A stretch of 64,000 nt of DNA from Nitrososphaeraceae archaeon (GTDB lineage: Archaea; Thermoproteota; Nitrososphaeria; Nitrososphaerales; Nitrososphaeraceae): NCBI GenBank assembly GCA_042138015.1, contig JBHIVA010000004.1, positions 1,984 to 65,983 of the forward strand, given 5' to 3'. The notes under the pieces were generated by a model. The model was not told the origin of the DNA and searched no databases. It saw nothing but the letters and a program-made list of their open reading frames with translations. Shown piece after piece: positions 1-64,000 of the stretch. How positions within the stretch are numbered: position 1 is the stretch's first letter; the number at the start of each line of letters is the position of its first letter. The position numbers were made by a program, and so were the translations under genes.

Positions 1-442
1 GTCTAAAAGATGGACAGGTAATCAAAGTTTCACATGGCTCCAAACTTTTTTCAATATGAACAATTGATAAATTTTCATTCAACCAAATAATATCTATTGG
101 AAACTTCATACCTTTCATCCAAAAACTTTGGTAATTTGGTTTATCAAAAATAAACAACATTCCTTCGTTCTCTTTCATAGACGATTTTATCGACAATCCA
201 TCCTGTTTCTCTTTATCAGTCAAGGCAACATCAAAATTTAAAACGAAACCATTTATCTCTGCCAATCCTTTTAATAATCGATCCCCTTTCAGATCTTTAA
301 CTGCTAGATCAATTTGACTTTTATTTTGCCATTCAGAAAAAGACAGTATTTTTTCTCCTGTTTCACTCAAGGAATAAAGATGTATGATAATTAGTAAAAC
401 CACTGTAATCATAAATCTAGTACAAAGTTCCTTTATGGTCAT
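1..442 (-). CDS. DUF192 family protein (3' end runs off the window)
   Basis: Hand translation from ATG at 442: hydrophobic N-terminus, then GLSIKSSMKENEGMLFIF and FWMKGMKFPIDIIW, typical DUF192 motifs. Not in the ORF track because there is no stop inside the window. Confidence 0.85.
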   Translation of the reverse strand, partial: MTIKELCTRFMITVVLLIIIHLYSLSETGEKILSFSEWQNKSQIDLAVKDLKGDRLLKGLAEINGFVLNFDVALTDKEKQDGLSIKSSMKENEGMLFIFDKPNYQSFWMKGMKFPIDIIWLNENLSIVHIEKSLEPCETLITCPSFR

Positions 443-498
443 CTAGAATTAACACATGTGAAAGTTATTTCCGGATATATTTATTTTGAATCAAAATA

Positions 499-939
499 TT
501 AATTTTTATTATTCTCTGTTGGTTTAGTATCCTTAAGTAGTATTCCGCAATTTTTACAAAATCGAGGTAGTATTTCTCTTTCAAGATATGATCCAGATAT
601 GTTCTTTCCAATTGAAATTCCACAATTAGGGCAGAATTTTCCTTTCACATTAGTAGAATTGTTGTAATAATAATTATTTTGAACCTTCGAATACATTTCT
701 TCATTCTTTTTTTTCGAAATTGGTAATATCTTGATGCTTTCCCATTTACATCCTATCTCATCATAAACCTTGATTATTACCACCAAAAATGTTAGTTCAA
801 CTGCTAGTGAAATTACAAACTTTAAAGTTCCTATCTCATTCTTAATGAATAAGTGAATTGTCTGAACTGTAATTATCGTCAAAATACTCATTGCTACGAA
901 AAATAAAACTGAATAGATATGATTCGAAAATTTAACCAT
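499..939 (-). CDS. Membrane protein with C-terminal zinc ribbon
   Basis: Two N-terminal hydrophobic helices, then CPNCG and CKNCG. Confidence 0.7.
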   Translation of the reverse strand: MVKFSNHIYSVLFFVAMSILTIITVQTIHLFIKNEIGTLKFVISLAVELTFLVVIIKVYDEIGCKWESIKILPISKKKNEEMYSKVQNNYYYNNSTNVKGKFCPNCGISIGKNISGSYLEREILPRFCKNCGILLKDTKPTENNKN

Positions 940-1047
940 TTAGTTAATAAAATATCTATTCAAATTAAAATAATATAATACTCAATTATTTCAAATAAAC
1001 TGATAAAATTTATTACCATAAGATCAAAATATGGCAAGGACTTTAGA

Positions 1048-1242
1048 CTATTTATAATTCTCTTTCTCTTTTCCGAAAGATCTAAAAAAAAATCCACTAA
1101 AAACCATAACACCTACCAGAGCAGTAGCGGCAATTACTCTTTCGACTGGTAGATTGAGGATAAAAGTTACTACAAATGTAACACCAGCTGAAATAGCGGC
1201 AAGCGGAAACCATTTTTTTATAGCTTCATCTGTTCTTAACAT
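1048..1242 (-). CDS. Small two-helix membrane protein
   Basis: 64 aa with two hydrophobic segments and a basic tail; co-oriented with its neighbours. Confidence 0.6.
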   Translation of the reverse strand: MLRTDEAIKKWFPLAAISAGVTFVVTFILNLPVERVIAATALVGVMVFSGFFFRSFGKEKENYK

Positions 1243-1314
1243 AAGAGTAATTCTTGTACATTATTGTTAAATATTTCTATAAACTATTTTTTATAACCTA
1301 CAAAAAAATTAGAT

Positions 1315-1476
1315 TTATTTTTCTTCGCAACAGTGTGGACATAATCTCCAAGAAACTGGATCATTATAAAATTCATAAATCCAGCCATTTCCATCGCAAC
1401 CTGAACACTTCTTGCGAGAAGCTATTTCTCCTCTATAAGATTGAATGTATCGATTCTGATGGGTAACTTTTATCAC
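1315..1476 (-). CDS. 53-aa zinc-binding microprotein
   Basis: GTG start; MIKVTHQNRYIQSYRGEIASRKKCSGCDGNGWIYEFYNDPVSWRLCPHCCEEK; carries a CxxCxGxG and a CxxC motif. Confidence 0.65.
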   Translation of the reverse strand: MIKVTHQNRYIQSYRGEIASRKKCSGCDGNGWIYEFYNDPVSWRLCPHCCEEK

Positions 1477-1694
1477 ACATTATTATAGAAGCATCTTCTA
1501 ATTAAACATTATGAAAATTTTTCTAATATTAAATACGAGAAATTTTCTATCTATATGTTTTATTATTCATTGTTCTTTGTAATCAACATTTAGTATTATC
1601 ATTCCGATTCTATTTAATCTATTATTTTATTTTTTTTATCAATAGATAATTTATTATGATATTCCATTGATACATTTTTAAAACCATTAATCAA

Positions 1695-2885
1695 ATGGAA
1701 CTTATTGTCTTAATGAATGGTGTTTTAGATCATTTATCAATAAGTAATCCTATGACGATTGGAATTGTAGGCGGAGGACAGTTAGGAAAGATGCTCGCTC
1801 AAGAAGCTAAAAGGATGGCTTTAAAGGTCGTAATTCTCGACCCAAGTAAAGACTGTCCTGCCTCTTCAATATGTAATAAACTTGTGATAGGTGATTTTAA
1901 AGATGAAGCAAAAATTTATGAGCTTGCTAGGGAATCTGATATTCTAACATATGAAATCGAGTTGGCTAACTCTACGGCTTTGCAAAATCTTGAATTAAAA
2001 AAATATCCGATTTATCCTTCTCCTCATACTTTAAAAATTATACAAAATAAGTTTAGGCAGAAATCCTTTTTACTAAAAAATAAAATAGCAGTTACTGATT
2101 TTTGTAAAATAGAATCAAGAGACGATGTTTTACTAGCCATCAAAAATTTTGGATTTCCAATAATAATAAAAGCATCAGAAGACTCCTACGATGGACGTGG
2201 AAACTTTTTAATATGCTCAGAAACACAGATCGATAAAGGATATTCTTACTTTAATAATAAAGAAAAATTTGCGGAAAAATTTGTTGACTTTACAAAAGAG
2301 ATTTCTATACTAGTAGCCAGAAATAAATCTGGTCAAACCGTATCTTTTCCTGTTGCTGAAAATATTCATCATGATAACATATTGGATACTACAATTGTTC
2401 CTGCGAGAATTTCTACTAAAGCTAAAATAAATGCAATAAAAATTGCGGAAAAGGTAGCAAGGAGTATGAAAGATGTGGGAATATTTGGGATAGAAATGTT
2501 CGTAACAAAAAACGACGATATCCTTATTAATGAAATTGCTCCAAGACCTCATAATTCAGGGCATTATACAATAGAAGGTTGTTCTGTTTCACAGTTTGAG
2601 CAACATATACGATCCATCTTAAACCTTCCATTAGCTTCACCAGAATTGCTTAGACCTGTGGTTATGAAAAATATTTTGGGACCAGATAGTTTATGTGGAA
2701 ATTACACAATAAGAGGATTAAAAAATTTCTTCTCTGTACCTGGCGTTAAAATTCATATTTATGGAAAAAAAATTACCATGCCAAAAAGGAAGTTAGGGCA
2801 CATTATTGCAACTGGAAGTTCTATAAAGGAGGCATTAGATAGAGCAAATAAATCAAAAAATTCAATAGATATCATAATAGATTGA
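1695..2885 (+). CDS. purK: N5-carboxyaminoimidazole ribonucleotide synthase
   Basis: IGIVGGGQLG, YDGRG, NEIAPRPHNSGH, RKLGH motifs; directly upstream of purE. The true start may be a later Met. Confidence 0.95.
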   Translation: MELIVLMNGVLDHLSISNPMTIGIVGGGQLGKMLAQEAKRMALKVVILDPSKDCPASSICNKLVIGDFKDEAKIYELARESDILTYEIELANSTALQNLELKKYPIYPSPHTLKIIQNKFRQKSFLLKNKIAVTDFCKIESRDDVLLAIKNFGFPIIIKASEDSYDGRGNFLICSETQIDKGYSYFNNKEKFAEKFVDFTKEISILVARNKSGQTVSFPVAENIHHDNILDTTIVPARISTKAKINAIKIAEKVARSMKDVGIFGIEMFVTKNDDILINEIAPRPHNSGHYTIEGCSVSQFEQHIRSILNLPLASPELLRPVVMKNILGPDSLCGNYTIRGLKNFFSVPGVKIHIYGKKITMPKRKLGHIIATGSSIKEALDRANKSKNSIDIIID

Positions 2886-2896
2886 TATAATATAAC

Positions 2897-3430
2897 ATGT
2901 CAAAATCTGAAGTTGCAGTTATTATGGGAAGTGATTCGGATCTAAAGGTAATGAAGCATGCAGCAGAGATGTTAGAATATTTCGATGTTCCTTATGAATT
3001 AACTATTGTTTCTGCCCATAGAACACCACGTAGAATGATGAAATATTCTATTGATGCCCAGAAAAGAGGAATCAAGGTAATAATTGCAGGAGCAGGAGGG
3101 TCAGCACACTTACCAGGAATGGTTGCATCTCTCTCATCAATTCCTGTCATCGGAGTTCCGATTAACAGCTCGAGTTTTGATGGTTTGGATTCTCTTTTAT
3201 CGATTGTTCAAATGCCTTCAGGAGTTCCAGTTGCGACAGTTGCAATAAACGGGGCTATGAATGCAGCCATTTTAGCGTGTCAAATATTAGGCATAGAATC
3301 ATCTAGTTTAGCAGAAAAAATCCATAAATTCAAGCTTAAATTGAATGCAGATGTTCGAAATAAATTTCAAAAATTAGATAAAATTGGATGGAAAACCTAT
3401 CTTGACACTATTGACAATCAAAAGCCCTAA
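2897..3430 (+). CDS. purE: N5-CAIR mutase
   Basis: [37 protein letters not shown]. Confidence 0.97.
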
Positions 3431-3447
3431 ATTTTATCTCATTTTGT

Positions 3448-3831
3448 TTACGATCCCATCATTCCTGGAACTTTTATAGGTGACCTATATTCCTTAGTAA
3501 TATTTATTCCTTCATTAGTTGTGAGGATAATCTTTTCTAAATTGCTCTCTGGTGGAGGACTTAATGGATAGCTCTGGCCCGGTTCTAGAATGGGTATTAT
3601 CTCCTCACTTATATTACCATAATTTGCTATAATATTAGTAAGCGGTTTAAGCCCTGTATTTGTTATCATAACTCTAGTATGTGTAAATAACGATTGCTCC
3701 TCCTTTAATGCATCTATTTGCAAATCAAAATCATTTTTTTTCGTAAAGTTAGTACCACTAAATAAAAAAAGAGAAAGGATAACGACACCTACAACAAGAA
3801 ATACTAAAACATATTTCTGTTTAATCTCCAT
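3448..3831 (-). CDS. Membrane-anchored hypothetical protein
   Basis: N-terminal hydrophobic helix followed by a beta-rich domain (ITNTG...LEPGQS, CARDB/Ig-like). Confidence 0.7.
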   Translation of the reverse strand: MEIKQKYVLVFLVVGVVILSLFLFSGTNFTKKNDFDLQIDALKEEQSLFTHTRVMITNTGLKPLTNIIANYGNISEEIIPILEPGQSYPLSPPPESNLEKIILTTNEGINITKEYRSPIKVPGMMGS

Positions 3832-5168
3832 TTATTCTAATATATCTTCGGGAAATATTACCATTTCTATGATGATCCTAAAATATCATGATATCAAATT
3901 TTACAAATTTAAATTCAAAGTAAATAGTACGAAGTACTATCTAACCACTGTTATCATAAGATAATTAACCTTATACTTATGTCCGACATACTTTGCGTAT
4001 CTTTAAATGTCGCTATGTAAATTATTAAGGAATGTCAGCCAATCCTTTAAACTTTTTCGATTAATTTTAGTAGAGTTATTTATCCATGTCCTTTGCTCCA
4101 TTTCAAGAAATTGTCTTGTTCTGATGACATCATCATTGGGGTAGCATTATGTTATAGAAGAAATGATCAATTTAAATACTAATAAATTATTTTATATTTA
4201 TATAATCTGTTCTTCATTTTTTGATATTATAAAATATCCTTTTCTTATCTATAAAAAATTTGGCAAAGTATTATTTTTTTCAAAATATTAAAATTCTATT
4301 CTAGCTTGGTTAGGGAGACTTTAAAATAAAATATAATTTAAATTGTTATTACCTATACCCATCCAAATTTAACACTCATTTTTTTGAATAAACTTTAAAC
4401 TGAGATTCAGATTTACAGAGTTGTTATATAGATAACATTCAGACAAACTAAGAAATATTTTTAGGTAAATAGAAATCTAACTTCACAACAATAAGAATGA
4501 AGTTCAATACAGATATTATGATTGATATATGAAAATTCAAAAAAATAGTAATAATATGTAAAGTTACGATGGCTTTTTCTAAAATAAATAACATAAGAAT
4601 CCAGAAAATTACTAGAAAATCTGTACAATTAGATGGTTTCTTAGTACATAGGTATTAATATGTGTATAAAAATAATGATTTACTTTGTACTATAAATATT
4701 GTTACTAACAATACCATGATTTAAGGAGATATTATGTACATTTAATTTATTGAACAAAAGGTTCAAAAAATAATCTTAGGAGATGAATTTTAATTATTTC
4801 AATCCATATTGGATGCAATATTGGACAATTCTATAAATTAAGAAAGCTTTGAAGAAGATATTTGCTGGCTTGAAAGAAAAATTTGATTGATGTATGTAAA
4901 CACACCTATTTTATACTATCATTGATTTAGTTAGTTGTTTCGTCACATATACTTTATTAATTTCAACTATGATCTATAAAACAGCTAGTATTTATTAATA
5001 AAACAACACATCCAGCAACAGATAACTCTTTAAATAATTTTTGTATAAATTGTTGTAGTATAGATTAACATTTTAATGCTAGATTTAGTCAATACTACCA
5101 TAATACATTACCCTGTTTTACTTACAAAATAAAAGATATTTTTTTATATTTTGCTTCAATACATCAAA

Positions 5169-5900
5169 TCATATTTGATTTTTCATAACATTAGAAACAG
5201 AATTATTTCCCCATTTTTCGAGGAATATGAGATCGTTTACCTCAATTCTAGTTAACCATTTCGATTTTTCTAAATCTGGAATATTAGAAAATTCTGAAAC
5301 ATAGCCCATACATAAATAGGCTATCGGTTTTATATGTCTAGGAATAGACAATATCTTTTTTAAATCTTTAATAGATAATATGCTTACCCATCCCACACCA
5401 ATTTCTTCAGCCCTTGCAGCTAGCCATAAATTTTGAATTGCACAACATACACTATATATTCCAGTCTCAGGTATACTAGTTTTTCCTATAATAAAAGGTC
5501 CAAATCTTGTTGGGTCATAGGTTATACAAATATTGATATTCGATTCAAGAATCCCCTCTAATTTTAGAGATTTATATTTTTTCTGTCTTTTTTTATTTAA
5601 TGCTAGCAAGTTTATTGATTTTTTATATTCCAATAAAAATGATTCTTTTATCTTTTTTCTTATACTTAAATCCTTAATGAGAAGAAAATTCCAAGGTTGT
5701 GAGAAGCCTACTGATGGTGCATGATGAGCGGCGTCTAATATTTTAAGAAGCTGAGAAAATGGTATATCTTTTTTATTTGAAAATTGAGTTCTAACATCTC
5801 TTCTAGAAAATAAAATTTTATAAAACCCATCTCTTTCCATTTTGGAAATCTTTCTGGTTTTTCTACGAGTATTTTTAATCTTGTAATCTGAAGTTAACAA
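5169..5900 (-). CDS. bluB: 5,6-dimethylbenzimidazole synthase
   Basis: RRDVR, AAHHAPSVGFSQPWNF, CAIQNLWLAARAEEIGVGWVS, AYLCMGY. Confidence 0.9.
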   Translation of the reverse strand: MLTSDYKIKNTRRKTRKISKMERDGFYKILFSRRDVRTQFSNKKDIPFSQLLKILDAAHHAPSVGFSQPWNFLLIKDLSIRKKIKESFLLEYKKSINLLALNKKRQKKYKSLKLEGILESNINICITYDPTRFGPFIIGKTSIPETGIYSVCCAIQNLWLAARAEEIGVGWVSILSIKDLKKILSIPRHIKPIAYLCMGYVSEFSNIPDLEKSKWLTRIEVNDLIFLEKWGNNSVSNVMKNQI

Positions 5901-6021
5901 TATAATTTCTCTTTCTTATCTATATTTTAATATTTATCCATATACTAGTTAAGAATCGAGATAGTATTTGTGACCATAAATTTCAAGTTGAAATTGTTAT
6001 AGGATGCTATTCTTATAGATA

Positions 6022-6645
6022 CTACTTTAATCTACCGATAAAATTCAAACATACAAGATATAATTCACTACTTGCGGGTCTACTAGCCAATGGTTTTGAA
6101 ATTATTACGTTTTCAAAGTTATTTCTTAATTCAATTATTAAATCATTAAGCATATCTCCTTGAAATACCTTGAAAATTCCCTTACTCTTTCTTTTAGATA
6201 TTTTTTTAGTTAATTCTAATACGCTTTTTGTCAAAAAGATTTGTCTTGCATGATCATATTCCCAATTCCCACTTAAATTAGGAGCTATGTCTGAAAGAAT
6301 GACGTCAACCTGAGAATCAGTTAATTGATTTAATTTTTCTTTAATAAATTCATCTTCTATACTCCCATGCAAAAAAATTACTCCTTCTATAGGATCTAAT
6401 TTTTTCAAGTCTATTCCAACCACTTTTCCATTATGACCGACCTCTTCCAGCGCTATTTGAAGCCAACCTCCAGGGGAACAACCTATATCTACTACGACAT
6501 TACCTTTTTTAAAAATTCGATAGGTTCCATTAATCTGCTTTAATTTGAACGCTGATCTACTTCGATATCCTTTATGTTTGGCTAACTTTCTAAATTGATC
6601 CCTTTTTGATAGTTCAAATTTCATCTCCTTGGCTATATGATTCAT
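6022..6645 (-). CDS. rlmE: 23S rRNA 2'-O-methyltransferase RlmE/FtsJ family
   Basis: YRSRSAFKL, DIGCSPGGW, VILSDIAP, KVFQG, SRPASSELY. Confidence 0.93.
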   Translation of the reverse strand: MNHIAKEMKFELSKRDQFRKLAKHKGYRSRSAFKLKQINGTYRIFKKGNVVVDIGCSPGGWLQIALEEVGHNGKVVGIDLKKLDPIEGVIFLHGSIEDEFIKEKLNQLTDSQVDVILSDIAPNLSGNWEYDHARQIFLTKSVLELTKKISKRKSKGIFKVFQGDMLNDLIIELRNNFENVIISKPLASRPASSELYLVCLNFIGRLK

Positions 6646-6731
6646 AAAAACAATATATATCTTAAATTCTGGAGTAGCAATAGTCTATAATTTATATATA
6701 ATTTTTTGATCCTATCGTCTATCATTAATAA

Positions 6732-6739
6732 TATATAAA
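6732..6739 (+). promoter_or_regulatory. TATA box of the 4-hydroxybutyryl-CoA dehydratase gene (probably leaderless mRNA)
   Basis: TATATAAA lies 26-33 nt upstream of the ATG at 6765. Confidence 0.5.
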
Positions 6740-6764
6740 TAACATTCGGACGTTAATTAGATTA

Positions 6765-8285
6765 ATGCCTATTAGAAATGGGGCTGAGTATATAGAAAGT
6801 TTAAGAAATAGAAATTTAAAAATATACCTTTTTGGTGAACTCGTAAAGGAACCAGTAGATCATCCTATGATTCGCCCCTCAATTAATGCAGTTGCAGAAA
6901 CCTATGATTTACCAAATGAAGATTCAGAATTAGCATCTGCTGAATCTTCTCTCACCGGTTTACGAGTAAACAGATTCTTACATATAGCTGAAAACGCTCA
7001 AGATCTTGTTAATCAGAATAAGATGCAGCGTAAACTTGGACAATTAACAGGTACCTGTTTTCAAAGATGTGTAGGTATGGATGCTTTAAATTCTCTTTAT
7101 TCTACTACTTTTGAAATAGATGAAAAATATAATACACAATATCACCAAAGATTACAAGAATTCGTCAAACAAATTCAACAAGAAAATCTAGTAATAGGAG
7201 GAGCGATGACGGATGTAAAAGGAGACAGGAGTCTATCTCCATCACAACAAGAAGATCCAGATTTATTTGTCCATATTGTAAAAAGGGATGAAAAGGGAGT
7301 ATATATTACTGGTGCCAAAGCACATCAAACAGGATGTATCAATTCTCATTGGATTCTAGTAATGCCTACAATGAGACTTAGGAAGGAAGATAAGGATTAT
7401 GCTATTGTAGGAGCAATACCTGCTGATGCTCCTGGAATTACCTATATCTATGGAAGACAATCGTGCGATACGAGAAGTATGGAGGGAGGTGATCTAGACG
7501 CAGGAAATGCAAAATTTTCAGGTCAAGAAGCTATGATGATTTTAGATAAGGTATTTATCCCCAATGAACTTATTTTTATGAATGGTGAATTTGAATTCGC
7601 TTCAATGCTTGTTGAAAGATTCACTTGTTATCATAGAAGAAGTTATGTTTGTAAGACAGGGTTAGGTGATGTTTTAATTGGGGCTTCAGCTTCTATTGCC
7701 GATTATAACGGGGTTTCTAATGTATCTCATATTAAGGATAAATTAGTAGAAATGACCCATCTCAATGAAACAATTTTTGCAGCAGGAATTGCATCATCCC
7801 ATCAATCATATAAAACAAAGTCAGGTAATTTTCAAAACGATGACATGCTTGCAAATGTATGTAAACATAATGTTACACGATTTCCATATGAGATAGGCAG
7901 ACTTGCACAGGATATAGCAGGAGGTTTAGTAGTAACAATGCCTTCTGAAAAAGACTTTAAAAACCCCAGCACGGGACCACTTCTCGAAAAATATTTACAG
8001 GGTAGGAAAGGCGTTAGAACAGAAGATAGAGTCAGGGTGTTAAGATTAATAGAAAATATGACTTTGGGAAGGAATGCCGTAGGATATCTAACTGAATCAA
8101 TGCATGGTGCTGGATCTCCTCAAGCACAAAGAATCCAGATTGCTAGACAAATGCAAATAGAATATAAAAAGAAGTTGGCAAGAAAACTAGCTAATATTCC
8201 TGAAACTGAAGCAGAAGAGTTAACAAGAGAACAGTCTGATTATTTTGATAGAATATTCAGTATAAAAAATGACAAAAAACAATAA
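6765..8285 (+). CDS. abfD: 4-hydroxybutyryl-CoA dehydratase (3HP/4HB carbon fixation cycle)
   Basis: GTCFQRCVGMDA and CYHRRSYVCK (Fe-S ligands), AMTDVKGDR, HGAGSPQAQ. Confidence 0.95.
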   Translation: MPIRNGAEYIESLRNRNLKIYLFGELVKEPVDHPMIRPSINAVAETYDLPNEDSELASAESSLTGLRVNRFLHIAENAQDLVNQNKMQRKLGQLTGTCFQRCVGMDALNSLYSTTFEIDEKYNTQYHQRLQEFVKQIQQENLVIGGAMTDVKGDRSLSPSQQEDPDLFVHIVKRDEKGVYITGAKAHQTGCINSHWILVMPTMRLRKEDKDYAIVGAIPADAPGITYIYGRQSCDTRSMEGGDLDAGNAKFSGQEAMMILDKVFIPNELIFMNGEFEFASMLVERFTCYHRRSYVCKTGLGDVLIGASASIADYNGVSNVSHIKDKLVEMTHLNETIFAAGIASSHQSYKTKSGNFQNDDMLANVCKHNVTRFPYEIGRLAQDIAGGLVVTMPSEKDFKNPSTGPLLEKYLQGRKGVRTEDRVRVLRLIENMTLGRNAVGYLTESMHGAGSPQAQRIQIARQMQIEYKKKLARKLANIPETEAEELTREQSDYFDRIFSIKNDKKQ

Positions 8286-8344
8286 TTTCTATTTATATCA
8301 TTTTTAATTTAAATTTTTATCAAATAATATTTTGTATAAAAAAA

Positions 8345-9331
8345 TTGAATAATAGTCTGTTAAGCGTAATCGATCTAAATAAAACATTTTTTATTAATGA
8401 CCAATCTTTTAAATCATTCGGATTCCGAAAGAAAAGTCGGATCAAAGTTGTCGATAATATTAATTTTAAACTTCATCACGGCGAGATACTTGTAGTTGCG
8501 GGTGAATCAGGATCAGGAAAAACTACACTAGCTCGATTGATAATTCGATCTCTTAATCCAGATTCGGGAAAAATTATTTTTGATAACGAGGATATTACTA
8601 ATATAAAATGTAACGATTTGTTAAAAATTCGTTCAAAGATGCAAATGATATTACAAGATCCATACTCATCTCTCGATCCTCGTATGAAGGTATTTGATAT
8701 TATTAAGGAACCTTTACAAGTTCATAATAAAGGATTGAATAAAAAGGAAATAAAACAAGCAATATATTCTGCATTATCAAAAGTTAATTTAGAGCCTTTT
8801 GAAGAAATCTCTGATAAGTATCCGCATATGCTTTCAGGAGGACAAAGACAAAGAGTAAGTTTTGCAAGGTCTTTAGTTTTACAGCCAAAATTGATAATTG
8901 CTGATGAACCTGTTTCTATGCTGGATGTATCAGTTAGGTTTCAAATATTGTCACTGATGAAAAAATTAAAAGAAATTGAGAATATATCTTTTATATATAT
9001 AACTCACGATCTTTCAACTTCTAGATATGTAGGGGATAATATTATTATTCTATATAAAGGTCAAATAATTGAACATGGTAATATTGGTGAGGTAATCGAT
9101 AATCCTCTTCATCCATACACTAAAGCTTTAATCTCAGCTATTCCTAAAATGGGTTATTCCGGATTTAAAATAATAAAGGTCAAAAATGAATTTGATCAAT
9201 CAAGTAATTCTCAAGGATGCAAATTTTTAAATAAATGTATCTATGCCATAGATAAATGTAAGCAGGTAGAACCAGACCTAACTCTTGATGACAAAAATCA
9301 TCACGTACGTTGTTTTAATTACAAGACTTAA
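8345..9331 (+). CDS. Oligopeptide/dipeptide ABC transporter ATP-binding subunit (OppF/DppF-like)
   Basis: GESGSGKT, LSGGQRQR, ADEPVS, HPYT, C-terminal Cys cluster. Confidence 0.92.
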   Translation: MNNSLLSVIDLNKTFFINDQSFKSFGFRKKSRIKVVDNINFKLHHGEILVVAGESGSGKTTLARLIIRSLNPDSGKIIFDNEDITNIKCNDLLKIRSKMQMILQDPYSSLDPRMKVFDIIKEPLQVHNKGLNKKEIKQAIYSALSKVNLEPFEEISDKYPHMLSGGQRQRVSFARSLVLQPKLIIADEPVSMLDVSVRFQILSLMKKLKEIENISFIYITHDLSTSRYVGDNIIILYKGQIIEHGNIGEVIDNPLHPYTKALISAIPKMGYSGFKIIKVKNEFDQSSNSQGCKFLNKCIYAIDKCKQVEPDLTLDDKNHHVRCFNYKT

Positions 9332-9384
9332 TTTCTATCTATTATTTTATACCTATATTTGTTGATAAAAACGAAAAAAAGGTA

Positions 9385-12300
9385 TTATAATGTAATTTTA
9401 CTTGATTCGGCTCTTTTATTATATCTGTATTTCAATATTTGTGAAACTCCGTTTTTCGGATAGACTCCGAAGATTTGATCGACCCGAGAAATTGTAGAAT
9501 CCTTTAATGTTACCATTATTATTTGATTTTTTTGTGCTCTATCCAATAAAATTCTGGATAACCTCTCCGTATTCTCTGCATCTAAGTGAGCGTCAATTTC
9601 ATCCATCAGATAAAAAGGAGATGGTTTAATCGATTGTAATGCAAGAAGAAATATTGTAGCAGCCATCGTTTTTTCTCCTCCTGATAATGATGTAGAATCT
9701 CTCCGTGGTTTTCCTGGAAATTGAACAACTAATCTCACTCCAGCCGAAAAAATATCCTCTTGATTTTCGAGTTCTAACCAAGAGTTACCACCTACAACTG
9801 TAGAAAAGGTATTGTTGATGTCTTGATTAACTTTTAAAAAAGCATCCATAAACATGTTCTCCTTTTCCTTATTTATTTTATCGATAAATATAACAATAGA
9901 ATTACGTTCTTTTTCTAGGTCATTTTTGCGTTCAGACATTCCTCTATAACCGTCTATTACATGAATATAATTTTCATTTGCTCGTAGGTTAATTTTTGAC
10001 TTTATTAAATCATATTCTTTAGATAGTTCATTAATTATCTCTTCAATATTATAAATTTCATAAATATCTTTTTTATACCCTAACCAAATTAAATCATTAT
10101 TTAATTTTCTATGTTGTTCTTCTAGATTAGCATTTTCCTTTTCTAATAATACAATTTCTCTATCTAAAGAATTGTATTCTCTTGAGATTTTTCTTTCCTG
10201 TTCTAATAATTCTTTTATTTTTAATTCATAAGTTTGTAGAATTGAATATGAATTTCCCGAAGAATTTATTATTTCTTGTTCTTGATTTCTTAATTTATTT
10301 AACACGACTTCATCTTGATCTATTTTTTGTTTATCTGTTATAACAGATACTTCTTTATCTTTTAGCTCTTTTTCTAAATTGGTTTTTTCTTCATTTAATG
10401 ATAACTTCCGTTCTAAATTTAAATCTCTCTCATTTTGTTTAGTTGTTAATATTACCGAGATGTCTTGGATTTCCTGATTTTCATAATCAATTAGGGTTTG
10501 AATTTTGTTTCTTTCTATGTTTAAATTATTCAAATCATTATCTCTATATTTAGCATCCATATTTAATAACACATTATGGACCCTTTTTCTAGCATCTGTT
10601 AAGAGCAAGAATCTTTTTTCGTTATATTGGATTTTTTCTAATACTGAATTAGTCTCATCCTTATTAAAATCTAAGATCTCATTTTGTTGATTTAATTCGA
10701 GACGAAAATTGGATAGAGTATCCTCGTATATCTTCTTCATTTTTTTATTCTCATTTATAGAGTTCTCGAGTTTAAGTTCTATATTTCCTAAACCGTTATC
10801 CATTTTGCTCATCCTATTATAATACATGACATTATTATCCAAGTATGATTTTAACTTTAGAATGAGAGATCGGAGGTATTTTATATCATTTTCAAGATTT
10901 ATTTCTTTAACTACATTGATTATTCTTGAATTATAATCAATTATGAGAGATGTTGATTTGGGTTCAAATAATTCTCCATCTATCGATACAGTTCTATATC
11001 CTTTAAACGATAACATATAAGCATCTTTAGCAGTTCGTACCACAATTATGTTTCCAAATAAAAATTTGACTAGTGAATCATAATCAGATGTCACAAAATT
11101 TGATAAATTTCCTATTATAGCAACATTCTCTTTTTCTAACAGAGTCATAGCTGAACGTTCAATTAGATCCAATGGGATAATCCTAATCCTAGGTAACTTC
11201 TTTGATTTTGCAAATTCTGCGATTTTAATCATATTTTCAACGTCTTTCACAACAATTGCCTTCATCCACTCTTTTGCAATGGCTATAACACTTCTATGAT
11301 ATTTTCTATCCCATTTTATCAAATCATGAACAACACCTATTATATCAAAATCTTCATTTTTTGAAATCTCTGAAATAGAAAAATCTTCAGACATTGATGT
11401 AGATAATATGAAATTTTTTTCTTGAAATTTTAAGGATTCATTATGAGATTTTTCCAATATTGATTTTGAAGTTTCTAATTCTTTGTCGTATTGTTTTAAT
11501 CTCTCTTGCAAATTTACCTTCAGACTTCGTATATTAATTAGTTCTTTTGTATATTTATTTATGTAATCTTGAAGATTTTTAATTCGATCCAAATAAGTAT
11601 CTATATTTAAGGAAAGTAACTTTATTTTATCTTTTATTTCTTGATCTTTTTGAGAATTTATTTTTAGTTTCTCTTTACCTGTTATGAGATTAATTTCTAA
11701 CATGTTATTTAAATCGAGAATTTTAGAATTTCTTTTCTCAATTTTTTCTTTTAGAATATTTATTTTGATGCGTTTCTCATTTTCACTTAAAATTTTAGTA
11801 TCTATAATTTTCAATTCATCTATATGAAAATTCCTCTTTATCTTTATTTCTTCTATTTTTTCTTTTATAAGATCAATGGTTTTACTTAGTCCATGAACTT
11901 TTTGTTCTAAATCCTGAGATGTAATATTAATAGATTTAGACTTACTTTTAATTTCTGATATTCTGTAAATTGTTTCTTTATGTATAGCTTTCAATTTTTC
12001 AACTTGGTAGACAATATTTGAAGTTTTATTATTGATTTCAGCCTTCTGTTTATTTATTAAATCTAATTTTTTAATAAATTCTAATTTTTCTCCATCTAAT
12101 TTTTCAATTTTTTTTCTGAGAAGATCGAGCTCAATATAGATCTCTTTTGATTTGGATTTTTTAATATCTAAATCTGAGAAAATACGTGATTTTGTGTTTT
12201 CTATGTTTTGAATTTCATGTGATATCTTGACTGCTTTGTATTTTTTTAAATCCGATTCAATATGCTCGAATCTCAATTGTTCATTTCTTTCTATTTCTAA

Positions 12301-12915
12301 CTCATCTATCCTCTTTCTAATTTCACTCATTCGTGCTAATGCAATATCAAGTCGTCTGTCCGATTCTTCAAGTTGTTTAATCGATTCTTCTTTTTTATCG
12401 TCAAAATAAGATAATCCTAATATATCTTCAATGATTCTTCTTCTTTCTTCTGAGTTTAATTCTGAAATTCTTGTAATCATTCCCTGTTGTACTATATTTA
12501 TTTTATTAGGAACCGCGACTACTACATGGAGTAGTTCGGTGATAGTAGATTTATTTACTTTTTTACCATTTAAAGAGTATTGAGAATCACCAGCATTGCC
12601 TTCAATTTCCCTTGTTAATGTGACATGGTCAGAATTTATTGGAATACCCCTATCCTTATTATCAAACGTAATGCTTACACGAATAAATTTATTGATTTTA
12701 CTATGAGTATCGTGGAACAGCGATTGGAACTTGTCGACTCTTAATGCTTTTGGACTATTTTCTCCCAATGAAAACATAATAGCATCTAAAACATTACTTT
12801 TACCTGAACCATTTGGTCCAGTTACTGCTATAAGGCCATTATTAAAATTAATAATAGTATTCTTAAATCCAAACGACTTAAAACCATAAATTTCAACTTT
12901 CTTAATAAAAACCAT
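9385..12915 (-). CDS. smc: Chromosome segregation protein SMC
   Basis: GPNGSGKSN, long coiled coils, central hinge, LSGGEK and YLMDEIDAHLD. Confidence 0.96.
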   Translation of the reverse strand: MVFIKKVEIYGFKSFGFKNTIINFNNGLIAVTGPNGSGKSNVLDAIMFSLGENSPKALRVDKFQSLFHDTHSKINKFIRVSITFDNKDRGIPINSDHVTLTREIEGNAGDSQYSLNGKKVNKSTITELLHVVVAVPNKINIVQQGMITRISELNSEERRRIIEDILGLSYFDDKKEESIKQLEESDRRLDIALARMSEIRKRIDELEIERNEQLRFEHIESDLKKYKAVKISHEIQNIENTKSRIFSDLDIKKSKSKEIYIELDLLRKKIEKLDGEKLEFIKKLDLINKQKAEINNKTSNIVYQVEKLKAIHKETIYRISEIKSKSKSINITSQDLEQKVHGLSKTIDLIKEKIEEIKIKRNFHIDELKIIDTKILSENEKRIKINILKEKIEKRNSKILDLNNMLEINLITGKEKLKINSQKDQEIKDKIKLLSLNIDTYLDRIKNLQDYINKYTKELINIRSLKVNLQERLKQYDKELETSKSILEKSHNESLKFQEKNFILSTSMSEDFSISEISKNEDFDIIGVVHDLIKWDRKYHRSVIAIAKEWMKAIVVKDVENMIKIAEFAKSKKLPRIRIIPLDLIERSAMTLLEKENVAIIGNLSNFVTSDYDSLVKFLFGNIIVVRTAKDAYMLSFKGYRTVSIDGELFEPKSTSLIIDYNSRIINVVKEINLENDIKYLRSLILKLKSYLDNNVMYYNRMSKMDNGLGNIELKLENSINENKKMKKIYEDTLSNFRLELNQQNEILDFNKDETNSVLEKIQYNEKRFLLLTDARKRVHNVLLNMDAKYRDNDLNNLNIERNKIQTLIDYENQEIQDISVILTTKQNERDLNLERKLSLNEEKTNLEKELKDKEVSVITDKQKIDQDEVVLNKLRNQEQEIINSSGNSYSILQTYELKIKELLEQERKISREYNSLDREIVLLEKENANLEEQHRKLNNDLIWLGYKKDIYEIYNIEEIINELSKEYDLIKSKINLRANENYIHVIDGYRGMSERKNDLEKERNSIVIFIDKINKEKENMFMDAFLKVNQDINNTFSTVVGGNSWLELENQEDIFSAGVRLVVQFPGKPRRDSTSLSGGEKTMAATIFLLALQSIKPSPFYLMDEIDAHLDAENTERLSRILLDRAQKNQIIMVTLKDSTISRVDQIFGVYPKNGVSQILKYRYNKRAESSKITL

Positions 12916-12999
12916 TTTAGATATTTAAAGAAAATGTGATTAGCTATTATATTTTTTGTTTTAATGTTATTATAAACTTTCATTAATATCATGAAGTAA

Positions 13000-13739
13000 T
13001 TATTTTAAAGTGTATATGCTATCATTATCAATAATCTTGAAATTTAATTTAGAATAAAAATTTAGGTAATTGTCTTTTAAAGGAGTATTGAGAAATATGT
13101 GATCAAAACCCTTTAGGCTTGATAATTCCATCGCTTTTTCAATAACTTATGAAGCAATACCTTTATTTCTATACTTTGGGTGAGTACCTAAACAATATAA
13201 TCCTATACATCCATTACTTTCAAATAGTAAACCACATCCAACAATAATATTTTTATTTTTTTTTGTTCAATTTCTGCCACCAATAAAATAAATTTTTTAT
13301 AATGTTTCTCCAAAATTTTCTTTACATATTTACTTTTATTAAAAACGATCTGCAAAATATTTCGTTCCATTCGTTAAATGTTTTAATCTCTTTTACCTCT
13401 ATTGTAAATTGTTTATTTTGAAAAATATATCTAAATGTTTTAGGAGAGATTAAAGTATATAATGTATCCAGATAATGAAAGCAATTATTTTTCAAATATT
13501 TAGTCAGATATTAACTTTGTGATTGTAAATAAAAATATCCTTTTAAATCAGACGTTTCTATAAATGATTTTGAATTTTCAATAGATTTTTTCAGGATTGA
13601 TACATTCAAACTTTGGCATATTATCCTATTAAAAAAATAATCATTAGGAAAAACTGAATTGATAAAAATTTGAGTTTCAGAGTTCACTCTATAAATATTA
13701 GTCCAATTGGACACAAATTCAATTCCATTTTTCTTGCAT
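13000..13739 (-). pseudogene. GNAT N-acetyltransferase pseudogene (about 245 codons)
   Basis: Hand translation recovers GLYCLGTHPKYRNKGIAS and NFYSNLNF. In-frame TAA at 13513-13511 and 13149-13147; frameshifts near 13340 and in the A9 run at 13264-13256. Confidence 0.8.
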
Positions 13740-13744
13740 TTTTT

Positions 13745-14907
13745 TTAATATCGAAGATCAAGAATTTCAGCCATTTTTTTAATTTCATAATATTTTTTTT
13801 CTTTTATACATTTCCTTAATAGTCTCAAAGCACTGTATGTATTAAAATCATCATTGAGATAGTTAATGAATATCTGTATAATTTTGTCGTCTTCTTGCGA
13901 TCTTTTTTCACTGAGAATTATTTCTTTAATTTTCTTTTCTAAGATTGCATATTCTTCTAATATTCTATAGGAATAAACTAGTGGGTATCTATAATTTTTC
14001 GAATAGCAATATAATCTTATAGTATTTGAGTTAAATTTGTCCAATAAATCCTTAACCAAAACGACATTCTTGTATGTTTTAGACATTTTTTTTATTCTTC
14101 ATATAAACTAAACCTACATGAAGCCATAATTTTGGAGATTTCTTTTTTAACTTTAATTGATAAAGAATTGATTTAATAAACTCGTGATGCGGAATAATTA
14201 AATCGGTTGCTCCACCATGAATATCATACTTTCCAGAAAATATACCCATTATAACTGAGATATCTTGAATATGCCACCATGGGATACCATTTCCTAATTC
14301 ATGTTCCTTGAAGTCATTTTTCAAAAACCTCGGTAGAATTCCAAAGTAGTATATCCTCTATATTTTGTTTACCGGGGTGAATATCAAATCTTAAATCATT
14401 AAAATCTTCTTTCTTTAAATTCGATATCTTTCCAAGTGGTGTATTTTCTACTCTCAAATAGACATTTCCTAAACTATAATATGCCATTTTCTTTTCAAGA
14501 AGAAATTTTATTAATTTAATGGCTTCACTGATGTAATCTGAAACCTTGACATACATAAAAGATTTATCAATCGATAATTTTTTACAAATACTTAAAAATT
14601 CTTTAAAATTCTTATCGACTATAGATGAATAATTTACTTTACTTTTTTTTGCTCTTTCTGAAATTTTTGGATCAATATCAGCTATATTGACAGCTATTAT
14701 TGGTTTAATATTGGATAACTTAAAAACTCTATAAACTAAATCGAAAAAAAGTAAAAACCTGGCATGACCAAAGTGAATCGAGTCATAAACAGTTGGTCCA
14801 CATAGAAAAATCTTAACAACTTTCGTTTCCTTCTTTAAGATTATCTTTTTATTTTTGAGAGGATAAAAAAGTTTCACATTCAAATTTTTATTAAATGTAA
14901 ATGTCAA
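13745..14907 (-). pseudogene. Short cysteinyl-tRNA synthetase paralogue, split into three ORFs by two frameshifts
   Basis: CGPTVY and HFGH in 14314-14907; PWWHIQD, DIHGG and PHHE in 14079-14324; KMSKT at the start of 13745-14086. Shifts fall at GAAAAATGA (about 14315-14322) and in an A8 run (14093-14086). Confidence 0.8.
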
Positions 14908-15152
14908 TATAATTCAAATTCAAATTCAATAGGATATTTTTCTTTTATCGTGTGAATCAATGAATCCAATTTATCAAAATATTTAATTTTATTATAATCA
15001 TTCGTAGAATATTGTACAACATATTGATGAAGAATATTTTTGTTTATAAAAATTTTTTCTTTGGGTTTTTTTAGGGTGATTCTAACTCCTTCATCATAAT
15101 CCAAATACTTCAATACATTCTTTAAGTCTCTTATCTTTTGATCGAGCAACAA
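14904..15152 (-). CDS. Hypothetical protein, first gene of the cysS-like/GNAT unit
   Basis: 82-aa ORF overlapping the next start by 4 nt; true start uncertain. Confidence 0.55.
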   Translation of the reverse strand: MLLDQKIRDLKNVLKYLDYDEGVRITLKKPKEKIFINKNILHQYVVQYSTNDYNKIKYFDKLDSLIHTIKEKYPIEFEFELY

Positions 15153-15296
15153 CCAACAATTCTATTTTTATCTCATCCTCGTGTAATAACTTATCTGGTT
15201 GAAAGAAAGCTAATAATTCAATATAACAATTATCATTTAAAGATTTATCATAAATCTTTTCATTAGTGATTTATAGTTATTTTATAAATTTACTCA

Positions 15297-15959
15297 ATGT
15301 ATAAAATATTACTTATTTCATTTTTCTCGTTCTCAATTTTAATGCTTCATTTTCCAGGTCTTATATTTGGTAATAATGTGGATGTCACAATAATTGAAAA
15401 AAAATTTGATTTTACAAAAAGTGATTTAGAATTATCTACTATTAAAGTCAATAATTTACATGAACGTAATGAAAATTTTCAAAAAAAAGAATCTGAAGAA
15501 AACCATGGAACAGTGATTATCCATAATAAATCATATCTATGTAAACTGGACGAAAAATCATTCGAATTGAGATGTACAAATTATTACTTGTGCAAAGAAC
15601 ATTACTGTAGTACAAACACGTCACTTTCTGATATGTATGTTCAAGGTAATAGGCCATCTTTTTCAACTACTTTCCAACTTAATTCAGACCCTGAAATGCA
15701 ATTTTCAAAAATTAAATTTAACTCAGGAGAATTTGATATTATACCTTATAATAACTATATACTAACTGATATGTGCAAAAAGATCAATGCAGATATTTTT
15801 CCCTTTGACTCATTTTCAGTAGGTAATTTTGTTTCACATAATCCTAAATCAATTATATGTGTAAATATGGGAGATGAATGTTATGGTATTATTGCAGAAG
15901 GTGAAACAAAATTTTGTGAGATTACCAATGTAATAATCAATGATTATAACAAGTCCTAA
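15297..15959 (+). CDS. Secreted Cys-rich hypothetical protein
   Basis: Signal-peptide-like N-terminus and several Cys; no family recognised. Confidence 0.65.
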   Translation: MYKILLISFFSFSILMLHFPGLIFGNNVDVTIIEKKFDFTKSDLELSTIKVNNLHERNENFQKKESEENHGTVIIHNKSYLCKLDEKSFELRCTNYYLCKEHYCSTNTSLSDMYVQGNRPSFSTTFQLNSDPEMQFSKIKFNSGEFDIIPYNNYILTDMCKKINADIFPFDSFSVGNFVSHNPKSIICVNMGDECYGIIAEGETKFCEITNVIINDYNKS

Positions 15960-16023
15960 TAAATTACTGATATCCTATACATTCGAATGAAAACTACGAA
16001 AATAAAATAAACAAAAAAACTTG

Positions 16024-16335
16024 CTAGGAGCTACTTCTCGAAACAGCAACTTCTATAGTTGAGACATTTCTTATTCTTCCATCTTCCGATTTAACCGATT
16101 CAGAGCCTAGTTTTACTGAATCAATCCTATATCCTAATGTATCCATGCGTTTCACGATAATTTGTGCAACATCCACAGCTCTTGGAATACTTTTCCCTCT
16201 TGCTTTTATAATAACTAACGGTTCATTAGCTAATTGAACAAGCGTTGCAGTAACATAGGTCATTAATGGCTTTTTACCAATAAAGATTTCATTACTTCTC
16301 TTCCCAGTTCCTTTATCCTCACTATTTGTAGTCAT
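16024..16335 (-). CDS. albA: DNA/RNA-binding protein Alba
   Basis: IFIGKKPLMTYV, IKARGKSIPRAVDVA, RNVSTIEV. Confidence 0.95.
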   Translation of the reverse strand: MTTNSEDKGTGKRSNEIFIGKKPLMTYVTATLVQLANEPLVIIKARGKSIPRAVDVAQIIVKRMDTLGYRIDSVKLGSESVKSEDGRIRNVSTIEVAVSRSSS

Positions 16336-16372
16336 TCCTATAATGTCGTTTGAGGTAGAATATAATGTTTTT

Positions 16373-16621
16373 TCAAGGACGTTTATTATGTTCAGAATAT
16401 TCTGCTAGATTATTCAAGATTTCGCTAATCTTATCAGGATTTTCTTTAATCTTGGTTATAATAGTCGGATCTCCTATCTCATAGCAATGTAAGATTTCTT
16501 CATTATCTTTATAAAAAAGAAAAATTCTGTTTTGATAAATACAATGGTATAATTCTTCCTTTAGCATATTTTCCGGTTTAAGTTTGATTCCACTATTATC
16601 AATAATGATTGGTGATTCCAA
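16373..16621 (-). CDS. Hypothetical protein
   Basis: 82-aa ORF co-oriented directly upstream of alba, with protein-like composition. Confidence 0.7.
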   Translation of the reverse strand: MESPIIIDNSGIKLKPENMLKEELYHCIYQNRIFLFYKDNEEILHCYEIGDPTIITKIKENPDKISEILNNLAEYSEHNKRP

Positions 16622-17586
16622 TATTTATACAATACTCGTTTGTGATAGAAAAGATTATCTGATTAATCATTACCTCAAGTAGAAGCTAAAATGATTTTCT
16701 ATAAAAATTAATCTCATTCTCCTATTTTATTTTAGGAATTTACATCATGTCTAGAATGAAAATGTTAGTCTTTGATTTATGAGGTTTATATTTTTTGGAA
16801 GAACTGGTAATTTTCATCTATGGTTTTTTACTGTAATACTATATTATGTTAGAAAAAATCACAATTATACTAATGAAAAAAACAGATTATGAACATACAA
16901 ATTAAACAGTTTTTTAAATTTAAATTAAAAATTGAGAATAAAATTACTCTATGTTATGATAATCAGTTTATTGATTCTTAATATTATTGAAAAGATTTAC
17001 CAAATTATGGAAATAATCAAATTAATGACTGGAGGAAATAATTTCAGGATCTGAATATACTTGTCATCTTTCTTCTATTATACAAATTTTGAGTTGGATA
17101 TGAAGTAGGATAAAAATGAAATGTAATAATAAAAATAATCAGTTCTTTTCTCTTCAAGACAGATAATAACTCCCAAAAAAAATTAAAATTAATATAATAT
17201 ATAATACTTAGAGACGAGTATAAAAATTAAAAAAGTCTACTTATGATACTTACATATTGTCAGTTTTGTTAAATATAATGTAACTCACTAATTCAAAAAA
17301 TATTATTAATTACCTGATTTATTTTTATTAAAAAAATACTTTAGTAAAAATAGAATATTTGACTTCAGAATCAAGTTCAGTAATTAACGACTTTCTTATT
17401 CTAATATATTTCTAACCAGTTTAATTAATTACCAGAATATTAAAAAAATCAAGAAAAAAGAGATAATATGTGCAGGAATTAAAACTAATAGAAATAAAAT
17501 CTTGGCTTTTAGAATATGATTATGTAATATAGAATAAAATTAACTATCTATAAAAATAATAAAATTGTATTTAAGACGAAATTTTC

Positions 17587-19314
17587 TTATACACTCTTTC
17601 TGTAACTATCTTGAATAATTGCCTCTGTAAACCAAAAGGGGAACATATCTTTTGCAATTTTCAAAAGATAGTTAATATTGCTATCTAAAATATACGTAAT
17701 TGCATGATCATTAGTATTCCTTATGCTTCTTCCATATGCCTGTACAACTCTAATAACTGTATTCCAAAGATACCAATTCCTATCTTTTTGCTTCATTACA
17801 GCTATTTTTCTATTACTTAAGTCTGGATAGGGTACTTTAATTAGTATTTGAAACCTCGATAGATCATCTTTTAAATCAAGCCCCTGATATAGAGAAGGGG
17901 AAATCAAAACAGTTGGTTTCTTGTTTGCAATATGTCTTTGCAATATTTCAATTCTATCAATTAAAGGGTTCGTTTCTAAAAGCCTCAATTTGTTTTGGGG
18001 ACTCAAATAATTTTTGATATAATTTAATTGAAAATATGATGTTGTATGAATTATTCCCTTTTCATTTTTATGTACAGTCATAATATTATCGACCGTATTA
18101 GCTATGGCAGGGAGACTTGACATCATTGTTTTGTTGTTTAGCCAAGATACATTCATCAAATGTATAGGTCTGTTCTTTTTCGGAAATTCTGATTCTCTGA
18201 TTCTAATAAAATTTATTTTACTTTCTAAAAGACCAGAAATTTTACACAAATATTCTTTGTTTAATATAGTTGCACTCATGAAAAGCCCATAATAACTACT
18301 ATCCAAAATTTCTTTAAAATATTTTGAAATATCCAAAGGAGTTAAGGTTACTTTTTTTATATAATTATTTGATGATTTTTCAATATTAGTTACAACCCAA
18401 TTTGATTTATTTGATTTCATTTCGTTTAATATTATGGATAGATTTCTTTCCCTATTAATTGAATCTATAATATTTTTCTCTATATAAGGATCAATCGGAT
18501 CAATTTTTTCAATAGATAGTTGAAAATTATTAACATATTCTAAGAGATGGTCTCTATAATCTTCGCAAAACCTAATCCATGTCTCTACTTCTTCTTCATT
18601 TTTATCGGGAAGTTTGAGCTTAGGAAATAATTTTGATATAAGTTCGCCATTTATCGTAAAACTTTTAAAATCTGAAATTTCGGATTCTATATTATGTACC
18701 TCATCAAAGACTATTAAGTCTCTTTTGGTAATATTATTAGAAAAATACAAATCTGACAAGAAATATTTATAATTATAAATAGAATGAGAAGATTTAGCTC
18801 CTATCCATTTTTGATCGAAATAATAACATGGTTCCCAATCAATTTTTTTAATTCTAATCTGAGAATTGTGACTTCTTAAATATTTTAATTTTTGTATGTG
18901 ATCAATAGTTATACTTTCAAACTTTTTCCCTTTGTTATTAACTGTATAGTCTAACAGCCTTGTTTTGTAAATACAATCAAAATCATCTTCTTTTTGACAC
19001 GGTCCATACTCACAGGATTCGTCGACTCCATCATAATACTTCGACAAACACCTAAAATTTCGTTTTCCTTTAACCTCCTTTATAAAAGGAAAATCCCTTG
19101 AGTATTGGTTTTGAAGATCTTTGGTAGAAGTACAAATATGAGAACTTCCTAGATATCTGGCTAAAGTAATAGCAATTGGACTCTTACCAAAACCAGTTGG
19201 TGCCTCTAAAAAAATATATTTTATACCATTTTCTAGTGATTCTTCTATTTGTTTTATTACATACTTTTGTTTTTCTCGTATTGATTCAAATGGAAAGTAA
19301 TCGAGTAGACTCAT
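17587..19314 (-). CDS. DinG/XPD(Rad3)-family SF2 helicase with Fe-S cysteines
   Basis: EAPTGFGKS, several Cys between motifs I and II, FDEVHN, MSATI, KVPYP, QAYGRSIR. Confidence 0.9.
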   Translation of the reverse strand: MSLLDYFPFESIREKQKYVIKQIEESLENGIKYIFLEAPTGFGKSPIAITLARYLGSSHICTSTKDLQNQYSRDFPFIKEVKGKRNFRCLSKYYDGVDESCEYGPCQKEDDFDCIYKTRLLDYTVNNKGKKFESITIDHIQKLKYLRSHNSQIRIKKIDWEPCYYFDQKWIGAKSSHSIYNYKYFLSDLYFSNNITKRDLIVFDEVHNIESEISDFKSFTINGELISKLFPKLKLPDKNEEEVETWIRFCEDYRDHLLEYVNNFQLSIEKIDPIDPYIEKNIIDSINRERNLSIILNEMKSNKSNWVVTNIEKSSNNYIKKVTLTPLDISKYFKEILDSSYYGLFMSATILNKEYLCKISGLLESKINFIRIRESEFPKKNRPIHLMNVSWLNNKTMMSSLPAIANTVDNIMTVHKNEKGIIHTTSYFQLNYIKNYLSPQNKLRLLETNPLIDRIEILQRHIANKKPTVLISPSLYQGLDLKDDLSRFQILIKVPYPDLSNRKIAVMKQKDRNWYLWNTVIRVVQAYGRSIRNTNDHAITYILDSNINYLLKIAKDMFPFWFTEAIIQDSYRKSV

Positions 19315-19399
19315 TCTACATCTTAAAATTTTATGAATAAGATCTGTCTTCTATTATTTAATCTAGAAATAAGATTAAAAATATTACCACCGATTTTTT

Positions 19400-19594
19400 T
19401 TAGTTAAAGTATTCCGAATTTCTAGGATTTCTTAATCTTCTAAATTTATTATTTTTTCTTTTATCAACAAAGTATCTATTTAGTACTCTTCCTGTAGTCC
19501 AATCTTCACTTAATGGTTTTCTTGCACGTCTTGCAGATTTAGGACCTATTCTTTTCCCCAAAAAAATTCTTCCTTTCTTAGATACACTACCCAT
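19400..19594 (-). CDS. Small highly basic protein
   Basis: 64 aa, rich in Arg/Lys; family not recognised. Confidence 0.65.
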   Translation of the reverse strand: MGSVSKKGRIFLGKRIGPKSARRARKPLSEDWTTGRVLNRYFVDKRKNNKFRRLRNPRNSEYFN

Positions 19595-19657
19595 TTCTAC
19601 ATTAGTGTCAATGGTTTAATTATTATTAATTCTTTGGAAAACTAGCCCAAATGCTAA

Positions 19658-19897
19658 TTAATTAGTATTGTCAAAAAAAATATCACCTTCAATTTTCCTT
19701 ACCTCTACAGAATTATTGATTTGGTCGTGAACTATCAGTAATGCATATTTAAATTTAAGTTTTTTCTGTATGGTTTGGATATAAAAATTCATTTCATATA
19801 AATCGTTACATTGATGTTCTGCCATTACTTTTACAAGGTCATCAAAAATCATAATATTATAAAAGTCCGGTGATTTAGCGAGTTTAATTATGTACAT
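19658..19897 (-). CDS. Hypothetical protein
   Basis: 79-aa ORF co-oriented with its neighbours. Confidence 0.6.
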   Translation of the reverse strand: MYIIKLAKSPDFYNIMIFDDLVKVMAEHQCNDLYEMNFYIQTIQKKLKFKYALLIVHDQINNSVEVRKIEGDIFFDNTN

Positions 19898-19996
19898 TTA
19901 CTAGTTAATATGTTGAATTATGCCATAAATAGTTTCTAGAAACTTAATTAAATCAATCAGATAAATATATTTTTAGTCACTGTTCATTTGTTAACT

Positions 19997-20164
19997 ATGA
20001 TGGAGATTCACCTCGAAGAACTCACTTTAAGAAGGTTGAAGGCACTTAGTGAAGATTTAATGGAGAGACGAAAAAAGAACATTGATTTAGATGAATTGAT
20101 AAATGAATTGATAGATAACTATCAGCAAAACACATGGGATAAAGATATAGCTTCTGGTGGATAA
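19997..20164 (+). CDS. 55-aa microprotein, possibly ribbon-helix-helix-like
   Basis: MMEIHLEELTLRRLKALSEDLMERRKKNIDLDELINELIDNYQQNTWDKDIASGG; below the ORF-track length cut-off. Confidence 0.65.
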   Translation: MMEIHLEELTLRRLKALSEDLMERRKKNIDLDELINELIDNYQQNTWDKDIASGG

Positions 20165-20295
20165 TTGGTGCTAAAAGGCTTCAAACTAGATTATATCCTA
20201 GTTTTAATTACTTTTCTATTCCCATTTATAACTCGTCATTCTAGATATTACATTTATTTCCAATGGTTTTAATATTTGGAGGTTAATATGATTTT

Positions 20296-20583
20296 ATGGA
20301 TTTATTTCACCATGATAAATTTAAATGTGAATTGGACAATGATAAGTTTCAAACGTATGAAGAATTAATTGATCATACTAGACATATCCATCACCATACT
20401 ATTTTAAAATGTGAGACTTGTGGCAAGGAGTTTATTCATGAAAAAGACAGACTTCACCATGTAAGGGAAGAACATGAAAAAGAGTATGATAGAAGAGAAC
20501 ATAAAGATATTTACAAGAAGAGTCATAAAACACCACAAGATCAAGTAAACGAATCTACTACACACTTTAGTGATAATTTCTAA
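20296..20583 (+). CDS. Tandem C2H2-type zinc-finger protein, His-rich
   Basis: CELD...HTRHIH and CETC...HVREEH. Confidence 0.8.
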   Translation: MDLFHHDKFKCELDNDKFQTYEELIDHTRHIHHHTILKCETCGKEFIHEKDRLHHVREEHEKEYDRREHKDIYKKSHKTPQDQVNESTTHFSDNF

Positions 20584-20996
20584 TTTTTTATGATAGACAT
20601 AATTTATTTATTTTAATATAATAAGTTAAAAAACTATTAAATGAAATGTAAAGTAGTAAAAAAGAAATAATTTGATTAAATAATTTAATGATGTTTTTTG
20701 GTTATGAATTATAGATAACAATATGTCTGTATTTCTGTATTGATAGTTATAAAGGTTAAATAGTAAATAATTTCTTCTATCTTATTGTTTCAGCTCACTA
20801 GTAATAATCTTTATATCTATAAATATCTTTTTTTACTAGATTATGATAAATCTAGAAAATAAATGACTGTTTATCATTTACTAAAAATACATTTTTTCAT
20901 AATAGTAATTTTTAAATTCTATGAACTTCATGTTAGCAAAACTTTTTTTATAGAAAGAGATTTACAATTCACAAGAGATTCACGTACTTATGTTAT

Positions 20997-21070
20997 TGGG
21001 GTCGGCCGGATTCGAACCGGCGAACTCCAGCGCCCAAGGCTGGCATCATACCAAGCTAGACAACGACCCC
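20997..21070 (-). tRNA. tRNA-Pro(UGG), no intron, CCA not encoded
   Basis: GGGGTCG acceptor arm, CCAGC-CTTGGGC-GCTGG anticodon arm, GGTTCGAATCC T arm, closing CGACCCC-A. Confidence 0.97.
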
Positions 21071-21165
21071 ATATTTCAAAGAATATCTCATTTGTTTTTC
21101 AAGCATAATTTTAAGTTTAGGCCTTTCTTTTTAAATTCATATAGTTTTAAATTTAGACAAATCAA

Positions 21166-22059
21166 TTAGGCAGTAATGACTTCTACGTATTTTTCTGTAG
21201 GAATTATAGTATGTTCTGCTTGAGCGACCATCATACCATTCCCTTCGATCAATACTGGGTATGAATGGAGATTTTTTCTTTTCCTCAACTTTTCCAATAT
21301 GTCTCTTGCATTTTTCTCTTCATACGAATCAAGCAGCCATCTCAGGGCAAAAGGAAGAGATTTAAATTTTTCCCAGATTTGGTTTAATACTTCATCCATT
21401 TCTTTATCTTTAGTAGGTTTTCTAGAAACTATTGCAAAAATATTCGCAACTTTTCCCTCATGTACTATACCTAATCCATTTTTCAACGTTACAAAAGGTT
21501 CTATCGCATAAGCATGATTACACTCTAATCTAAACGATCCAAAGGAATCTATATTTGGGATAGATCGTCCAGCGTGGATTGTATATTGTTCTAACGAATG
21601 ACCACTTAAATTCTTGATAGGTACAAATCCCCTTCTTTTAATGCTCATTTCAATTATCTTTCCGATATCTGAGGACTTGCTCCCAGTTTTTGAAATTTTC
21701 AAGGCTTCCTCTAAAGCTATCTGTGAAGCTATTACTAGAGGTTCAAATTTTGGATCATAACAAACAGTTACAGCAGTATCTGCAATGTATCCATCTATAT
21801 GTACTCCTATATCAATTTTTAACACATCCCCCTCCTTGACTTCTATGGGATCATTAGGTTCTGCAGTATAATGTGCTGCTATTTCGTTCAAACTCACATT
21901 TACGGGAAATGCAGGTTTTCCTCCCATCATTTTTATCTCTCCTTCGATCTGCTGGCATATTTCATATATTGTTGATCCAATGTGGATCCTTTTTCTAGCA
22001 TTATCTCTAACTCTACCAGCTATTTTACCCGCCTTTCTATAGGATTCTAAAAAATCCAT
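21166..22059 (-). CDS. map: Methionine aminopeptidase type II
   Basis: AFPVNVS, AAHYT, DIGVHIDGYIADTA, NLSGHS, AIEPF, AQAEHT. Confidence 0.96.
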   Translation of the reverse strand: MDFLESYRKAGKIAGRVRDNARKRIHIGSTIYEICQQIEGEIKMMGGKPAFPVNVSLNEIAAHYTAEPNDPIEVKEGDVLKIDIGVHIDGYIADTAVTVCYDPKFEPLVIASQIALEEALKISKTGSKSSDIGKIIEMSIKRRGFVPIKNLSGHSLEQYTIHAGRSIPNIDSFGSFRLECNHAYAIEPFVTLKNGLGIVHEGKVANIFAIVSRKPTKDKEMDEVLNQIWEKFKSLPFALRWLLDSYEEKNARDILEKLRKRKNLHSYPVLIEGNGMMVAQAEHTIIPTEKYVEVITA

Positions 22060-22583
22060 GTCTCATTTCATATTTTCATAATATAAAACTGTTTTAATAT
22101 TGTTGTTTTTTCCAATGATTTACCCAATGCTATAAATAATTCATAATAAATTAATTTACTTGGATCCTACAAATTTATTTCCCAAAATAAAATATTCTAA
22201 TATAAGTTTTTTACTGAATTCTATGTTTTTACATGTAATTTTATTTATATCATATTCACATCAAGTTTGAAAAAGGCAATTGGAGTTTTGTATTGAGATG
22301 TAAAAAATGATTTATCAAAAAAAATTTCTAAATAATATTATATTTTATTTTATCCTTTAGTAGTCATGAGATTTTTTTAGCTATCGAATTATTTAAAATA
22401 ACTTGATGCAGTTAAAGTTTTAGATTACGGAGAGATTTCAATTAAGAAAACATTAACACACCTGTAAATTGACTAGGACAGTATATTCTTAACGAATTAT
22501 TATGATAATAAGAACTTTACAATCATAAATTAAAAGGAATATTATACAGAGAATATTAAAGATAGATTATCATATTTTAAGAT

Positions 22584-23378
22584 GTGACTAAAGCATATCC
22601 AATATATCATTATGCTGCTCTTATACTAGAAACTGAAGAGAGAATAAAAAATAAAAAAAAATCATATTTAATCTTATCCGATCTGCATTTGGGGTTTGAA
22701 TATGAATTGATAAAAAAAGGAATTACTCTCAATTCCAATACTATACTAAATAATATTCTAAATGATATTAATGAAATTACTAAATCACACAAAATTGATG
22801 GAATAGTAATTCTAGGTGATATTAAAAGTTCAATTTCAGAAATTTCTCCAATAGAATGGAATATAATACCGACTTTTTTTGAAAAATTGTCGAGAAATAC
22901 AGACATTATATTAGTACCAGGTAACCATGATGCCAATATAAATAGACTCATTCCAGATAACGTCATAACCTGTAATGTGAGTGGACTTGTTATTGATGAT
23001 ACATTGTTATTGCATGGACATTCTCTTCCAAATAAAGTAAAATCAAATATAAATAAAATAATAATGGGTCACGTCCATCCTATTTTTTTTGATCCTAAGA
23101 GTACGGTTCATGGAAAAAGGTTATGGATCTACCTCAAGGTAAAGAAAGAATCTCTCTACGGACTCGAAAAAAAAGGTATAATGGAAATGATTATAGTTCC
23201 AACATTCAACAAATATTTTTATTCTTCTACTTCTAATTATAGATCTTTTGAAACATCGATATCACCAATTATTAATTTATTAAATAAACAGAATGCGATA
23301 TTATCTAGTATGGTACTTACTTTAGAAGGTTCTAATATTGGTGACTTTGGAAAATTAAAAAATCTGAATTTTTATTGA
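22584..23378 (+). CDS. Metallophosphoesterase (calcineurin-like)
   Basis: SDLHLG, LGDIK, PGNHD, HGH, GHVHP. Confidence 0.9.
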   Translation: MTKAYPIYHYAALILETEERIKNKKKSYLILSDLHLGFEYELIKKGITLNSNTILNNILNDINEITKSHKIDGIVILGDIKSSISEISPIEWNIIPTFFEKLSRNTDIILVPGNHDANINRLIPDNVITCNVSGLVIDDTLLLHGHSLPNKVKSNINKIIMGHVHPIFFDPKSTVHGKRLWIYLKVKKESLYGLEKKGIMEMIIVPTFNKYFYSSTSNYRSFETSISPIINLLNKQNAILSSMVLTLEGSNIGDFGKLKNLNFY

Positions 23379-26300
23379 TCTATCGCATTAATTTCGGTAT
23401 CTGTCAGATAATTTTTTAAAGGAATAATAGTAGTTGAATTATTTTTTTGCCATTCCAATGTTTTTACAAATGAGATAGCTGCTTCTATAGTTGTCATTAC
23501 AGGAATGCCCATTTCGACAGCCTTCCTCCGTATTTGATATTCATCAGTTAGCATATCTAGATATTTTTCCATCGTTACAGTGGCAGGAATATTTATTATA
23601 AAATCTATTTTACGGTCATATAATAATTCGATAATGTTTGGTTTTCGATCGGGTTCACTTATTTTGTATACTCTCTGAATTTTAGTAAATCCATTATTTT
23701 CTAAAAAATCAGCAGTATGTTCAGTTGCTAAAATATTGAAGTCCATCGAAGAGATTAATGAAAGTAGAGGAAGTAATTTTTCTTTGTTTTTTTGACCCCC
23801 TATGGTAATTAAGGAAGTCCCGCAGTATGGTAATGAATAGCCCGCTGCTGTGAAAGACTTGCTTAAAGCATCATAAAAACTTGTTCCAAAACATGCTACT
23901 TCTCCTGTGGATTGCATTTCAACTCCCAGTACTATATCAGCACCTTCGAGTTGCATAAAGGAAAATTGCGGAACTTTTATACCAAAGCCACTCGTTTTTA
24001 GCCAAAGATCTTTAATTTGAGGTAAAGACTTTCCAAGCATAGCTTTCGCGGAAAGATTTATAAGATTTACTCCTATGTATTTTGAAACAAAAGGTAATGA
24101 TCTAGATGCTCTAATATTTGCCTCTATCACCAAAACATTATCATCTTTAACAAGAAATTGGATATTAAATGGGCCTATTACATTAAGAGATCGAACAATC
24201 TTATTAGAATAATCGGTTATAGTATCCATGATGTCTCTACTTAATCTCCAAGGCGGAATACACATCATAGCATCGCCAGAATGTATTCCTGCATTATCAA
24301 TATGTTCTATAATAGAACCTATAATTACATTTTCTTTTGTACCTACTCCATCTATTTCTACTTCTGAAGCTTCCTGAAAAAATTTACTAATAACAATTGG
24401 ATGGTCCGGACTCACAACAGTAGCATTTTTTATAAATTTTTCTAGTTGATTATCATCCCATACTACCTTCATCGCTGCTCCACTCAAAACATAGGAGGGC
24501 CTAACTAAAACCGGATATCCTACCGTTCTAGAAAAGACAAAGGCTTCTTCAAGAGTATTGAATTTTTTCCATGGAGGTTGTGGAATTTTTAACGAATCAA
24601 GTAATTTTCCAAACTTTTCTCTATCCTCAGCTTTATCTACATCCTTGCTATCGGTTCCAATTATTTTTATACCATTTTGTGCGAGTCTTAACGTTAAGTT
24701 ATTAGCAGTTTGACCCCCCACACAAGTTATCACGCCAGGATATTTTTCTTTTTCACAGATGTCCATAACACGTTCAAAACTGAGCTCTTCAAAATACAAT
24801 CTATCAGAGATATCAAAATCAGTAGAAACTGTTTCAGGGTTACAGTTTATGACTGATACGTCATGTACCCCATTTTCCTTTAATCCTATAACCATATTAA
24901 CTGTACCCCAGTCAAATTCTACACTACTCCCTATTCTATAAGGACCTGCTCCAAGAACTATAACATTATTAATCCTCTTTGGGATTCTAATATCGTCAGT
25001 ATCACCACCATATGTAAGGTAAAGATAATTAGTTTGCGCAGGCCATTCTGCAGCCAATGTATCAATCTGCTTGATGACAGGTTCTATCCCAAATTTTTTT
25101 CTGAATTTACGGATAGTTATTTCATCTAAATTTAGATAAGAGGTCAGTTGTTTATCCGAAAACCCTAATTTTTTAGATTCTTTTATAATATTCTCATCGA
25201 AATCAACTCCCAACATCCTTAGTTTTTTTTCCATTTTTATTATGTTATTTATTTTATTAAGAAACCAAGGATCTATACTTGATAGCTCGTTTATCCTTTC
25301 AATCGTCATACCACTAGAAAGCGCTCTAACAAGTTGAAACAAAATATTATCATCTGGATACAAAAGCGCAAATTCTATTTTTTCTAGTTCTTCTTCATTA
25401 GGATCTATAAAGTCAGAATTATCCACTAGGCCTATTTTTCCAGAATCACACATTCTTATTGCTTTTTGAATCGCCTCTTCAAAATTTCTACCAATTGCCA
25501 TAACTTCTCCTACTGATTTCATAGCTGTCCCTAGTCTACGGTTAACATTCTCAAACTTATTGAAATCCCATCGTGGCATTTTTAAAACTATATAATCAAG
25601 TGAGGGCTCGAAAAAAGCAGTAGTTTTCTTTGTGACCTTATTTATTAATTCATCCAATGAATATCCAATACCTAACTTTGCAGCCATATATGCTAGAGGA
25701 TATCCAGTTGCCTTGCTAGCAAGAGATGAAGATCGGGACAATCTCGCGTTTATCTCAATCGCACAGTATTCTTCACTTTTAGGGTCAAGTCCAAATTGTA
25801 TATTACACTCTCCAATAATACCAACCTCTTTCGTACCTCGGATCGCTGCAGACCGCAGCATGTGATATTCATAATTGTTAAGTGTCTGTGAAGGAGCTAC
25901 TACAATATTATCACCAGTATGAACTCGCATCGCCAAGATGTTTTCCATGTTGCATACAATGATGGAATTACCTCTATAATCCCTCATCACTTCATATTCT
26001 ATTTGTTTCCAATGACCTACGTATTTTTCTATTAAGACTTGATGAGTCATACTGATAGACAATCCTCGATGCACAATCTCTTGTAATTCATATTCATTAT
26101 GTGCTACTCCTCCTCCCTTTCCTCCAAGTGTGTAAGCAACTCTGATAATTATTGGATAACCCATCTTCTTAGCGATATCTATTGATTCTTTTACAGAATA
26201 TGCTGGGGAACTAGGTAAAACAGGTATTTCACTTTTTTGCATAGCCTCCTTAAAAAGCTGTCTGTCTTCAGTCCTTTCTATACCTCTGACGGGTGTTCCA

Positions 26301-26682
26301 AGAACTGTTATTCCATATTTTTTAAGAATACCTCCTTTGAATAATGCGGTACCACAGTTTAAAGCAGTTTGACCACCAAAAGATAACATAATTGAATCTG
26401 GTCTTTCAATTTCTAATATCTTAGAAACGTATTCAGGAGTAATAGGTAGCAAGTATACTTTATCAGAGAATCTAGAATCTGTCTGAATAGTAGCAATATT
26501 TGGATTAACTAATATTGTTTTAATTCCTTCTTCTCTCAACGCCTTGAGACATTGTGAACCAGAGTAATCAAATTAGCGGTCATCTAATGAAGATAACTTT
26601 CGCCTGCTTCTCCGATTTTTATTGCCCCACTCCCTAACACTATAACCTTCTTTATATCGTTATTTTTTGGTATTTTTTTCAC
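23372..26682 (-). CDS. carB: Carbamoyl-phosphate synthase large subunit; exon 1 26682-26599, exon 2 26572-23372
   Basis: Exon 1 reads KKVIVLGSGAIKIGEAGE; exon 2 reads FDYSGSQCLKALREEG and continues into the 1055-aa ORF with two ATP-grasp halves and an MGS domain. Joined length is 1094 aa from the GTG at 26682. Confidence 0.93.
26573..26598 (-). other. 26-nt bulge-helix-bulge intron in carB pre-mRNA
   Basis: GGCG-AA^A-GUUAUCU-UCAUU-AGAUGAC-CGCU-AA^U: 4-bp central helix, two 3-nt bulges and a 7-bp inner stem. Cuts after the second bulge nucleotide restore the frame exactly. Confidence 0.85.
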
Positions 26683-26731
26683 CTCACTTTAATTTTTACA
26701 TACATCTTGAACAGATTTAATAAGATAATTT

Positions 26732-27838
26732 TCATCTCTTATTTAAATCAATAATTTCCATAAATTTATCAAAAACAAAAGTACAGTCATATGGACCAGG
26801 TGACGCTTCTGGATGGAATTGTACTGCTATAGCAGGTTTATTTTTATGAATTATTCCTTCTAGAGTCTTGTCATCAGGATTATAAAACCATGGTTCGAAT
26901 CCTGTCCTGTCGAGTGTTTTAGGATCAATTCCATATCCGTGATTTTGACTAGTGATATAAGATCTTTTATCTTCAATATTAATACATGTTTTATTTTGGC
27001 CTCTGTGACCATATTTTAATTTAAATGTATCTGCTCCGGCTGATAAAGCAAGAATTTGATTTCCTAGACAAATACCAAGAGTTGGAATAGCACTTTCCAT
27101 TAATTGTTTTACTGTGTTGATTGTTTCTTGACACATTTTAGGATCTCCTGGTCCATTACTAATCACTACACCTTGAGGGTTATTCGATACAACCTCACTA
27201 AAAGAGGCGTTCCAAGGAAGTTGGACTACTTTATATCCTCTCCTTAGGAAATTTCTAATAATACTAAATTTAGTTCCCGTATCTAATAATACTATAATCC
27301 TATCATCCGAATTACCATATATTTGTATATCTCGAGAACTTACTGTCGACATAAAATTTTTATTATTATAATTATCTTTCTCGAAAATGGCTGATACATC
27401 CAACTTTTTAAGATGGGTTTTAGAAGATGAAATAATTCCCATCATTACACCATGCTGACGAATTATTTTTGTTAATTCTCTAGTATCTATTCCAAATATT
27501 CCGGGAATCTTTTCTTGATATAACCATTCATCAAGTGTTTTTACACAACTCCAATGACTGGCAACATCTGAAAGGTTATGAACAACCAAACCACTACATT
27601 GTATTTTATCAGACTCAAAAAATTTCGGTAAACCAAACTCATCCAAAGTAGTTCGAGCGGGTACTCCATAGTTTCCAATGAGAGGATATGTCAGACATAA
27701 TATTTGTCCACTATATGAAGGATCAGTTAGACTCTCAGTATATCCAACCATCCCTGTGTTAAAGACTACCTCACCAGAACAGACGGAAGGGTAACCAAAT
27801 CCAATACCTGAAAAAACTTTACCACTTTCCAATATCAA
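26732..27838 (-). CDS. carA: Carbamoyl-phosphate synthase small subunit
   Basis: GEVVFNTGMVGY, LTDPSYSGQ, SNGPGDP, GICLGNQ, QFHPEASPGP. Confidence 0.97.
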   Translation of the reverse strand: MILESGKVFSGIGFGYPSVCSGEVVFNTGMVGYTESLTDPSYSGQILCLTYPLIGNYGVPARTTLDEFGLPKFFESDKIQCSGLVVHNLSDVASHWSCVKTLDEWLYQEKIPGIFGIDTRELTKIIRQHGVMMGIISSSKTHLKKLDVSAIFEKDNYNNKNFMSTVSSRDIQIYGNSDDRIIVLLDTGTKFSIIRNFLRRGYKVVQLPWNASFSEVVSNNPQGVVISNGPGDPKMCQETINTVKQLMESAIPTLGICLGNQILALSAGADTFKLKYGHRGQNKTCINIEDKRSYITSQNHGYGIDPKTLDRTGFEPWFYNPDDKTLEGIIHKNKPAIAVQFHPEASPGPYDCTFVFDKFMEIIDLNKR

Positions 27839-28130
27839 TTCTGCATTATACCCAGTATATTTTTGATAAAGTGTAGGAATTTTGTATCTCTATTAGTAAA
27901 AAATAAAGAAAATTTAAATTTTTCTATATAATACTACCAGTTTGCATTTAGGTTTCAGTTCTCATAAAGTATTATTCTAATTTTTTCCTCTTGTATATAA
28001 ATAAATTTTCCATATTTACAAAGCATGCTAAGATTTGTTTATTTTTTTTATCTAATTCATAACTAGAACTTCGCTTTTTATAGGTTATTCTGTAAATAAT
28101 TTTCTTTAAAACTTGTTACAAATAAGGTTT

Positions 28131-28149
28131 GGAAAAAGCAGTTTATATT
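28131..28149 (+). promoter_or_regulatory. BRE plus TATA promoter with no adjacent ORF
   Basis: GGAAAAA followed by TTTATATT; the next + strand ORF is about 880 nt away. Confidence 0.35.
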
Positions 28150-28171
28150 AAAAGATCCTATCCTTTCATAA

Positions 28172-28230
28172 ATTAAGATAATCAAGCGGTCATTTGATAT
28201 CAGAATTTCGGAGGCTGATACTTGTGATTT
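28172..28230 (+). ncRNA. Candidate C/D-box-like small RNA
   Basis: Starts at the expected TSS distance from the TATA. Degenerate C box AAGATAA (28175-28181), GC-rich guide TCAAGCGGTCAT, TTGA (D'), guide ATTTCGGAGG, CTGA (28215-28218), then a T run. The C' box is poor. Confidence 0.3.
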
Positions 28231-29027
28231 TACTTAAAAATAAATAAAACGAATAATAACAATTATAAATTTTCAGGATATAATAATATAATAAACTCAA
28301 TTTTGATGCAATTAATATCTTTCGAAACCTTACTCGTTTAATAATTTTATTCTATCTCATATTCTTTTTTTCATTAACATAAATTTTATTATCTAGTTTA
28401 GATTTTTTCGGGTTTTCGTATTGAATTAATATCCTCTTTTCTAGGAAATACGATCTATTTTATACTACTAGACTTGAACACTAATCATATTCAAAAAAAT
28501 TTCAAAGAATGAAAGATATACTTTAGGAATATCGAATAAACTAATTTTTACATTTTCAGTTTTAATTAATTATATTGAACTTAGACGATGAACCTATTAC
28601 TAAGAAACATTGCGTATTCGATTTCTATTTTTCTATCGATATTAAATTCTAGAATATACTTTATTCATTAGTTTTCAGAGGTGATTAAAATTCTAATATG
28701 AAAATTTATAGAATATACCCAACCGATCGGAAAGTATGAGGAAATAAGTGTTAAAATCAGAACTTAAACTTTTCAAGATAATCAATTCATCTCCTAGTTT
28801 CTTTTTCTGGATATTGGTAATAATCAATAATTAATTAGAACAAAAAAATCTAGAAAAACCGGAAAGATCTTACCAATAGACTTTAATTTCAACGTAGAAA
28901 AACTCTATTTGTTTGAGTTATACTTTTGAAATTATGATAATCGTTAGTAGAGGTTTAAATAAAGATGAAAATGTTATTTCTTTAAAACTAATATTATCGG
29001 GTATTGTATTATTATTGATTCCCTATA

Positions 29028-29900
29028 ATGAATGAAATTAGTATTGGAATAATCTCTTTTAATGAACAGAAAAATATTCTCAATCTATTAGGTTCTCTCA
29101 AATCTCAAAGAATTCCACATCCCTTTCATTTGAAGGAGGTAATAATCTGTGATGATTCTTCTGATAATACTCCAACTCTAATTAGATCTTTTGCAAAAGC
29201 TAATTCTGATCTTTGTATATATCTTTTCCATAATAAAACCAGAAATGGAGCAGCTAAAGGATGGGATATGATATTTAGACAGTCGAGCGGAGATATTTTA
29301 GTTTTATATGATGCAGATATAATTCTTGATGAGAATTGTACTTTTAATCTTGTAAAAAATATTTCGAATAATAGTATTGGACTCTCTGCTTCGAATCCAC
29401 AACCAATTAACCCTGAAAATATATACGGTAGAGCTGCGCGATTTATTTCTAATTGGCTGAGGAATATAAGAAAACAAGGTTTAACTCAATATACTGTAAT
29501 GGGAAGGGCTTTGGCAATAAGAGATGATATAGCAAAAAAAATATTCATACCTGCAAATATCATTGCTATAGACCTTTTTATCCAAGATGAAGTACTGAAA
29601 TTTAATGAGAAAGTAAAATACGTAGATGACGCAAAGGTATTTTTTAAGACCCCTTCAACATTGTCTGATTTTTTATCTCAAGTACTGAGAGCAGACCACG
29701 GACATAAACAAATTTCACTAGTTTGTACCAAAAAACTTTCGAAGATCGTAAATCTCAAAACATCAATTAGTTGCTTTATAGGTGACCCTTTAGGAGGATT
29801 TGCATTAATTTACTGTTATTCTTTTCTTCCATATCATAAGATAAAGCATTCTGTAAGAGTTTCCTCGCCCAAATGGGATGTTGCCACAAGTACAAAGTGA
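29028..29900 (+). CDS. Glycosyltransferase family 2
   Basis: IISFNEQ, ICDDSSDNT, LYDAD (DxD), VMGRALA. Confidence 0.88.
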   Translation: MNEISIGIISFNEQKNILNLLGSLKSQRIPHPFHLKEVIICDDSSDNTPTLIRSFAKANSDLCIYLFHNKTRNGAAKGWDMIFRQSSGDILVLYDADIILDENCTFNLVKNISNNSIGLSASNPQPINPENIYGRAARFISNWLRNIRKQGLTQYTVMGRALAIRDDIAKKIFIPANIIAIDLFIQDEVLKFNEKVKYVDDAKVFFKTPSTLSDFLSQVLRADHGHKQISLVCTKKLSKIVNLKTSISCFIGDPLGGFALIYCYSFLPYHKIKHSVRVSSPKWDVATSTK

Positions 29901-29975
29901 TATCTCGTAAATAATGAAGTTGAAAGGATCCAAACAGAAATATTATATATCAATATCTTTCCTCTTTCAATAATT

Positions 29976-30368
29976 ATGAGTAAACCAATGGAGCTTGGCA
30001 GTTTAAAGGTTGGATCATACATTATAATTGATAACGAGCCTTGTAGAATCGTTTCATACGATCATAGTAAACCTGGAAAACATGGTTCTGCTAAAGCACG
30101 TGTTTCTGCAATAGGTGTTTTTGATGGATCAAAGCACGGTATGGTATCTCCTGTTTCTGCCAATGTTGAAGTTCCACTGATAGACAAAAGAAGTGGACAA
30201 GTGGTATCGATAACTGGTTCATCCCTACAGATAATGGACCTTGAAACTTTTGAAGTATTTGAAACATCCTCTATTGAAGATGAGATAAGAGATAAAATTG
30301 TTCAAGGAGGAGAGATAGAATATTGGAAGGTGCTTGATAGAATAAAAATAGTAAGAGCAAAAGGTTAA
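29976..30368 (+). CDS. eif5a: Translation factor aIF5A
   Basis: SKPGKHGSAK hypusine loop, VEVPLIDKR; TATA-like TTATATAT at 29943-29950. Confidence 0.97.
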   Translation: MSKPMELGSLKVGSYIIIDNEPCRIVSYDHSKPGKHGSAKARVSAIGVFDGSKHGMVSPVSANVEVPLIDKRSGQVVSITGSSLQIMDLETFEVFETSSIEDEIRDKIVQGGEIEYWKVLDRIKIVRAKG

Positions 30369-30434
30369 GAAACATGTAATGAAAGTTTAAACTGTTTGGA
30401 AACACATAAAAAACGATACATACTACATCTTACT

Positions 30435-30569
30435 ATGAACAATAAAAAAACAATGCCTATTTGTTTTTCTCCTGAGGAGTTAAATATAATAAAAGAATAT
30501 GCAACAAGGTTCAAAATGACAGATTATAGCCATGCTGTTGAAAAAGTTGTTTCAGAAATAAAAAGCTAG
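30435..30569 (+). CDS. 44-aa microprotein, ribbon-helix-helix-like
   Basis: MNNKKTMPICFSPEELNIIKEYATRFKMTDYSHAVEKVVSEIKS; strand-helix-helix pattern of CopG/RHH proteins. Confidence 0.6.
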   Translation: MNNKKTMPICFSPEELNIIKEYATRFKMTDYSHAVEKVVSEIKS

Positions 30570-30639
30570 TGATAAGATTTTCCTAATTTTTGTTGTGTTT
30601 TTTTCTTCATTTTGGAATAATATACAATTACTTAATATA

Positions 30640-31296
30640 TTAATTGAGATTTTGTCTTAAGTCCTCACAATCATCAGTATGCGAATCTCCTTGCTTTGAA
30701 TCAAAATCTATAACCATATCAAAATCTTCGCCACAACTAAAAAAATCTGCTCCTTTTCCTCCTTTAAGGATATCACTCCCGTAATCACCATAAAGTTCAT
30801 CATTCCCATCATCTCCAGATAAATAATCATCCCCATAAGATCCTATTAGATTGTCATTCCCTTTACCGCCGAATAAAAAATCATCACCAGAAGAACCAAG
30901 TAAATTATCTTCACCATCATCCCCATAAATTTCGTCATCATTGCTACCTCCATTAAGAATATCGTCACCACTTTTTCCAGAAATAACATCCAGTCCTTCT
31001 CTCCCATAGATAATATCCGATTTTAAAGTACCAGTAAGGTCTCTATTGATATCAATAGATTCATCGGGTTGAATTGTACATTTTGCATTTTGCACTGAAA
31101 ATGATGTTCCATTATTAACCAAACTAAATGAAAATTGACCTGATTGGTCAGAACATACTGTACCTATTTTTATATTTTTTGAATTATCTTTATTCTCGTT
31201 TTCGGATCCTGACGAATAAACTTTGTGGAAAAAAAGATTAGGTAATATAATAATCATCAATAAAAGAAAAATTGATAATATAGTCCCAGAATTCAT
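30640..31296 (-). CDS. Secreted RTX-type (hemolysin-like) calcium-binding repeat protein
   Basis: Signal peptide and about 10 GGxGxDxLx-like nonapeptides; C-terminal CGEDFD...DCE. Confidence 0.9.
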   Translation of the reverse strand: MNSGTILSIFLLLMIIILPNLFFHKVYSSGSENENKDNSKNIKIGTVCSDQSGQFSFSLVNNGTSFSVQNAKCTIQPDESIDINRDLTGTLKSDIIYGREGLDVISGKSGDDILNGGSNDDEIYGDDGEDNLLGSSGDDFLFGGKGNDNLIGSYGDDYLSGDDGNDELYGDYGSDILKGGKGADFFSCGEDFDMVIDFDSKQGDSHTDDCEDLRQNLN

Positions 31297-31645
31297 TCTT
31301 ATGATTTTGTATTTAAGAGTTATATTGACTATGACTATTTTTTATAAAATAATTTTACTCAAGATTATCTTAAACTTATCAATATAACTTATACATTTAA
31401 ATAATTATAGAGAATTGTTCTGTTTTGATGGTTAATAAATAAAACTAACGTACAGAAGATAGTATAGCACTAATGCTATTTTAATATATTTTTAATAGAT
31501 TTTGGTAATATCATTTTTGTTGTTAGAAGATTATGATCATTAGGAAGAAAAAATATCTTTAATAATAGTAACAATAAATATATAATAAAATATTTTCTGA
31601 AATTCTTCGATATCATTGATAAACTTTGTAAATTATATATAAAAA

Positions 31646-32299
31646 ATGAAGTACAGTTATTTGGCCATATTCATTACTTACTTTACAGCAAAATCAAAAA
31701 TTCCTTTATCTTACAAATTTGTCAACAAGTATCTAATTATATTATTATTATTTAATATATTTATTTTGATTCATTTCATCATGGTTAATGATCTAATGAA
31801 TGTTTATGGAAGATCTTCTTTTTGTGATGGTTCTGTATTAGTTGATTCGGATTACAGCAAAGGAAAGGTTTTAGTTGGAACATCAAATTTAGAATCACCA
31901 GATTGTATAATTGGAACTAAGAAAAATAATGTCATTTTAGGCCTAGATGGGCCTGACATACTATATGGTAAGAAAGGAAATGATACCTTAAAAGGAGGTT
32001 TTGGAAATGATAAAATATTCGGGAATTCTGGAGATGATAAAATTATTGGATCTGAAGGCGATGATCAACTCTATGGTAATAAAGGAAACGACTTTGTTTA
32101 TGGCGGATTCGATTCAGACTTTTTAAGTGGAGGGCATGGGAACGACAAACTCTATGGAGATTATGGTGATGATGTCCTAGAGGGAGGAAAAGGGGTAGAT
32201 TTCTTTGATTGTGGAGAAGATTACGATGTGATACTGGATTATAGTTCTTCAGAAGGTGATTCGCAAGTTAATTGTGAAGAAATAAATAAAAAAGATTAA
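31646..32299 (+). CDS. Secreted RTX-type calcium-binding repeat protein (paralogue of the preceding gene)
   Basis: Same nonapeptide repeats and CGEDYD...NCE tail; true start probably downstream of 31646. Confidence 0.88.
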   Translation: MKYSYLAIFITYFTAKSKIPLSYKFVNKYLIILLLFNIFILIHFIMVNDLMNVYGRSSFCDGSVLVDSDYSKGKVLVGTSNLESPDCIIGTKKNNVILGLDGPDILYGKKGNDTLKGGFGNDKIFGNSGDDKIIGSEGDDQLYGNKGNDFVYGGFDSDFLSGGHGNDKLYGDYGDDVLEGGKGVDFFDCGEDYDVILDYSSSEGDSQVNCEEINKKD

Positions 32300-32352
32300 G
32301 CTTTTTTTATAAATTCTTTTTATAGGATATCATAATAATTTTAGATTTAATC

Positions 32353-32568
32353 ATGTTGAAACTATTAGAGTTAATTTTTAGAAGGTACAGATGTGATATT
32401 TGCAAAAAAAGATTTAGAAGGATCGAATTCGCCATGCAACATGAACAGGTGATTCACGGTAATGGGAGACAATATTACTGTAAGAAATGTAATTTGGGTT
32501 TTTTTGGAATGGAACAGATGAGAGATCATATAAAAAAATATCATTCTTATAGTACTAAAAATAGTTAG
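32353..32568 (+). CDS. Tandem C2H2-type zinc-finger protein
   Basis: CDIC...HEQVIH and CKKC...HIKKYH. Confidence 0.8.
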   Translation: MLKLLELIFRRYRCDICKKRFRRIEFAMQHEQVIHGNGRQYYCKKCNLGFFGMEQMRDHIKKYHSYSTKNS

Positions 32569-32635
32569 AAGTTTAAGAGCTCACATTCCTATTTTCACAA
32601 GAATAAAATATAGCCAGTTATATTTTCAATATTTT

Positions 32636-32884
32636 GTGGATAAAAAATGTTCAAAGTGTAACAATATTTTTGATGATTCTTTAGTAGAAGATCCCAGCCA
32701 ACAAAAATACTCATCTTGTAATTCGTGCTGGAAAGAATGGACAACTTATGCAGTAATGGTTATCAACGAAATGAGATTAGACATGTCATTACCAGAACAC
32801 AGAAAAGCTTTGAAGAAGCATGAAAGGATTTTCTTTGGTTTGGAGCAAGGAGAACAAATTCAAAAGAATCCAGAAGATCAATAA
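32636..32884 (+). CDS. Fe(II)-trafficking/oxidative-damage protection protein (YggX-like)
   Basis: CWKEW...MVINEMRLDMSLPEHRKAL...FF matches the YggX pattern (AW..W...QTMLINE.RLN). Confidence 0.75.
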   Translation: MDKKCSKCNNIFDDSLVEDPSQQKYSSCNSCWKEWTTYAVMVINEMRLDMSLPEHRKALKKHERIFFGLEQGEQIQKNPEDQ

Positions 32885-33187
32885 TTCTTATTCTTTTTAT
32901 TGGGTTATTCTACATGATGACTTGATTATAAAAATAAAATTTGATGAATACAAGTTCATTGTAAAATCTCTTTGATTATGTACTGTCTAAGTCTTAATGG
33001 AAAATTAAAAGTAGTTTAGTTACTTCAAAAATGTGATCAAATTTAATTTAGGGGTTATTTCACAGTTTTAGAAATTAATAAAAAAAATTCTTCATGAATG
33101 ATAAATATTATGTATTAAATATATAAAAATTATTTCGAGGCTTGTTTATATATCTGCTTTTAACTTTAGTACATTAAGACAAGGAAG

Positions 33188-33970
33188 ATGGAAAAAGCAA
33201 GTAATGATAGATCGAGAGATTTTGATGCTTTCTCTCCAACTTTGTCCACTAAATATGGACGTGAAGCGTCATTTCTTTTAAAAACTATTACCATAAACTT
33301 TAGGATTATCATCGGCATACTCATGGGATTGATCTTATTGGTATCAATAGATTTATCTGCTGACCTAGGATTAAAATCTATATTATCGGACGAACTTCTG
33401 GACCTTTTGATAATTATTATTTCTATTATTATACTTTTTATTGTTATAACGATTCTAAAACCAATTCGTAAATATCGAAATCTAATGGATAAATGGATCA
33501 ATCTTTTTGAACGAAATTCTTTAGCTACAGAGCTGAGAGTTATGATATCAAATAGAGATAAAAAAGAAGTATTAACTGCCATTTCATCTATCTTAGAACC
33601 CATAAACACCAAACTACATCCTTATTTAGAGAATAAACAAATTTATGGAAAATTTTTTGATATCCAAATCTCCGACGGTATTTTTAATATTTTGATAGAC
33701 CAAACAAATGTAAATGATAATAAAGAACTATCACAAGAGTTATCACAGTACGGTGGGATTATTGTAAACATTTACGACAAAATAGTTGATGAATTTGTTT
33801 TCAATTCATTTATCAAACATTTGAAAAGATATTCTCAGAAAAACAAAATTGGAATTACAATAATAATAGCAGAAGATATATCTGAAGAGGTCTATGATAT
33901 AATATCTAGTTCTGCGGATAAAGTCATCAATAAAATCATACTCGTTGAAAAATCTAATATTGTAATTTAA
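33188..33970 (+). CDS. Membrane protein with a soluble C-terminal domain
   Basis: Two TM helices near the N-terminus; 260 aa. Confidence 0.7.
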   Translation: MEKASNDRSRDFDAFSPTLSTKYGREASFLLKTITINFRIIIGILMGLILLVSIDLSADLGLKSILSDELLDLLIIIISIIILFIVITILKPIRKYRNLMDKWINLFERNSLATELRVMISNRDKKEVLTAISSILEPINTKLHPYLENKQIYGKFFDIQISDGIFNILIDQTNVNDNKELSQELSQYGGIIVNIYDKIVDEFVFNSFIKHLKRYSQKNKIGITIIIAEDISEEVYDIISSSADKVINKIILVEKSNIVI

Positions 33971-33990
33971 CTATATTTTGTGTCAATTTT

Positions 33991-34299
33991 CTACTCTATG
34001 ATATTGTTGTTCTTTCTAACGAAAATTAGAAAATTTTTTACCCATTTAACATACTCATTAATACCACTATCCGTTATTTTATAGAATTTTGCATTTGATG
34101 TTTGAATAGATGAAATATAATGGTTCTGTTCTAATTTTTCTAATAAAAAGGAAATTCTATCCGGACGTTGCTTTTTTATATCTCTAATTTTTGTCATTAT
34201 ATGATATTTACTTACAGGACTATTTTTTGAATTTAAATATAGATATTCCAAAATTGTGAGCATAGTATATTCCGAAGAATATCTCCTTGGTTTTGACAA
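33991..34299 (-). CDS. Winged-helix transcription regulator
   Basis: Helix-helix region followed by the wing YKITDSG. Confidence 0.75.
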   Translation of the reverse strand: MSKPRRYSSEYTMLTILEYLYLNSKNSPVSKYHIMTKIRDIKKQRPDRISFLLEKLEQNHYISSIQTSNAKFYKITDSGINEYVKWVKNFLIFVRKNNNIIE

Positions 34300-34839
34300 T
34301 TGTTATAATATTCTATAACTTGGCTAATTATACATATAGTGTTATAATCGCCCTATTACCAGCAGTCAAATCTTACATAGATTATTTCTCCCTAAATAAC
34401 GTTCATATTTAAATAAAAAAGATGCACATGTAATGTATAGCACTTGATCAAGTTAAATTGACCAATGAGAGTATATTAATATGTCTTTTGTTTTGTATAA
34501 TAGATGAGTATATAAACGAACATAAATACGAATGCTAAGAATTAATTTTTATACTCAAGAGATAAATAAATAAAATAACTAGTTCTGTTCTACCAATCAC
34601 ATGCTTATCTACTACTCTTTCTGTGAGTAGCTAACTGGGATATCTATAAACTTCCAAATAACTTATAAGAATAGTGTAAGTCTTAACTCTGATTTAAACA
34701 ACTAGTTTTATCTATTTATGTCTCTCATATTAGATAATAATTTCTGTCGCGAAATTTCATTAGTATAGGGAACATAATAAGGAAAAAGATTCAGCTTTAA
34801 AATGGAAATGTTTTTTTAGAAGATGTATTTTGAATTGCA

Positions 34840-35307
34840 TTAAATATTCTTTTCTTTATAGAGGAAATCTTTAGTCTGTTTATCTAATATTTGGAGCATT
34901 TCATCTTTGATTGATGAATTAAATAATGCTTCTATGAAACATATACGTAATATTTCTCTGTTGCTTTCTTCTAAACGTTTTGTAGTTCTTATTACTGATG
35001 GAACGAGTTTTAAGATCAAAGCTGGTTTTTTAAAAATTTCCTCAAGATATATACTTAATATATAGTTTATTTTTTTACTTTCAAATTTAGAAAGAACTTC
35101 AAACCAGGACACCATCAACTCTTCTAAAAGATTTATATCTACATGTGGAATTGAATTCAGTATCAAGCCAATTATTTCTATTTGCTCTTCCTTTGTTAAG
35201 CTATAAAAATCGGAAAGTTTATTCTTGATTATGGGTTTTCTTAAAAAATCCTGCAAATTTGCTAATATTTGAATTATATTTTCAGTAGTTCTAGGTGGTG
35301 TAGACAT
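34840..35307 (-). CDS. Hypothetical all-helical protein
   Basis: 155-aa ORF with protein-like composition. Confidence 0.7.
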   Translation of the reverse strand: MSTPPRTTENIIQILANLQDFLRKPIIKNKLSDFYSLTKEEQIEIIGLILNSIPHVDINLLEELMVSWFEVLSKFESKKINYILSIYLEEIFKKPALILKLVPSVIRTTKRLEESNREILRICFIEALFNSSIKDEMLQILDKQTKDFLYKEKNI

Positions 35308-35410
35308 TAAAGAATTCTTTACTGAACTACTATAGAAATTTTTTTAATCGTACATATTTATTCATCATTCTTGCTCATAAATTAAATATAGATATATTTT
35401 ACACTACTTC

Positions 35411-36415
35411 GTGGGTTGCAGAGTAATCGTTGGTGGTTTTTTCGGTGATGAAGGAAAAGGAAAGATCGTATCTTATTTAGTAAATAAAGATAACCCAAGT
35501 ATTGCAGCAAGAGGAGGCGTTGGTCCAAATGCAGGACATACATTCGTAATTGGAAATAAAACATTCAAGGTTCGAATGCTACCAAGTGGTGTAATGAATA
35601 AGAATACTAAACTAGCTATTGGCGCAGGTGTTTTGGTAAATCCTGAAATATTACTACAAGAAATTAATAGATTTAATACACAAAAGAGAACCTTCATTGA
35701 TTCTAATTGCGGAATAATTTCTCAAGAACATATTTTAAGGGATAGTTCAGAGGGTTATTTGAAAAATAACATAGGAACTACAGGAACAGGTACTGGTCCA
35801 GCAAATTCCGACAGAGCACTTCGAATCTTACAACTTGCAAAGGATCGCATGGAGCTAGAGGAATATATTTCGGACGTAGGACTTATGATTTACTCGTATC
35901 TTGAGAAAAAAGAGTATGTGTTACTTGAAGGCACACAAGGAACATTTCTATCTTTATTTCACGGTGGTTATCCATTTGTGACTTCAAAAGATGTAACAGC
36001 TTCATCTATTTGTGCTGATGTTGGCATAGGTCCAAAGAATGTTGATGATGTGCTCGTTGTCTTCAAATCATTTGTAACTCGAGTTGGTGGAGGCCCATTA
36101 GAAAATGAATTGGAAAGAAATGAATCGGAAAAAAAAGGTTGGCTAGAATATGGAAGTGTTACAGGAAGAGAACGTAGGTCCTCTCCATTTAATGTGAAAA
36201 TGGCAAAAAAAGCAATTCGTCTTAATGGTGCCACTAATATAGCATTGACTAAACTTGATGTCTTATATCCTGAAACCTCAGGTGTCACAGAATATAACAA
36301 ACTCTCTACAAACGCACGTAAATTTGTAGAAAATATTGAATCAGAGTTAGGACTTAATGTAGTTCTTATCGGAACTGGAGCCGAAATAAATGCAATAATA
36401 GATAGAAGAAAATGA
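35411..36415 (+). CDS. purA: Adenylosuccinate synthetase (short archaeal type)
   Basis: GDEGKGK, GPNAGHT, EGTQG, PFVTS, TRVGGGP, VTGRERR, TKLDVL. Confidence 0.97.
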   Translation: MGCRVIVGGFFGDEGKGKIVSYLVNKDNPSIAARGGVGPNAGHTFVIGNKTFKVRMLPSGVMNKNTKLAIGAGVLVNPEILLQEINRFNTQKRTFIDSNCGIISQEHILRDSSEGYLKNNIGTTGTGTGPANSDRALRILQLAKDRMELEEYISDVGLMIYSYLEKKEYVLLEGTQGTFLSLFHGGYPFVTSKDVTASSICADVGIGPKNVDDVLVVFKSFVTRVGGGPLENELERNESEKKGWLEYGSVTGRERRSSPFNVKMAKKAIRLNGATNIALTKLDVLYPETSGVTEYNKLSTNARKFVENIESELGLNVVLIGTGAEINAIIDRRK

Positions 36416-36435
36416 CGTTCTTTATACTAAAAATA

Positions 36436-36891
36436 TTACTTCTTTAAATTATTAAAAGGCTTGTACGTCTTCCCTCTTGTGAAAACTGTTCTTTTAAGTA
36501 TCGCTCTAAGGAAATCTCTAACTTCTCTTAACGTTATTATCATCATCTCATAATCATCATAATCGATCTTTTTTAATCTCTCTTTCAGAAGTGTAACTAC
36601 CGTTATAATATCAATATTTTTTTTTAAGTCTCTTTTAATAATGGACTTGACAGATGTATTCTCATATAAATTATTTTTTTTTAATCGAAGTTGAAAAATA
36701 GAATATTCTACCCAGCTATATGCTTTCCAAAGATTAAAATCATTATCGTTTAGATTTCTTTCACCGGAGGCTATTTCTTTTAAATTTACAAAACTCATTA
36801 TTTCAGTGCGGTCCAAGTTCTCTAAGTACATTTCTAAAAAGTCAATTGCCCTATGAACAATTATTTTTATTCTATTATCTTCAAAAGTCAT
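36436..36891 (-). CDS. Hypothetical protein
   Basis: 151-aa helical ORF. Confidence 0.7.
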   Translation of the reverse strand: MTFEDNRIKIIVHRAIDFLEMYLENLDRTEIMSFVNLKEIASGERNLNDNDFNLWKAYSWVEYSIFQLRLKKNNLYENTSVKSIIKRDLKKNIDIITVVTLLKERLKKIDYDDYEMMIITLREVRDFLRAILKRTVFTRGKTYKPFNNLKK

Positions 36892-37056
36892 TTAAGTTTT
36901 TTAATTATATTAAAAATTAATAATATAAATTCTATTTTATTCTAAAACTCAAGATGATTTTATATCCTATCTGTTATACATATAAAATATTCTGGATAGT
37001 ATATATCCGATTCTTTAAAATCTAAAATCAGTTCAACTTTCGCATGTAAAATATAA

Positions 37057-37383
37057 TCATTTAGTTTTTTCAACTTCTATTGTACATTTAGTTACAACTC
37101 CAGCAATAACTCCTAAGGCTGCAAGCCATGGAGCTAACGCAACTGTTGCAACAACCCCAGCTGTACCCCAAGTAACTGGAATAGAGATAAGTACTTCTCC
37201 TTTATCATCTTTAACGATGATCTTTCTAACATTCGCATCTCGTACCATGTGCTTAACTCTTCCTATTAAGTTATCAGCAGAAACTTTATACACATCCCTC
37301 TTCATTCCTATTTGATTTCCACAATTCAGACAAAATCTCGAATTGGAAGGAAGTTCTATTTTACATTCATTGCAATAGTTCAT
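37057..37383 (-). CDS. Zinc ribbon plus DUF4342 domain protein
   Basis: CNEC...CLNCG followed by EGNVRKIIVK-like motif (DANVRKIIVK), IPVTWG, CTIEVEK. Confidence 0.8.
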   Translation of the reverse strand: MNYCNECKIELPSNSRFCLNCGNQIGMKRDVYKVSADNLIGRVKHMVRDANVRKIIVKDDKGEVLISIPVTWGTAGVVATVALAPWLAALGVIAGVVTKCTIEVEKTK

Positions 37384-38285
37384 ACGTTGTCATAAAGAAA
37401 TCATCCTTATTTCTTTATCGTAATAATTTTTTAGATAATTAGCTCGCGAAATGATTAGATAAACTCATCTTTACAAAATTGAGTTAATTAGGGAATATTA
37501 TTTTCTTAGGTTAGATATATCAATCAAATTTAAATTTTTTTTTACATTTAAATGAATTTAAGAATTTAAACTTCAGTATTTTGAGGTCTTTATATTTTTA
37601 AAGGATACATTTTTTCCCAAAATATATATTTTCAATTTAATTTGGTGTAAGGACAATTATGAAAAATATAAACACTTTTCGAATACTCATAATCTGTGAT
37701 GATTAAAATTTATGATTTATGATTAATTAATTATAACCGAAAAATTTTATTTTAATATAAATCTAAAAAATATGCCATTAAATCTTTGAGTTTTATCAGT
37801 TATTTTTGTAAAAATTATAACCTTTTTAGTATTATGACATTTAAGATGAAAAAAAGGATATTTCTTTTAATAATAACTGATAGTTTTACCTTTATCTATA
37901 GTTAAGAAATAAAAAAACTAAATCTAATTGAGTGTACAAGTCATAATTCTTATATAAATTTCGCTAACTGTCTTTTCAGATTTGGGATAGTAGAAAATTA
38001 TAAGTAATGTGCTATTGCATTTTTAGTATTAATTGTAGAAAATATCAATTTTGGCAATCCAATTACTTTTTTTGAAATTTTCAATCCAACTCATATTAAT
38101 GAACTTACTCTAAATAATGATGAAAGTGTTTGTTATAATCTGTAAAAATAATAGTGCTCATAAGGAAAAATAAATTATTATAATATATGATCTAATTATT
38201 TTAATTTATCGGTATAATCTAGGACTGTATCTTTTATTCATCTCTCTTTCTTTAAATCCGAAATTTACCATAGATATTAATTACC

Positions 38286-39017
38286 TTGTTCTTTGAAGAT
38301 ATTTGCTTGGAATTAAAATCACCATTCTATGTTGAGTTATTTGATTTAAACAATTTTGGCAGACTAGTTTGTGCTTTGGAACGTTCTCCCTTACCCTCAT
38401 TTTCTATAAATCTAAAAGGAGAAAATATCTTTTCGGTTCAAACAGAATTCGTAAACGGGATTCCTCTTATTTACTATGTAAAGTTTCCAGCACATCAAGA
38501 TGAATACCCAGCAAATCCTTCTTCTTCCTATCACTATCTTGCATATAGATGCACAACTTCATATGAAACTGTCATGCCAGTAGAAACCGCATCTAATACT
38601 TTATATGTTTATTCACCTATTATTAACATAGAAAAACTCCCTTCTATCATGGAGAAAAGCTCTAGAAGGAGTAAAAAACTCAGCTACACAAAGATAAAAT
38701 TGCGTGATCTTTCGAGCCTCGTAAGAGTAGCTGCTTATAAAACTATATATGATGAACCACCATTACCTATTTTTGTATTCAAGAACAAGAAAAGTGAACA
38801 ATATTCCTTAGGAACCTCCTTAAACTTTATGGATAATGACAATTTAACCTATTATTATTACTTGGATATAGATTACGAACCAGGTAGATTTCTAAAGTAC
38901 TCAAGCCAGAAATCGGAACGACCAATATTTACTAACAATTTAGAAGAGCATGGATATATTTATCTTAAAGTTATTAGACTTATCAACGAACATCCGCTCG
39001 TGACTAACGATGATTAA
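38286..39017 (+). CDS. Conserved archaeal hypothetical protein
   Basis: 243-aa ORF overlapping the pyrF start. Confidence 0.75.
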   Translation: MFFEDICLELKSPFYVELFDLNNFGRLVCALERSPLPSFSINLKGENIFSVQTEFVNGIPLIYYVKFPAHQDEYPANPSSSYHYLAYRCTTSYETVMPVETASNTLYVYSPIINIEKLPSIMEKSSRRSKKLSYTKIKLRDLSSLVRVAAYKTIYDEPPLPIFVFKNKKSEQYSLGTSLNFMDNDNLTYYYYLDIDYEPGRFLKYSSQKSERPIFTNNLEEHGYIYLKVIRLINEHPLVTNDD

Positions 39018-39822
39018 CTATTTCTCTTATAAATATAAGATACATGACTCTTCAATAAAAAAAAAAACTCCAATTATTTTAGCGTTAGATTTAGATTATT
39101 GTAACGATCTTTTGTTTAAAAAATGCTATAATTTGATCTCAGAATTAGGAAATCAAATATGTGCAATAAAAATTAACTTTCATTTACTTTTGTCATTATC
39201 AGGAAAAGAAATAGTAGAATTAAACATTTTCGCCAAGGAAAAAAATATTTCTGTAATTGCAGATATCAAACTAAATGATATAGGAAATACTAATATTATT
39301 ACTATTAATAAATTGTGTAATTTAAGGTTTGATGCAGTAATAGTTAACCCAATTATAGGTGTTACAGAAACAAAATCACTTGTCGAATATGCTCATGCCA
39401 AAGATTTTGGGGTTTTAACTCTGCTATATATGAGTCATCCTGGAGCAATTGAAGGTTACGGGCTAAAAATAGTCAATAACTCAAAAAAGATTTCATATTC
39501 GGATTCATTCACTACAATCTCGCATGATAAAGAAATTATACCTCTATATCGAATTCTTTATAATTATGGTAAATCATGTAATACAGATGGATTCATTATA
39601 GGGGGTACTAAAACAGACATTATTAAAGAGATATCAAGTCTAGGTAGCGATATTCCTATTTACTCACCTGGAATAATAACTCAGGGTGGAGATATTAATT
39701 CCGTAATGACCTCAGGGTCAGATTATTTGATAATAGGTAGATATATTATAAATTCTTCTTCACCAATAAAGACTACAGAAAATCTCTTAGCTAAGATAAG
39801 AAAATATAGTAGGTTTCAATAG
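39010..39822 (+). CDS. pyrF: Orotidine 5'-phosphate decarboxylase
   Basis: ILALD, IADIKLNDIGNT, SPGIITQGG, IIGRYI. Confidence 0.93.
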   Translation: MINYFSYKYKIHDSSIKKKTPIILALDLDYCNDLLFKKCYNLISELGNQICAIKINFHLLLSLSGKEIVELNIFAKEKNISVIADIKLNDIGNTNIITINKLCNLRFDAVIVNPIIGVTETKSLVEYAHAKDFGVLTLLYMSHPGAIEGYGLKIVNNSKKISYSDSFTTISHDKEIIPLYRILYNYGKSCNTDGFIIGGTKTDIIKEISSLGSDIPIYSPGIITQGGDINSVMTSGSDYLIIGRYIINSSSPIKTTENLLAKIRKYSRFQ

Positions 39823-40836
39823 AAAATAAAAATATGAACTTGTTACATTTAACACCAGAACATCTAAAATCACAAAAATATAAATTAGATTATGAGCGGA
39901 TTAAACGTCATAAACTAAAAAAATGTAAATTCGATTTATTTGAAAATATTTAATATTATAGTTTTTCTTGTCGTTAATAAATTATTTTTAAAAAAGGCAA
40001 ACCAATATGATATTACCACATAACTAACCTGTTATTGTTTCTTCACAATTAATAGTTAGGTGATTTAGAATTTTTATTATAAATATACTATAACTGTTAA
40101 TTGATTTCTATGTTCGTCAATTGCCATTTTGATATAACATTAATCATTCTTTTAGGCAATTTCTGAATTTAAAATTAAATAGGATTTATTGGTAAGTGTT
40201 CTCATTTTGTGTCTGGTATATTATTAGAACATTTTCTGAAATAAAAAAACCTATTGAAAAGTAATCTCTATACTTAGTATTGTCATAAAAATAGTTAAAT
40301 CTAAATACTGTATTAGGAGTATCCAATTACTTTAGTGTCATATTTATTGTTTTTACATAGTTCTAATTTTTGCCTGTTTTTTGGTTATGTAATGTTTATT
40401 TGTTTTGAAATTACCGTTTTCTCATTAATGATATATAATAAATAATTAAAATCTTTGTTACCCATTATTCTTCCTTAATTGTCACACCATTTTTATTTTA
40501 AATAACTTCTATAAATTACAAATTAATATTTCATCTGAATCAGGATAATAATATAACTTTCTATGAAATTTTGAATCATATAATTTTTTTTGATGATATG
40601 AATTTTGTAATCATTTTGATAATGAGGAATAATGTTAAGACTTTATAAGTTGAATCGATTTTGATTATATAACTTATAATAAATCTCAATTAATATTTAA
40701 TGAAAGACGATATATCACAATTCTAAGTAAATATCTTCATTACAGATAACAATATATTCTAAAAATATATACAAGAAAATAAATCAATGTGTGGAGGATT
40801 TTCTTCCTTATCGACAAAATTTTTTAACTAGGAACT

Positions 40837-41736
40837 CTATCTGTTATTTATAAAACGTTTGTACACATTAACTCTATCTTCTATTTCTTCACTTGATAAG
40901 TTGATTAAGTTTCTTGTTCCATAGTCTTGAATTGCGAACGAACCCATGACATTCCCGTAAATACATGCTTCTTTTAACATACTTTCCTTCAATTTATCTT
41001 TTTTTGCCAAATAACCTAAAAATCCACCAGCAAAACAATCTCCCGCACCTGTAGGATCTACAACATTTTCAATAGGAAATGCCGGTAGTAAAAAAATCAT
41101 ATCTTGATAAAATAACATCGAGCCGTGTTCGCCCTTTTTTATTATTACAAAATCTTTCACATTTTCTTTAATTATCTTAGCACATTTTATCAAATTGTGT
41201 TCATGTGTAAGTAATCTGGCTTCTTGTGAATCTATTATAATTCCGTTTACATTTTTCATTAATCTGTTTAATTCTTCGTATTTTGTGATAATCCAATATT
41301 CTATAGTATCACATATTACCAATTTAGGATCACTAAATAATTTTAAAATCTTAATATTTTGTGTTGGATCGTTGTTAGCAAGAAAAATAAATTTTGAATC
41401 AACGTACTCTTCAGGAATTATTGGTTCAAAGTTTTCTATGACATTGAGCTCTGTTCTATTGGATCTTCGGACAGTCAGAGTTTTATCAAAAGAGGAATCA
41501 TAATGAAATGTCTTACCATTTTTTTTAAGTAGGACGCCTCTGGTGTCAACATTTCTATTCAATATTTCCATATATCTTGACGGAAAGTCCGAACCAATTA
41601 TACCAACAAGATTCGTAGGAACATATTTAGAAGCTGATAAAGAGGCGTAAGTTGCAGCCCCTCCCAACATTCTAGTGAGAGTCTTTGAGTAAGTTCTAGT
41701 TGTATCCAGAGCAATTGTTCCAAAGACAGTTAACAT
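40837..41736 (-). CDS. PfkB-family carbohydrate/nucleoside kinase
   Basis: LGGAATY, IKKGEHG, DPTGAGDCFAGG. Confidence 0.93.
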   Translation of the reverse strand: MLTVFGTIALDTTRTYSKTLTRMLGGAATYASLSASKYVPTNLVGIIGSDFPSRYMEILNRNVDTRGVLLKKNGKTFHYDSSFDKTLTVRRSNRTELNVIENFEPIIPEEYVDSKFIFLANNDPTQNIKILKLFSDPKLVICDTIEYWIITKYEELNRLMKNVNGIIIDSQEARLLTHEHNLIKCAKIIKENVKDFVIIKKGEHGSMLFYQDMIFLLPAFPIENVVDPTGAGDCFAGGFLGYLAKKDKLKESMLKEACIYGNVMGSFAIQDYGTRNLINLSSEEIEDRVNVYKRFINNR

Positions 41737-41975
41737 CTTCTTGGTTTATTTGGATATATTGGCATTATAAAAATTAATTGCGGATAATCTATGTAGTAGT
41801 TATAGATATTGATTAAAAGAAATCCTTTCTATTATTAATATAATTTATATTATATAATAGCTAAATCTATAACCTAAATATAACCTATATTTTGACTATT
41901 ATTTTTTAATGGCAATTGTCTTTTTGAATATTTAATTAAGATAAATACTTATCATCGATTCTCACATCACGATAT

Positions 41976-42545
41976 GTGAAAAAACTTGTTGTTGCAATAA
42001 CTGGCGGGTCAGGAGTGATTTACGGAATTAAACTATTAAAATATCTCAATCAGTTAAATTTAGAAACACATCTCATACTTAGTGAATGGGGAGCTAAGAC
42101 AATCAGGATTGAAACAAATGCTGATCCCAACCTATTGAAATCTCTTGCTACATTTCATTACGATAATAACAATATGGCCGCATCCATATCAAGCGGGTCT
42201 TTTAAAACTGACGGTATGGTAATCATACCGTGTAGTATGAAAACTTTATCAAGTATAACTCATGGCTTCGATGATAGTCTTATCTCAAGGTCTGCAAGTG
42301 TTTGTATAAAGGAACATAGAAAATTGGTTATTGTTCCAAGAGAAACACCTCTTTCTACGATTCATCTTGAAAACATGTTAAAACTCTCTGAGATGAACGT
42401 AACAATTTTACCTGCGATGCCTGGTTTTTATTCAAAACCATCTAGCATTGATGATTTAATCTCCCATATAGTAGGAAAGGTATTGGATCAATTTGATATA
42501 AATCACAATATGTATAAAAGATGGGGTCAAGAAAAACTAGTCTAA
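41976..42545 (+). CDS. ubiX: Flavin prenyltransferase
   Basis: ITGGSG, ISSGS, PCSMKTL, VPRETP, PAMPGFY. Confidence 0.95.
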   Translation: MKKLVVAITGGSGVIYGIKLLKYLNQLNLETHLILSEWGAKTIRIETNADPNLLKSLATFHYDNNNMAASISSGSFKTDGMVIIPCSMKTLSSITHGFDDSLISRSASVCIKEHRKLVIVPRETPLSTIHLENMLKLSEMNVTILPAMPGFYSKPSSIDDLISHIVGKVLDQFDINHNMYKRWGQEKLV

Positions 42546-43348
42546 TTAGATTTTTTGAAATTTTATTTCTATATTATCCAATTAAACCACTAATGATTAG
42601 GCACAATAAAACTTATGTGAATATCAAAGTTAACTACAACACATAAAAGAAATATTGAACGATCAACAAATAAAAAATTGCAAATCATTGTTTTTTATTC
42701 TATTATATTTCAATAGTAAAAATCGAAGTTGAGGCAGAATTTCCTATGCTCTAAAGTTTGTTTCTAAATCAAAAAGTGATCAGAATTTATATATTTGGTT
42801 ATTCAAAGAATATGATTTCTTTAGGATGTATTGATACTATCTCTAAAATTCAGACAACTTAAATAATGAGACTATTTTAGAATTTATTAAATATATAATA
42901 CTTAATTCACAACTAATTATATAATCTTTCAAGAATAAAATATGTGATCCCTCTGGATTATAAATTTTTAATTTCCTGATATATGACAAAATGAATTCTT
43001 ATGTATCAATAATTATATATTTTAGTGAAATATATGTAAAATGTAGATTCGGTTCTAAGTAGGATTCTATCTCATAATAATTTTAGAAACCATTGGAATA
43101 GATGTTTATACGTATGATTCTGTTTTAACAAGATTATGTCTGTTTAAAAAAAACTTACTTTTTTCCCTACCAGATATTACTAAATTCTTATTATAAAACT
43201 TAAAATCAGATCAACTAACCTACATAGAAATGAATTTATTTAATGACTTTATTATGTAGTTATCTAAAAGATTAAGTTTTCATATAAAAGATAAAAAATT
43301 TTTAAAATACCCTTTAATTAATTCACAACTGAGTTATAATATTGGTAT

Positions 43349-43906
43349 TTATTCCCACAATTTCATTCGTTCAAGTTTAGCTTTTCTTTTTATTTCTTGA
43401 AGGAAATTATATACAACTTTATGTGATTTACCTAAGCAGAGCATATTAATTGCTTTAGCAGCTAAATTTATTTGTTCAGGCAATCCTATAATACTAACGT
43501 TGTGTCCATAAACAGAAATATAAGTACCTGTCAATTCTTCGATAGTTCTACGTGATTTACCTCGTTCTCCGATTAGTCTACTTTTAATTCTTATCATTTT
43601 ATTTTCTGACTTTCCAGCGAAACTTCTGATATCAATAATTTCCAACATATTGTTCTCACCAAACAAGTCAAATGCACGCTCTGGTGAAAAACCTTTTGAA
43701 ATAGCATTTACAATCTCAGTTGCTTTATTCAAGTCTAATATATTATAATCATTACTTTGGGAACTTAAAGTTACATCCCCATATTCGCTATCTATAACAA
43801 TATCGATTTTGAATTTTTTCTTTATTTCCTCCTTTGTATTTCCATTTTTACCAATAATCGCACCTACTCGATCCTTTGGAATTCTGATATTACGTTCATA
43901 ACTCAA
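43349..43906 (-). CDS. KH-domain rRNA-processing protein (Dim2/Pno1/Krr1 family)
   Basis: IIGKNG, KGFSPERAF, RLIGERG. Confidence 0.92.
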   Translation of the reverse strand: MSYERNIRIPKDRVGAIIGKNGNTKEEIKKKFKIDIVIDSEYGDVTLSSQSNDYNILDLNKATEIVNAISKGFSPERAFDLFGENNMLEIIDIRSFAGKSENKMIRIKSRLIGERGKSRRTIEELTGTYISVYGHNVSIIGLPEQINLAAKAINMLCLGKSHKVVYNFLQEIKRKAKLERMKLWE

Positions 43907-43974
43907 TACTTTGACCTCCTACTGTATTTTTGAAGTTAAGATTCTTTTAAATATTGACTTATGGAATAGTTAAA

Positions 43975-44337
43975 CTAATAGTTTTTAGTAAACTTATAAA
44001 TCATTAAAAACGGTATGTCTGAAATGGTTTTTATACTATCTTTCTTAGCTAATTTCCAATCTAATGACTTTTGTATTACCCTATTCCCAATCAGATTGGC
44101 TATTGAAGATTTTTTTAATAAATCTTGAATCTGTTTTTCATCCATTGGCTCGATGAAAAATTCTCGGTTAATATCTACATTAAGAGATCCATTAGATATT
44201 TTTTTCCCTAGAAGTTCTTCATCACATATATTGATCATTAATGATCCTTGATAATTCATTTTTCTCACATAGTATTGAGGTTTTTTTGGAATTTCGCGAT
44301 CTTTACCATTTAAGTTAATCTTATCCATTAATCTCAA
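43975..44337 (-). CDS. DUF424 family protein
   Basis: ICDEELLGK, IANLIGNR, PFLMIYK. Confidence 0.85.
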   Translation of the reverse strand: MRLMDKINLNGKDREIPKKPQYYVRKMNYQGSLMINICDEELLGKKISNGSLNVDINREFFIEPMDEKQIQDLLKKSSIANLIGNRVIQKSLDWKLAKKDSIKTISDIPFLMIYKFTKNY

Positions 44338-44455
44338 CCATTCCGTTTCTAGTTAGTTATTATCGTTTCTTTCTCTATTAATTCTTTTTTTAGAACGATT
44401 AGATGCCGATTAATAGAGGAATTCGAGCAACAAATTAATTCAAAATATTAAAATA

Positions 44456-45163
44456 TTATATTTTTCCTAACTTTTTAGTATATTCCTTATATGCTTCAAG
44501 ATATGATCTTTTGTCTCCTATATCTATAAATCCAGAGTCTATGGTAAATGCCTTTACAAGTCTTCTTCTTTTTATTGCCTTTTCTACTATTTTATCCATG
44601 CCAATAGTACTAGACCTTGGAATTAGTTTTAAAAAATCCTTTTCCATGATATAACATCCTATATTTATTAACCCACCTACTTCAGGTTTTTCCTTCCACG
44701 CAGTAACAGTTTTGTTATTTTTTTGAATCTCAATAAACCCGTATTTTAGTCGTGTTTTGTAATTCATTAAAGCCATTGAAAGAAATGCATTCGATTTCTC
44801 ATGATTCTCGATCATCCTTTCCAAATTAAAATTATAAACTGAATCTCCATAAAGACATACAAAACGATCGTGAAGTATAGGCTCTGCTGTTTTTAACTGT
44901 CCAGCTGTTGCAAGAGGTTTCTCAGATCTTACATATGAAATTTTAATTCCAAATCTTCCCCCATCCTCAAAATAATCTTCAATGGATCTATGTAAATAAC
45001 TTACACAAATTATTATTTCATCTATTGTCTCATTATTTGTTATCCACTCAATAAGATGTTCTAATAATGGTTTATTTCCCAAAGGCAACATAGGTTTAGG
45101 AATGAAGAAGGTATAAGGTTGCAATCTAGTACCTAAACCCCCAGCTAGTATTACAGCCTGCAT
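44456..45163 (-). CDS. Sugar-phosphate nucleotidyltransferase
   Basis: ILAGGLGTRL, PKPML, LATAGQL, YGD, EKP, DIG. Confidence 0.92.
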   Translation of the reverse strand: MQAVILAGGLGTRLQPYTFFIPKPMLPLGNKPLLEHLIEWITNNETIDEIIICVSYLHRSIEDYFEDGGRFGIKISYVRSEKPLATAGQLKTAEPILHDRFVCLYGDSVYNFNLERMIENHEKSNAFLSMALMNYKTRLKYGFIEIQKNNKTVTAWKEKPEVGGLINIGCYIMEKDFLKLIPRSSTIGMDKIVEKAIKRRRLVKAFTIDSGFIDIGDKRSYLEAYKEYTKKLGKI

Positions 45164-45245
45164 TTTTTGATCTACATTTCTAACCGAAGTTAATTAACTT
45201 ATAAATCATTAATTTCCTGTCTACTAATTTTTAGAATAATATAAC

Positions 45246-46589
45246 CTAAGCATATAAACTAATTATTTTTTTAACATATGTAATAATATCATGAGGAGAA
45301 TTCCCGAATAAAATTATCATTGGTTCTTTCCCCATATCTCCTTTATGGTATATTAATTTTGCATTTTTATTTTTTGAAAGAGCTTCCCTAACTCCCCATC
45401 TAACAGAACTACCTTCGTTCTCCTTGATCTTTTGAGGTTCAAGATTTCGATTATATTCAGAAATTATGAGAAATCTTTTACATATGTCCACTATTTTTAT
45501 ATCATATTTGATATTAATTGCTGATCTGATAGACGTTTTCCTCTTCATATATTCTAAAAGTGCTGAAGCAACATGTTTTGAAACACCAAATTCAACACAT
45601 GAAGCAGGTCTTACTTTTTTCCCTATTTTAATTATTCTTCCTTTAACTCCTGCTATATCTTTTATATCACTGGCTTCAGGAATAGCATAAACAAAATTTG
45701 ATTGTGTTTCTGGGACTAATATACCCACATTCTCAATTTCTTGGAATTTTTCAATTGCATTGGCTAAATCTGATATTACTTCGTATCTAAATGATTCTAA
45801 ATAGGTTACAAATGTAGGCTCTACTATAGGTAACCCACTACCAATGTGAAACGTATTCTTCAAAGATCGATGTAAAAAATCGTTAGCCATCCTACAAGCC
45901 ATTTTGATGGCAAATCCTTTCGTTATGAAGGAAGTGATTGCGGAAGAGAAGTTACAACCGGATCCATGATTTTCAGATATTAGTTGCCAGGGCTTTGAAA
46001 ATTCAGTAATAGTATTATTGTGGTCTAATAACATATCTATTGAATGTTCCCTTTTTAATCTAATACTTTTTAGAATTACATTTTTCGCCCCTAATGATTT
46101 GATTAAATTTAAAGCTTCAATAATTGTTTTTTTATCTTTAATTTTTCTCTTAGAAAGTAGTTCTGCTTCTTTAATATTAGGAGTAATTATGGTAGCTAAT
46201 GGAAGTATTTTGTCAATATAATAATTCAAACTATTTGCTTTTAACAATTCAAATTGATTGGATGAATAGAAAATAGGATCCACTATAATCGGAATATTTT
46301 TGGCCTTCAGTATTTTGTATATACAATCAATTATCCTTTTGTTATATACAACGCCGATCTTAATTGAATCAATTTTGATATCGTCCAATATCGTTTTTAT
46401 CTGTCCAGCAACCAGATTTGATGGTAGAGGAAATAATCCCGATATCTTGCTAGTATTTTGTAGCGTTATAGTAGTTATGGCACTACATCCATACACACCA
46501 AGAAGGGAAAAAGTTTTCAAATCTGCTTGTATCCCTGCACCAGAGCTTGGATCACTTCCTGCGATCGTCAAAACTGATTTTATTTTCAT
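45246..46589 (-). CDS. thiD: Bifunctional HMP(-P) kinase / thiamine-phosphate synthase ThiDN
   Basis: IAGSDPSSGAGIQAD, ITPN, HGSGC; C-terminal ThiN domain with PETQSN, EFGVSKH, GKEPMI. Confidence 0.93.
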   Translation of the reverse strand: MKIKSVLTIAGSDPSSGAGIQADLKTFSLLGVYGCSAITTITLQNTSKISGLFPLPSNLVAGQIKTILDDIKIDSIKIGVVYNKRIIDCIYKILKAKNIPIIVDPIFYSSNQFELLKANSLNYYIDKILPLATIITPNIKEAELLSKRKIKDKKTIIEALNLIKSLGAKNVILKSIRLKREHSIDMLLDHNNTITEFSKPWQLISENHGSGCNFSSAITSFITKGFAIKMACRMANDFLHRSLKNTFHIGSGLPIVEPTFVTYLESFRYEVISDLANAIEKFQEIENVGILVPETQSNFVYAIPEASDIKDIAGVKGRIIKIGKKVRPASCVEFGVSKHVASALLEYMKRKTSIRSAINIKYDIKIVDICKRFLIISEYNRNLEPQKIKENEGSSVRWGVREALSKNKNAKLIYHKGDMGKEPMIILFGNSPHDIITYVKKIISLYA

Positions 46590-46751
46590 GTCAATTTATT
46601 ATCATTTATTATGATATTTGAAATTTTTATGTTTATAATATTATATTTTTCGTACATTAATCCCTGGTACTAAATTTTATTATCATCTTGGAGAATACAT
46701 TCAATCCAATTCTTAATTAACCATAACACATTTGGCTCCTAATTTATTATT

Positions 46752-47195
46752 CTAGATTTTCATAAGAATAAATATTGATAGCAGTCCTAAAGCACCAAAT
46801 AAAATCATCGTTGCCTTCCATATACCCATGTTGGCTTTTTCAGTAATATCCCACATTCCGCCTCTAAAACCTTCATTTTTATTTCCTCTTTTAAGATTCT
46901 CGTAACTATAATATCGTTCAAAATCTGCCGAAGGTGTCCATCTAAATCTTGAATCAGAGAAATCAGGATTGTTTATTGGTACCTTTTTATTAAATAATAG
47001 ATCATACCTTTCCTTAGTTTTTTCATCGGAAAGAACTTCATAAGCTTCAACAATTTCCATGAACTTGTCTCTAGATTCTTGAGAGTTCATATTTTTGTCA
47101 GGATGATGTTTTAAAGCTAAGTCTCTAAAAGCTTTTTTAATATCCTTTTGAGTTGCATTAATACTTAAGCCCAAGATTTTGTAATAATCAGACAC
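46752..47195 (-). CDS. J-domain protein with a C-terminal membrane anchor
   Basis: DYYKILG, HHPDKN, AYEVLSD, then a hydrophobic C-terminal helix. Confidence 0.9.
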
Positions 47196-47342
47196 CTACA
47201 ATAATATTCGATGACCAAATTATATTTTTTTTTCGGTTCATACCTCTTTTCTTTACTATTTATTATAGAATCAAATATAATGCATTAATCATTAAGTTAC
47301 AGAGTATATATTTTAATCATAATCTATTTATCTTCGTAATGG

Positions 47343-48623
47343 ATGATTACTCTATATATGGATATATTTTTAGGAAGGAAAATTTTGAAAAAAATGAACT
47401 TATCTGAACAACCTTCCAAAATGACAGAAGATAAAGATAATGATAGAAATTTTAATGATATTAATAATGCTAACGATTTAAGGAAAAATAAAGAAAGTTT
47501 TAACGATAACAAAAAATCTGATAACAAAGATCCACCAAATTCTAAAAATAAACCCACCAAAGACATTATTGATATTCAAAAATACGATATTTATAACAAA
47601 GGAATTAATCACATGGCTAATGAAAAACTTGTAGATGGCATAAGATGCTTTGAATTGGCTTTACGTATGGATCCAAACTTTGTAAATGCATGGATAAAAA
47701 AAGGATACTCTCATTTTCATCTAAATGAGTTTACTGTTGCTATTTCTTGCTATGACAAAGCACTAAATCTCGATGTGAACAACTCCGAGGCGTGGAATCT
47801 TAAAGGATTATCTTATTATCGACTGGGAAATATTCAGAAAGCTATTGAATGCTGTGAAAAAGGAATAGATATCGATCACAATGATGGAATGTCATGGTAC
47901 AATCTTGCATGTTTTCTCGTTTTAGATGGAAGAGTCGATGATGGTATAGAATCTCTCAAAAGGGCGATAGAAATAGACATTTCTTATGCGAAAAGGGCTG
48001 TAAGAGATAGAGATTTTGAAAATGCAAAAGCTGAAGAAGGTTTTAGACGAATTGTAGAGGTAGTTGTGTTAGAAGCTATCCGTCTGGGTTATGATTATTC
48101 TGGTAGAATAGTTTGGATAACAGGAATGGATAAAGCAGAGGTAGAGGATGCTCTGATGAAATTAACTATGAAAGGATTGATCAACCGAAAAGAAAAGAAA
48201 AATATCTTCAGTAAGGAAGAATATTATGAGGTGGCTAAAGAGATCGCATCGAAGATAGGTACGGTAAAAAGGTCTGGATTCATGGGTAAATCGAGAGAAA
48301 TAACCCCACCAATTCAACAACTGCGAGATATTTCTGAACTATTAAATAAATCTAGAGATTCAGTTGAAAAGGGGGATGTTCTTTTAACCATGGCATATTT
48401 TGATCAGTTAATAAATCCCACAGTTCACGGAAGTTTAATGATTGAAAAATTTTTTAATGAACATAGAGATCTCAGACTTTACTTAAATCGGTTAAAAGAC
48501 AGAGGACAAGAATATCTTAATTCTCACAAAAGTGATTTCATTAAAATGATAAATGAGATTGATGGTAAGATTCGGGGTCATAATTTACCTGAGAAAACCT
48601 TAAACGATAATATCAATCAGTGA
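47343..48623 (+). CDS. Tetratricopeptide-repeat protein
   Basis: Several TPRs (AWIKKG, AWNLKG, SWYNLA) after an N/D/K-rich leader. Confidence 0.88.
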   Translation: MITLYMDIFLGRKILKKMNLSEQPSKMTEDKDNDRNFNDINNANDLRKNKESFNDNKKSDNKDPPNSKNKPTKDIIDIQKYDIYNKGINHMANEKLVDGIRCFELALRMDPNFVNAWIKKGYSHFHLNEFTVAISCYDKALNLDVNNSEAWNLKGLSYYRLGNIQKAIECCEKGIDIDHNDGMSWYNLACFLVLDGRVDDGIESLKRAIEIDISYAKRAVRDRDFENAKAEEGFRRIVEVVVLEAIRLGYDYSGRIVWITGMDKAEVEDALMKLTMKGLINRKEKKNIFSKEEYYEVAKEIASKIGTVKRSGFMGKSREITPPIQQLRDISELLNKSRDSVEKGDVLLTMAYFDQLINPTVHGSLMIEKFFNEHRDLRLYLNRLKDRGQEYLNSHKSDFIKMINEIDGKIRGHNLPEKTLNDNINQ

Positions 48624-48743
48624 TTGAAAAAACTTTCACCTTTCAGGTAAACATATGTTCATAAAGTTAAACATTGGCGGTGTTAAAAGTTTAATATTAA
48701 TAAATTCATTAGTAATATATAATCTAAGTATTCAGTTATAGAT

Positions 48744-49544
48744 ATGCCAAAAATTTTTGCTGATGTGAGCGAAAAAGAAATTACTAGATCAATCGCCTCA
48801 ATGTTTATGGAGACTATGAATGATTATGCAGATTCGGAAGTCATAATTATAGGAGCTGGACCTGCCGGGTTGTCAGCTGGAAGAGAACTAGGTAAACTTG
48901 GAATACGAACGCTAATCATTGAACAGAATAATTACATTGGAGGTGGATATTGGGTGGGTGGATATATGATGAATCCTGTTACAGTCAGATCTCCTGCAGA
49001 AAAAATTTGGGATGAATTGGGAGTGCCTTATAGAACAATCAGGAAAGGACTTTATGCAACGTGGGGACCCCATGCCTGTTCTAAATTAATTGCATCTGCA
49101 TGTGATGCAGGAGTTAGGTTTTTACAGTTAACAAAATTCGATGATCTTGTGATTAAAAATAAGAGAGTGGGAGGAGTAGTAGTTAATTGGATGCCTGTTT
49201 CTGCTTTGCCAAGAAATATTACTTGCGTTGATCCCATAGCCTTTGAAAGTAAGGTTGTAATCGATGCTTCGGGTCATGATTCTGTTGCTGTTAGAAGATT
49301 AATGGAACGGGGTTATGTGAAATGGAGAGGAATGGATCCTATGGCAGTTGATATCAGTGAGGATGCAGTTGTAAATTATACCGGAGAAGTTTTTCCTGGA
49401 TTGGTTGCAACTGGTATGTCTGTAACTGAAACTTTCGGATTGCCTCGAATGGGGCCAACGTTTGGATCCATGCTTCTTTCAGGTAAAAAAGCAGCAGAAG
49501 TTGCAGCAAGCAAATTAAAAGAATTAGTTGAAATACACAATTAG
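48744..49544 (+). CDS. thi4: Thiazole synthase Thi4, Cys-type
   Basis: IIGAGPAG, GGGYW, TCVDP, DASGHD, PRMGPTFGSMLLSG. Confidence 0.95.
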   Translation: MPKIFADVSEKEITRSIASMFMETMNDYADSEVIIIGAGPAGLSAGRELGKLGIRTLIIEQNNYIGGGYWVGGYMMNPVTVRSPAEKIWDELGVPYRTIRKGLYATWGPHACSKLIASACDAGVRFLQLTKFDDLVIKNKRVGGVVVNWMPVSALPRNITCVDPIAFESKVVIDASGHDSVAVRRLMERGYVKWRGMDPMAVDISEDAVVNYTGEVFPGLVATGMSVTETFGLPRMGPTFGSMLLSGKKAAEVAASKLKELVEIHN

Positions 49545-49601
49545 CTTATTGTTTATTATTTCATTTCTCTATTTTTATAATTGTCAATATAGACACTTAA
49601 A

Positions 49602-50447
49602 ATGTTAACCAATGTTTTTTTATATAATTATTCCAGATGGACAAAAATCGATCTTGATGAAATTATTTACAATTTAAGAAAAATATTTAGCAATTTATTC
49701 CTAACAAAAGTAAAGAAAAATGATACTCGATTTTCGAGATCTAATTTCTCTCAGATAGAAATCGATTTTCAATACTTTCAAAGCAAATGTGTCATCAAGA
49801 ATATTAAAGATCAATTAGATATCAATAAGATTTTACCTTTTAGAAAGGGGATAAAGGATGAATTCACTATTAATCCTAATAACATCAATAAACAATTATA
49901 TTTTCAGAATAAATTAGCGAAGGAATTTGGCTTCGAAGAAAATATAGTGATGTATGATGGTATTATTTTGCAAAAACTTTATCAAGAAATCCTAGGTAAA
50001 ATCGGTCTCGAATTTAATCTATCAGAATTGTATATAATAATAATTGATGATTTAATTGGTTCATTCGATGAAATTGATTGGAAGTATCATGCTAGGTCGA
50101 TTATTTGTGGAAATCCAACTCTCATTTCTACATCTGGTTTGATTTACGGTCTTGCGAAGCCTAAAGATTATTACCTTAAGCTAATCTATTATTATCGAGT
50201 ACCTCAAATATTGAAAACCCTCAAAAAGGAATATAGAGGAAGATGTATCGAAAATAATGATGAAAGAATAAATTCAATAGTAGAAGGATTGGCAATCCAA
50301 TCTATATATTATTTTATAAAAGGAGATTCTTTTTGTGATGATCCTACGTGTAGACTTTTTAACTCTCATTGGCAAGAAGAAATATTGAGGTTGAACTTCA
50401 ATAAATTTTTTTGTAAAAAACATCTAGATATTATAAGAAAATTATAA
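49602..50447 (+). CDS. Archaeal putative metal-binding protein (DUF6775-like)
   Basis: HAR...G.P..IS and C-terminal CDDPTCRLFNSHWQEE...FC..H; family assignment is from memory. Confidence 0.6.
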   Translation: MLTNVFLYNYSRWTKIDLDEIIYNLRKIFSNLFLTKVKKNDTRFSRSNFSQIEIDFQYFQSKCVIKNIKDQLDINKILPFRKGIKDEFTINPNNINKQLYFQNKLAKEFGFEENIVMYDGIILQKLYQEILGKIGLEFNLSELYIIIIDDLIGSFDEIDWKYHARSIICGNPTLISTSGLIYGLAKPKDYYLKLIYYYRVPQILKTLKKEYRGRCIENNDERINSIVEGLAIQSIYYFIKGDSFCDDPTCRLFNSHWQEEILRLNFNKFFCKKHLDIIRKL

Positions 50448-50565
50448 TAATCTATAACATCGATAGGTCATGTAATTATTTAACCACAGTCTACATATTT
50501 TAAATTTAATTTTCTTTTATCTACGCTAATAAATTATTAATGAGTATCTTTTTCTACTATTATTA

Positions 50566-51558
50566 ATGCGAAACCGTAACGATGACACTTCTAAGAATAA
50601 GATTCTTAAAAATTCCAATACTTCAGATGTAAATCTGGAACTTTATGATGTTATTATTATAGGTTCTGGTCCTGCTGGATATACTGCTGGTACTTATACT
50701 TCTAGGGCTAAACTTAAAACTTTGATAATTACAGGATCTCTTCCTGGAGGTCAGCTCATGACCACAAGTGAAGTAGAAAATTACCCTGGTTTTCCAAACG
50801 GAATCTTTGGGCCAGAGTTAATGATGAATATGAGACAACAAGCAGAAAGGTTTGGAGCAAATATTGTTGATGATGAGGTAATAGAAGTTAATTTTGATGT
50901 TAAACCATTTATCGTCATGACACATGCTATGAAATATGTTTCTAGATCAATTCTTATTTGTACTGGCGCATCTCCTAGAAAACTAGGAATAGACGGAGAA
51001 GAAAAGTTTGGGGGGAGAGGGGTGTCATATTGTGCAACATGTGACGGTCCCTTTTTCAAGGGAGAAGATATTGTAGTAGCAGGTGGTGGAGATACTGCAT
51101 TAGAAGAAGCAACTTTTCTCACGAAATTTGGAAAATCTGTGAAAATAATACATCGAAGGAATGCTCTCCGAGCAAGCAAAATTCTCCAAGAGAAAGCATT
51201 TGAAAATCCTAAGATTAAATTTATTTGGAATTCTGTTATAAGAAAAATTGAGGGAGATAAAAAAATATCAAAAATAACCGTTAAAGATTTAGACACATTT
51301 AAGGAAACCGAATTAAATATAGGGGGTTTGTTTGTTGCGATAGGCCATGAGCCTAACACTAAAATTTTTGAAGGTCAGATCGAAATGGATGAGCATGGAT
51401 ATATTATCTTGAAAGAAAACACCAAGACAAGTGTCGATGGTATCTTTGCTGCAGGTGATGTTCATGATTATAGGTATAGACAAGCAGTTACCGCTGCCGG
51501 TTACGGATGTATGGCAGCTCTAGATGTTGAGAAATGGTTGAGCGATAAATTAACATAA
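50566..51558 (+). CDS. trxB: Thioredoxin reductase
   Basis: GSGPAG, YCATCDG, GGGDTA, AAGDV. Confidence 0.96.
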   Translation: MRNRNDDTSKNKILKNSNTSDVNLELYDVIIIGSGPAGYTAGTYTSRAKLKTLIITGSLPGGQLMTTSEVENYPGFPNGIFGPELMMNMRQQAERFGANIVDDEVIEVNFDVKPFIVMTHAMKYVSRSILICTGASPRKLGIDGEEKFGGRGVSYCATCDGPFFKGEDIVVAGGGDTALEEATFLTKFGKSVKIIHRRNALRASKILQEKAFENPKIKFIWNSVIRKIEGDKKISKITVKDLDTFKETELNIGGLFVAIGHEPNTKIFEGQIEMDEHGYIILKENTKTSVDGIFAAGDVHDYRYRQAVTAAGYGCMAALDVEKWLSDKLT

Positions 51559-51601
51559 TTCTTAATTTTTATTGTCTTTATCGGTCCCTACTAAAATGTT
51601 A

Positions 51602-52600
51602 TTAATACCAAACTTTTGAGTGATGCTTAGCCTTCTCGAAATTTTTGTCATATTGTTCTTCAGAAAATACGTTTTGTTGTAAATATAAACTTTTGAACTT
51701 TCTTCCATCATCAGCAAAAATTCCAACTATTACCCCTTTCTCAGTCTTATTTCTTTGTTTTATCATTGCAGCCATAACAGAACCAGATGATGGGCCAACG
51801 AGAATATTTTCATTCTTGGAAAGCTCCTTTACCATATTGAATGATTCTTTGTTAGTTGCAGTAAACCATTCATCTATAACTTCTTGTCTTCTTTTAAAAA
51901 GGTCAGGCATAGAAGATTCTTCAAAATTTCTTAATCCCTGCAGTAGATGATTTTTTTGTGCTTCGACAGCAATAACTTTAACAAGAGGATTTTTTTCTTT
52001 TAAAAATACTCCAGTTCCAGTAATTGTGCCTCCAGTACCACATCCAGTCAGGAAATGTGTTATTGATCCATTTGTCTGTTTCCAAATTTCAGGTCCAGTA
52101 CTTTCGTAATGTGCTAAGAAGTTGGCATCATTATCATATTGATTGGGCATATAGTAAATATCAGGTCTAGGAGTTGAAATGGCTTTTGCCAATGCAATAC
52201 TCTGATCAGTTCCTGCACCAACTCTTGGACAGAGGTCATCAGAAGTTTCATGTATTGTTGCACCAAGTTTTTTCAAAATTTTTTTTGTTTCTTCGCTAAC
52301 TTTGTCCGGTATAACTATCTCAACCTTATATCCCAACGATGAAGAAATTCCAGTTAAAGCAATTCCAGTATTTCCAGAGGTAGGTTCTATTATTATACTT
52401 CTATTTTTATGAATCAACCCTCTTTTTTCTGCATCTTTTATCATCCAATATGCTGCTCTATCTTTAACTGAACCAAATGGATTATGCCATTCAAGTTTTG
52501 CGAAAAGTTTTACATTCTTTGAGGAAAAAGTAGATAACTCTATTAAAGGGGTATTACCAATCTTCTGATGTATTTCTGTCTTTAACGAAAATCCACTCAT
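51602..52600 (-). CDS. cysM: PLP-dependent cysteine synthase family protein (CysM-like)
   Basis: IGNTP, GSVKDRAA, EPTSGNTG, NQYDN, GTGGT, GPSSG. Confidence 0.85.
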   Translation of the reverse strand: MSGFSLKTEIHQKIGNTPLIELSTFSSKNVKLFAKLEWHNPFGSVKDRAAYWMIKDAEKRGLIHKNRSIIIEPTSGNTGIALTGISSSLGYKVEIVIPDKVSEETKKILKKLGATIHETSDDLCPRVGAGTDQSIALAKAISTPRPDIYYMPNQYDNDANFLAHYESTGPEIWKQTNGSITHFLTGCGTGGTITGTGVFLKEKNPLVKVIAVEAQKNHLLQGLRNFEESSMPDLFKRRQEVIDEWFTATNKESFNMVKELSKNENILVGPSSGSVMAAMIKQRNKTEKGVIVGIFADDGRKFKSLYLQQNVFSEEQYDKNFEKAKHHSKVWY

Positions 52601-52605
52601 TTTTA

Positions 52606-52848
52606 TTACTTAGCCTTTTTGATTATAAATATTAGATTCTGTTCTTTCTTGTCTATAGTAAGTAATTCATGACCATTCCTGTTTACCCATCTAGATATAT
52701 CTTCTTCCGATTGCGGATCATCAGCAACAACTTTTAATTTATCTCCTCTAGCCATTTTTTCCATCTCTATTTTTGTTCTAAATACCGGTTCAGGACAATA
52801 GAGACCTCTAACATCAATAACTTTTTTAAATTCATTATCATTATCCAT
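52606..52848 (-). CDS. tusA: TusA/SirA-family sulfur carrier
   Basis: IDVRGLYCPEP, ADDP; ends 6 nt before cysM. Confidence 0.9.
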   Translation of the reverse strand: MDNDNEFKKVIDVRGLYCPEPVFRTKIEMEKMARGDKLKVVADDPQSEEDISRWVNRNGHELLTIDKKEQNLIFIIKKAK

Positions 52849-52940
52849 ATAAGTAATATTTGTAATTTAGAGGAATTTAAACTTAATATAATGCATATAA
52901 TATGAGATTAAAAATATATTTCTCTTTGCAAGCTCTGGAA

Positions 52941-53004
52941 TAACGTTAAAAATGGTTTAGATTCATAGCAACTAACGTTTCAAATAAATCATTACGTTAG
53001 GTTG
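52941..53004. repeat. Three TAACGTTA-like motifs, two of them forming an inverted repeat
   Basis: TAACGTTA (52941-52948), TAACGTTT (52973-52980), TTACGTTA (52992-52999). CAACTAACGT pairs with ACGTTAGGTTG around a 15-nt loop. Confidence 0.45.
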
Positions 53005-53024
53005 TTTCGGAATGATGTTGATTA

Positions 53025-53792
53025 TCATCTAAATACATCAAGCTTTTCATTTCTATTCAACTCTTTACTGGTCGATCTATTTGTTAGAGAAAAATTTAAC
53101 CCTCTGACAATAGCAAAAGGAATATAATCTGATTTTCCCATGACTAATTCTGAGGCTCCAGCTAGTTCATCAGCTATGGCAATTTCGGTAACCAGAAGTA
53201 TTTTTCTGTACATATCTCTTTTACCTATATAACTTTTAATTGGCTTGATCCCAGAGATACCAATTGCCACATTCGTTTGTCCATTCCTAAATGGTCTGCC
53301 AAATGTATCTGATATGATTACTGCTATTTTCTTCCCAGTTTTTTTCTTAATTTCAGTTCGAATTTTATGAGCAGATTTATCTGGATTCTCTGGAAGTAAT
53401 AAAACCGTCTCACTGTCATCACTTACATTGCTCCTGTCTATTCCCGCGTTAGCGCATATATATCCTTGATTCGTTTCTACTATAATTGTTCTATTAAAAA
53501 TTTTTACAACTTGTCTTGATTCCTTCAAAATAATCTCTACTAATCGGGGATCTTTATTAACCAGCTTACTAATTTTTAATGCATTTTTCGAAGGTCTAAC
53601 ATCTCGTAAATTAACAAATCTACCCTCTTTTTTAGATATTATTTTTTGTGCAACCACTAAAATATCTTTATCTAGTAATTGTAAGGAGTTAATTTTTTTT
53701 ATGGATCTTACTAGTAAATCTACAATATCTTCGTCGATTTTTATTTCAGTTGAAACAGGAATAGGAATAATCTCTAACTTGTTAATCGGCAA
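53025..53792 (-). CDS. cofE: Coenzyme F420-0:L-glutamate ligase
   Basis: QKIISKKEG, ANAGIDRSN, DTFGRPFRNGQ, ADELA. Confidence 0.94.
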   Translation of the reverse strand: MPINKLEIIPIPVSTEIKIDEDIVDLLVRSIKKINSLQLLDKDILVVAQKIISKKEGRFVNLRDVRPSKNALKISKLVNKDPRLVEIILKESRQVVKIFNRTIIVETNQGYICANAGIDRSNVSDDSETVLLLPENPDKSAHKIRTEIKKKTGKKIAVIISDTFGRPFRNGQTNVAIGISGIKPIKSYIGKRDMYRKILLVTEIAIADELAGASELVMGKSDYIPFAIVRGLNFSLTNRSTSKELNRNEKLDVFR

Positions 53793-54457
53793 TCTCTTAG
53801 ATATTTTTCTTTCGTATGTAAAATAGATTTTCCGAACCGTTTTTCCAACAGATGTCTTAATAACAACAAATTTCTTATTTCTATAACCTCATCAGCCATT
53901 TTCTTCACTATATCAACTGGACAAAACCCAACGGTATAAGAAGCTAGATCAAATAATTTTAAATCATTAGCCCCATCTACAACTACCACAATTTCCTCTT
54001 TTTTAATATTCCATTTTTCTAGAAGTGGTTTTACATGTAAAGACTTGTCTGAGGTTACCTTAAGATCTATATCATATAACAATCCATTTTTGAAGATGAG
54101 TTCATTAGAAAAAATCAAGTCTAAACCCAACTCCTTTTTTAATCTGTCCGTTATAATTGTAAAACCTCCAGAAACAGCTATCATTTTCCAACCTGCATTT
54201 TTTAAAGATATACAAAGATCCTTTGCACCAGGCATAATTTCCAAGTTTTCGCCAATTTTCTTTGCGTCTTCATATTTAATTCCCCGTAACGCATGTACCC
54301 TCTTAATAAGACCATCTTCCCATTTTATATCACCTCGTATTCCCTGTTTAGTAATATCCCAAATTTCCTTTTCCTTTTGTGGTCCGAATACTTGAGCCAG
54401 AACTGGAAGGTATTCTGCATTCAGCAAAACGCCTTCCACATCAAATATTATTAGCAT
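53774..54457 (-). CDS. serB: Phosphoserine phosphatase (HAD family)
   Basis: FDVEGVL, VSGGF, DGANDL. Confidence 0.85.
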   Translation of the reverse strand: MLIIFDVEGVLLNAEYLPVLAQVFGPQKEKEIWDITKQGIRGDIKWEDGLIKRVHALRGIKYEDAKKIGENLEIMPGAKDLCISLKNAGWKMIAVSGGFTIITDRLKKELGLDLIFSNELIFKNGLLYDIDLKVTSDKSLHVKPLLEKWNIKKEEIVVVVDGANDLKLFDLASYTVGFCPVDIVKKMADEVIEIRNLLLLRHLLEKRFGKSILHTKEKYLRDCRLTS

Positions 54458-54641
54458 TGGTATTTGTCTTAGCGACTATTTCAACCGTATATTAAGTTTG
54501 TCTGGAATTTCAATCTTCTAACATAAATCTCATGAATAAAATTCTATTTATTCCAATGTTATAACATATGCAGATCTTTTCTGGGAATTCTAGACAAGAG
54601 TATAATTATCCGTTCATAATATTAAATGACGATATCAAAAC

Positions 54642-55853
54642 ATGAATTATGAGCTGATTTTTCCAATGTATTTTTTGATATCAATAAATGTAGGAGTACT
54701 CATTGCTTGGTTTTATTTGTTGATTTCTACAACGAATTCATTAATAAATTCACCAAAGTTAATCAATTTCGATAATCGTAAAAATACGTATCTAGGATAT
54801 CCCAAAGTTAGTATAATATTACCTGCAAGAAATGAGGCCGATTACATCAAAAAATGTATCGATAGTCTCTTAAAGCAAACATATTCTAATTATGAAATTA
54901 TTTTAGTTAATGATTCATCATCTGATAATACATTAGCAATAATGAAAGAGTATGAGAAACAAAATTCTAATATCATGACATTGGATATTAAGACAAGACC
55001 TAAAGGTTGGATTGGGAAAAATTGGGCATGTTATCAAGGCTATCTAAAATCTTCAGGCGATCTCTTGCTTTTTACAGATGCTGATTCTTTTCATTCTGAA
55101 ACTACTTTAGAAATGGCTGTTTCATGTATAATTGCCAATAAATTACAGGCATTAACATTACTTCCGAAATTATTAAGTAATGATATATTTACCAATTTAA
55201 CTTTGCCCATTTTTATTACTTTCTTACATACAAGATATTCTCCATTGAAAGTTAATAATCCTAAGTCAAAATTAGGATATTTTTTTGGAAGTTATTTTAT
55301 TATAACAAAAGAGACATACGAAGCAATAGGATCTCATGAATCTGTAAAAAATGAAATAATTGAAGATGGGGCACTTGGTAAAAAAGTAAAAGAAGGTGAT
55401 TACAAAATGAGAATGATTAGAGCTGAAAAATATGTTACCGCACATTGGGCAAGAAATAGTAAAGAATTATTAGACGCTATTGATAGACTAGTTGTAGCCT
55501 TCTATAAAGGGAATAAGACGAAGACATTAATGTTGACTATTGGATTATTTTTTTTAATATTGTCTCCATTTATTTTTCTCACTTTTATTTTTAGTTTCTT
55601 TATTTCTTTTGATACATCATACATTATTCTCAGTCATATTTGTTTTTTTATAATTATTCTAATAATTCTGACTAGCATAATACATTATAAGAATACTTTA
55701 AGTATTAATTGGGTATATTCTCTCGGGACACCAATAGGGGGTTTTATTATTGTTCTGGGATTCGTTAAAGGTATAATTAAGTCGTTTATTAACGGGACAG
55801 TAAATTGGAAAGATAGGAGATATATAATTTCATCAAACCAAGAACCTCTTTAA
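54642..55853 (+). CDS. Membrane glycosyltransferase family 2
   Basis: PARNE, NDSSSDNT, GKNWAC, FTDAD, EDG; TM helices at both ends. Confidence 0.9.
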   Translation: MNYELIFPMYFLISINVGVLIAWFYLLISTTNSLINSPKLINFDNRKNTYLGYPKVSIILPARNEADYIKKCIDSLLKQTYSNYEIILVNDSSSDNTLAIMKEYEKQNSNIMTLDIKTRPKGWIGKNWACYQGYLKSSGDLLLFTDADSFHSETTLEMAVSCIIANKLQALTLLPKLLSNDIFTNLTLPIFITFLHTRYSPLKVNNPKSKLGYFFGSYFIITKETYEAIGSHESVKNEIIEDGALGKKVKEGDYKMRMIRAEKYVTAHWARNSKELLDAIDRLVVAFYKGNKTKTLMLTIGLFFLILSPFIFLTFIFSFFISFDTSYIILSHICFFIIILIILTSIIHYKNTLSINWVYSLGTPIGGFIIVLGFVKGIIKSFINGTVNWKDRRYIISSNQEPL

Positions 55854-55860
55854 TATATGG

Positions 55861-56517
55861 CTATAAGTTATGATACATATAATTAAAATTCTCTTTTTTT
55901 CTTGATACATATTTATTAATTATGAAATTTTCTCCACTTTTTTTAGCATATATAAATCTCCAATACTTATCTTTATCATTCAATATTCCAATCCTTTTCG
56001 TCGAAAGTACAACATCTGACATCAATGAATCTTCTATAAATATAGAACTGTTACTATTTGTAATATCCATTCCATTATCCTTTATATCTATATAAAATGC
56101 TTGTGTCAATTTTCCCGGACCTGAAGTCAAATTTAATCTATTCTTATTACCTCTATTTTTTATCATTTGTCTTATTCCAGTTAAAGGTTCTATAGCTCTT
56201 ATCAAAACAGCGCCAGCACATTTCGTATCTATGTGTGCGGTTACATTAAAACAATAATGATTCCCATACGTGAAATAAACATAGGAAAAACCTCCCCTTC
56301 CAAACATGAACTTATTTCGACCAGTTATCCCATTGTATGCATGACTGGCTTTATCATCTTCATATCCATAGGCCTCGGTTTCGACTATAATACCCGTCAA
56401 TTTTATTATCTTGCAATCAATTCTAATTATTCTGACAAGTCTTTTCCCAATCATTTCTCTGGCGACTAAAACCGTTTCCCTCTCATAAAATTCTCTATTA
56501 AGAAGATTAATCTTCAA
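55861..56517 (-). CDS. mpg: DNA-3-methyladenine glycosylase (MPG/AAG type)
   Basis: IVETEAY, YVYFTYG, AVLIRA, GPGKL, RIGI. Confidence 0.93.
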   Translation of the reverse strand: MKINLLNREFYERETVLVAREMIGKRLVRIIRIDCKIIKLTGIIVETEAYGYEDDKASHAYNGITGRNKFMFGRGGFSYVYFTYGNHYCFNVTAHIDTKCAGAVLIRAIEPLTGIRQMIKNRGNKNRLNLTSGPGKLTQAFYIDIKDNGMDITNSNSSIFIEDSLMSDVVLSTKRIGILNDKDKYWRFIYAKKSGENFIINKYVSRKKENFNYMYHNL

Positions 56518-56615
56518 ATGATACCATTTTCAACATCAGTTCAAAATATTAAAAGATATCAATTGGTCAATAGAATCTGATTGATTTAAATATGATTTAG
56601 ATCAAACAATGTTAT

Positions 56616-57842
56616 TTGCAAACGAATACTGGAATCAAGACTGAATTAAAATTACCTTTAATACTTATTCATACTCCTTTTGGATTACGATTTTTTGACA
56701 GAATAGCGAAAACGAAGATTGGGAAATATTATGCTAATTTTAATACGTATCTTATGCCTCTTATTACTGCTTTAGCGATATTCTTAATATTTACCTCTAT
56801 ATTTGTCCTTTTTTCAAACGATTCTGCAAGGGCTGGCGCTAGAGATCTTGGACCGCAAAGCAACATCTTGATTCCAGGATTAAATCCAATTCTACCATGG
56901 CAATATGCATTGGTGGCCCTAATAATTACAATAGTAGTACATGAAGCAGGACATGGAATAGTTGCACGGGTTTACAATACAAAGGTAGAATCTACAGGTC
57001 TAGTATTATTTCTAGGAATACCAATAGGTGCTTTCGTTAATATTCAACAAGATGAACTCAATAAAACCACATTTAGACAAAAGAGTGCAATTCTTACAGC
57101 AGGACCCTTAAACAATATGATTTTAGCAGGAATTTCTTTAGGGTTATTATTTTTGGTGGTCTCTACACTTTCACCTATTCCTAATTCCCAACCTGCAGAT
57201 ATAGGCTTAAAAATCCTCGGAGTTAACGAAAACTCCTTAGCAGAATCAATAGGATTAGAAAAAGATTCTATAATAAGATCTATCAATGGTGAACCAATGA
57301 ATGATGTATCGAAGTTTCGTCAAGTTCTTCAAGATAACCTGGGATCTTCTATAGAAATCAAATGGACTTCTAATGATGATCAAGAAAAGAGCAGTTTGTT
57401 AAGACTTCCTAGTGTTTCCCCTAAAGACAATGTTGTGATGGGAGTTTCTCTGACAAATTTGAATCCTGACCCAGAACTGTTACTAAAAGTCTACAAGAAA
57501 GCATTTACTGCCTCACCTTTAGCTATACTAATGCCTCCAACACTTCAACAAGGTCTGGTTCCTTTTTCAGATCTCATGGCACCTTATTACACTTCTAGTA
57601 TTTTTGGAAGCAGTTATCCTATTATTGCCAATTTATTGTTCTGGAATTGGTTTATTAATTTTAACGTTGGAATCTTTAATGCTTTACCTATTGCGATGTT
57701 AGATGGAGGACAATGGTATGGTACTCTTCTCGGCAAAAAAATAAAAACAAAGAATTCTAGAATTTCTCCTTCTACAATTTTAACGATTGTCATGATAGCC
57801 ATCGTCGTAACTGTATTTATACTTCCTTGGATACCATGGTAG
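56616..57842 (+). CDS. Site-2 protease (M50) with PDZ domain
   Basis: HEAGH, AGPLNN, PDZ insert, NALPIAMLDGG. Confidence 0.93.
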   Translation: MQTNTGIKTELKLPLILIHTPFGLRFFDRIAKTKIGKYYANFNTYLMPLITALAIFLIFTSIFVLFSNDSARAGARDLGPQSNILIPGLNPILPWQYALVALIITIVVHEAGHGIVARVYNTKVESTGLVLFLGIPIGAFVNIQQDELNKTTFRQKSAILTAGPLNNMILAGISLGLLFLVVSTLSPIPNSQPADIGLKILGVNENSLAESIGLEKDSIIRSINGEPMNDVSKFRQVLQDNLGSSIEIKWTSNDDQEKSSLLRLPSVSPKDNVVMGVSLTNLNPDPELLLKVYKKAFTASPLAILMPPTLQQGLVPFSDLMAPYYTSSIFGSSYPIIANLLFWNWFINFNVGIFNALPIAMLDGGQWYGTLLGKKIKTKNSRISPSTILTIVMIAIVVTVFILPWIPW

Positions 57843-58021
57843 GATAATTATCAAAACGAAATAATCAACATGTAGCATTTTTTAATTTCTTTAAATATCT
57901 AAAACTATATTAAAGGTGCTGATAAATTATATGTATTATAACAATTGATATCCGTTACATTTTTTTATATTCTAACTAAAATGGATATATAATTGAATTA
58001 TAAAGAAATGGACGATATGAT

Positions 58022-60247
58022 TTGAATAAAAAAATAACCGATAGTAATATTAGTAGTGGTGTAGAGCTATCAAATAGTGATAAAACAGACAATGATGAAA
58101 ATAATACTCTGTCCAATTATCACAATAATAAAAATCATAAATTACAATCTTCTCAAAAAAAACAACATATTAATCAAACCGGAAATTCTAATTTCGAATT
58201 TATTAAAATAATAAGAGACGAAGAAAATATCGTTGAAAAGATAATCAAGTCTATTCCAATAGAGTCACAAATTACATTTGGTAGATTTGAAGGACCTAAT
58301 ATTGCATTATATACTAAAAATCCTAAATTCGCTCTGACCGAGTTAACTTACTATCTTTCTTCCCTTTCTAAAACTTTGAAAAAACGTTTTATAATCAGGA
58401 CAGATCCCTCTATTCGTTTGGATGAAGGACAAACAAGAATTCTAGTTTCAAAGATACTTTCAAAAGATATTACCGTATCCGCGGTATTCTGCGACGATGC
58501 TACTTCCGAAGTTATTCTAGAGGTTAATAAACCTGAATCAATAGATGCAAATACTTTAATCAATATTGCTCAATCTACAGGTTGGATAGTTCACTTAAGG
58601 AGATCATCTCATATTTCATCTCAAAGTATAACAAATATTCATTCAATATTAAAGAATTCCTCTAAGGAACGTTTAACTTTTCTTCGATACCTAGGAAAAA
58701 GAATATATCGTGAACCTCTAATCAAGAAAGAAGAAGAGAATACCGATCAAATCAACAATATCAAAAATAAACATGATAATAATACAAACAATAAAAACCA
58801 AAAAATTGAATATGAAAAAGATGTGATAAAAAATAAGTTATTAGAAAAGTCTTCAAAATTATTTACTAATTCTAAAGAAGTATTAATATTTTGTTTAGGT
58901 GGAGTTAAACAGGTAGGGAGATCTTGTTTTATAGTTGTAACATCTGAAAGTAAGATTATGTTAGATTGTGGCATTAATCCTGGAGAAAATAATACTATCG
59001 ATGCTTATCCAAGAATCGACTGGTTTAATTTTAAACTAGAAGATCTTGATGCAATAATTATTAGTCATGCACATATAGATCACCAAGGATTTTTACCAAC
59101 TTTATTTAAGTATGGTTATGACGGTCCAGTGTATTGTACTGAACCGACATTACCTCTAATGGCCCTTTTGCAAATGGATTCTGTCAAAGTGGCACAAAAT
59201 AATGGAGTTTATTGTTCCTATGAAACTAGAGATATTAATGAAGTTATTAAACACACTATACCATTGTCTTATGGAAAACCAACTGATATATCTCCAGATA
59301 TTACTATTACAATGAATAATGCCGGACATATAATGGGCAGTGCTACGGTTCATATGAATATATCAGGTACCCATAATATTTTATATTCAGGTGATTATAA
59401 ATTTGCCAAAACACAGTTATTAGATAGTGCTATCTCTAATTATCCTCGAGTTGAAACACTCATAACTGAAAGTACTTACGGCGCAGCTTCTGATGTTATG
59501 CCGGATCAATCGACTGTATATAATAATTTTACAGAGAGTGTAAATAAAATATTAACCAATGGAGGAAAAGTTCTAATTCCGGTACCAGCCGTTGGACGAG
59601 CCCAAGAGATAATGTTAGTTATCGATAAAGAAATGCGAGAAGGAAGATTAGTCGAGTCTCCAATTTATATAGAAGGGATGATATCTGAAGCAAGCGCTAT
59701 CCATATGTCATATGCTCATTATCTTGGTCAAGATGTTCGAAGATCAGTTTCACAAGGAAACAATCCGTTCCAATCTGAGTACTTCACTATGGTTAATGGG
59801 TATGGTAAACGAGATGAGGTTTTAAGAGATAAAAACCCTGCGATAATTATGGCTACCTCTGGTATGCTTGAAGGAGGTCCTTCAGTAGAATACTTCAAGG
59901 AGATAGCTACAAGTGATAATAACAAGATTATTTTTGTATCATATCAAATTAAAGGTACTCTTGGCAGACGTGTTCTCGATGGAACAACAACTGAAGTGTC
60001 TATGATGGATAAATTAGGTAAAGTAAAAGTAATTCCTTTAAGGGCTCAGACTCAAAAAATAGACGGATTTAGTGGACACAGTGATTATCACCAAATTTTA
60101 AATTTCGTTTCCAGAGTTAAACCAAAAAGGGTTTTAGTAAATCATGGGGAGAGAACAAAATCAGAAAATGTTGCTAGTAGTATATATAATAAGCTAGGAA
60201 TTCGCTCTATGGTTCCTGATAATCGAGAAATTGTAAAACTTAGATGA
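58022..60247 (+). CDS. fttA: Beta-CASP ribonuclease aCPSF1 / transcription termination factor FttA
   Basis: KH region (FEGPNIALY), EVGRS-like QVGRS, SHAHIDH, AGHIMGS, AVGRAQE, FSGHSD, HGE. Confidence 0.93.
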   Translation: MNKKITDSNISSGVELSNSDKTDNDENNTLSNYHNNKNHKLQSSQKKQHINQTGNSNFEFIKIIRDEENIVEKIIKSIPIESQITFGRFEGPNIALYTKNPKFALTELTYYLSSLSKTLKKRFIIRTDPSIRLDEGQTRILVSKILSKDITVSAVFCDDATSEVILEVNKPESIDANTLINIAQSTGWIVHLRRSSHISSQSITNIHSILKNSSKERLTFLRYLGKRIYREPLIKKEEENTDQINNIKNKHDNNTNNKNQKIEYEKDVIKNKLLEKSSKLFTNSKEVLIFCLGGVKQVGRSCFIVVTSESKIMLDCGINPGENNTIDAYPRIDWFNFKLEDLDAIIISHAHIDHQGFLPTLFKYGYDGPVYCTEPTLPLMALLQMDSVKVAQNNGVYCSYETRDINEVIKHTIPLSYGKPTDISPDITITMNNAGHIMGSATVHMNISGTHNILYSGDYKFAKTQLLDSAISNYPRVETLITESTYGAASDVMPDQSTVYNNFTESVNKILTNGGKVLIPVPAVGRAQEIMLVIDKEMREGRLVESPIYIEGMISEASAIHMSYAHYLGQDVRRSVSQGNNPFQSEYFTMVNGYGKRDEVLRDKNPAIIMATSGMLEGGPSVEYFKEIATSDNNKIIFVSYQIKGTLGRRVLDGTTTEVSMMDKLGKVKVIPLRAQTQKIDGFSGHSDYHQILNFVSRVKPKRVLVNHGERTKSENVASSIYNKLGIRSMVPDNREIVKLR

Positions 60248-60333
60248 AATTTAAAAATTCAAATATTTACTTGATCTAATTTTAAACAATAGACTTTTTA
60301 GGGTAGGTTAATTACATACTACTGGATTGAGAT

Positions 60334-60480
60334 ATGGCTATAAAATACAAATGTTTAGTATGTAATATTGTTCTTTCTGGAGAAGGTGCTTCTAGACATT
60401 ACCTTGCTAATCCTACTCATAAGTTAGAGAAGCTACCTCCACCATTAAAACCGATAAAGAACGATAAAGAAAACCAATAG
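60334..60480 (+). CDS. 48-aa zinc-finger microprotein
   Basis: MAIKYKCLVCNIVLSGEGASRHYLANPTHKLEKLPPPLKPIKNDKENQ; C-x2-C-x11-H-x6-H. Confidence 0.6.
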   Translation: MAIKYKCLVCNIVLSGEGASRHYLANPTHKLEKLPPPLKPIKNDKENQ

Positions 60481-60895
60481 AAAATTACGCTAAACTGGTA
60501 GGAGATATCTTCCCTAATTTTAACAATATAATATTGCTAAGTACAATCAAAATATCCAAAATCCCTTTTGAAATAGATAGCAGAAACTTCGATAATTTAT
60601 ATTTTTAAATATACTGTTAATTTGATCTATTTTTTCGATATTGATTTTTGAATATTGATTTAGTCTTGAACTGATTGTAATGATTGTAATTTTCGATTAT
60701 AGATGCCTATAAATAGTATTTTAGGTGGTATTAAAGAGTAAGAGGCATTAAAATTAATTTGTAAAATAAAAAAACCATATAGATTCTTATTAATAAATAC
60801 GTGTCTATCTGAGTAATTTAATGTAATACTTTTTATTGACTATTAAAATTTTAGAAAGATCGTAGATCCTATTATACATAAAATAAGTCTCGATA

Positions 60896-62650
60896 TTATG
60901 AATCTCTTGTTTTAATATGCATTTTATAGAGATTTATTAATTCATTTGAAGTGGTAGAATCTTCTGGATTTTTGTCAAATCTAATTCTGCCAGAGAACTT
61001 AGGAAATCTAAGTGCTAAACCAAAATTTTCTTTGATCAAATTACTAGCAGTTGTATGTATAGGACTCAAAGTAATCTCAGAAGCAATTATTTCAAGAACA
61101 ATTACTGGTCTAAACCAGATATCCATCTTCATCTTACTTACTACTCGTGAATCCTTTTCTTTTATTATGTATTTTTTTAACTCATCATAAAGAAACTTTA
61201 AATTTTTGTCCGAAAATCCTGTACCTACTTTACATGTACTCTGAAAAGTATTTGTTTCCCTATTATAGGTGGCAAGAAGTAATGCTCCATAATATCCTGT
61301 TCTTCTACCTTTTCCTAATAATGCGCCAATTACGGTAAGGTCAAAAGAATCACCTAATGAGTGATCATATTCTTTTTTTAATTTCATCCACAAGTATTCT
61401 CTAGAACCAGCTCTATAGCTACTTTTCAATTGTTTAAACATTAGACCTTCGCAACCATTATTGGTAGCCACGGAAAAGAAACTTTTGATTTGACTGAGTT
61501 TAGTTACTGTCCTTTGTTTTACTAGATCTATTAGTTTATTATTATTTTTTTCCAAAATCTTTTCCAGAGCTTCTCTTCTTTTTGTATAATCAAATGTAGT
61601 AAGATCTCTATTATTCATAAATAAAATATCAAACAAATATATTTTAATTGGGTATTTTTTTACAATTTCGTCTATGTTATACTTTCTTTTCCTGTGCATC
61701 AATTCCTGAAAAGGTTGAATATTATTGTAAATATTAACTGGAACAATTTCACCCTCTAAAATAAAATTGTCTATTCTGATATTACTTACTGCTTTTACTA
61801 TATCTGGATAATTTTTAGTAATTTTTTCTAGGCTTCTTGAATACAATTCTACTTTTGAATTTTCTTTATGAATCTGCACTCTTTCACCATCTAGCTTAAG
61901 TTCAGCAGATACTCTATTATTTGTTCTTTCTAAAACTTCTTCAGGTCCAGAAACTCTTGTGGCAAGCATTGGTCGAATAGGTTTCAATGGGGTAATTTTA
62001 ATTTCATCTAAACCGTTCATCCCCTTTATGGAAAGAATTTCTGCAATTGCACCAAGATCACCACAGATATTGTAACGAACTTCAATCAATTTTCTTTTCG
62101 ATTTGTCACCTGTAAATGTTATCGATAGTGCATCCATAACCGTAAAATCAGCTATTCCAAGTCTAAGATTTCCCAATAAAAATTTTATGATATACTTACT
62201 TTCTAAAGGAGTAGCATCGTTTAGTAAGCTAGTCACTAGTTTTAATTTTGTAGATTGAGAACCAGAACCAATTGTTTTTGCAATCTTTTCAAAAGTATCA
62301 TATACTCTATCTACAGTTATCTTTTCAGTAAAAAGAGTCTGTTGATATTTTGTTTTTGATATTTCAGCTATCGCATCTCCTAAATCACCTAATTTTGAAT
62401 ACACCTTGTCCACTTCAGTTATAGATATTCCGATAGAATCTGCTATAGCTCGCATAGTTAATTTCTCTGCTAATCCTAACTCTATTCCCTCGTAGTCTGG
62501 GTATAATTTTCCTTGAATTAAATAAATCATTTTTTTTATTCTATTAGATGGAGTATTTTTGAGTAAAGAAACAAGATGATTGGTTAAAATAATTCTACTA
62601 CTTGTTTTTTCCATATTTTGGAATGTTTCTGCTACTAAGGAAAAATCCAC
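60896..62650 (-). CDS. lig: ATP-dependent DNA ligase
   Basis: KLDGERVQIH, EGE, FDIL, EGLMFK, WMKLK, LRFP. Confidence 0.96.
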   Translation of the reverse strand: MDFSLVAETFQNMEKTSSRIILTNHLVSLLKNTPSNRIKKMIYLIQGKLYPDYEGIELGLAEKLTMRAIADSIGISITEVDKVYSKLGDLGDAIAEISKTKYQQTLFTEKITVDRVYDTFEKIAKTIGSGSQSTKLKLVTSLLNDATPLESKYIIKFLLGNLRLGIADFTVMDALSITFTGDKSKRKLIEVRYNICGDLGAIAEILSIKGMNGLDEIKITPLKPIRPMLATRVSGPEEVLERTNNRVSAELKLDGERVQIHKENSKVELYSRSLEKITKNYPDIVKAVSNIRIDNFILEGEIVPVNIYNNIQPFQELMHRKRKYNIDEIVKKYPIKIYLFDILFMNNRDLTTFDYTKRREALEKILEKNNNKLIDLVKQRTVTKLSQIKSFFSVATNNGCEGLMFKQLKSSYRAGSREYLWMKLKKEYDHSLGDSFDLTVIGALLGKGRRTGYYGALLLATYNRETNTFQSTCKVGTGFSDKNLKFLYDELKKYIIKEKDSRVVSKMKMDIWFRPVIVLEIIASEITLSPIHTTASNLIKENFGLALRFPKFSGRIRFDKNPEDSTTSNELINLYKMHIKTRDS

Positions 62651-62726
62651 TAATCAATTTATCTAAAATGGTCTTTTAAGTATTCTTAGATTTAATATTA
62701 TTGGCTGATTATCAATTTCTATATCA

Positions 62727-62734
62727 TTTATAAA
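62727..62734 (+). promoter_or_regulatory. TATA box of rps25e
   Basis: TTTATAAA lies 29-36 nt upstream of the ATG at 62763. Confidence 0.5.
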
Positions 62735-62762
62735 CTGGATAAAAGATAACATTATAATTATT

Positions 62763-63086
62763 ATGGGTGGAGTACCCCCCCCCCCGACGAGCTCTTCTAA
62801 ATCTAATTCACAACTACCTTACGAAAGTTCGAGTAAACCTAAAAAAGACGAAGGGAAAACCATTTCCAAAGCTCAAAAACAAAAATCTTCAGTATTCATA
62901 GATGATCTTAATGATATAAGCAAGTTAAAAGCAATGAAATCTATAACAGTTCAAGCAGTTTCCAAAACACTGGGAGTTAAAATCTCCGTAGCTAATAATT
63001 ATATTAGAAGTTTAGAAAGTAAAGGAATAATAAATAGAGTTGGTGGTTATAGTGGCCATAGGATTTATTCCCTGGCCAATACCTAG
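62763..63086 (+). CDS. rps25e: 30S ribosomal protein eS25 (S25e)
   Basis: MGG start, winged helix GVKISVAN, VGGYSGH. Confidence 0.85.
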   Translation: MGGVPPPPTSSSKSNSQLPYESSSKPKKDEGKTISKAQKQKSSVFIDDLNDISKLKAMKSITVQAVSKTLGVKISVANNYIRSLESKGIINRVGGYSGHRIYSLANT

Positions 63087-63490
63087 GATACATTAATTAC
63101 CTCTTGTATGGTCAAAATATCGTTCTGGTCTAATTTTGTTAGCATATCAATATTCGATATTACTTTTCCAATGTGATTCATAGGAGCTGTTCCGGTTTCT
63201 TTCATAAAAAAACAAATAGCACTACTTGAAGTGAGATAAGATAAATCTCCAATATTAAATACCTTTTTCTGTTTTTCTGCTCCTAAGTTTAAATTTGTGC
63301 GTATATAGGAAAAACCATCACGATGATAATAGATATTACCTCTTATTGGAAGATTTTTTAGTAGTTCTGAAATTGTCAATGGAGCTAAATGACGTATAAG
63401 TTCAGCTTTGATTATTCCTTTTTTATTTATTATAATTTCTATCGGAATTCTAGATACTGTATATTGGTTCTTTGTACCAACCTCTTCCAT
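63083..63490 (-). CDS. Cyclophilin-like fold protein
   Basis: APLT...LP, GDLSY, AICFF, IGKV. Confidence 0.8.
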   Translation of the reverse strand: MEEVGTKNQYTVSRIPIEIIINKKGIIKAELIRHLAPLTISELLKNLPIRGNIYYHRDGFSYIRTNLNLGAEKQKKVFNIGDLSYLTSSSAICFFMKETGTAPMNHIGKVISNIDMLTKLDQNDILTIQEVINVS

Positions 63491-63613
63491 TGTTATCTGT
63501 AGTTACATGTTGTTTATAGCGGTTGCTTAAATTCGTAACGTTTAATTATATTCTAATAAGCTTTTGCACTATTCTTGGTTAACAAGATATTGAGTGATAA
63601 GAAAAAAGTTAGT

Positions 63614-64000
63614 ATGGATAATAACGCTGAATCAGAGGAAGATCGTCATATAAATGAAAAAAAACTTGAAGTAACATCAACGATCGAGCCCAAAACTAAA
63701 AAAACCAAGTCGCGAATAAAAAAACCCAAAAAGACTAAATCTGCAGAAAAGGATTCGGAAAATTCTGAACAAGTAAAGGAAAACATTGTAAATATCGAGA
63801 ATGCGGAAGAAATAATCCCTACAAGACCTGAAAAATATGTTGAATATGAAGAGAGAGACTTTGAATTGATTGAAGTTATTCCAAATGATAAAGAAATCAT
63901 AATAGGACCTAGAAGATTAACTAGGTTTGAGAAGGCAAGAATTACGGGAGCAAGGGCATTACAATTATCTTTTGGAGCTCCGTTGATGATAAATCTAGAT
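63614..64000 (+). CDS. rpoK: RNA polymerase subunit Rpo6/K (partial), with a long charged N-terminal extension
   Basis: Hand translation from the ATG at 63614 reaches RLTRFEKARITGARALQLSFGAP at the window edge. Confidence 0.92.
   Translation, partial: MDNNAESEEDRHINEKKLEVTSTIEPKTKKTKSRIKKPKKTKSAEKDSENSEQVKENIVNIENAEEIIPTRPEKYVEYEERDFELIEVIPNDKEIIIGPRRLTRFEKARITGARALQLSFGAPLMINLD

What the first reader, a model, noticed from the sequence alone, without database searches (positions are those of the whole stretch)
26573..26598. Bulge-helix-bulge intron inside the carB coding sequence
Seen in sequence: the conserved CarB N-terminus (GSGAIKIGEAGE / FDYSGSQCLKAL) is split by the 26-nt insert AGTTATCTTCATTAGATGACCGCTAA. 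The insert shifts the frame and contains an in-frame TAG (26586-26584), so unspliced mRNA gives only a 32-aa peptide. The RNA folds as exon GGCG paired with intron CGCU (4 bp), an AAA bulge, GUUAUCU/AGAUGAC (7 bp, 5-nt loop) and an AAU bulge. Cutting after the second nucleotide of each bulge joins GAA to UUU, restoring E-F with no base to spare. Exon-exon pairing next to the 3' bulge is irregular, but AAUCGGAG/CUCUGGUU pairs further out. Established: this is the substrate geometry of the archaeal tRNA splicing endonuclease (EndA); heteromeric EndA of TACK archaea accepts relaxed BHB forms; cbf5 of Crenarchaeota is the classic protein-coding example. Inference: carbamoyl-phosphate synthase expression here depends on EndA and an RNA ligase, which could make splicing a control point for arginine and pyrimidine synthesis. 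I know of no description of a carB intron but could not check the literature.
Basis: partly seen in the sequence, partly recalled or inferred. Interest (0 to 1): 0.95.

Follow-up and report, generated by a model that had tools for sequence, protein, structure and literature searches.

The report
tRNA-type mini-intron splitting archaeal carB
The gene for the large subunit of carbamoyl-phosphate synthase in this soil ammonia-oxidising archaeon is broken by a 26-base hairpin shaped like a tRNA intron, which is conserved at the same spot in most of its relatives and almost certainly has to be cut out of the mRNA, as was previously described for only one other archaeal protein gene (cbf5).

Summary
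On the minus strand, carB is split after codon 28 by 26 nt (26598..26573). The insert carries an in-frame TAG. Removing it restores an intact 1094-aa CarB, the only carB in the genome.

The window comes from a Nitrososphaeraceae MAG. An insert sits at the same E|F codon boundary in all same-genus genomes where the junction could be read. It is also present in most other Nitrososphaerales: 58 of 103 junctions, 20-52 nt long. All 23 inserts whose length is a multiple of three carry in-frame stops.

The inner stem covaries strongly. The 4-bp exon-intron helix is 96% paired, with one compensatory change (GGUG/CACC). The exons are constrained at synonymous sites only where the insert is present.

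The genome encodes a crenarchaeal-type catalytic EndA subunit, a divergent second subunit, and RtcB.

The best reading is a relaxed bulge-helix-bulge intron that is inherited vertically and occasionally lost precisely. Intron-less contigs exist, but their sample types are unknown.

No published description was found; only cbf5 is cited as a precedent.

The parts
26732..27838 (-). carA (glutaminase small subunit), directly upstream of carB and probably co-transcribed with it
   Evidence: Pfam CPSase_sm_chain 7e-49 and GATase 8.7e-49
26599..26682 (-). carB exon 1: GTG start plus 27 codons, ending ...GGC GAA (Gly-Glu)
   Evidence: the N-terminus VKKIPKNNDIKKVIVLGSGAIKIGEAGE is conserved in relatives
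26573..26598 (-). 26-nt bulge-helix-bulge intron AGUUAUCUUCAUUAGAUGACCGCUAA, with an in-frame UAG at 26586..26584
   Evidence: homologous inserts of 20-52 nt at the same site in 58 junctions
23372..26572 (-). carB exon 2 (codons 29-1094 plus stop), starting UUU GAU UAC (F-D-Y)
26601..26604 (-). Central helix H, exon strand GGCG. It pairs with intron CGCU at 26578..26575.
   Evidence: 96.4% of cells paired across 35 sequences; GGUG/CACC compensatory in L034
26575..26578 (-). Central helix H, intron strand CGCU
26598..26600 (-). 5' bulge A-A|A. The predicted 5' cut lies between 26599 and 26598.
   Evidence: The cut position is fixed by species whose intron ends ...UAU or whose exon ends GAG, where only this register restores E-F.
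26591..26597 (-). Inner helix h', 5' arm GUUAUCU
   Evidence: 6 of 7 pairs show compensatory changes
26579..26585 (-). Inner helix h', 3' arm AGAUGAC
26572..26574 (-). 3' bulge A-A|U. The predicted 3' cut lies between 26573 and 26572. In the consensus fold it is part of a 1x5 internal loop, which is a relaxed form.
26610..26616 (-). Distal exon-exon helix, 5' arm AUCGGAG
   Evidence: 6.82 of 7 pairs in intron-bearing genes versus 4.67 of 7 in intron-less genes
26558..26564 (-). Distal exon-exon helix, 3' arm CUCUGGU

Best explanation
The 26 nt are an archaeal endonuclease-type (bulge-helix-bulge) intron inside the carB coding sequence of a Nitrososphaeraceae ammonia-oxidising archaeon. In the carA-carB transcript, exon nucleotides GGCG pair with intron CGCU to form the 4-bp central helix. 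The intron's own 7-bp hairpin forms the inner helix. A distal exon-exon helix (AUCGGAG/CUCUGGU) closes the structure. The heteromeric (alpha-beta) splicing endonuclease would cut after the second nucleotide of the 5' AAA bulge and after the AA of the 3' AAU(U) loop. RtcB would then join ...GGCGAA to UUUGAU..., restoring Glu28-Phe29 and a 1094-aa CarB, and releasing a tiny (probably circular) intron. Unspliced mRNA can only give a 32-aa peptide. What is shown: the sequence anatomy, restoration of the frame in silico, conservation of site and fold with covariation, exon constraint, and presence of the enzymes. What is inferred: actual cleavage and ligation in vivo, and which enzymes perform them. 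The intron is old. It is shared by Nitrososphaeraceae and many Nitrosopumilaceae, is inherited vertically, and has been deleted precisely in a few lineages.
For: (1) Removing the insert restores intact CarB, and this is the only carB in a 98.5%-complete genome.

(2) The same E|F site carries an insert in every same-genus genome where the junction was found, and in other families of the order. Lengths are 20-52 nt, covering all three classes modulo 3.

(3) All 23 inserts whose length is a multiple of three carry an in-frame stop, as do 39 of 44 unique inserts overall.

(4) Covariation: 6 of 7 h' pairs show changes on both sides. H is 96% paired, with GGUG/CACC compensatory. The covariation score is 0.253 against 0.153 for shuffles (0 of 500 reach it) and at most 0.087 for slid partners. 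RNAalifold independently recovers H, the 3-nt 5' bulge and h'.

(5) Exon constraint: the Gly27 codon is GGC in 50 of 51 intron-bearing genes, and the single GGT is compensated. In intron-less genes it is scattered over 8 codons (Gly and Ala). The distal exon helix forms 6.82 of 7 pairs versus 4.67 of 7.

(6) Machinery: a 194-aa EndA most similar to the catalytic subunits of crenarchaeal heterotetramers (2cv8_A 5e-44, 3p1z_B 1.6e-41); a second, divergent 207-aa EndA-family ORF without the catalytic His context; and RtcB. ARAGORN also tRNA genes with introns.

(7) Tree: the intron state needs only 4 changes on 97 CarB N-termini, against a shuffled mean of 32.

(8) Contig L199 (JGI) is 91% identical over 3.3 kb to an intron-bearing Nitrosocosmicus-like genome. 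It is 98% identical in the 150 nt upstream and lacks exactly the 26-nt intron. L199, L156 and L120 all begin within a few codons of the carA start, as transcripts would.
Against: The sample type of the intron-less JGI contigs could not be verified. At least one intron-less Nitrososphaerales-like junction comes from a sample labelled as a metagenome (L210), so intron-less DNA alleles do exist. The 3' splice site is not in a canonical 3-nt bulge closed by at least 2 bp. It lies in a 4-nt bulge or a 1x5 internal loop, so cleavage depends on the relaxed specificity attributed to heteromeric EndA. That specificity is established for Crenarchaeota from the literature and was not tested here. The single-sequence fold z-score is only -2.5.
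Confidence: 0.9

Rival explanations
1. Translational recoding: ribosomes bypass (hop over) or frameshift across the insert, as in phage T4 gene 60, so no RNA splicing is needed.
For: A stable hairpin and a nearby stop codon follow the last sense codon. These are also features of the gene 60 bypass element (from my own knowledge).
Against: Insert lengths fall in all three classes modulo 3 (20-52 nt), so no single frameshift rule fits. There is no matching take-off and landing codon: GAA/GAG is followed at the 3' end by UAA, CAA, AAA, UAU, CAU, AAG and others. The pairing between exon GGCG and the 3' end of the intron, including the GGUG/CACC compensatory change, is what an endonuclease substrate needs, not what a bypass element needs.
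Confidence: 0.03
2. The N-terminal 28 codons are dispensable or made separately. CarB is translated from an internal start in exon 2, and the insert is just a spacer between a relic and the working gene.
For: Gene callers annotate such truncated or frame-shifted products in public databases (P0054, P0108, P0016, P0021).
Against: Exon 1 is conserved at the protein level (GSGAIKIGEAGE, the glycine-rich loop of the first ATP-grasp domain). It keeps its start codon in all relatives and always abuts the insert at the same codon boundary. The longest unspliced ORF starts with TTG at 26539, downstream of the conserved FDYSGSQ motif. A relic would decay and would not covary with the insert.
Confidence: 0.03
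3. Pseudogene, assembly artefact or sequencing artefact in this MAG.
For: The genome is a fragmented MAG of 187 contigs.
Against: The same interruption is found in dozens of independent assemblies, including near-complete genomes on contigs of 0.58 and 1.8 Mb (G012, G017). The rest of the gene is intact over 1066 codons and is the only carB.
Confidence: 0.01
4. A mobile DNA element (a miniature insertion or a homing-endonuclease-driven mini-intron) that recently invaded carB.
For: Earlier notes of this scan report carB mini-introns next to homing-endonuclease genes in DPANN archaea (unverified leads).
Against: Here the neighbours are carA, a metallophosphoesterase, an M24 peptidase and a glycosyltransferase, with no endonuclease. 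The element is single-copy in the genome. Its distribution follows the CarB tree with only 4 state changes.
Confidence: 0.03

Closest known systems
cbf5 pre-mRNA intron of Crenarchaeota (Watanabe 2002; Yoshinari 2006; Yokobori 2009, PMC2738675)
   Same: Both are short BHB-type introns inside a protein-coding sequence. Both occur in archaea with a heteromeric splicing endonuclease, both are needed to restore the reading frame, and both show a patchy gain and loss pattern among relatives.
   Different: The gene differs: carB (central metabolism) rather than cbf5 (RNA modification). The lineage differs: mesophilic ammonia oxidisers of Nitrososphaerota rather than thermophilic Desulfurococcales and Sulfolobales. 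cbf5 in this genome is one uninterrupted 342-codon frame. The carB intron sits 28 codons into the gene, and its 3' site is relaxed. Splicing of cbf5 has been shown experimentally; splicing of carB has not been shown here.
Archaeal tRNA and rRNA BHB introns and processing stems (hBHBh' and relaxed HBh' motifs)
   Same: The geometry matches: a 4-bp central helix between exon and intron, a 3-nt bulge with the cut after its second nucleotide, and an intronic hairpin. The size range is like that of this genome's own tRNA introns, which are mostly 13-38 nt.
   Different: The substrate is an mRNA without a tRNA body. The outer helix next to the 3' bulge is replaced by an internal loop plus a distal 7-bp exon helix.
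BHB intron in the 5' UTR of HVO_1309 mRNA of Haloferax volcanii (Schwarz 2020, PMC7714728)
   Same: Both are mRNAs processed by EndA.
   Different: The Haloferax intron lies in the untranslated leader and does not interrupt the reading frame. That paper states that cbf5 is the only other mRNA example known.

Membership tests
Archaeal endonuclease-type (BHB) intron | 4-bp central helix H formed by exon and intron strands | tested here: met
   GGCG/CGCU in the window. 96.4% of cells are paired in 35 sequences, with one compensatory GGUG/CACC.
Archaeal endonuclease-type (BHB) intron | 3-nt 5' bulge flanked by H and an intronic helix h' | tested here: met
   The AAA bulge and a 7-bp h' are present. 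The consensus fold keeps a 3-nt bulge, and h' has 6 of 7 covarying pairs.
Archaeal endonuclease-type (BHB) intron | 3-nt 3' bulge closed by an exon-exon helix h of at least 2 bp (strict hBHBh') | tested here: not met
   The 3' site lies in a 4-nt bulge (MFE) or a 1x5 internal loop (consensus). The candidate closing pair A21-U varies with the synonymous position of the Ala codon. This fits only the relaxed HBh' class. A distal 7-bp exon helix is conserved instead.
Archaeal endonuclease-type (BHB) intron | Cuts at the symmetric bulge positions give a functional ligated product | tested here: met
   Cutting after the second nucleotide of each bulge restores GAA|UUU and a 1094-aa CarB. The same register works in all 51 unique junctions, including those where alternative registers would change the protein.
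Archaeal endonuclease-type (BHB) intron | The host encodes a splicing endonuclease of the broad-specificity (heteromeric) type and an RtcB ligase | tested here: met
   Two EndA-family ORFs lie on contigs C1 and C2. The first resembles the catalytic subunits of crenarchaeal heterotetramers (2cv8_A, 3p1z_B). The second is divergent and lacks the catalytic His context. RtcB scores 3.4e-176. Heteromer formation itself is inferred.
Archaeal endonuclease-type (BHB) intron | The spliced RNA (and excised intron) exists in vivo | tested here: inconclusive
Intron-less contigs close to intron-bearing genomes exist (L199 and others), but whether they are RNA or DNA could not be established. One intron-less junction is from a labelled metagenome.
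cbf5 pre-mRNA intron family | The intron lies in the cbf5 (TruB-family pseudouridine synthase) gene | tested here: not met
   The interrupted gene is carB. cbf5 in this genome is an uninterrupted 342-codon frame.
Translational bypass element (T4 gene 60 type) | Matching take-off and landing codons flanking the gap | tested here: not met
   The take-off codon is GAA or GAG. The last three nucleotides before exon 2 are UAA, CAA, AAA, UAU, CAU, AAG, CAG, UGU or AAU.
Self-splicing group I / group II intron or intein | Size and catalytic core (hundreds of nt), or an in-frame protein-coding insert without stops | tested here: not met
   The inserts are 20-52 nt. There is no Rfam hit in the window other than one tRNA. 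Stops are present in 39 of 44 inserts.

The most novel reading that the evidence does not exclude
Splicing of the carB intron is not constitutive but conditional. Retention of the intron, which yields only a 32-aa peptide, would then act as a post-transcriptional switch on carbamoyl-phosphate supply in ammonia-oxidising archaea. This would couple the activity of the tRNA-splicing machinery (EndA/RtcB) to arginine and pyrimidine synthesis. It would be the first metabolic gene in Archaea controlled by endonuclease-type splicing, analogous in logic to HAC1/XBP1 splicing in eukaryotes.
Probability: 0.08. Interest if true: 0.92.

Novelty: new member of a known kind. Interest (0 to 1): 0.8.

Why it matters
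If the intron is spliced as predicted, carB becomes the second protein-coding gene family in Archaea whose reading frame depends on the tRNA-splicing endonuclease. It would also be the first such case in a central metabolic enzyme and in the globally abundant ammonia-oxidising Nitrososphaerota.

There is a practical consequence now. Public gene calls for carB in these genomes are truncated or carry chimeric, frame-shifted N-termini (P0016, P0021, P0049, P0054, P0067, P0108). Metabolic reconstructions and protein databases are therefore wrong for this gene.

The family offers a natural series for studying how heteromeric EndA recognises a relaxed mRNA substrate. It includes inserts of 20-52 nt, precise losses, and compensatory exon-intron changes. 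The finding is directly testable in cultured strains and in existing transcriptome and proteome data.

Tried and rejected

2. Spliced transcripts in protein databases. Two searches with the spliced N-terminus found no junction-spanning protein from this genus. Close relatives appear only as truncated or frame-shifted calls. Full-coverage hits are from intron-less lineages (Bathyarchaeia, IGEAAEFDYSG) or are of unknown sample type.

3. Metagenome scan for the spliced junction. It returned 79 contigs, mostly intron-less genomic DNA of other archaea. Six are AOA-like (L199, L179, L189, L186, L156, L120). Their RNA or DNA origin could not be settled: a literature search for the sample ids found nothing, and L210 shows that intron-less DNA alleles exist.

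4. Genome-wide search for further mRNA introns. A strict BHB descriptor plus an ORF-joining filter ranks carB first. The other candidates were ordinary coding sequence (MCM on C13), adjacent genes, or a split coxII with a TAATG overlap. No second case was found, but relaxed motifs and introns longer than 120 nt were not covered.

5. The local alignment score of 27 is within the shuffle range (maximum 33), and the closest relatives have no counterpart upstream of carA. Rejected as chance.

6. Homing endonuclease next to carB (a lead from notes on DPANN genomes). None is present here.

7. Extra copies of the element in the genome. None were found.

Full report
**Observation**

On the minus strand the window reads ...AUCGGAGAAGCAGGCGAA AGUUAUCUUCAUUAGAUGACCGCUAA UUUGAUUACUCUGGUU.... 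The ORF that starts with GTG at 26682 runs 32 codons and stops at the TAG at 26586..26584. The long downstream frame (23372..26572) is in another phase, and its longest unspliced ORF starts only at a TTG at 26539. Deleting 26598..26573 gives a single 1094-aa protein. Its N-terminus, GSGAIKIGEAGEFDYSGSQCLKAL, is the conserved start of the carbamoyl-phosphate synthase large subunit.

**Fold of the single sequence**

RNAfold on 26625..26555 pairs exon GGCG with intron CGCU. It leaves AAA as a 3-nt bulge, forms GUUAUCU/AGAUGAC with a 5-nt loop, leaves AAUU unpaired on the 3' side, and closes with AAUCGGAG.../...CUCUGGUU. The energy is -17.8 kcal/mol with z = -2.5, which is suggestive but not compelling alone.

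The arrangement is that of a canonical pre-tRNA intron (established knowledge, from memory): exon strand of H, then the 5' bulge, the intronic hairpin, the intron strand of H, and the 3' bulge. In that case anticodon-loop nucleotides pair with the intron and both cuts fall after the second bulge nucleotide.

**Organism and gene copy number**

The window is C4:1984-65983 of a 2.6-Mb, 98.5%-complete assembly. Record titles of same-genus contigs name Nitrososphaeraceae and Nitrososphaerales MAGs. The genome has no second carB. The only other strong hit is the internal duplicate half of the same gene. carA lies directly upstream.

**Comparative evidence**

I recovered the E|F junction from 103 loci in relatives and public genomes.
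- 58 junctions carry an insert at exactly this codon boundary; 51 are unique.
- The insert is present in every same-genus genome where the junction could be read.
- It is also present in Nitrososphaera, Nitrosocosmicus, Nitrosopolaris, Nitrosarchaeum, Nitrosotenuis, Nitrosotalea and some Nitrosopumilus.
- It is absent from Bathyarchaeia and other outgroups, from Nitrosopelagicus and a marine Nitrosopumilus clade, and from a few others.
- Lengths are 20-52 nt, in all three classes modulo 3.
- All 23 inserts whose length is a multiple of three contain an in-frame stop, as do 39 of 44 unique inserts overall. None can be read as a peptide insertion.

On a 35-sequence alignment (A1) the structure I specified gives 87% paired cells and a covariation score of 0.253. 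Column shuffles give 0.153 (0 of 500 reach the observed value), and partners slid by 1-3 columns give at most 0.087.
- The inner helix has compensatory changes in 6 of 7 pairs.
- The central helix is 96.4% paired, and the one species with exon GGUG has intron CACC.
- RNAalifold, given no structure, returns H, the 3-nt 5' bulge and h'.

Species whose intron ends ...UAU, or whose exon ends GAG, fix the splice register. Only cuts after the second nucleotide of each bulge keep Glu-Phe.

**Exon constraint**

- The Gly27 codon that supplies three of the four H nucleotides is GGC in 50 of 51 intron-bearing genes. The exception is the compensated GGT. In intron-less genes the codon is spread over eight Gly and Ala codons.
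- The distal exon helix AUCGGAG/CUCYGGU forms 6.82 of 7 pairs with the intron and 4.67 of 7 without it. This includes the closely related intron-less Nitrosopumilaceae, which form 4-5 of 7.
- Third-position entropy around the junction is about half that of intron-less genes. The intron-less set is phylogenetically broader, which is a caveat.

**Departure from the strict motif**

The 3' site is not a 3-nt bulge closed by two or more pairs. It is a 4-nt bulge in the single fold and a 1x5 internal loop in the consensus. The element therefore belongs to the relaxed (HBh') class.

The literature assigns that class to heteromeric and epsilon-type endonucleases (PMC5829648 and PMC2724299 abstracts). 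Consistent with this, the genome encodes:
- a 194-aa EndA most similar to the catalytic subunits of the S. tokodaii, A. pernix and P. aerophilum heterotetramers (5e-44 to 8e-32);
- a second, divergent 207-aa EndA-family protein in which the catalytic His context is replaced;
- RtcB.

ARAGORN finds introns in 10 of the 34 tRNA genes it calls, so the machinery is in regular use.

**Evolution**

A maximum-likelihood tree of 97 CarB N-termini needs only 4 changes of intron state, against a shuffled mean of 32. The simplest reading is one old gain in the ammonia-oxidiser clade followed by a few precise losses. The element is single-copy in this genome, and no endonuclease gene flanks carB. I see no sign of current mobility here.

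**RNA evidence**

Two protein searches with the spliced N-terminus found no junction-spanning product from this genus. Relatives appear as truncated calls or as frame-shifted calls that read through the intron, for example ...SEKQAKVN..DRYFDYSGSQ.

A scan of JGI contigs for the spliced junction found six AOA-like intron-less contigs.
- L199 is 91% identical over 3.3 kb to an intron-bearing Nitrosocosmicus-like genome (L095). It is 98% identical in the 150 nt upstream and differs by a clean 26-nt deletion of the intron.
- L199, L156 and L120 begin within a few codons of the carA start. L199 begins about 46 nt downstream of the start of a TTTATAAA box in L095, as transcript assemblies would.
- I could not verify the sample types.
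- One intron-less junction (L210) is from a sample labelled METAG.

I therefore count this evidence as suggestive only. Earlier notes of this scan claim exact excision in public RNA data for related genomes. I could not test those claims.

**Rivals**

- Recoding by bypass or frameshift fails on the length classes and on the absence of matched take-off and landing codons.
- An internal-start CarB fails on the conservation of exon 1 and on loss of the FDYSG motif.
- An artefact or pseudogene fails because the same interruption recurs in many independent assemblies.
- Recent mobility fails on copy number, neighbours and phylogeny.

**Side checks**

- A genome-wide BHB and ORF-join scan ranks carB first and finds no second convincing case.
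- cbf5 is uninterrupted.
- The proposed small RNA at 28179-28198 is a chance match.

**Literature**

Seven searches found no description of a carB intron. A 2020 study of EndA substrates states that cbf5 is the only reported additional BHB intron in an archaeal mRNA, apart from its own 5'-UTR case (PMC7714728). A 2025 structural paper still cites only the cbf5 work (PMC12397907).

**Verdict**

This is a real, conserved, relaxed bulge-helix-bulge intron in carB. It is a new member of a known kind. It is very probably spliced by EndA and RtcB (confidence about 0.9), though RNA proof is still outstanding. The regulatory idea is unsupported.

Noticed in passing
window 27839-29027: A stretch of about 1.19 kb upstream of carA has no ORF of 90 aa or more and no Rfam hit at gathering threshold. 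It contains the 28179-28198 match to the intron region, which I judged to be chance. What the rest of this gap holds is unknown.
   Followed up: partly
window 30640-31296 (-) and 31646-32299 (+): Two small proteins of about 217 aa carry RTX-type calcium-binding nonapeptide repeats (HemolysinCabind, 1e-18 and 3e-33). They are divergently oriented.
   Followed up: no
own genome G000:C37, about 20279-20331 (- strand): A cytochrome-oxidase-subunit-II-like gene appears split into an 88-codon ORF bearing a transmembrane helix and a 251-codon cupredoxin ORF. The two are joined by an overlapping TAATG stop/start. This is not a BHB intron.
   Followed up: partly
database proteins P0016, P0021, P0049, P0067, P0054, P0108: Public gene calls for carB of intron-bearing Nitrososphaeraceae either start downstream of the intron or read through it in a shifted frame. 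The latter gives chimeric N-termini such as MELLRSEKQAKVNYNDRYFDYSGSQ. This is a systematic annotation error.
   Followed up: partly
own genome, ARAGORN output: Only 34 tRNA genes were called in a 98.5%-complete genome, 10 of them with introns of 7-76 nt, and some calls are odd (tRNA-Stop, tRNA-Cys aca). Several tRNAs probably carry non-canonical introns that ARAGORN misses.
   Followed up: no
L017/L019 (48 nt), L027/L038 and L031/L044 (52 nt), L028/L040 (38 nt): Within the window's own genus some species have expanded introns. The extra length is an A-rich loop, while the BHB core is kept. Intron size changes quickly between close relatives (21, 23, 25, 26, 27, 33, 38, 48 and 52 nt in one genus).
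   Followed up: partly
L060 (a MAG labelled Heimdallarchaeota) and L061 (a MAG labelled Candidatus Acidoferrum): Short contigs in these bins carry a Nitrosarchaeum-type carB with the 21-nt intron, or an archaeal Bathyarchaeia-like carB. They are probably mis-binned contigs.
   Followed up: no
L120, L156, L186: The intron-less AOA-like JGI contigs carry an in-frame stop or frame breaks elsewhere in carB (for example IEK*VGHWKQ in L120). This is compatible with low-coverage, error-prone assemblies.
   Followed up: no
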